Notes: generated from the sequence alone by a model not told the origin. A stretch of DNA of 32,000 nt from Wallemia ichthyophaga EXF-994 (GCF_000400465.1 NW_008806277.1:480001-512000), one strand, 5' to 3'. Counted from the stretch's first letter, positions 1 through 32,000 are shown. Program-made: numbers and translations.

Positions 1-348
1 GGTGTAATACCTCTTTGATGCTAGAATTTTTGTCAGCTGGACAAGGGAATGAGCGAGAATTTTTGGAAGACAATGACACTGACCAGCGTTTTGTCCACAT
101 CAAATCCATGAAGATGGCCATTGGATTTACAGCTTGAGTTTGTTAAATTCATTAAAATTAATATTCTCCAACCAGAGCAAACTCTAGGACTGCGTGTTAC
201 GAGTTTTGCGCATAGTAACAGCTGATGATCTAAGCCTTATAAGAAATCATAGTGGGCATGTTCTTGACGGTTTGAACACACTACATCTGACGTCTCCATA
301 ACAAACATTGTATCGGAATGGGCATTAAATAAGAATGATAAAAAGTCA

Positions 349-427
349 AGGTCCTAGCCGGATTCGAACCGGCGACTCCGGATGTCTACTTCAGAGACCG
401 ATGTGATGACCACTACACTATAGGACC
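349..427 (-). tRNA. tRNA-Gln(CTG) with a ~7-nt intron
   Basis: Minus strand reads GGTCCTA TA GTGTAGTGGTCATCAC A TCGGT CT CTG A [AGTAGAC] A TCCGG AGTC GCCGG TTCGAAT CCGGC TAGGACC. Acceptor stem is perfect, A and B boxes are present, it closely resembles yeast tRNA-Gln, and a TTTTT terminator follows. Confidence 0.92.
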
Positions 428-555
428 GGCTGAAGCTCCATTTTTTAAAGTGAACTATATTATTCACAAACAAATTAGAAATAAGGTTCAAATCGTGGAA
501 CTATAGCTCGTTTTCTCGGCTTAACTTAAAAAAAACCAACCATTTCTGCTTACCA

Positions 556-626
556 AGCTAGTCAAGAAATGCTTACAGTAGATTCAGCACTTCCCTCAAC
601 TTCTCCTGCTTTAAGAAGTATTGATG
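556..626 (+). repeat. Repeat X, copy A, 5' part (interrupted by the LINE at 627-1274)
   Basis: gctagtcaagaaatgcttacagtagattcagcac...tgctttaagaagtattgatg aligns by eye to the reverse complement of ~6570-6640 (gctagtcaagaaaagcttccagtaaattcagcac...tgctttaagaattatttatg). Confidence 0.85.
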
Positions 627-1274
627 AATATCTCTATGAAAATCATTCTCAGGCCGGCTCTCTCTGATTTCTTTAGACGTCTGCGTGAGCAACACACTGC
701 TCTCTTGAGAGTAAATGCACGTAGACTGCCAGGACCAACGTCGAAAGACGCAGAGAGAGAAGTGAGTAGGATGACTTTTACTCAGGGGGCTAATATGCTC
801 AACAAGTTTCCTCGTGGTATGTGAATTGTGGCCACCCAGATCCGCTCAGGCCACTTCCCTATTGCCAAGTCTTACCGATTCACTGTCCAAATCAACACTT
901 TGCAGCAAGCTCAGTGAAGTAGACAGTATCACACATAGGCTTTCTAGATGTAGGAAGTTCGATCAAACAAGGTTATCGTTGAGGAGGAAGATCTATGGAC
1001 TAGGGTTAAGGTTCGAGATAAAACATGCTTTCAAATGAGGAAGCTCTCAAAGCTTTCTATGAGCTCTTTAAAAAGTAGCTCATCACCCACCCGCGCGCCT
1101 CCGTTAGCTCCACGTAGTCACCTCCTCTTTTACGGCGCACGTGCCAAGAACCGCATTCATTTGAGTCCTTAAAATTGTCAGCTGCTAATGCACAAGAAAC
1201 CAAATAGGCGAAAATTATTATTCATTGTAACGCTTTTGACTATATACTATGATTTTTATCTATCTGTCTATCTC
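627..1274 (+). mobile_element. 5'-truncated, decayed non-LTR retrotransposon (Tad1/I-like LINE ORF2 C-terminus plus 3' UTR)
   Basis: Encodes ...PRGM*IVATQIRSGHF (a TQLRTGH-type motif), then in a shifted frame LCSKLSEVDSITHRLSRCRKFDQTRLSLRRKI (degenerate C-x2-C...H-x4-C knuckle), then SNEEALKAFYELFKK*. Ends in a (TATC)n-like tail at 1257-1274. Flanked by the direct repeat GAAGTATTGATG at 615-626 and 1275-1286. Confidence 0.85.
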
Positions 1275-1345
1275 GAAGTATTGATGGACGCAGTTTTAAA
1301 CATGTATCGGCTTAACGATATATTTAGATTTCATCATCATCATCA
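1275..1345 (+). repeat. Repeat X, copy A, 3' part ending in (CAT)n
   Basis: atggacgcagttttaaacatgtatcggcttaacgatatatttagatttcatcatcat matches the reverse complement of 6518-6575 (atggacgcagtttaaacatctatcgtcttaacaacatattcatatttcatcatcat). Confidence 0.85.
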
Positions 1346-1967
1346 CGGAACGATATGAAGACCCAGATTAGTATGCGTCTGCCGAACTTCTACCTGCCGC
1401 TCCCCTCCCACCAACAAGCTTCTGTAGTCTTAGAAGACATATCAAATAAAGTAAAGAACTTTTCCATCACTGAAAGCGGGATGGACTGGCTTTTTCCAAT
1501 TCTTCGCATGGGTCTATTATGATAAGGCCAGAGCGGACAAACCCAACCTCACCGAGTGGACAGTCAGCGGCAATGTAGACGAAAGCAGGAAGTCATGGCA
1601 CCTTTTCGACTCAAGTTAACCTATCAAGGCAACACGCGCGCTTTCAAGCACTTGGTAGCCGCCGGCTAACACCTCAAACAGCCCGATTCAATCAAATGCT
1701 TTAACCAAAAAAACTTTCCGCCCCTTCATATTACTCTTCAATCTTAGATTTGAGTCAGGCTAAGCCGATCATTACAATGCGTTGAATCCTTCACTTTTCA
1801 TAATTTGATTTTTAGCACATTTGCGACGAGTCAAAGCTTAGTAATTATACAATTTGTAAACATTAAGTATCCAGGAGTCTACTGATAACCAATGCGTCCT
1901 CATTCTTGATCCCTTGAAATCCTCCATCACATACTAGTGGACTAACACACAACTCGTCCCATTCCAG

Positions 1968-2276
1968 TCACTTACTTTTTTTTATTTCCTGTTTGTGTTG
2001 AGCTTCTTGCCAACAAGTATACAGCATCATATTTACCCGCTTAATCACTGCAGCGCGAGCTGATGGATTTTGGGAAGAATTTGCTGACGCCGTTGTTTGA
2101 CTGCTTGTTGTGCTTGCACTACCAATCACACTCGCACACCCGCTCATGCTGGCTTCAGCCTTGCTCGCCTTGATAAAAGCTTCCACCTCTTTAGCTATTT
2201 TAGCCAAATCCATCTCAACGACCTGCTTTTGCGGAAGCTCCACCTTCTGACCGACCTGTTGGGGTGTGATTCCCAT
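1968..2276 (-). other. Unassigned ORF (orphan exon or decayed gene)
   Basis: 102-codon ORF with a helical segment and an S/T/A-rich segment. It ends at a GTAAGT donor-like site with a CTAG acceptor about 40 nt on. No recognisable domain. Confidence 0.2.
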
Positions 2277-3377
2277 GAGTTTTTAGATAAAATTTGTCAC
2301 TGTACAAATTGCGTCGCATCCTCTTGTCTTAACGCTTGCCCCTACGCTAGCGCTGGACATTGACTTGTCGGAAAGCTGGCATTGAATAAAGTGTGTGGAG
2401 GTCCGAACAACTTAAAGCATTTTACTCATATTCTCTCTCCTCATGCAGAGAAGGTTGAAGAGGTTGATGAATACATATCTCCAGCTTAAGCTGAGACATT
2501 TGAGACTGAAGAAAGCTATGGACATGATTTGATAATGAGGAGTTGAAAAAGTATTTTGAATACGATATTCTTGAAGAAAACTACCCCAATTCACTCTCAG
2601 AGACCACCTCGTTCTCGGTAACAGTCATAACGGAAAGGACATAATGAAATCGATCCAAAGCAGCAAAAAGCTTCGCGTCTATCGGCGAGAAAAGGTAGGA
2701 TTTCTTTCGATCATCTCATACAGATCACCGCGAATAGGAGGGACCTTTAAAATGAGTCACAAGGCATACTTCACGTTGAGACTGAAGTTATGCAGATCCT
2801 TAGAAAGGCTGTGATTAAGACTGACCCTCCCCCAGCCAGTCGCTGGCCGTGATTGGCTTGATGGCGGTAATAGTGGAGAACATGAGAGTATTGAGATCGA
2901 AGAAGCAATTCTGTTGCTTGCTCAGAACTTCATTCATTTTCTCTAACGGCTCTTCCGAAAATCCAACATTGCGAAGTGAGAGACGTGTAGCCTTGTTTGT
3001 CCAAATAAAAATGGCTGCGTGTTATCTGTCTGATGATTCGTGATACCGCTACATTCCTCGTTCTTCTATTCAGTAATCGCCGCCGCTTCGAACGACATTA
3101 TGATAGTGGTAGCGCACTGAGAAGCGATAGAGTAACATGTGCGATATTTGAGGTATTCAAGGCAATTCAAATCATATCAAGGTACTTTAAAGAGCAGGAA
3201 GTGGATCAGCCATCGGAGCTTATTCTCTAACACACCCCACATCCCCTTTTCAAACTCAATAGCACAATTCCTGTATAAATTGAAATACTTCTCCTTGCAA
3301 ATAAAATATCTTCAATTGCATTCACATTCTTTGTGTTTACTGAGGTATTTAGCCGATATGAACGCGCGAATGGCTAC

Positions 3378-3436
3378 ACTAAAGGTGAAACTAAAAATGA
3401 GACTAAAATTATACTAAAAATGGCACTATAAAAGAA
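3378..3436 (+). promoter_or_regulatory. Hydrophobin promoter: five ~12-bp ACTAAAAATGRN units, the last containing TATAAAA (3427-3433)
   Basis: actaaaggtgaa / actaaaaatgag / actaaaattat / actaaaaatggc / actataaaagaa, about 55 bp upstream of the ATG at 3487. Confidence 0.55.
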
Positions 3437-3486
3437 TTACATGCTCTTGAGATAATACTACAATCAACTATTCGTCCAATCTCACT

Positions 3487-3848
3487 ATGATCGCTCAAAC
3501 CATCTTCGCTGCTGCTCTCGTCGCCTCTGTCTCAGCTGGCTGGGAATCTAAGACCGGCTCATGTAATACTGGAAAGCTCGCGTGCTGCGATACCAACAAG
3601 AAGGTCCAAAAGTCAACCGGTGAAGAATCAGGCCTCCTCCACACCGGTGACGTCCTCGACCAAGTCGCCATCCAATGCACTCAAATCCCTCTCCTCATCG
3701 GAGTAGCAATTGAGGGTTAGTGAAAACGCTCGCTTTATATCACAACTAACACCCCACAGACGAGTGCAAGAACACCCCAACCTGTTGTGAAGATGTCAAG
3801 GACGATGGTCTCGTCGGTATCAACTGCACTCCAATCCCTCTCATTTAA
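3487..3848 (+). CDS. Class I hydrophobin (105 aa, secreted), 2 exons
   Basis: Exons 3487-3715 and 3760-3848, with a 44-nt GTTAGT...CTAAC...CAG intron. Signal peptide MIAQTIFAAALVASVSA. Eight-cysteine pattern C-x6-CC-x29-C-x14-C-x5-CC-x12-C. Confidence 0.96.
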
Positions 3849-4337
3849 AGGCTGTTTGCCAGCATTTGTAGAATTCAACATTAGATAATACTTTATAAGC
3901 CCTAGTCACCTTGATGTCTCACTATCTCATCCATGCAAATACGCGAAGCACACTTGCGACTACACCACATATATCAAAGGATGCATGAATGACAGCAAAC
4001 ATCCTATACAAAAAAAATCTCTCAAACATTCTTGGTCCACATACTCATCCATTGAGCTGATGAAATATGAGAGTAGTGAGACAGTGCAGATGTCATTCAT
4101 AATCAATGCTTGAGCGTGTGTCCGGTAGCGGAGGTATGTAGCCGATTAATCAATTATGTGTGTCACAAGTTGATAATAATAGATAATGAATGGGTCTGAT
4201 TCATGGCAGTAATCAGCTATCCAAGAGTTATAAGCAGAAGCGGCTACTATACCACAGGCACGTAGGCAAGAGTATTTAGCAATGGTTTTACAATGAAATG
4301 GTGAGTCTTAGGGCCTAGAAATAGGGTTTTGTCGATA

Positions 4338-4634
4338 TTAATCAGTAAATTTCTGCTGTTTGTATGAAAGTCGGTAGTCCAACATCAGACCAAGATACTT
4401 CATAGTTTGAGATGATACTATTACCCGTTCATCCCAGAGAAGTGGATTGCTGTCTATCTTCAAGGGGTGTTTTGTGAATAACACATATTGGGTCTTTTTA
4501 ATGTCTAACGGTGTCGCATGCGATTCTGACCATTCGTCTGCTTCGTGTGAGTGGCTTTCCAGGAAGGATTTAGCCTCATTCGGTGTAATAGCTGCCGACA
4601 TTCATAGCAAATCGTCCCAAATGAAGGGAGGATG
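4338..4634 (-). mobile_element. Decayed non-LTR reverse transcriptase fragment (RT domains ~5-7)
   Basis: PFIWDDLL*MSAA...EWSESHATPLDIKKTQYVLF...SSQTMKYLGLMLDYRLSYKQ. Contains a degenerate YADD-like site, a W-x7-KT motif and the KYLG-x2-LD-x2-LS motif typical of LINE RTs, with an in-frame stop. Confidence 0.8.
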
Positions 4635-4698
4635 AGAATTTGATAGCAGATTTAAAAAGCAAATTACATACAATTTGATTTTAAAAGCGTAATATCAA

Positions 4699-4788
4699 GC
4701 ATTAATGGGGTAGTGGTAACCTCGATCGTTGCCATCTGGTCATTCACGAAATTTCGATCGGCCCCCGGTTCAATTCCGGGTTAATGCA
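4699..4788 (+). tRNA. tRNA-Gly(GCC) with a ~19-nt intron (4735-4753)
   Basis: GCATTAA TG GGGTAGTGGTAACCT C GATCG TT GCC A [intron] T CGATC GGCC CCCGG TTCAATT CCGGG TTAATGC A. All four stems pair and a T-rich terminator follows. Confidence 0.93.
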
Positions 4789-5306
4789 TTTATTTTTATG
4801 TTCTTCCATGCTCTTTCATCTTAAAGATGAACTTTTTTCGACCAGCTAGTTTTAATTAGTCATACGTTGGCTATCTCCGTAAGACGACAATGTTCGCTCG
4901 CAAGACCCTTTAAATCACAGTCAATTACTATTGCACAATGTGTTACTCACTCTATTGCACCACACCCCTTTCAAACAACATGCGCTAGAGTTTTTTTACC
5001 AAGTATTTTTACTGCTTGAGACATCTCAAAATATTACTTCCTACTCATATTACCCAAATTCAACCTCACCCACATTCAAACTCTTTTATCCACTGAACAA
5101 AGCGGCGGCGTTCTTGACAAAGTCACCAACCAAGTATGACATTCGGGTTAGTATTTTTAGTGGTGTGCTTTGAGTTGTGTTTAGGAACGAGCAATTGATA
5201 CAATTTCTAGTCAACATCACTTATTTTACCACACCTTTTCCTGCGTTTTATTCTATTTTTGACGCTTTTGCGCTCAGACATATCGTTTCTTAAACACAGT
5301 GGCGCC

Positions 5307-5340
5307 GACTTGAATGAGATTGAAGCTGGCGGAGGTACGC
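5307..5340 (+). repeat. Short coding-like repeat Y, copy 1 (DLNEIEAGG plus GT donor)
   Basis: gacttgaatgagattgaagctggcggag|gtacgc, similar to 6168-6201. Confidence 0.6.
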
Positions 5341-6167
5341 TTAAACGTCTTTGTTCAAAATTACACACGGTAATGTTAGGAGATGTGTTCAATCTGGACA
5401 CTAGGTCAGTAGAGTTGTAGACCTGAAGTAGCGGGGTCGGGTGATCCCAGTAGCCGAGGTGATCACTGGATCCCTGAAATTAAGTGTCCTTTAACTTATC
5501 GTCATCATAAAAAAAAAGGTGTCAAGAACAACAAGCAAGCACACGCCTTATAAATCTCTGCAATGACTAATAAAATAGAAACCATATATTCAGGAAGATT
5601 ACTGGCTATTACGTATTTTGGGTTTATTTATAATACGTTAATATGCCTGAAATAATACGATGTTTCATACCTGATTTTGACGGAGAAATAATAAACGGCA
5701 ATTGTTTCACAAGATATAACAGTTGTCCATTCGGTTACCCTAATCTTTGCAATGGAACACATCTGTTAAATGTCAATCTAGCAAATAATTGCACAGAGCC
5801 ATGTGATGTTAATGACTGAGGTAACGTATTTGGTTACAGGGAGAATACAGTTGGGACAAATCGTGGTGTGAATCAACGTCCAGCAACATTCTCAGTACAA
5901 AGCCTGGAAACCTGGTCTAAAGGAGAGAGAGCAAGTACTAAGATGAACCTATTAATTGTTGCGTTGGTCGCAAGCTTAATGTTAACAGAAGTGGTTGCTG
6001 CTTTCGAGTAGTAGCTGGAAAAAACCCTGTGTGCTATCGTATCGTCCACTCTACACGTTCCTTTCTTATAGCTTTTTTCGCTATCTTTCACCATCTCCTA
6101 TTCGAGCTGATAGACCTTCTGTTTGTCTTCAGCATAAGGCTCGCGTCTCTTCACACTTACCGGTAGC

Positions 6168-6201
6168 GAATTGAATGAGGTTGAGGCTGGCAGAGGTAAG
6201 T
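6168..6201 (+). repeat. Short coding-like repeat Y, copy 2 (ELNEVEAGR plus GT donor)
   Basis: gaattgaatgaggttgaggctggcagag|gtaagt. Differences from copy 1 are mostly synonymous or conservative in this frame. Confidence 0.6.
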
Positions 6202-6517
6202 CTACATGTTTCAGGGGGCTAAAGGCATACACGGGAGCCATAAGAGGTTAGCCTGCATTTATCACTTAAAGACATCATCATCGAATCCCTTTTTTATACC
6301 TAATAAATCGAAATGAAATAAAGTGTTAGCTGCTCACTGAGTCTCAAAGTTTTCACCAAGCTTGTCTTTGCTCCCAAATATTCAATCACTACCGATTTGA
6401 GTTAAAAACATTATATTGATTGATGATCTTAAAAAAAAAGACAGATCTGACTTATATCCAGAATCTAAAATTAATGATAGTGCAAGTAAATTAAAAAGGG
6501 TACTCTAATCCAAAATT

Positions 6518-6642
6518 ATGATGATGAAATATGAATATGTTGTTAAGACGATAGATGTTTAAACTGCGTCCATAAATAATTCTTAAAGCATGAGGAGTCA
6601 AAGGGGTGCTGAATTTACTGGAAGCTTTTCTTGACTAGCGTC
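6518..6642 (-). repeat. Repeat X, copy B (uninterrupted; empty site for the 627-1274 LINE)
   Basis: The minus strand aligns continuously with 556-626 joined to 1287-1345. It carries a single diverged copy of the TSD sequence (gaattatttatg) and a (CAT)n end. Confidence 0.85.
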
Positions 6643-6812
6643 GTAATTTCTAAGTTGTTGGTGGTTCTCAATTACATTAAACAACCTGATATCCTGCTGT
6701 GACTAATTACCACTGCGCTAATTGTTGTTAAACTGCCTCCCTTGCCTCGGCTGATATAATTAGCCGAGGCAGTTATGAGATTATAATAATTACATCAAGC
6801 CCGATTACAACA

Positions 6813-6893
6813 GCGTGGTTGGTCTAATGGTTATGATTCTCGCCTTCCATTAGTGATAGCGAGAGGCTATGGGTTCGATTCCCATACCTCGCA
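6813..6893 (+). tRNA. tRNA-Gly(TCC) with a ~8-nt intron (6850-6857)
   Basis: GCGTGGT TG GTCTAATGGTTATGAT T CTCGC CT TCC A [TTAGTGAT] A GCGAG AGGCT ATGGG TTCGATT CCCAT ACCTCGC A. One U:U mismatch in the acceptor stem; TTTTT terminator. Confidence 0.88.
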
Positions 6894-7086
6894 ACCTTTT
6901 TGCTTTTGTATTGGCTTTTCCAAATTTTTTCTATTCCAAGATGACACAAATCAAAAGCGTCTAATTAAGTAAAAATATAGTGCATGTAAACATGTATAAG
7001 TAAATTTGTGTATACAAAAACTAAAGAGAGTAAATTTTCGAAACAAATGAAACAAATAAAAATGTCCATATTTGTATGATCGTCCA

Positions 7087-10000
7087 TCAATTCTGGGGCG
7101 AATGAGTGTAGAAGCTTTGGTATGATTGGGAGTGCATATCAGGGCTTCCAAACTGGTTGTGGTGGTTGTGATTATGATTTTGAGGCGAAGGTGTTAGATG
7201 GTGGGGGTACGAAGACTGGGGCGACATTTGTGAATACTGTGAGTACGGTGATTGAGGGGACATGGCCATAGGTTGCGAAGGGGACATTGTCATGTTCATG
7301 CTCATACTCTGAGAAGGACTGCGATGAACGCCTGCACCTGCAACTGCACCGCCTTGCTGCTGCTGGTGGTACTGCCACATGGACTGCTGGAAGGCTTGCT
7401 GCGCAGCCATCATCGCCTGGAAGAAGGCAGTCTAGGGGTGGAGTTAGAAAAATGAGAGGGAAGTGGTACGATACTTGCCTGATTACCCATTGCGCTTGGA
7501 TCCATTGGTGGCATGCCCTGCATACCTTGCATACCTTGCATACTACCAGGCGCACTTTGCGTGTTACTAGGGACACCCATCCCCATCGGCATCTGCATTC
7601 CCATTCCCATTGGCATCTGCATGCTCGGCATCATGTTCGGTATGCCCGGCGCGCTCTGCGTGTTTTGCATGTTTTGCATAGGAGGAGACATCTGCGGCGG
7701 AGGAGACATTTGACGCGTATGCGAGCGTGAATGTGAGTGTGCGTAAGGGTTAGGGTGAGGGTTAAATTGAGAGTGAGAGTGAGAGTGCGAATGGGAAGAC
7801 GAGAGTGAGCTAGGGTGGGGATACGCGCGATTATCCTGCACCCCATACACACTCCCCTCCCGGCCGAGCGGCGAATGAGGGAGTTGAGAGCCAGTGTGGG
7901 AAAGCGTGCGCGTGTGGCCTTGAGCGTGAGAGTGAGAGTGGGAGTGGCGGAGCGAAGGTGGTCTGCTGTACGACACGTGCGACGTATTGCTTCTAGCTAT
8001 GGGCGACACAGGCGAGCCTGCCTGAAGACTGGCTGGCTTAGGTGCGGGAGGAGCCGGAGGCGAGGGGGGAACTGGTGAGGAGAGAATTGGTGGTGGTCGC
8101 GAGGGCATGTGCGGCGTCCTTTCGTTATCTTCCACCTCCAATGGCTGAGTGCGGTTAAGGTACTGGTCTGATGTTGAGGCGTTTGCAGATGCGTTTAGTG
8201 ACGTCGGGTTGACATTCAGATCAAAATCAACATCTGTGTTTGCTTCGCCTCTACGTTTGCCACCTCCACCTTCGTCGTCGCTGTCGTAATCATCGTAATC
8301 CGAGTAGTCGTTGTATGTGTTCTGTGAGTACTTGGATGCAATAGAGCCGTCGTTATAAGCACTTTGCACGCTTTGTACGCTCGGCAAGCCTTCTGAATAG
8401 GGTGTATTGGGGATGGAGTAGTTTGTGTGGTTTTCGTAAGGCTGATGATTTGAGTAGCCTGAGTGATTCGTGTGGATTGGGTAAGGGATTACGTGTTGAT
8501 CGAAAGCCGCGCTATTGATGCTCTGGCGGGAGTGAGGGGCGTGTGAGTGTGAAACTGAGTGTGAGTGTGAAGGTGGAAGTAAACCACCGCCGTCATCAAG
8601 CTCATCACTATCACTCCCTCCTAGAGACAATTTGCGACGTAGCTCCTGTGCAGCGCGCGCAGTCTGTTCTTCTACACTTCCCGTGCCATTAGTCCCAGTA
8701 CTGGCAGGCGTTTGGAGCGATCCTGTTGAGATGGAACTGAAGGGTGTTCTGACGCCAGCCTCACGATCGTGAGCTCCCGCGCCCGTGTCCACTACTTGAG
8801 CAAATTGACCAGATTGACCAACGTCACCCTCAAGTTCATCCCTCTCAATTTCACCCCCGTTCTCGCTCTCGCTCTCGCTCACCCGATCGCGCGCAAAGAC
8901 ACCATGGAAACTGGGAATGGCTGTGGAGGCGGTTGATTTGCTGCCTGTGTTGTGCATATTTCCTGCTTCTGCACTGCCCACGTCGCCATAAACTTGTCCA
9001 CCTTCACCCATGCCAATTGGCCCGAGGGGCTCAATCCGTGGGAGGCTGGGGGAGGTGTCCGTATGCAAGGTATTGTTGTGTGTGTTACGTTTGTTGCTTG
9101 TGTAGCTTCTGTAGCTATGATAGCTCCTATTTTCTGGTAAGAGCGTGTCATTTTCGCTATCCCTAGTGTGCTCCTTGAGGCTGTGTTCGCTCGCACCGCT
9201 GTGTCCAGCCAGCAGGGGTTCACTGAATGCATTGACACCGTCAACGCCGTTACCGCCTGCGCCAATAGAGGGAATGCTAGGTGGGCGGGCCAACCTAGTC
9301 TTCATCTTATCCGGCGACACTTGCCCGCCTGGTTGCAGTGAGACAGGGCGGGTAGATGGAACGCCGTCGCTGCTGTCGTCGCTGGCCGCTTTGCCCCTGT
9401 TTCCTTGCTGCGATGGCGGCAGCATGCGATCGTGCAGGATCGCGAGCAGGTTCGAACGTACCTTGAACCCCCTCTTCTCATGCACATCCGCCCCACGCGC
9501 CAGATCCATGTCGAGAAACAGCCGTCCACGCTGTGGGCCGATTGGGTAGGCGAAAAAGAGCGAGCGCGGATCGCGCGGGTCGAAGCTGTACGCCTTAGGT
9601 CGGCCGTACAAGTGGAAGCTGTCGTGTATCCCGACCAGCCAGTTCAACATCTCGCTCCAGGTGTGCGAGGAGGACATGCTTGAGGTGGCACTAGAGTTGG
9701 TGTTGGTTAAACTGCTCCCCGTGCTGCTGCGCGCTTTGCTCTTGCGCTTTTCACCGACATCCGGCATGAGCAGACACCACCCATCTTCGCGCTGCACTGA
9801 CTGGCCTAGCTGGTCTACGTAGCCATTCTCCTCTCCATTTTCCAATCTGCCGTCTATCTTCATCAGCCCCGAGTGCGAAATTAGCTCCGTGCGTTCGGGA
9901 AATATCGCATAGGCTTGCGTGGCGAGAGTCATGGTGTAGATGGGTCTTGTGCTGCTCTTAACGTTCTTCTGGGCGTAAAAGGATGCGATGGCGCTGTAGT

Positions 10001-10948
10001 TAGGCGGTGAGGGAAAAGCGTGTCTGTGTGAGTGAGACTGTGAGCTGGTGGCAGTGTTTGAATTTGATCCACCGAAGAAGGATTTCTTCCGCTCAGAGGG
10101 ACGGTAATTGGTTAACACAAGCCAGTATCGCTGCCACTTGGCTGTGCCACTGAAACGAACCTTGACCCACCCCTCCATCTTGCCCTTTACGAGCGGGGAG
10201 TGAGGTTCTATGAAGGGCTGTCTGCCGGAGTTGCCGGGCAAGTTGCTTCTCTGGAGGATGCGCAGGAGGTGTCCTGTGTAGAGCTCTTCCAACCGCTTCT
10301 TCTCCCAGGCCGAGAGACGAATAGCAGTGACGACTGTGTGCAGCGTGTGCTTGTCCTGCGCCACGTACTCCTGTCTGTTCAGACCGGCGTAGTTGAGCGC
10401 AAAGACGTGATCGACGGTGCGCTGGTACTCGGGGGGCGGCACGGCGACGAGAATGCTTCCGACGAGTTCAGTGTGGCTGTCTGAGATGTTGATGTCTATA
10501 TAGATGTTAGATGTGCTATTGAACTGCCTAAAAATCAAATAAAGCACCCACAATTCGGCGGAATCGCTTGACCTGCAGCGGCAGCCGACTCCATACCCTT
10601 GCGCATCCACACATTGAGGACATTACCAATCAACTTGACGAACACTCCCTGCAGCTCACCGCGGCTGTCGCCCGTCTTGAGTGGCTTCCCGTCGGCGTTC
10701 TGCACCGTACGCTGGGCGAGATAGCCACTGAAATACACCTTGCGCGAGTGGGCGTGTACTAGCGTTAGCAGCGGCTGTAGCTCGCCCGTTGGTGCATTAC
10801 GCGATTCAACATCGAGATGACTTCCAAACGATTCGTTGGGCTCTGCGTCTGCGGATGCTACACGTCGATGGTGCGTGTCTGGCGCGTCTGTTATATCGGC
10901 AGATGTCGTTTTCGTCGGCATCAGCGAGAACCGTTTCGATTTATCCAT
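7087..10948 (-). CDS. Skg3/Caf120-like PH-domain protein with a long low-complexity S/H/P/Q/M-rich C-terminus, 3 exons
   Basis: N-terminal PH-like KVYFSGYL...VFVKLIGNVLNVW, then WVKVRFSGTAKWQRYWLVL and QAYAIFPER...LMKIDG motifs recalled from the Skg3/Caf120 family. Introns at 10496-10551 (GT-AG) and 7432-7478 (GC-AG). Confidence 0.8.
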
Positions 10949-11744
10949 CTCGCCGTGGTGAGTGTGAGCGCGTAAGAGGGGAGATGGGAGATGGCGCGTT
11001 GAGAAGGGTTGAGATGTTGGAAGAGCAGTGCAAAGTATTTGGCGGTTATTGTGAGAATATTAAGAGCAGTTTATAGGCGTGGTGGTTTGTGGTGGCTTGG
11101 GGTGATCTGCACAGCATATTTACAGACTGACAGCGTGGGCCGAAATTGAGTTTGGATTGTGCTCCAGAAAAGCTGCCGAGAATGGAGGAAGTCTGTCGCT
11201 CGGACCCAATTCCAGGCACGGCAGGTGAAACAATGAGTATATTGAATGACTCTATAAGTACTGCAATCAAGCCGATAACAATGCGTCCGAGTATTCATCT
11301 ATGCGCCATACATCTAAACATACACCTGCTAGAGGTGAATGTATCGGTGGATGATGATTACCGAACAATTGTCTTGTGAGCGATAGACACGGCAAAGGCG
11401 CAGAAGGAGCACAAGTAAGTTAACTTGGAGGAAAATGGGAAACACTGGGCACGAGGAGCACAAGTATCACAAGAATCAAAGGTATCACGCACTGCTACGC
11501 CCTCTCTAGCAAGAAAGCTACGTGATGTAACTGCCCGTAATCCTACTCGCCTTCAACAAACATGGCATGGGCGTACACGGGGTGATAACGACTAGATTCT
11601 TCGTCAGCATCACACTCCTAGCTACCGCGTTCGTCGTGCTTGTACACCATGTAAAGATGAACAAGGCAGCAATCTCAGCCTCAGTTTTAATTCCATATGT
11701 CTAGATATGTAGATGTCTTGCAGTCTTGTGACATGAGCTGCGAG

Positions 11745-11800
11745 CTTTGACTTGATTTGACCTGATTTGACCTGATTTGAGATGATTTGAGATGATTTGC
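11745..11800. repeat. Minisatellite, five 10-bp units NNTGATTTGA
   Basis: cttgatttga cctgatttga cctgatttga gatgatttga gatgatttgc. Confidence 0.85.
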
Positions 11801-12272
11801 CAGGCTATTTATACCTGAGATGCACACTACTATGCATCACATAATGTGATCACGTAATTTAGTAATTTGATTGCTTACTTAGTTGCAGACGATCGACGAC
11901 CACCGATCACCCATCACGCACGCCAGAAACGGGGTACGTCAACCTCACCACGCTCTCCCTACTCACAAGGACACCATCAAGAGAATGCGCTTCAAGGTAC
12001 CACTCTGCTTTGTGGATCTGGTGGTTGTGCTTTGTGAGAGACGCAGAGATGCCCCATACTCAATCACGGTCTTCTACGTCGGCTACATCGACCCTAAAGG
12101 TGATCTGTATGGATGGCAAGTGCAGGAGTCTCCAAGATGGGATGGGAAACACAGCGATACGCAGCGAGATGAGCGAGTGTAATGATGGCTTGGATTAATG
12201 CTACATGGGCTTCTATATAGTAGTAGTTGTAGTGTTGATGGTGATTTTGATGATTTTGGTAAGACAACGCCG

Positions 12273-13416
12273 TCACGACCGTTGATAGCAAGCGTAGGCG
12301 ACTGTGCATGAAGAGAATGAGCGTGATTGTCCAACAAATTGCCTCCCACTCACGATCATAACCCGAGAATTCATAATTGATGCGATCAGTGCGGGTGTAA
12401 TTCTCGAGGAGGCTGTTGGAGAATTCGTTTGAGGGCTTGATATCGATTTCCTCGTTCTCGCCCACACCCACGAACAGGGTAGAAGAGAGCTTACCCGGGT
12501 TGAAAATATGCACGACGCGCTGAATGAGATGGCGCAATTCATTGCTGCTCGCATAGCTGGCATTAGTTTCAAAAGATGCATAGCTGATGCCGTCTTCGGG
12601 CGTGACGTGTATCGTGAAATAACGATCACTGCTGTGTGAGTCGGACCAGGTAGCGTTGGCTGAGTAACCACACGGGGTGAATAAAAACGCGTCGAGCGCT
12701 ATATTGGGAAAGAGAGTGGAGATACCCAGACTGTCTGAGAGACGTTTACCCGCTTCGTGGCCAGTTATGTTCAAGTCGCTGAGAAAGAAAGCGCGACAAT
12801 TGTCTGGATGGAGGTTTGTCATAAGAATTTCGAGGGTTATGTCAGGAGAAGACAAGTGTGGGGTTCTGCTAAGAGCCTTTTCATCGTGCTCATCATGCTT
12901 GCTGGACATATAGAGCAGCCAGTGATCACCATTCATTCTGCCAACAGTGTAGGCAGAGCCAGGGCCAAAGAACTTGTCGAGAACTTGGACCTCCTGCTGC
13001 CAGTGTCTGTGAGGGCCTCTCTGGCGCTCGGGGAACATGAAAGCCTTGCGAGAGTAAAAGACATGTTTTGGGTTCAGGCCACAGCGATCCTTGGCAATAT
13101 CAAGAATTCTCTCCAAACCAAGCAGCAGAGTGGTTGTGCCGCATGTCTTGAGGATAAGGCGATGAGGAGCGATGAAGAGGGAAGACTCGGAGAGGAGATA
13201 AGCGTCGATGGAGTCACCGATAATAACGCTGAGAATCTGACAGTTGACTAGCTGCAGCATATTCTCCCACTCGCTTCTGCTGACTTTACGCAAGCCACCG
13301 TCACCACGGAAAGCCCCACAATCAAACCAAATCTCTAGCAGCTTCTCTGGTCCTTCGAATGGCCCACTGGCATCATCTTCCTGCTCATGAATTATTTTCG
13401 TCGTCGTCGTCGTCAT
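12273..13416 (-). CDS. SPE2: S-adenosylmethionine decarboxylase proenzyme, 2 exons
   Basis: FEGPEKLLEIWF, YLLSESSLF (E/S self-cleavage site), KTCGTT, PCGYSAN and TIHVTPE motifs. Intron 12302-12353 restores the C-terminus FSGYDLAYACYQRS*. Confidence 0.96.
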
Positions 13417-13520
13417 TTACTGAGTCGAGTGAATTTCTATTTAAACGACTTTGGCGGGATTTCTCCTCACACAACAACCACCACCACCAAACGCGCGGAT
13501 ACACGCGTTTTAAATATAAA

Positions 13521-15035
13521 ATGGGTTTGGCAAGGACACCGCCCAAGATGCAATTCGGGAATAAGCTCGAGGATATCCAGGAGGTGGATGGTGTGGATGA
13601 GGGGGGTGTGGTTGCAGGTGCTGTTAATGACATTGCCGCGGATGCCATTGCTGCTGACGCCATTGCCGCCGATCCAATCACCGTTGAGCCCATTGCTCAT
13701 GATTCTGCTCAATCAGACACCATCTCCCATCTCAACCGCCAAATCGCAATGCTGTCGACGCGCAACCGCGAACTTCATCAATCAAAACAACAGCTGCAAA
13801 TTAGAGTAGAAGACATGCTCACGCAGCACGACCAAGAACGCGTCGCAATGGTTGCACACGTGACGCGTCAGAGAGAAGCACACAAGAGCACTCTCTCGAA
13901 ATGGAAGGAGGAGCTAGCAATCCAGACTGCGAACCGGGAAGAAATGGAGAGACGCTATCTTGCCTCAGAAGATGACCTAGACAAGGCGTACGAGCAGATA
14001 GATGGTTTGATTGAGAGAGTCACTCAAGCTGAGAATGCGCTGAATAATGCACACAGTACGCATGCACGTGCCATTGAAAAACACACATCAGAATACAATG
14101 CACTCGCCGATAAACGCAAACATGATAAAGAGAAAGAGAGAGAAAATGAGCGTCGCTCCCTCCGCTATGAGGCCAAGATAGATACTCTTAATGCAGATAT
14201 TGCCAGTCTGAAGAGGGAAGCGGACGCGGCGAGAGAAGACCAGGTTGAGCTGGAGCAGGCGGACGAGACCATTTCCGAGCTCAGACGCTCTCTCGACAAG
14301 GCCCAGAAGGAAATGCGCGAATTGAAGGCGAGCAAGTCGACTAAATCGAGCAAAGTGGAGAGAGCTCTCGAACGTAAACTGGACGCATCCGAGAGCGAGC
14401 TCGATGCACTCCGTTCTGAGCTAAAGAGTGTGGAAAGGAGCGTGGAGAAACGCGTCAAGAAGGAGATGGCGGAGCTTAGTGAAACTAGCGAAGGCGAGGT
14501 GAAGACACTTCAAAAACAACTCAGCAAGCACAAGGAGAAAACTACAATCATCCTTGCTGATCTGAAAGAGTCAGAGCGGAATCGTACCCGCGTCGAGAAG
14601 GAGCTCCTACATTTGCAGGACGGAGCTCAGCTTGCGGAAATGCACTCCGAACGCGCCGATAAAGCCGAGCGACGCGTTAAAAAACTCGAGAATGCACTAG
14701 ACGAGATGAAACGTGCTTCAAAGAAACCAAGACGTGCATCTTCGTCGGGTGATGAAAACGACCACAACGGTCACTCTAAACCCGTTCCCAAACTTAGGAA
14801 ACGCAAGGCGGAGAGTGAGAACGAAGACGACGACGCACCCAAGCCACAGCGCAGCGCAAAGAATGTCGAGAAAAAGACTAAAAAGAAGATTAACATATTC
14901 GGTAACGGACCTGCACAGCCGCAGAAAGGTAGCGATGGAGGTGTATTTGGTATACCGGATGTACTCTCGCCGGTGAAGGGTAAGTCATCGGGTGGGAGGA
15001 GCGTTGGAGGCGTCGGAAGAGGTCCATTTGGATGA
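13521..15035 (+). CDS. Long coiled-coil protein of unknown function
   Basis: Single 504-codon ORF from ATG 13521, with an E/K/R/L heptad-rich core, a basic NLS-like C-terminal region and an LSPVK end. The ORF-track start at 13359 overlaps SPE2 and is unlikely. Confidence 0.75.
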   Translation: MGLARTPPKMQFGNKLEDIQEVDGVDEGGVVAGAVNDIAADAIAADAIAADPITVEPIAHDSAQSDTISHLNRQIAMLSTRNRELHQSKQQLQIRVEDMLTQHDQERVAMVAHVTRQREAHKSTLSKWKEELAIQTANREEMERRYLASEDDLDKAYEQIDGLIERVTQAENALNNAHSTHARAIEKHTSEYNALADKRKHDKEKERENERRSLRYEAKIDTLNADIASLKREADAAREDQVELEQADETISELRRSLDKAQKEMRELKASKSTKSSKVERALERKLDASESELDALRSELKSVERSVEKRVKKEMAELSETSEGEVKTLQKQLSKHKEKTTIILADLKESERNRTRVEKELLHLQDGAQLAEMHSERADKAERRVKKLENALDEMKRASKKPRRASSSGDENDHNGHSKPVPKLRKRKAESENEDDDAPKPQRSAKNVEKKTKKKINIFGNGPAQPQKGSDGGVFGIPDVLSPVKGKSSGGRSVGGVGRGPFG

Positions 15036-15205
15036 GCGAATCACACCAATTAATATATATATATAGTTTAATTCTGTTGTATCTTGTGTATCAATATTAG
15101 TGCGTTAGATGTTTTGTGAAAATTTGTACAGGCAGCAAAGAAAGGTAGCAAAACAAGGCGAAAAGAAGGCAAATATTGCTTATCTATAGAAAAAACTTAT
15201 AAGTA

Positions 15206-16141
15206 CTAACTCTCATCGACTTTAACACCCTTCCAGACAGAAGCAACACCAAGAGTGAGATCTCTATAACCGCGTTTGTTAGGAAGATGAAAACCAGCGT
15301 CCCGGAGCATGTTAGCGAACGTAGGCTGATCAGGAAAGCGTTCAATAGATTCAACGAGGTATTGGTACGATTCTCTATCGCCAGCGACGAGGTGGCCAAT
15401 AGCAGGGATCAAGTTGAACGAGTAAGTGGAGTAGAGGGAAGCGAGGAGAGGCTGAGACACTTTACCAAATTCTAACACAGCGAAAACACCGCCTGGTTTG
15501 AGCACACGATGGGCTTCGCGTATGACAGTGTCAATGTGTGTGCAATTCCTTATACCAAAAGCGATAGTGTAAAGGTCGACAGAGTTGGAGGGGATGTTCT
15601 CGAGACACTCTGCATTGGCTAGCTTGAACTTTATCTGGTCAGTGTTGAAGTAGAAGGATTTACGAGCACGTTTTTCACCCTCAGCGAGCATCTGTGGATT
15701 AACATCCATCACTGTGACATTTACACTCCTGTCAGCGTGCTTGTCTTTGGCATGGTCGAGTATTCTGTGGGCAATGTCGCCAGTACCGCCAGCCATATCG
15801 ATGCAGTTGAGACCGGTGCCGCCGAATTTACGGGCGTATTCCTCAGTAACGCCGGCTTCGGAGATAGTCTTTATAGAGTGGGGGTTGAGTGAGCCGACAA
15901 AGTCATCCTTCCAAAGCCTGTGAATGCCAAAGGACATGACGTCGTTCATAATATCATAAGCAGGCGCAACGGAGGAGAAGACATTTGAGACTAAATCCTC
16001 CTTCTTATCCTGATCAACGGATTTAAATCCGAAATGAGTTTTGTTTGAGTGGTTTCTGATCTGTGTGGTGACTGCTATTGGCGTGTAGATTGACTTATTC
16101 AATAATTTTAATTTTGAAATTCCACGCGTCATTGAGGACAT
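15206..16141 (-). CDS. COQ5: Ubiquinone biosynthesis C-methyltransferase (UbiE family), mitochondrial
   Basis: THFGFKSV, VFSSVAPAYDIMNDVMSFGIHRLWKD, DMAGGTGD, YTIAFGIRN and YLVESIERFP motifs. Presequence-like N-terminus. Confidence 0.96.
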   Translation of the reverse strand: MSSMTRGISKLKLLNKSIYTPIAVTTQIRNHSNKTHFGFKSVDQDKKEDLVSNVFSSVAPAYDIMNDVMSFGIHRLWKDDFVGSLNPHSIKTISEAGVTEEYARKFGGTGLNCIDMAGGTGDIAHRILDHAKDKHADRSVNVTVMDVNPQMLAEGEKRARKSFYFNTDQIKFKLANAECLENIPSNSVDLYTIAFGIRNCTHIDTVIREAHRVLKPGGVFAVLEFGKVSQPLLASLYSTYSFNLIPAIGHLVAGDRESYQYLVESIERFPDQPTFANMLRDAGFHLPNKRGYRDLTLGVASVWKGVKVDES

Positions 16142-16199
16142 GATGGTTGTCGTGGTTCAGGCGTATAACATTCTTGAACCAGAACGTCCACCATCTAAT

Positions 16200-18590
16200 A
16201 TGTCATCTTGGTCTTCAAAGCCTGTTAACAAGAATGAGCAGATCTCAGTTCCACCTGCGAGTGACTTGAAATCTACTTGGGCGTTTCTACAAGATGGAAT
16301 TGAGCAGATAATGACTAGACTGAGAGATGGAATGACGTATTCCAAGTATATGAGCTTATATACGACATCATATAACTACTGTACAAGCTCAAGAATGAAT
16401 ACAGCCACTGAACCACTTGGTACCGGTAGAACTGCAGGTGCCAATCTAATGGGCTCTGATTTATACTCAAATCTAATAAAATACTTGACAAGCCACCTGA
16501 AGCAAGTCAAGGAGCTCTCAGATCCTCTTTATGACTTGCAGCTTCTCCAATTCTATGCCGCTGAATGGGATAGATTCACGACCGCTGCTTCTTACGTCGA
16601 TCGCTTATTCTCTTACCTCAACAAACACTGGGTTAAACGTGAGAAGGATGAAGGTAGAAAGAACGTTTATAACGTCTACACTTTAGCCCTCGTTCAGTGG
16701 AGATCTTGCTTCTTTTTACCCATTCAAGACCAGCACTCTAAGCTCATTTCCGCACTCTTAAAGCAAATTGAAAAACAAAGAAACGGTGAGACTGTCGAAA
16801 CCACGCTCATAAAAAAGGTTATCGAATCTTTAGTCTCTCTCGGCCTAGATGAGGTTGACAGTAGCAAGCAAAATTTAGATATATACCAAGATCATTTTGA
16901 ATCGCCTTTCATTCAATCCACTCTTCTTTACTATAAATCTCTTTCTGACGCTTTCGTTGCTGCTAATAGCGTCACAGATTACCTTAAAATGTCTCAAGAT
17001 AGGCTAGCTGAGGAGGAAGCACGCGTTGATGTCTACCTCCACGCTTCATCAAGGAAATCTCTCATCGGTGCATGTGAAAAAGCTCTCGTTTCCGATCACA
17101 TTGATATTATCAAACATGAATTTGTTCATCTCCTAGAATTCGATAAGGAGGATGACCTTTATCGCATCTACACCCTCCTAGCACGTGTAGACGCTCTCGA
17201 TTTCCTTCGTAAGAAGTTCGAAGATCACGTCAAGCGTACTGGCTTGGCTGCTATTGAAAAGGTTTATGGTAATGCCGAGGCTTCCAAACAAGGCCCTAAG
17301 AAGGAGTCCGACAAGGGTGACCTCGATCCTAAAGCTTACGTTGATGCTTTACTCGACGTACATACAAAGTGTTCTCTTACCGTCAAGAATGCTTTTAAAG
17401 CCGAGTCTGGTTTTTCTGCTGCACTCGATAAGGCTTGCAGAGAGGTCGTTAACAGAAACGCTGCTACTGGTACATCCACCACTAAATCTCCCGAGCTTAT
17501 CGCTAAACACTCCGACTCTCTTCTTAAGAAGGGTAACAAGCAAACTGAAGAGGCTGAGCTTGAAGATGCCCTCAACCAGGTCATGACCCTGTTCAAGTAT
17601 ATAGAAGACAAGGATGTATTCCAGAAATTCTACACCAAAATGCTCGCCAAGCGATTGGTCAGTGGACTTTCAGCATCCGATGATGGTGAGTCATCTATGA
17701 TAGGCAAGCTGAAAGATGCATGTGGATTCGAATACACGAATAAGCTGCAGAGGATGTTCACGGACATCAGTATATCAAAAGAGCTGACAAATTCGTTCAA
17801 CGAGCGCATGACGCAGACACACGACGCGTCTGAACTAGCAGTCGATTTTGATGTTAAAGTGCTAGCAACCAATTTCTGGCCGATGAACCCACCCAACACG
17901 CAATTCAACATGCCAGCGGAGCTCCAACCGACGTACGAGCGGTTCAACAAGTACTACAACAGCCAGCACTCTGGCCGGAAGCTGACGTGGCTATACAATA
18001 CATCTAAGAACGAGCTCAAGACAACACACCTCAGCCAGCCATATATTTTCCTCTGCTCTACATTCCAGCTCGCGATACTGGTGCAGTACAACGAACACGA
18101 CTCGCTCCGCTACGATGAACTCAAGGCCGCTACTAACTTGAACGACAACTTGCTCAAACAGACGCTGGCTACACTCGTCAAATCTAAAGTCCTCCTGCAG
18201 GACGAAGACACTTACGATCTCAACTTTAACTTTAAGAGTAAGAAAATTCGCGTGCAGCTCAACCAACCTATCAAGGCGGACGTTAAGCAGGAGTCGAGCG
18301 ATGTGCTAAAGACGGTGGACGAGGACCGCAAATTTGAAATTCAAGCTGCGGTAGTGAGAATTATGAAGGCGAGAAAGACGCTTAAATACCAGAATCTCAT
18401 CCAAGAAGTCATTTCCATTGTTCAGTCGAGATTCTCTCCCAAGGTGTCTGATATAAAGAAGGTGAGACGTGGTGTGGTATGTGAGTAAAATTAGCTAACA
18501 CGATCTCAGGCTATTGAAGCATTGCTCGAAAAAGATTACCTCGAGCGGAATCTCGAAGCTGGACGAGACGTCTTCAACTATGTGGCCTGA
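16200..18590 (+). CDS. CUL1: Cullin-1 (SCF scaffold, Cdc53 orthologue), 2 exons
   Basis: YLNKHWVKRE, DKDVFQKFYTKMLAKRL, CGFEYTNKLQRMF, GRKLTWL and the neddylation motif IVRIMKARK. Intron 18462-18509 gives the end AIEALLEKDYLER...FNYVA*. Confidence 0.96.
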
Positions 18591-18940
18591 TGGGATGGTG
18601 ATCGTGATTGGCGTGGTACTGTTGTTAGTGGTGATTACATGTTGATCATTGTTGTTATCGTTTTCGTCTTTTCACTGACACTAGCGCTCGAACTTAATCA
18701 AATTAAGGTCACACTCACATCTGTACTCCCCTGCATCGTCAACTCATGCCTACCACACCCACAGCCACTCCAACTCTAACTCTCAACCATCTTTCTCTCC
18801 TTGTAACTCCTCAATGAAATAAAATTGCATTAATCTGGGTTTAAAAAGGGGGTTCATTGTTTACTCCCGTACGCACCTTGATTGACGTCATTTTCCCACC
18901 CTTTGATTTCAAAGCTTGAAGGTACGATAATCGCTGGACG

Positions 18941-20814
18941 ATGAGCGAGGCAGCCAAAGAAGGAAGCGTAGAGAAGATAGCTACCTACAGCACACGCACA
19001 GACAAACGCAAACGTAAACGTGCTTCTCTGTCTAGCGAATACGAGGCTGCGTCTGCTGGTACAGACGGCAAGCCCATGCCCGTGTCCATCCCTGCGGTGT
19101 CGAGTGCAGTTTCGAGTGCGCAAGTAGCGAGAGAATGGTGAGTGTGGTGTGCTTTACAAGCTGAAGCCGGAGCTGGAGCTGACAATTAGGCTGACAGGCT
19201 GCTTGACAACTTCGCGGAATGTGAGGGATGTGAGGATTGTAGGTGGTGTACAGCGCAGTGCACAACTCAAAACCCAATCAACACACCCCAGCTTCCGTCC
19301 CCCGCCAGCAGGTCTACGCGTCGTACACATCCTTCTGTGTCTCCCATAATACTCCACCCGCCGCCTGCAGGATTTTCGGCAAGGTGGGGGAGGTATTACG
19401 TGATTTTGTGAAAATATCTCACAATGGACGCATGACGCTTCTGGCAGATCGTACGCAAACTCTTTCCCCATGTCTTTATTAGGCGATTGGGTAGTCGAGC
19501 TGTTAGCATTTACCATTGTAGGTGGAAGTTTTACACAGCGACTAAGCGATTAGTTACTGACGCGGTAATTACACCTTGCAGACTGCGGCATCACTCACAG
19601 GTCGCCTTCTGAGCGAAAACGCATCGAGATGCTCGATTTGCAGAGGGAACGCGCTATACTTGCGTATGCAGATTCGCTGGAGGGAATTATGCAGGAGCAG
19701 AAGCAAATTCATTCTCATTCTCCCTCCCACATCTTACCGCCGCTTATCACAGATTCTGACATTATGACTGAGTACACACTGTGGCTCCATTCCTCTCACT
19801 GCGAACTGATCGTACATTCGATGCGCGTCGAGAAGCTCACAGCTATACTAGACGAGTTGGAACATTTTTGGGTCTCCGGTCGCACGAATCTCAACTGCAA
19901 CAGCTTTTACACGCTCAACACGCTCAACATCCCTAACAACCCCGCGGCAAATGCACTTTCCAGTACTTTTATTAGGGCTGAAACGAGAGCTTATCAGGTG
20001 TGTACGCGTTGACATCCCTTCAATGCTCGCTCACACGCCCTAGGATGCCGTCGCTCTCCTCCACTCCCGGCTTATATACCCTTTGTCGGCTCAGGGACTG
20101 GACACGTTCATTGATTTTATCAAGTGTCTCAAATTGATGCATCGGAACTCCAATGTGAGTTTGTCTTTGATATGAGTAAGACATTTTCAGATACCTAGAT
20201 TTACAGTGTCTTGATGATAATATGAGAGGATCTCTCGGCTACTTTATCCACCTAATGACTGGATGTGAGTGGAACAATGCGCTGATTCACCCGCTCATCC
20301 ATCCCTCTCAGACATCGAGCTGGCAAAGAGAACTGGTATAATGAACGATGTTTTCAGCGACAGCTCACTCACATCTGCCATGGCTACTACATGGTCCAAC
20401 TCCTACTCCCTCAACAGCCTTCTGTGCGGTCAATTGTGTGACTTGCAAGCCCCAACAGTACAATGCACCCCTAGTGACTGCAATAACGCATTCATAATAG
20501 CTTACTTGTACAGCTTTAGTGGAGTGCTCTCTTCGTTGCACGAAAGCCCCACCAGTTGTCTTGTCGCATTCATCGATACTCTCCTCGACAGCCTTCCCGA
20601 GAGCCTCACGTGCGTCTGTTCTTTTACTCCATCTTTTTAGCGACGCTAATACAGTGCGGAGCAGAACTCCGCTAAAGTGCTCGGTTGTTTCACAGACGCT
20701 GGCAAATTTGGTATGTGCACAATCGGTTCATTTCCATCTCACCCACCACTGCAGACATTCGACGATGACGCTTATTTACAGTATTTCACCCTTCTGAAGA
20801 TTTGGTTCAAGTGA
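18941..20814 (+). CDS. Multi-exon hypothetical protein, possibly a fungal TF middle-homology-region (Fungal_trans-like) protein
   Basis: Chain of GT-AG introns joins MSEAAK...KRKRKRASLS..., ...LPPLITDSDIMTEYTLWLH...ELEHFW..., ...GYIELAKRTGI... and ...YFTLLKIWFK*. Several junctions are uncertain and the domain resemblance is by eye only. Confidence 0.5.
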
Positions 20815-21332
20815 GTTTTTGGGTCACGTGGGGTGATCAACTTTTACCCACTACATCACAGCGAATATGTCGGAATGATCGCTTTGAGATATTTTGATGC
20901 GTAGGATTATATTTAATCTCAGCTGTTTTATTACCATGATATTTGAGACATTCATGTCGTTTTTTATAACCGTGCACGCATCCGTCTCATGACCTCACCG
21001 GGACCATCGCCGGACTGAGCACTGGCCGCGTGTTCACAAAGGCTAGGAGCTGCGTGGAGCTACATGGAGCTAGCGGGCGAGTAATCGGGTGCTCGGGTTG
21101 TACAGCCAATCGCGCTGGCACTCTCGTGGCCTTCTCACGGATACTTAATTGACACTTTCCAATCCCGATTGAACTCTGATTGATATCATCTAAGTTACGC
21201 AGGCACACTCGCCGCTAAAAAGATTAAAGTGATTACGTTGATTGATTTCTCAAGTCAGGTGGTGTTTTTTTTTCATCGCTTAAATATCCGATTCACCTTG
21301 CTTCTCTCTTTCTTTATATACAACAGTAATCA

Positions 21333-23862
21333 ATGAAACTCTCAGCCTTACTCACAACCGCCGTCGCGCTGACGGTCGTCAATGCTCGCGCTGTCGAGAC
21401 AAGAGATGACAACGACAAGATGGAAAAGATGAACAACACGAAAGAAATGGACGGTAATAACGCAGATATCTACCCAGCTCCAATGGCCAATGGAGGCAAG
21501 TCGTGGGGTGACGCCTACAAGAAAGCTTCTGATATTGTCGGCCAAATGACGGTCGAGGAGAAGACAGCAATTATCACAAGTGCGCCAGGTAGGTGTGTTG
21601 GAACGACTCAGGCAGTTGAGAGACTTGGAATACCGCGCTTATGTATGATGTCAGTAATGGTTGTCTCATCTGGTGAAAATTCTAACTTAATATATTTAGG
21701 GATGGCCCAACAGGTCCGCGTCCAGTCAAAGGTATCTCTCAATCAACTAGTGGTCAAACAGCTGCTGCAACTTGGGATAGAGATCTCATTTACCAGCGCT
21801 CTAAGGATATGGTGGGTTTGCACGAGCACCTCAACAACTCATTTCATTTTTTGCACAGGGTCAGGAGTTCTTTGATCTCGGCGTAAATGTAGCATTGGCT
21901 CCAGTCGCATCAGGCCCAATAGGGCGTAGTCCATTAGGAGGACGCAATTGGGAAGGCAGCTACCCCGACCCATACGCCAACGGACAATTCTCCCGTCTCT
22001 CAGTTCAGGGATTGCAGGATAGCCATGTCGCAGCGACTACGAAGCATTGGATAATGTACGAGCAGGAGACATTCAGACACCCATACAACACGTCCCAACC
22101 CGATAACATCTACCCGCTACTCACACAAGAACCAGTCTCATCCAACGTCGACGATTACACTACGCACATGCTTTATATGCCGCCATTCGCCGAGGCGATT
22201 AGAGCAGGAAGTGGACACGTGATGTGTGAGTTTGGTTTAAGCGTGGTGTATTCTTTCTAACGTCTTGCAGGTTCTTACAACCAAATTAATGGCACTCAAG
22301 CCTGTAACGACGCTCACTCTCAAAACCACCTCCTTAAGACGGAGCTTGGATTCCAAGGCAGTGTAATCAGTGACTGGGGTGGTGTTCACGATACCGCTGC
22401 CTCGATCAGGAGTGGCATGGATGTTTCTACACCAGGTGTTGATGATGTCGGATACAGCATGGGTACTTTCTACAAGGACCTCGACAAGTTGGTGAACAAC
22501 GGCACAGTTGCAGAGGATCGTCTTTCAGATGCTGCAATCAGATTCCTCACCCCATACTACTGGCTTGGTCAGGACAGCGAACATACCCCACCGGAAGTTA
22601 CTTTCGACGCTGCATCTGGATTAGATTTGGAGAGCGAGTACAAAAACGTCAGGAAAGAGGGTACAGCAGAGCTGATCCGCAAGATTGGCACTGATTCAAC
22701 GACGCTGCTCAAGAACACGGGCGGTCTTCCTCTCAACCGACCACAGCGTCTAGTGTTGTTGGGCTCTGACATTGGCTCAAACGTACTGGGACCAGATGGA
22801 TGCGGTGACGATCGCACGAAATGTCCAATGGGTAACTTCAACGGCACAATCTCCGTCGGCGGTGGAAGTGGATCTACCATCCCGCCATATGTCGTCTCGC
22901 CTCTCGAAGCCATCAGGGAACGCGTCGAGAAGGACGGCACGGAGATTTCGTACGCTATGAAGTATGACGAAGATCACATCAACAAAATCTCTTCGAGAGC
23001 CGATGCTACTGTTGTATTTGTCAACAACTGGGCTGAGGAAAGTAAAGATCGCCACAACATCGATCTCGATGAGGAGCAAGCCATGATTTTGGACGCGGCT
23101 GTGAAGGCGTCGTCTAACGTTATCATCGTTATGCACACACCAGGCGTTGTCAATATGGAGAAATGGGCTGATAATGACAATGTTACTGCCATTGTCGAGG
23201 CTTACTACCCTGGTCAGGAGACAGGAGATGCCGTTGTGCCGATCCTCTACGGCGAGCGCTCCCCTAGTGGCAAGTTGCCATTCACTTGGGGCAAATCATT
23301 GAGCGACTACCCACCAAACACTATCTCAACAGACGACTCCATGACACCTCAAGCTGACTTCAGCGAGGGCGTATACATCGACTACAGATGGTTCGACAAG
23401 AAGGAAATCGAACCTCGCTGGGAATTTGGTTTTGGTCTTTCTTACACTACTTTCGAATTCTCAGATATCAGCGTCGAAGAGAACTACAAGAAGGACGAGA
23501 ATGAGGTCCAGGCAACTAACGAGCCATTCGAGGGATCGGACGGCACGAATAGTCTCTATGACACGATCAAGACTGTTAAAGCGACTGTTACCAACACTGG
23601 TGATGTAGAAGGCTGCGAAGTTGTGCAGCTTTACGTAACCTTCCCTGGAGATAACATGCCGGTACGCGAATTGAGAGGTTTCGAGAAAGTAAAAGACTTG
23701 AAGAGCAATGAGAGCAAGCAGGTTGAGATGGATCTCCGCCTCAAGGACCTTTCAGTGTGGGATGTCGAGCGTCAGACTTGGGTGATGCCTTCGGGAGAGT
23801 TCAAGCTGTCCGTCGGCTCAAGCTCTCGTCAACTTCCACTTCACACTACCTGTACCAACTAA
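21333..23862 (+). CDS. Secreted glycoside hydrolase family 3 beta-glucosidase, 4 exons
   Basis: Signal peptide; RLGIPRLCMMDGP, GGRNWE, KHW, VMCSYN and SDW (nucleophile) motifs; FGFGLSYTTF and a C-terminal Fn3-like domain. Introns at 21650-21699, 21812-21858 and 22226-22270. Confidence 0.95.
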
Positions 23863-23982
23863 TATGTGTAATCAATTGAAATAAATGTACTTTGAACGTA
23901 GATTGAGCTAGGTTGAGAATTTTCATAAATTGATATGCATTATGCATTGATTGATATTGGTATACATAGCAAAGTCAAGTCG

Positions 23983-24738
23983 TTAGTATTCTTCCTGTGT
24001 GGTGAGTGCGATAAGAGCAAAGTTGATAGAATCAGGATTGAGCTTCATAAAGTGATTTTTAACCACGTTTGCAGAGTCTTTGAGGAGATCGCTGCTACTT
24101 CCATGATCGACTGGTGCAATCTTACGTCCATCGAGTTCAACAAGGCGAGTACCGTCGGTGAGCTGCGCAGGAGCGTGAACGAAAGCGACGAAATGGAGAT
24201 CAACGTCATCGTTAGCGTCAGGCACGCTACTCTGACCAGTGGAAGCGGAAGAAGCGTGAGCAGATCTAAGGAAAGACGCGTCAACGACCGACTGAGCGCG
24301 CTGATCGTTGTTTTGACCAGCAGCCTTATCGAAAAACTTGGCTAAATCCGAAAAAGGGGTTACGGTAACGGGTGAGTTTGCCATAGCGTGGAGTAAAGCC
24401 ATCGTTCCACACGCATTACCGACTTTTTGAGGAAAGAAGACGAGCGTGTCGTCGAGTTGTGATTGGCCGTGTTGAGCAATACGCTGCGATTCAGCCTCGC
24501 GGTGCTGCTCGTATTGCTTGCTGAGGGGGAAGAGAAGCAGGACGGCTTTGACTGGTTGTGGAACCATCTGCAATAACTCATCATCAAGACCGAAAACATC
24601 AACGAATTGCTCGCATTCAGCTAGACCGAGTTTGTGGGACCAGTCGTTGAAAACATCTGAGTTGGCTTCGAGTGGCACCCAATTTGAATTTACATTTGAA
24701 TTGATTTGATTGGCTGATTCGATGTTGAGTGAAGTCAT
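23983..24738 (-). CDS. YUH1: Ubiquitin C-terminal hydrolase (peptidase C12, Yuh1/UCH-L3 type)
   Basis: WVPLEAN, QKVGNACGTMALLHA (catalytic Cys), HFVAF (His) and ELDGRK (Asp). Confidence 0.92.
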   Translation of the reverse strand: MTSLNIESANQINSNVNSNWVPLEANSDVFNDWSHKLGLAECEQFVDVFGLDDELLQMVPQPVKAVLLLFPLSKQYEQHREAESQRIAQHGQSQLDDTLVFFPQKVGNACGTMALLHAMANSPVTVTPFSDLAKFFDKAAGQNNDQRAQSVVDASFLRSAHASSASTGQSSVPDANDDVDLHFVAFVHAPAQLTDGTRLVELDGRKIAPVDHGSSSDLLKDSANVVKNHFMKLNPDSINFALIALTTQEEY

Positions 24739-24832
24739 GGTTGTGTGGATCCAAGGAATATCTCTTCCACTTGAACCACCATCATGATTTAATTATTTAA
24801 ATTGTCTCGCTTTATTTCAATTGCCCATCTTG

Positions 24833-24912
24833 CTATCGTTATCTCGTTATCACATGATTCCTTATCTCGGTGGATCATTCCCGTCGTGCAGATGAGATAA
24901 GAATGCGATAAG
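24833..24912. promoter_or_regulatory. Cluster of six GATA cores upstream of the allantoicase gene
   Basis: ctatcg 24833, ttatct 24839, ttatca 24847, cttatct 24861, agataag 24895 and cgataag 24906, all within 80 bp. GATAAG is the known nitrogen-catabolite-repression element of DAL genes. Confidence 0.7.
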
Positions 24913-24931
24913 ATCTTGGTTTTAAACAGCG

Positions 24932-26649
24932 ATGAGCAAACACACAAAGTACACAGAAATCACGCAGCCATATTCCGAAGCGACCATACACCACCACAAG
25001 TTGGTTGAGGTGACTTCATCTAATCTCAACAGCCAAATACTTAGCGTTTCTGATGACTTCTTCAGCCCAGCCACTGATCTCATCAACCCTGAACCTCCAG
25101 TGTCCAAGAAGGGTCAATTCGGTCCAAATGGCGCTCTGTATGATGGCTGGGAGAGTAGGAGGCATAATCCTGCATTTGATTGGTGGGTGGAGTATTACCA
25201 AAAAAACACCTCACTAAAGCAACCAGGGTTATAATCAAACTTGGTGCTCAATCAGCCTCATTGAAGCTCCTCGATATTGACACGACCCACTTCAACGGCA
25301 ACGAGGGTCCATTTGCATCCGTGATGGCATTATTCGCTCCAAACGCCACCGAAGTATCTCATGACGACAGCCGCTGGGAAGAAGTTCTTCCCACTGTCCC
25401 ACTCGGGCCATCCCAGCCTCACCTCTTCGAACTGTGCGAATGGACGGCGCAATACACCCATATCCAATTGCGAATGATACCCGACGGCGGTATTGCCCGC
25501 TTCAGAGCATACGGAGTCCTCACCCCCGTCTGGCCCAACGACCCATCGAGCGTGCTCGACCTAGCCTCAGTCTTGGTCGGCGGCAGGGTGCTGTTCACTT
25601 CCGATCATCATTTCGGAAAGGGAGAGAACATCATTCTACCCGGCCGAGGTAAGGATATGGGTGACGGGTGGGAGACGAAACGCAGTCGCTCACCCGGACA
25701 TAGAGACTGGGTGGTCATTCAGCTAGGGTCGCCTGGATATCTGCAGTATTGCGAAGTGGATACGTGCCATTTCAAGGGTAATTTCCCAGCAGGTGTGATG
25801 TTGGAGGGGTGTTCTAGTCCTCCCAACGGTAGCGAGGTTGGTGGTGGTAGCCAGGTGTGGACTCCGTTGCTACCTGCCCCGCTCAAGGTTGGCCCTCATG
25901 CGCAGCAATTTGCTGAGATGATGGCGCAAGACACACTCTTTACCCACGTTCGCGTCACTATATTCCCAGATGGCGGTCTCAAGAGGGTGAGAGTGATGGG
26001 CAGTCGCGCAAAAGCCCCGTTTCGGGGAGTGCCTGGAGGGATTGCTCCTCCCAGCGTAAAGGGAGAGAGTAAAGAGAAGGAAGAAAAAATCCAAAGTAAA
26101 CAAATCACAGCACTCCCATTGACGCAGAATGGTTTCAGGGCATACGGGGATGTAGTCAGCAGCGAAACCGCCAACCTCCAGACAAAGAGAGTAAACGGGG
26201 GAACGGCTACTAAGCTGTGCAATGTTTCAGGCGTCGTGAATAATTACCCTGTTCAACACCCCGCCGAGCTAAACTTCTGCGTGTATAAGTGCGACCCCTA
26301 TCACACACAAGACACTGCAGGTACTCCAGGCACTCAAATTGTCAAGGCGGGATTGCTTGAAAGACACAAGTACACTTCACAGTCATTCATTCCAATGGGA
26401 GGAGGTGGTAGTCACTATCTAGTCGTCGTAGCGCTGAGTGGGGCGGATGAGAAGGCAGACATGAGCACATTGAAGGCATTCACCGCATCATCAAGTCAAG
26501 GAATTACTTATATGGCGGGTGTTTGGCACGCACCAATGATTGCGCTCGAAGCGGTGACAGATTTCTGCTGTTTGGTGCATGAGAGTGGGGAAGCGGGAGA
26601 AGATTGCGAGGAAGAGGAGTTGGAGTGTGTATATGAGATATCGGTGTAA
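24932..26649 (+). CDS. Allantoicase fused to a C-terminal ureidoglycolate lyase/hydrolase domain (Dal2-Dal3 fusion), 2 exons
   Basis: Intron 25183-25226. Two allantoicase repeats ([10 protein letters not shown]...[12 protein letters not shown]; DGWETKRSR...[12 protein letters not shown]), then [28 protein letters not shown] and [17 protein letters not shown]. Confidence 0.93.
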
Positions 26650-26891
26650 AAGTGTTTAATAAAATAATTGTTGGTCCGTGCGCTGTGCGCTGAAGGAGAT
26701 ATTGATGTTGATATTGAAGGTATGTTGAGCTGAGTGGCAGTAGAGGTGTACTGTGTGTGTATGCAGTGAGCAGCCACAATAACTCCCCGGCACATGCCAT
26801 AGCTGCAGTGAATTTTTTACTCAGACGCGTCAAACGGATTTCTGGCTTCTCTCTTTTCAAATACCGTGAAAAAGATATCAGATATCAGAGT

Positions 26892-28648
26892 ATGGAAGAT
26901 AGACGCGCAGGTGGGATTGGCAGTGCAGCGGCGTTCACACAGCTCACGGGAATCACCAGCATACAAGAACAAGGGAGCATTCCGTCAAGACGAGCTCAGA
27001 AGACGCAGGGAGGAGCAGCAAGTAGAAATCCGCAGACAGAAGAGAGAAGAGTCCGTGGCTAAGAGGCGCAACTTCAACGTCTCAAATGGTCCAGATTCTG
27101 ACGACGAGTTTGTCGCTACAGAGATCGATACAAAGGTGGGTGGATTTGGCTGGCTGCACCCAGAAACACTGGCTTATAAGTATCAGCTGGCTGAGGAGCT
27201 CCCAATCATGATTCAGAATGTTTTCTCGGATGATTACCAGGCACAGCTCGAGTCTACGCAGAGATTCAGAAAGCTGCTGTCGAAGGAACGCAATCCACCA
27301 ATCGAGAAGGTTATCGAGTGCAACGTCGTACCACGCTTCGTTGAATTCCTGTCTTCCCCACATGGCATGATTCAGGTGTGTTTTTGTTGCAGCGTATACA
27401 AACACCTAATAATCCCAACAGTTCGAAGCTGCCTGGGCACTCACAAACATTGCTTCAGGCACCTCACAACACACTCAAGTCGTTATTCAGGCTGGCGCTG
27501 TGCCTTATTTCATCCAGCTCTTGTCTTCTCCAGTTCTCGACGTCAAGGAGCAGGCCGTGTGGGCATTGGGCAATATTGCGGGTGATTCACCCAAGTGTCG
27601 TGACTACGTGTTGCAACAACAAGCTTTACCTCCTTTGTTGGGATTGCTTGGTGAAAACCACAAACTGTCGATGCTCAGAAACGCAACGTGGACACTTTCA
27701 AACTTCTGCAGAGGCAAGAACCCTCAACCAGACTGGGAGCTTATTAGCCCTGCACTGACTGTTCTCACCAAGCTTATTTACTCAATGGATGATGAGGTAC
27801 TCATCGACGCTTGCTGGGCAATCTCATACCTTTCCGATGGATCAAACGACAAGATACAGGCTGTGATAGAGTCTGGTGTGTGTAGAAGACTGGTTGATCT
27901 ACTGATGCACAACTCAACCGCTGTGCAAACACCAGCGCTGCGTTCAGTTGGTAACATAGTCACTGGTGATGATTTGCAGACTCAAGTCGTCATCGCATCC
28001 GGTTCGCTCCCCGCTCTCCTCTCCCTCCTCTCCTCACCAAAGGACGGAATTAGAAAGGAGGCTTGCTGGACGATATCCAATGTCACAGCAGGATCACCAC
28101 ATCAAATCCAATCAGTCATCGACGCTAACATTATCCCACCACTGCTTAATATCCTCCAGCACGCTGACTTCAAGACTAAGAAGGAGGCATGTTGGGCAAT
28201 ATCGAATGCCACATCGGGTGGTCTGCAGGAACCTTCTCAAATACGCTATCTGGTTCAGCAGGGGTGTATAAAGCCATTGTGTGACTTATTGAAGAGCATG
28301 GACAATAAGATTATTCAAGTAGCACTCGATGGGTTGGAGAATGTGCTCAAGGTGGGTGAGCTCGACAAGGAGTCAAACGGACCTGGAAGTGTGAACCAGT
28401 ATGCTCAATACGTTGAAGAAGCTGGTGGAATGGTTACAATCCATAACCTTCAACACCACGAGAATCTAGACATATACAAAAAATGCTTCTTCCTTATGGA
28501 CAAGTATTTCCCAGAGGACGATGACGAGGATGTGGCTGCTACGGGTATGTCAGGTACTAGTGGTCCACAGGTGGATGCACAGGGCTCTTATGCTTTCAAT
28601 GTTGAGCCTCAGGCTCCGATGGGTGGCTTCAACTTTGGCGGTAACTGA
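26892..28648 (+). CDS. SRP1: Importin alpha (karyopherin alpha), 4 exons
   Basis: IBB domain [24 protein letters not shown] and ARM repeats ([36 protein letters not shown]). Introns at 26911-26959, 27136-27186 and 27376-27421. Confidence 0.97.
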
Positions 28649-28726
28649 GTGCTGTGATGATGATAAATTTCATTTGATTTGATTAATATGCATGATTTGG
28701 TATGATTCTTGTCTTTGGCCGTGTAT

Positions 28727-29573
28727 ATGGCGAACGCGCAAGTACACGCGTTAGGATGGTTGGTGCAAATAAAGGAGGAAAGTGAGCGTGTTCGGGTGAG
28801 TACAGAGTGGTGTATGTTGTGCGTGCACGCTAACACGGCTCCTAGAAGCGACTGGGGCGGAATGCGAGTGTGGTGCAGCAGGATAAGAAGCGGTTGGTGG
28901 GAGTGGGAATAGATACAGATATGGACATGGACATGTCACCACACACACACCTACACACAGACAGATACACAGACATATACACCAACACGCCGCTCACTCC
29001 ACTAGCACAGGCACGCGACAAGCATCTTGCAGCCACGACAGCGCGCCCATTCCACGCGGCAGACACACGCAAGCTCGTCCAGCTCGTGCGTCTCGAAGGC
29101 GGGCTAGCGCTGAGTCTGAACGCGGGAAATAGTCCGAGTCTAAATGCACCCGAGATTGACGCGCGCATTCACCACTCACACGTCGACTGGCTCAGAGTGG
29201 CAGAAGGGGTGAGTGGCTAACTAATCATATAATGCGTAATGCCTGACGCGCACTGCTTGCTGACTCCCAGTTCAACCTTAACAGATCTCCGATCGAGTGC
29301 TGGATCCGCTGGGTAAATGTGGATAACCCCCGGCTGGATAACGGCGCCTTGAGCGGTGCGGATGTCGATAGGCTGCGCGGGTGCTACGAGAGGCAGAAAC
29401 GTACACACAGTACACAAATCCCGCTCCACAGCTACACCTTCTGGTCTGCTGTCGCCGATGACTTCTCCTCCCCACTCTCCCAACGTTCCCCCCACTTCTG
29501 CATGAAACAGATGGGTATCCTTTTCGCAGCGCATATACAGGACAATACTAGACGCAGGAAACGTCGGCGTTAA
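28727..29573 (+). CDS. Short Myb-repeat protein (~206 aa) resembling the N-terminal Myb region of SNAPC4/SNAP190
   Basis: Exons 28727-28795, 28846-28896, 29011-29208 and 29271-29573. Spliced product contains RPFHAADTRKLVQLV...VDWLRVAEGFNLNRSPIECWIRWVNVDNPRLDNG...FWSAVADDF...QRSPHFCMKQ. Confidence 0.7.
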
Positions 29574-29684
29574 ATATCTCAACGGTGAAAAGAGCGGTTA
29601 GAACGGTGCGATGGTACGGGCTACTTGTACAAATTGTCATGCTATAATGTGAGATCATAATCCAATAATACTATTATGCCCTCA

Positions 29685-30990
29685 TCACACCTGCCGTATG
29701 TCATACTTGGAGACATCTATTTTCTCATGTGCGGTGCGATCCACAAAGACGCGTCTGGCCTCGGCATAGAGCAACTCGGTGAGGACCAACCCATTGCTAA
29801 AAGTCCAGAGAAGTGTGCTAGCGTAGTAGAAATTGGCATTTCCCGTGACGACGCGCAGCCAGAGGTATCTGAACAGGGGCAGCAGGCCTGCCGCAGTGGC
29901 GGTGAGCGCGACGACGAAGACGGGGTGGCGGGCGTCTGAGAGTGGGGTGTTGAGTAAGACGCAAATAGAACTAGAAACACAGAAGCACCAACTCACGTTG
30001 AAAGAGGTCGCTGAAGAGCGGAAGCAACGTGACAAATACCCCCACATCCCCGATACACGGATATGACTTGAAGATGGCGAGAGTGCCGGCAAGGAAGGTG
30101 TAAGCGAGCAGAGGTCTGTGGCTGTGTTGTGTGTTGGGTGTGCAGTAATTTGTCAGTGTTACTCTGTTCTGACATCTCAGACACCGACTCACCTCAGAAA
30201 AATACACACGGGCAGTACATACACCACAGTATGCAGCTGCAGGACCAGCGTGAAGAACCCCTTGAATTGCTCAAACATTTCCACAAGCAGGTACCAGAAG
30301 ACACCCGTGTTAGGTGTAAGGTCGTCGACACGTACGAGTGAGGTGTAAAGCGAGAGGAACGTCCAGTCAGCGGCGATGTAGCGACTGAGCGAGACAGCAG
30401 CGGTGGTCGTAGCGAGGAAGATCGAGAGCAGCCGTGCGGTACCAAGCACACACTCACGCCTCAGCAATACCATTATGAGGGGAGGCAGGAGAGCAGCGGG
30501 GTACATGAACAATGCACCCGCAAGCGAGAGGAAAGTTAGTGCCGGTAGTGCTCTGCCACGGTGAGCCAGCGAGACAGCACAAAGAACGAGCGCATTCTGC
30601 AGCGAGACGGAGGAGCGGGCAACTGTGGTGAGCAGCGTGAGCGGGTTGTGCATGTACACCGCCGCACATGGCCTCGACAGTTTCGAAACGGCATATGCAG
30701 TGGTTGCGTCGAGCGATATCCAGAAGAGCGGATGGTCGAGGTGGTGCAGGAGAGCGAGGAGAAGCGGCGAGTGCTTCTCGTAGCTCCCAATGGCCAGCGC
30801 CTCCTTGACTATTGGTTGTCAGAAGGATACTGCGTCATCACAACACACACCAACCTCCGACGATTGAAGTGAAGGGCGTAGACAGCTCCAAGCGGAACTC
30901 CAGCAGCGATGGCAGAGAAGTAGCGTAGAAGAGAAACAACCGCAGAGCAACGCCAGCAGCTATATGCAGCGAGAGTGAGGGTGGCATCAT
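29685..30990 (-). CDS. GAB1: GPI transamidase subunit PIG-U (Gab1), 4 exons
   Basis: ELSTPFTS, YMHNPLTLL, DLTPNTGVFWYLLVEMFEQF, IFKSYPCIGD and LWLRVVTGNANFYYA motifs, with multiple TM helices. Three GT-AG introns near 30810-30854, 30120-30190 and 29940-30000. Confidence 0.92.
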
Positions 30991-31044
30991 GGTTCAGAAA
31001 TAGAAATACAAGTCGGGTGTGCAGTACAAAACAAATAAATCACG

Positions 31045-31515
31045 CTATCCTTCTCTCCATCTGTGTAGGAGTGTTAGTAGGGCACTTGTAAAGCCACGCA
31101 CACCCACTGATTCGCGCATTTCGCATTCGTGCATCTGTAAAACGTCGTCATCGGCTCGTCCGCACTTCTGATCTGAATCTGCATGAAGAAAGCTCTGAGG
31201 TTCGAGCATTTCGGGCATTCGGCTGTGTAGAGTTTTCGTTAGCGGTGTCAATGCTAGCACCCATACACACCATCGGTCTGGTCGACATTCTTCCATGTCT
31301 CCTCTCCACCTAGCACATCATCAACCTCCTTACGTCTGAGCTTATGGCGCGTATTGAACTGCATAGCGTCAGCTAGCAGCCACACTACAACGTCCACCCA
31401 CCTGCTTGGTCATCGGGAATTGGTACGGGCAAATGGAACACGTCCACTTGTTGTTGGTCGTCTCCTCGTCCATTGCGCTGATAAGCATATTCGAGCATGT
31501 CGGGCAGAACAGCAT
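31045..31515 (-). CDS. RPC11: RNA polymerase III subunit C11 (TFIIS-like), 4 exons
   Basis: MLFCPTCSNML...CSICPY, RKEVDDVLGGEETWKNVDQT, CPKCSNLRAFFMQIQIRSADEPMTTFYRC and the end CANQWREG*. Confidence 0.96.
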
Positions 31516-31576
31516 TCTTGTCGTTTTTCGGTGGTGTTTGAAGAGAGAAGTCGCTTTTTCGAGCATCCCAACGACC

Positions 31577-32000
31577 ATGTCGAATATATTCAGAAGAGGT
31601 TTATGTAGCGCAAGGGTTTTGTTAGAGGAGGCCTCGAGCAATTCCAAGGCAATGGCGTCTGCACATGCTGCACCAGATGCACAAACCACACCAACTGCAC
31701 AATCCACCAAGGAAAGCCTCGAGAAGAAATACACTCCCAGACCAAAGCAGCTGCCGAGTATTTTCACCAACAAGACACCCGTCGACCAGCGCGTACAGGT
31801 AAATCCCAACCACGGTCTCTACGCCTTCTTCGAGAGGAGGCCGGTCGACACTACACGCGGGGAGGTGAGCGACGGGACGGGCGACGGCAAGCAGATATCG
31901 TCTACGCTGCCAACATGGACTGAGTCGCAGAGTTTGTCGAGTAGGGCTTGGAGAGCCTCTGAATTACGCCTCAAGAGCTTCGAAGATCTCCACACACTCT
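31577..32000 (+). CDS. MRPL4: Mitochondrial ribosomal protein uL29m (MRP-L47 family), 5' part truncated by the window end
   Basis: Presequence-like N-terminus, VNPNHGLYAFF and SRAWRASELRLKSFEDLHTL. The frame is open to base 32000. Confidence 0.9.
   Translation, partial: MSNIFRRGLCSARVLLEEASSNSKAMASAHAAPDAQTTPTAQSTKESLEKKYTPRPKQLPSIFTNKTPVDQRVQVNPNHGLYAFFERRPVDTTRGEVSDGTGDGKQISSTLPTWTESQSLSSRAWRASELRLKSFEDLHTL

What the first reader, a model, noticed from the sequence alone, without database searches (positions are those of the whole stretch)
349..6893. All three tRNA genes have an outward-pointing non-LTR-like relic just upstream: possible tRNA-targeted LINE system
Seen: tRNA-Gln (minus, 5' end 427) has repeat X plus a nested LINE on the plus strand starting ~130 bp upstream. 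tRNA-Gly-GCC (plus, 4699) has an RT fragment on the minus strand starting ~65-70 bp upstream. tRNA-Gly-TCC (plus, 6813) has repeat X on the minus strand starting ~170 bp upstream. In every case the relic's truncated 5' end faces the tRNA 5' end. Known: this geometry is the signature of Dictyostelium TRE5 non-LTR elements, which dock on Pol III factors. In fungi, tRNA targeting is classic for LTR elements (Ty1, Ty3), and I do not recall it described for fungal LINEs. Inference: non-LTR families here may use Pol III genes as safe havens in a genome with almost no intergenic space. Caveat: n=3, and the shared orientation alone has about a 1-in-8 chance.
Basis: partly seen in the sequence, partly recalled or inferred. 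Interest (0 to 1): 0.8.

Follow-up and report, generated by a model that had tools for sequence, protein, structure and literature searches.

The report
LINE relics upstream of Wallemia tRNAs
In the very compact genome of the salt-loving fungus Wallemia ichthyophaga, three neighbouring tRNA genes each have a dead copy of one retrotransposon family 60-120 bases upstream, pointing away, and related Wallemia loci show the same layout, which suggests the first fungal LINE that homes to tRNA genes as the Dictyostelium TRE5 elements do.

Summary
The window is W. ichthyophaga EXF-994 (KE007227.1, about 480-512 kb). It has three intron-bearing tRNA genes.

"Repeat X" is not a separate repeat. It is the last ORF2 codons, the 3'UTR and the (TCA)n tail of the same LINE family as the RT fragment. 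A near-full-length copy in another W. ichthyophaga strain (L003) shows this at 87-90% nt identity. The family encodes APE-RT-RNaseH.

All three relics are 5'-truncated. Their 5' ends face the tRNA 5' ends at 60-88, 68-83 and 89-118 nt. A second, more divergent LINE is nested in X1 with a 12-bp target-site duplication.

Four further loci were fetched by RT homology alone. Three have a tRNA gene upstream of the LINE in the same divergent orientation, at 81 nt, at 943 nt, and at 2.2 kb (about 104 nt from a decayed tRNA duplicate). The fourth has a permuted tRNA-Arg-like sequence at the LINE 5' end. Eighty control loci of distant relatives (479 kb) hold no tRNA.

Best reading: TRE5/NLTR-B-like targeting upstream of tRNA genes, evolved independently in Wallemiomycetes (confidence about 0.55). 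The main rival is passive survival in tRNA/TE islands. No genome-wide test was possible, and some copies do not fit.

The parts
349..427 (-). tRNA gene, read as Gln(CTG) with a short intron. ARAGORN's intron-free parse calls it Phe(GAA). A T5 terminator lies just downstream.
   Evidence: Rfam tRNA 56.1 bits. ARAGORN. Flanks.
487..626 (+). X1, left part. This is a 5'-truncated relic of the Wallemia LINE (last ORF2 codons plus 3'UTR). Robust homology starts at about 515 and weak homology at 487. Its 5' end lies 60-88 nt from the tRNA-Gln 5' end, head-to-head.
   Evidence: blastn 535-626 vs L003 12237-12329. Alignments.
627..1274 (+). Nested, 5'-truncated relic of a second, more divergent LINE. 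It holds the ORF2 C-terminus with a decayed CCHC motif and a 3'UTR ending in a TATC-like repeat. It is inserted in X1 in the same orientation and is flanked by the 12-bp TSD GAAGTATTGATG (615-626 and 1275-1286).
   Evidence: tblastn to L007 ORF2 aa 1129-1259, E 2e-12. tblastx to L002 and L003. The TSD was read and is single-copy in X2 and L003.
1275..1345 (+). X1, right part. This is the end of the LINE 3'UTR, with the (TCA)n tail at 1331-1345.
   Evidence: 94% identity to L003 12318-12387. Alignment.
3487..3850 (+). Hydrophobin gene (2 exons). It is context only and is the one clear protein gene in the 7-kb tRNA/TE stretch.
   Evidence: Pfam PF01185, E 3e-17.
4342..4631 (-). Internal RT fragment of the same LINE family, running from the YADD box to the end of RVT_1. 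It equals L003 10432-10708 and has no detectable 3' end. Its 5' end lies 68-83 nt from the tRNA-Gly(GCC) 5' end, head-to-head.
   Evidence: blastn 86.6% over 277 nt to L003. tblastx E 1e-26 to L002. phmmer. Alignment to P0002, P0003 and P0006. No 3' end found.
4699..4788 (+). tRNA-Gly(GCC) gene with a 19-nt intron.
   Evidence: ARAGORN with introns. Missed by the Rfam tRNA model.
6515..6724 (-). X2, a 5'-truncated relic of the same LINE (last ORF2 codons, 3'UTR and a (TCA)3 tail at 6518-6526). Robust homology runs to about 6695 and weaker homology to 6724. Its 5' end lies 89-118 nt from the tRNA-Gly(TCC) 5' end, head-to-head.
   Evidence: blastn 90% over 162 nt to L003 12224-12385. Alignments.
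6731..6771 (.). Imperfect 40-bp palindrome (CTGCCTC..GCCTCGGCT gatataatt AGCCGAGGCAG) between X2 and the tRNA. Its origin is unknown, and it may have lengthened the X2-tRNA gap.
   Evidence: Read in the sequence.
6813..6893 (+). tRNA-Gly(TCC) gene with an 8-nt intron.
   Evidence: Rfam tRNA 52.5 bits. ARAGORN with introns.

Best explanation
The window holds a cluster of three active-looking tRNA genes. A copy of one Wallemia LINE family integrated upstream of each one and later decayed.

The family has two ORFs. ORF1 carries CCHC knuckles. ORF2 carries APE, RT, RNase H and a C-terminal CCHC. The 3'UTR is about 160 nt and ends in (TCA)n.

I infer that the element's integration machinery is directed to chromatin bound by the Pol III apparatus (TFIIIB/TFIIIC on the tRNA gene). 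It would nick about 60-120 bp upstream of the mature tRNA 5' end, in an orientation that puts the LINE 3' end distal and its often truncated 5' end proximal to the tRNA. This is functionally the same solution as Dictyostelium TRE5-A and Polysphondylium NLTR-B. In a genome that is about three-quarters coding, such sites are safe havens.

Later insertions then pile into the same sites and push older copies outward. Examples are the second LINE nested in X1 and the Ty3-like elements in related loci.

Shown: family identity, truncation, orientation, distances, and recurrence at six different tRNA genes in at least two Wallemia species.

Inferred: that the association comes from targeting at integration rather than from selective survival, and that Pol III factors are the cue.
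For: 1. One family. The RT relic and both X copies map onto one contiguous element in L003 at 87-94% nt identity.

2. Geometry in the window. In three of three cases the 5' end faces the tRNA 5' end, at 60-88, 68-83 and 89-118 nt.

3. Independent loci fetched by RT homology only.
- L014: tRNA-Cys(-) at 274-357 (Rfam 56 bits) and LINE(+) from 439, a gap of 81 nt.
- L008: LINE(+) from 3016, about 104 nt from a decayed duplicate of the tRNA-Ala(AGC) 5' end plus its upstream flank. The intact tRNA lies at c732-826, with a Ty3-like gag between them.
- L004 (W. mellicola): tRNA-Ala(TGC) at c1777-1883 and LINE(+) from 2826.
- The three LINE copies differ in truncation point (reference positions 3284, 2666 and 2225) and sit next to different tRNAs, so they are independent events.

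4. Controls. 80 metagenome loci of 23-31% identical relatives (479 kb) and L017 contain no tRNA. Fisher's exact test on 3/4 vs 0/33 assessable loci gives p = 5e-4.

5. Genome expectation. With about 135 tRNAs in 9.6 Mb (11.55 kb of tRNA, PMC3849046), the chance that at least 3 of 4 loci have a correctly oriented tRNA within 2.2 kb is about 1.5e-5.

6. TRE5 elements lie 40-54 bp and NLTR-B 39-64 bp upstream of tRNA genes, and TRE5 sits in the opposite transcriptional orientation to the tRNA (PMC5911963, PMC5006619).
Against: - No genome-wide census was possible, and the sample is small. The window cases were chosen post hoc.
- Distances rest on where homology fades. An objective TSD search was not significant, so exact integration sites are unknown.
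- The spacing of 60-120 nt is looser and longer than TRE5's.
- Several copies do not fit. L014 X(-) at 1929-2067 has no tRNA in the 570 bp beyond its 5' end. L004 X and X' flank a poor pseudo-tRNA-Leu in tandem orientation. L009, a related subfamily, has no tRNA within 1.8 kb.
- The full-length copy in L003 has no ordinary tRNA gene within 6.9 kb upstream. It has only a permuted tRNA-Arg-like sequence with an encoded CCA, which may be a retro-copy.
- All these loci are TE nests (LINE plus Ty3-like elements plus tRNA), so regional co-accumulation contributes.
- The control loci come from other fungi with unknown tRNA density.
Confidence: 0.55

Rival explanations
1. Passive accumulation. The LINE integrates more or less at random. 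In a genome that is about 75% coding, only copies landing in the few gene-poor islands survive, and tRNA genes, Ty3-like elements and other junk also sit there. The tRNA association would then be a survivorship and regional effect, not targeting.
For: The first 7 kb of the window is AT-richer (38-44% GC against 46-57% in the rest) and nearly gene-free. Every related locus is a nest of LINE pieces, Ty3-like fragments and tRNAs. Some copies in these nests do not face a tRNA (L014 X, L004 X and X'). The genome is 1.67% repeats and about three-quarters coding (PMC3849046).
Against: Survival in an island does not predict a gap of 60-120 nt, or the same side and orientation at six different tRNA genes. 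Even when restricted to the 7-kb island, the window pattern has p of about 7e-7. The nearest-to-tRNA position is occupied by the LINE in the window and in L014.
Confidence: 0.3
2. Self-nesting or tail targeting. The LINE preferentially integrates into existing copies or into (TCA)n-like microsatellites, through annealing of its RNA tail to the nicked target. Copies would then cluster wherever a first copy landed, and tRNA proximity would be incidental.
For: A second LINE is nested inside X1 in the same orientation. In L004 a short X, a pseudo-tRNA and X' lie in tandem, followed further downstream by a long LINE copy in the same orientation. Zorro3 of Candida targets poly(A) tracts in this way (PMC7175516).
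Against: The three window relics of the main family are each alone next to a different tRNA. They are not in arrays, and no (TCA)n tract lies at their 5' junctions. The nested element is a different family and was inserted mid-3'UTR, not at the tail.
Confidence: 0.08
3. Segmental duplication. A single ancestral tRNA-plus-relic module was copied locally, so the three cases are not independent.
For: X1 and X2 begin at nearly the same position of the element (L003 12177-12179) and are 82-86% identical to each other.
Against: The three tRNAs are different genes. The spacers between relic and tRNA share no similarity. The third relic is a different part of the element (RT, not 3'UTR). Self-BLAST finds no other duplicated sequence in 1-7200 apart from a 32-nt exon-like motif.
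Confidence: 0.03

Closest known systems
Dictyostelium discoideum TRE5-A (tRNA gene-targeted non-LTR retrotransposon)
   Same: It is a non-LTR element found upstream of tRNA genes in the opposite transcriptional orientation, in a compact genome. It has two ORFs and an APE-type endonuclease, and many copies are 5'-truncated (PMC5911963, PMC5006619).
   Different: TRE5 sits 40-54 bp upstream and the association is strict. Here the gaps are 60-120 nt and some copies do not fit. The review lists TRE5 under the L1 group, with APE-RT-zinc finger, no RNase H and an oligo(A) tail. The Wallemia element has RNase H, a C-terminal CCHC and a (TCA)n tail. The host is a fungus, not an amoebozoan. The ORF1-TFIIIB interaction is untested.
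Polysphondylium pallidum NLTR-B and D. purpureum NLTR-A
   Same: Both have APE, RT and RNase H domains. NLTR-B lies 39-64 bp upstream of tRNA genes in a TRE5-like manner (PMC5006619). They are an example of independent evolution of the same preference.
   Different: No sequence comparison was made here. [quoted passage not shown] NLTR-A inserts 2-6 bp upstream. Both hosts are dictyostelids.
Fungal I/Tad1-type LINEs (APE-RT-RNaseH ORF2, CCHC-knuckle ORF1)
   Same: The domain order matches: PF14529, PF00078, PF00075, a C-terminal C..C..H..C motif and an ORF1 with CCHC knuckles. The nearest database relatives are fungal, from Rhynchosporium, Austropuccinia, Trametes and Fusarium, at 23-31% identity.
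   Different: The reviews and searches I read describe no tRNA association for these fungal LINEs. Known fungal LINE preferences are poly(A) tracts (Zorro3), subtelomeres (Zorro1/2) and telomeres (Cnl1) (PMC7175516). Eighty loci of distant relatives here had no tRNA. Clade placement by phylogeny was not done.
Ty3 and Ty1 (S. cerevisiae) and other fungal LTR elements targeted to Pol III genes
   Same: They are fungal retroelements that use tRNA upstream regions as safe havens. Ty3-like fragments share the same Wallemia loci (L008 gag at 1593-2570, PF19259).
   Different: They are LTR elements that integrate with an integrase, not by target-primed reverse transcription. Their spacing differs: Ty3 integrates at the transcription start site, and Ty1 up to about 1 kb upstream.

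Membership tests
APE-type non-LTR (LINE) retrotransposon | ORF2 with an apurinic/apyrimidinic-type endonuclease followed by a reverse transcriptase | tested here: met
   The window relic keeps only the RT segment from the YADD box to the end of the RT domain. Its closest relatives P0001 and P0020, and the contiguous L003 copy, have PF14529 and PF00078, with PF00075 as well in P0020. Pfam run directly on the decayed window translations found nothing.
APE-type non-LTR (LINE) retrotransposon | 5' truncation with a retained 3' end that ends in a simple-repeat or A-rich tail | tested here: met
   X1 and X2 keep the last 170-210 nt and a (TCA)n tail. The same tail is present in L003, L004, L007, L008 and L014. 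The RT relic has lost its 3' end.
APE-type non-LTR (LINE) retrotransposon | Target-site duplication flanking the insertion | tested here: inconclusive
   The nested LINE has a clear 12-bp TSD. For X1, X2, L003 and L014 the best candidate repeats are no better than shuffled controls.
tRNA gene-targeted non-LTR elements (functional class: TRE5, NLTR-B) | Copies lie at a narrow, fixed distance upstream of tRNA genes | tested here: inconclusive
   The gaps are 60-88, 68-83, 89-118, 81 and about 104 nt. One is 943 nt with intervening sequence of unknown origin. The spread is wider than TRE5's 40-54 bp, and the boundaries are set by homology, not by TSDs.
tRNA gene-targeted non-LTR elements (functional class: TRE5, NLTR-B) | Fixed orientation relative to the tRNA gene (head-to-head for TRE5) | tested here: met
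   All six RT-bearing or 5'-junction copies next to real tRNA genes are divergent: three in the window, plus L014, L008 and L004. Short X copies in L004, L008 and L014 do not follow the rule.
tRNA gene-targeted non-LTR elements (functional class: TRE5, NLTR-B) | Most or all genomic copies are associated with Pol III genes | not testable with these tools
   No whole Wallemia genome could be scanned, only 20-kb pieces around exact protein matches. A partial sample gave 3 of 4 independent loci, against 0 of 33 assessable controls.
tRNA gene-targeted non-LTR elements (functional class: TRE5, NLTR-B) | An element protein binds TFIIIB/TFIIIC, and targeting is lost when the B box is mutated | not testable with these tools
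   This needs experiments. ORF1 has no Pfam domain.
TRE lineage of Dictyostelium (phylogenetic membership) | ORF2 with APE-RT-zinc finger and no RNase H, plus an oligo(A) tail | tested here: not met
   The Wallemia family has an RNase H domain (PF00075 in P0020 and P0021) and a (TCA)n tail. It is therefore not a TRE family member, and any similarity is functional.
Fungal I/Tad1-type LINE | ORF1 with CCHC knuckles, ORF2 with APE-RT-RNaseH, and a C-terminal cysteine motif | tested here: met
   Pfam domains. Three C-x2-C-x4-H-x4-C-like motifs were read in L002 ORF1, and a K-C-x2-C...H-x4-C motif at the ORF2 C-terminus. No phylogeny was made, so the clade name stays provisional.

The most novel reading that the evidence does not exclude
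Wallemiomycetes carry a LINE lineage of the APE-RT-RNaseH, I/Tad1-like type. It actively homes to a window about 60-120 bp upstream of Pol III-transcribed tRNA genes in a fixed head-to-head orientation. This would be the first Pol III-targeted non-LTR retrotransposon in fungi, and an origin of this strategy independent of the dictyostelid elements (TRE5, NLTR-A/B).
Probability: 0.5. Interest if true: 0.75.

Novelty: new variant of a known kind. Interest (0 to 1): 0.62.

Why it matters
Targeting of tRNA genes by non-LTR elements is so far documented only in dictyostelid amoebae. In fungi the known Pol III-targeted elements are LTR retrotransposons that use integrases.

A fungal LINE with the same habit would be a further independent invention of this safe-haven strategy in a compact genome. 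It arises in a different LINE group with different domains. It would therefore be a natural comparison for asking how target-primed reverse transcription is steered by Pol III factors.

There is also a practical point. Wallemia tRNA genes carry introns of 8-35 nt, and default tRNA finders and the Rfam tRNA model miss them. TE-tRNA associations in such genomes are easy to overlook.

Tried and rejected
- Pfam on the conceptual translations of the two relics gave no hit.
- The word-indexed protein search with the stop-containing RT translation found no candidates.
The exact 87-aa ORF worked.
- Default ARAGORN and Rfam at gathering threshold found no tRNA in L003-L006. This was misleading: ARAGORN with introns then found tRNAs in L004-L006, L008 and L014.
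- A JGI metagenome scan with a conserved 26-mer of X gave no match.
- Ten window ORFs were looked up by exact sequence to reach neighbouring DNA or other strains. None is in the collection. The sequence upstream of window position 1 and the same locus in other strains therefore stayed out of reach.
- The TSD search for X1, X2, L003 and L014 gave candidate repeats at about -70 to -80, but these were no better than shuffles. I dropped them as evidence.
- A search for a LINE 3' end below the RT relic (3851-4345) found nothing above shuffled controls.
- L002, L007, L009-L013, L015 and L016 are element-only or very short contigs and say little about flanks.
- I considered and rejected the idea that X is a conserved tRNA promoter element or a separate repeat family, because it is contiguous with ORF2 in L003. 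I also rejected segmental duplication of a tRNA-plus-X module.

Full report
**Origin of the window.** A 311-aa protein encoded at 15206-16141(-) is found, by exact sequence, on NCBI record KE007227.1 of assembly GCA_000400465.1. Window coordinate plus 480000 gives the record coordinate. From my own knowledge this assembly is Wallemia ichthyophaga EXF-994. Later hits named W. ichthyophaga and W. mellicola agree with that. The published genome is 9.6 Mb, about three-quarters coding, 1.67% repeats, and has 11.55 kb of tRNA genes, which is roughly 135 genes (PMC3849046). The first 7 kb of the window is AT-richer than the rest. It holds only one clear protein gene, a hydrophobin at 3487-3850 (Pfam E 3e-17).

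**The tRNA genes.** Rfam finds tRNAs at 349-427(-) and 6813-6893(+) (56 and 52 bits).
- Default ARAGORN finds all three genes but mis-reads the anticodons, because the genes have introns.
- With introns allowed it gives Gly(GCC) at 4699-4788 with a 19-nt intron, and Gly(TCC) at 6813-6893 with an 8-nt intron.
- The first gene is parsed as Phe(GAA) without an intron. Its acceptor, D and T arms match yeast tRNA-Gln as I remember it, and a CTG anticodon with a short intron fits.
- Each gene is followed by a T-run and preceded by an A/T-rich block near -20 to -35.
- A fourth ARAGORN call at 16145-16267 lies in a cullin coding region. I take it as a false positive from the lowered threshold.

**The relics.**
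- Repeat X is real.
- The 648-bp insert at 627-1274 is bracketed by the 12-bp direct repeat GAAGTATTGATG. That sequence occurs once in X2 and once in the full-length element, so the duplication was made by the insertion.
- The insert's three-frame translation shows the usual LINE ORF2 C-terminus (..IRSGHFP.., then C-x2-..-H-x4-C). It matches L007 ORF2 aa 1129-1259 (E 2e-12).
- The minus-strand ORF at 4338-4601 reads ..WSESHATPLDIKKTQYVLFTK..KYLGLMLDYRLSYKQQ, preceded by F-I-W-D-D.
- Pfam and the word-indexed search failed on these decayed translations. An exhaustive phmmer search with the 87-aa ORF found 18 proteins, the best at E 4e-17. These carry Exo_endo_phos_2 plus RVT_1, and the longer ones also RNase_H.

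**X and the RT fragment are one family.** A profile of the closest fragments retrieved annotated proteins of W. mellicola (P0002) and W. ichthyophaga (P0138). The contig carrying P0138 is L003, from assembly GCA_004918065.1. It holds a near-full-length element of about 5.4-5.5 kb.
- ORF1 is intact (6996-8297, 435 aa).
- ORF2 (8371-12224) is broken by several stops and two frameshifts.
- The 3'UTR ends in (TCA)5 at 12388.
- Window 4342-4616(-) matches L003 10432-10708 at 86.6%.
- Window 6515-6675(-) matches L003 12224-12385 at 90%.
- Window 1275-1345 matches L003 12318-12387 at 94%.
- Window 535-626 matches L003 12237-12329 at 76%.

X is therefore the 3' terminal 170-210 nt of the same LINE. 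Other elements (L002 and L007, from ENA metagenomes) have intact ORF1 and ORF2 of 1279-1289 aa, and L007 has the same ...GATTTCATCATCAT end. The nested insert is only 35% identical at the protein level and ends in a TATC-like repeat, so it belongs to a second family.

**Geometry in the window.** Alignment to L003 puts the X1 5' boundary at 515 (robust) to 487 (weak), and the X2 boundary at 6695 (robust) to 6724 (weak). Both alignments start at L003 12177-12179. The RT relic reaches 4616 by nucleotide homology and about 4631 by the YADD-box reading.
- The gaps to the tRNA 5' ends are 60-88, 68-83 and 89-118 nt.
- In every case the element points away from the tRNA.
- The RT relic has no recognisable 3' end, so it has been cut down after insertion.
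- Within the 7-kb island alone, three 5' ends falling 60-120 nt upstream of three different tRNAs in this orientation has p of about 7e-7 under random independent placement. This number is post hoc.

**An independent test set.** I could not scan a whole Wallemia genome. I could fetch contigs that encode proteins found through RT homology, which says nothing in advance about tRNAs. Default tRNA searches found nothing in the first of these, L003-L006. ARAGORN with introns did find tRNAs in three of the four independent loci.
- **L014** (Logan SRR6399599): a tRNA at c274-357 (Rfam 56 bits), which I read as Cys(GCA) with a 10-nt intron. A LINE(+) copy starts at 439, 81 nt away and head-to-head. 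It is truncated at reference position 3284 and carries its own (TCA)5 tail.
- **L008** (ENA metagenome): tRNA-Ala(AGC) at c732-826 with a 22-nt intron, a Ty3-like gag at 1593-2570(-), and LINE(+) from 3016 (reference 2666). Just left of the LINE, 2890-3016 is a 76-78% identical second copy of the tRNA 5' part and its upstream flank. The LINE 5' end therefore lies about 104 nt from a decayed tRNA-Ala 5' end.
- **L004** (W. mellicola; L005 and L006 are the same locus in other strains): tRNA-Ala(TGC) at c1777-1883 with a 35-nt intron, and LINE(+) from 2826 (reference 2225), 943 nt away and head-to-head. A 26-nt poly(A) run lies in the gap directly 5' of the LINE.
- **L003**: see the section on the permuted tRNA-like sequence below.

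The truncation points and the neighbouring tRNAs all differ, so these are separate integration events. Together with the window, six different tRNA genes have this family upstream in the same orientation.

**Controls and numbers.** A profile of four full-length ORF2s retrieved 80 JGI metagenome loci of 23-31% identical relatives, 479 kb in all. Intron-aware ARAGORN finds no tRNA in any of them. Another relative on an 83-kb contig (L017) has none within 5 kb.
- About 33 control loci have at least 1.9 kb upstream of the ORF2 start, so their 5' flanks can be assessed.
- Fisher's exact test on 3/4 against 0/33 gives p = 5e-4.
- From the W. ichthyophaga tRNA density, the chance that at least 3 of 4 loci have a correctly oriented tRNA within 2.2 kb is about 1.5e-5.
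- The controls come from other fungi, so this is indicative only.

**What does not fit.**
- L014 also has a short X(-) at 1929-2067, with no tRNA in the 570 bp beyond its 5' end.
- In L004 an X copy ends about 10 nt before, and an X' variant starts about 12 nt after, a poor tRNA-Leu-like sequence (136-216). All three are in the same orientation.
- L009, a subfamily at about 65% identity, has 1.8 kb of upstream sequence without a tRNA.
- An objective search for target-site duplications gave nothing better than shuffled flanks, so exact integration points are not established.
- Every locus is a nest of LINE, Ty3-like and tRNA sequences. A 150-nt repeat next to the L003 LINE tail recurs beside the Ty3-like gag in L008 and beside X in L014.

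**The permuted tRNA-like sequence in L003.** About 120 nt left of the ORF1 start codon, on the opposite strand (6878-6803), a weak Rfam YrlA hit (31.5 bits, E 0.003) turned out to be a circularly permuted tRNA.
- It reads tRNA positions 38-73, then CCA, then C, then positions 1-37.
- Re-joined in normal order, the two halves fold into a perfect tRNA-Arg(ACG) cloverleaf.
- The break is exactly at 37/38, and the CCA is encoded.
- Either this is a retro-copied tRNA captured at the LINE 5' junction, or it is a permuted tRNA gene.
I lean to this reading.
- In either case it is not an ordinary tRNA gene, so the only full-length copy gives ambiguous support.

**Comparison with known systems.**
- TRE5 elements lie 40-54 bp upstream of tRNA genes in the opposite orientation.
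- NLTR-B (APE, RT, RNase H) lies 39-64 bp upstream.
- TRE3 lies downstream of tRNA genes (PMC5006619, PMC5911963).
- The Wallemia family works like TRE5 and NLTR-B in side and orientation, with a somewhat longer and looser spacing.
- It is not a TRE by descent, because it has RNase H and a (TCA)n tail.
- Its architecture is that of fungal I/Tad1-type LINEs.
- The literature I could search lists fungal LINE preferences only for poly(A) tracts, subtelomeres and telomeres. The 2018 review of Pol III targeting lists no fungal non-LTR element.
- That search covers open-access papers only.

**Verdict.** A Wallemia LINE family is associated with the upstream side of tRNA genes, more strongly than chance or regional clustering easily explains. 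Targeting at integration is the best explanation (about 0.55). Passive survival in tRNA/TE islands remains a serious rival (about 0.3), and the decisive genome-wide census is still to be done.

Noticed in passing
L003 6803-6878 (minus strand); W. ichthyophaga GCA_004918065.1 SPOQ01000034.1: A circularly permuted tRNA-Arg(ACG) sequence: 3' half (positions 38-73), then an encoded CCA, then C, then the 5' half (1-37). It lies directly beside the 5' end of the full-length LINE and antisense to it. Re-joined, the halves give a perfect cloverleaf. It is either a retro-copied tRNA captured at the junction or a permuted tRNA gene, which I have not seen reported for fungi.
   Followed up: partly
L004 4700-4930 (W. 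mellicola) and window 3487-4631: In both species a fragment of this LINE lies next to a hydrophobin gene. In L004 the LINE ORF2 sequence (..GCTTACATGGTGACAACG) runs straight into the hydrophobin signal-peptide coding region. The likely start codon therefore lies in LINE-derived sequence. In the window the hydrophobin faces the other way, about 490 bp from the RT relic.
   Followed up: partly
L004 136-372 and L008 1-128: X' is a variant of the LINE 3' end with a different central part. It occurs at two or more loci with different flanks. In L004 it follows a decayed tRNA-Leu-like sequence by 12 nt in the same orientation. This layout is what a tRNA-derived SINE with a LINE-derived tail would look like. 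Several short X copies start at the same element position (TTACGAC.CTAGTCAAG).
   Followed up: partly
L008 1593-2800; L003 12393-12540; L014 1850-1933: A Ty3-like LTR retrotransposon (gag, PF19259) and a repeat of about 150 nt associated with it sit in the same tRNA/LINE nests. In L008 they lie between a tRNA-Ala gene and the LINE. Wallemia may therefore also have a tRNA-associated LTR element.
   Followed up: no
window 5306-5337 and 6167-6198: A 32-nt motif is repeated at 87.5% identity (..TTGAATGAG.TTGA.GCTGGC.GAGGTA.G, reading ..LNE(I/V)EAG.G followed by GT). It looks like the end of a small exon in two paralogous short genes between the tRNAs.
   Followed up: no
window 4699-4788; L004 1777-1883; L008 732-826: Wallemia tRNA genes with introns of 19-35 nt are missed by the Rfam tRNA model, even at E up to 1, and by default ARAGORN (which also mis-read the anticodon of the window gene). 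They are found only with the intron option. tRNA counts and TE-tRNA analyses in such genomes can be badly biased by this.
   Followed up: yes
window 6731-6771: An imperfect 40-bp palindrome lies between X2 and tRNA-Gly(TCC). Its origin is unknown.
   Followed up: no
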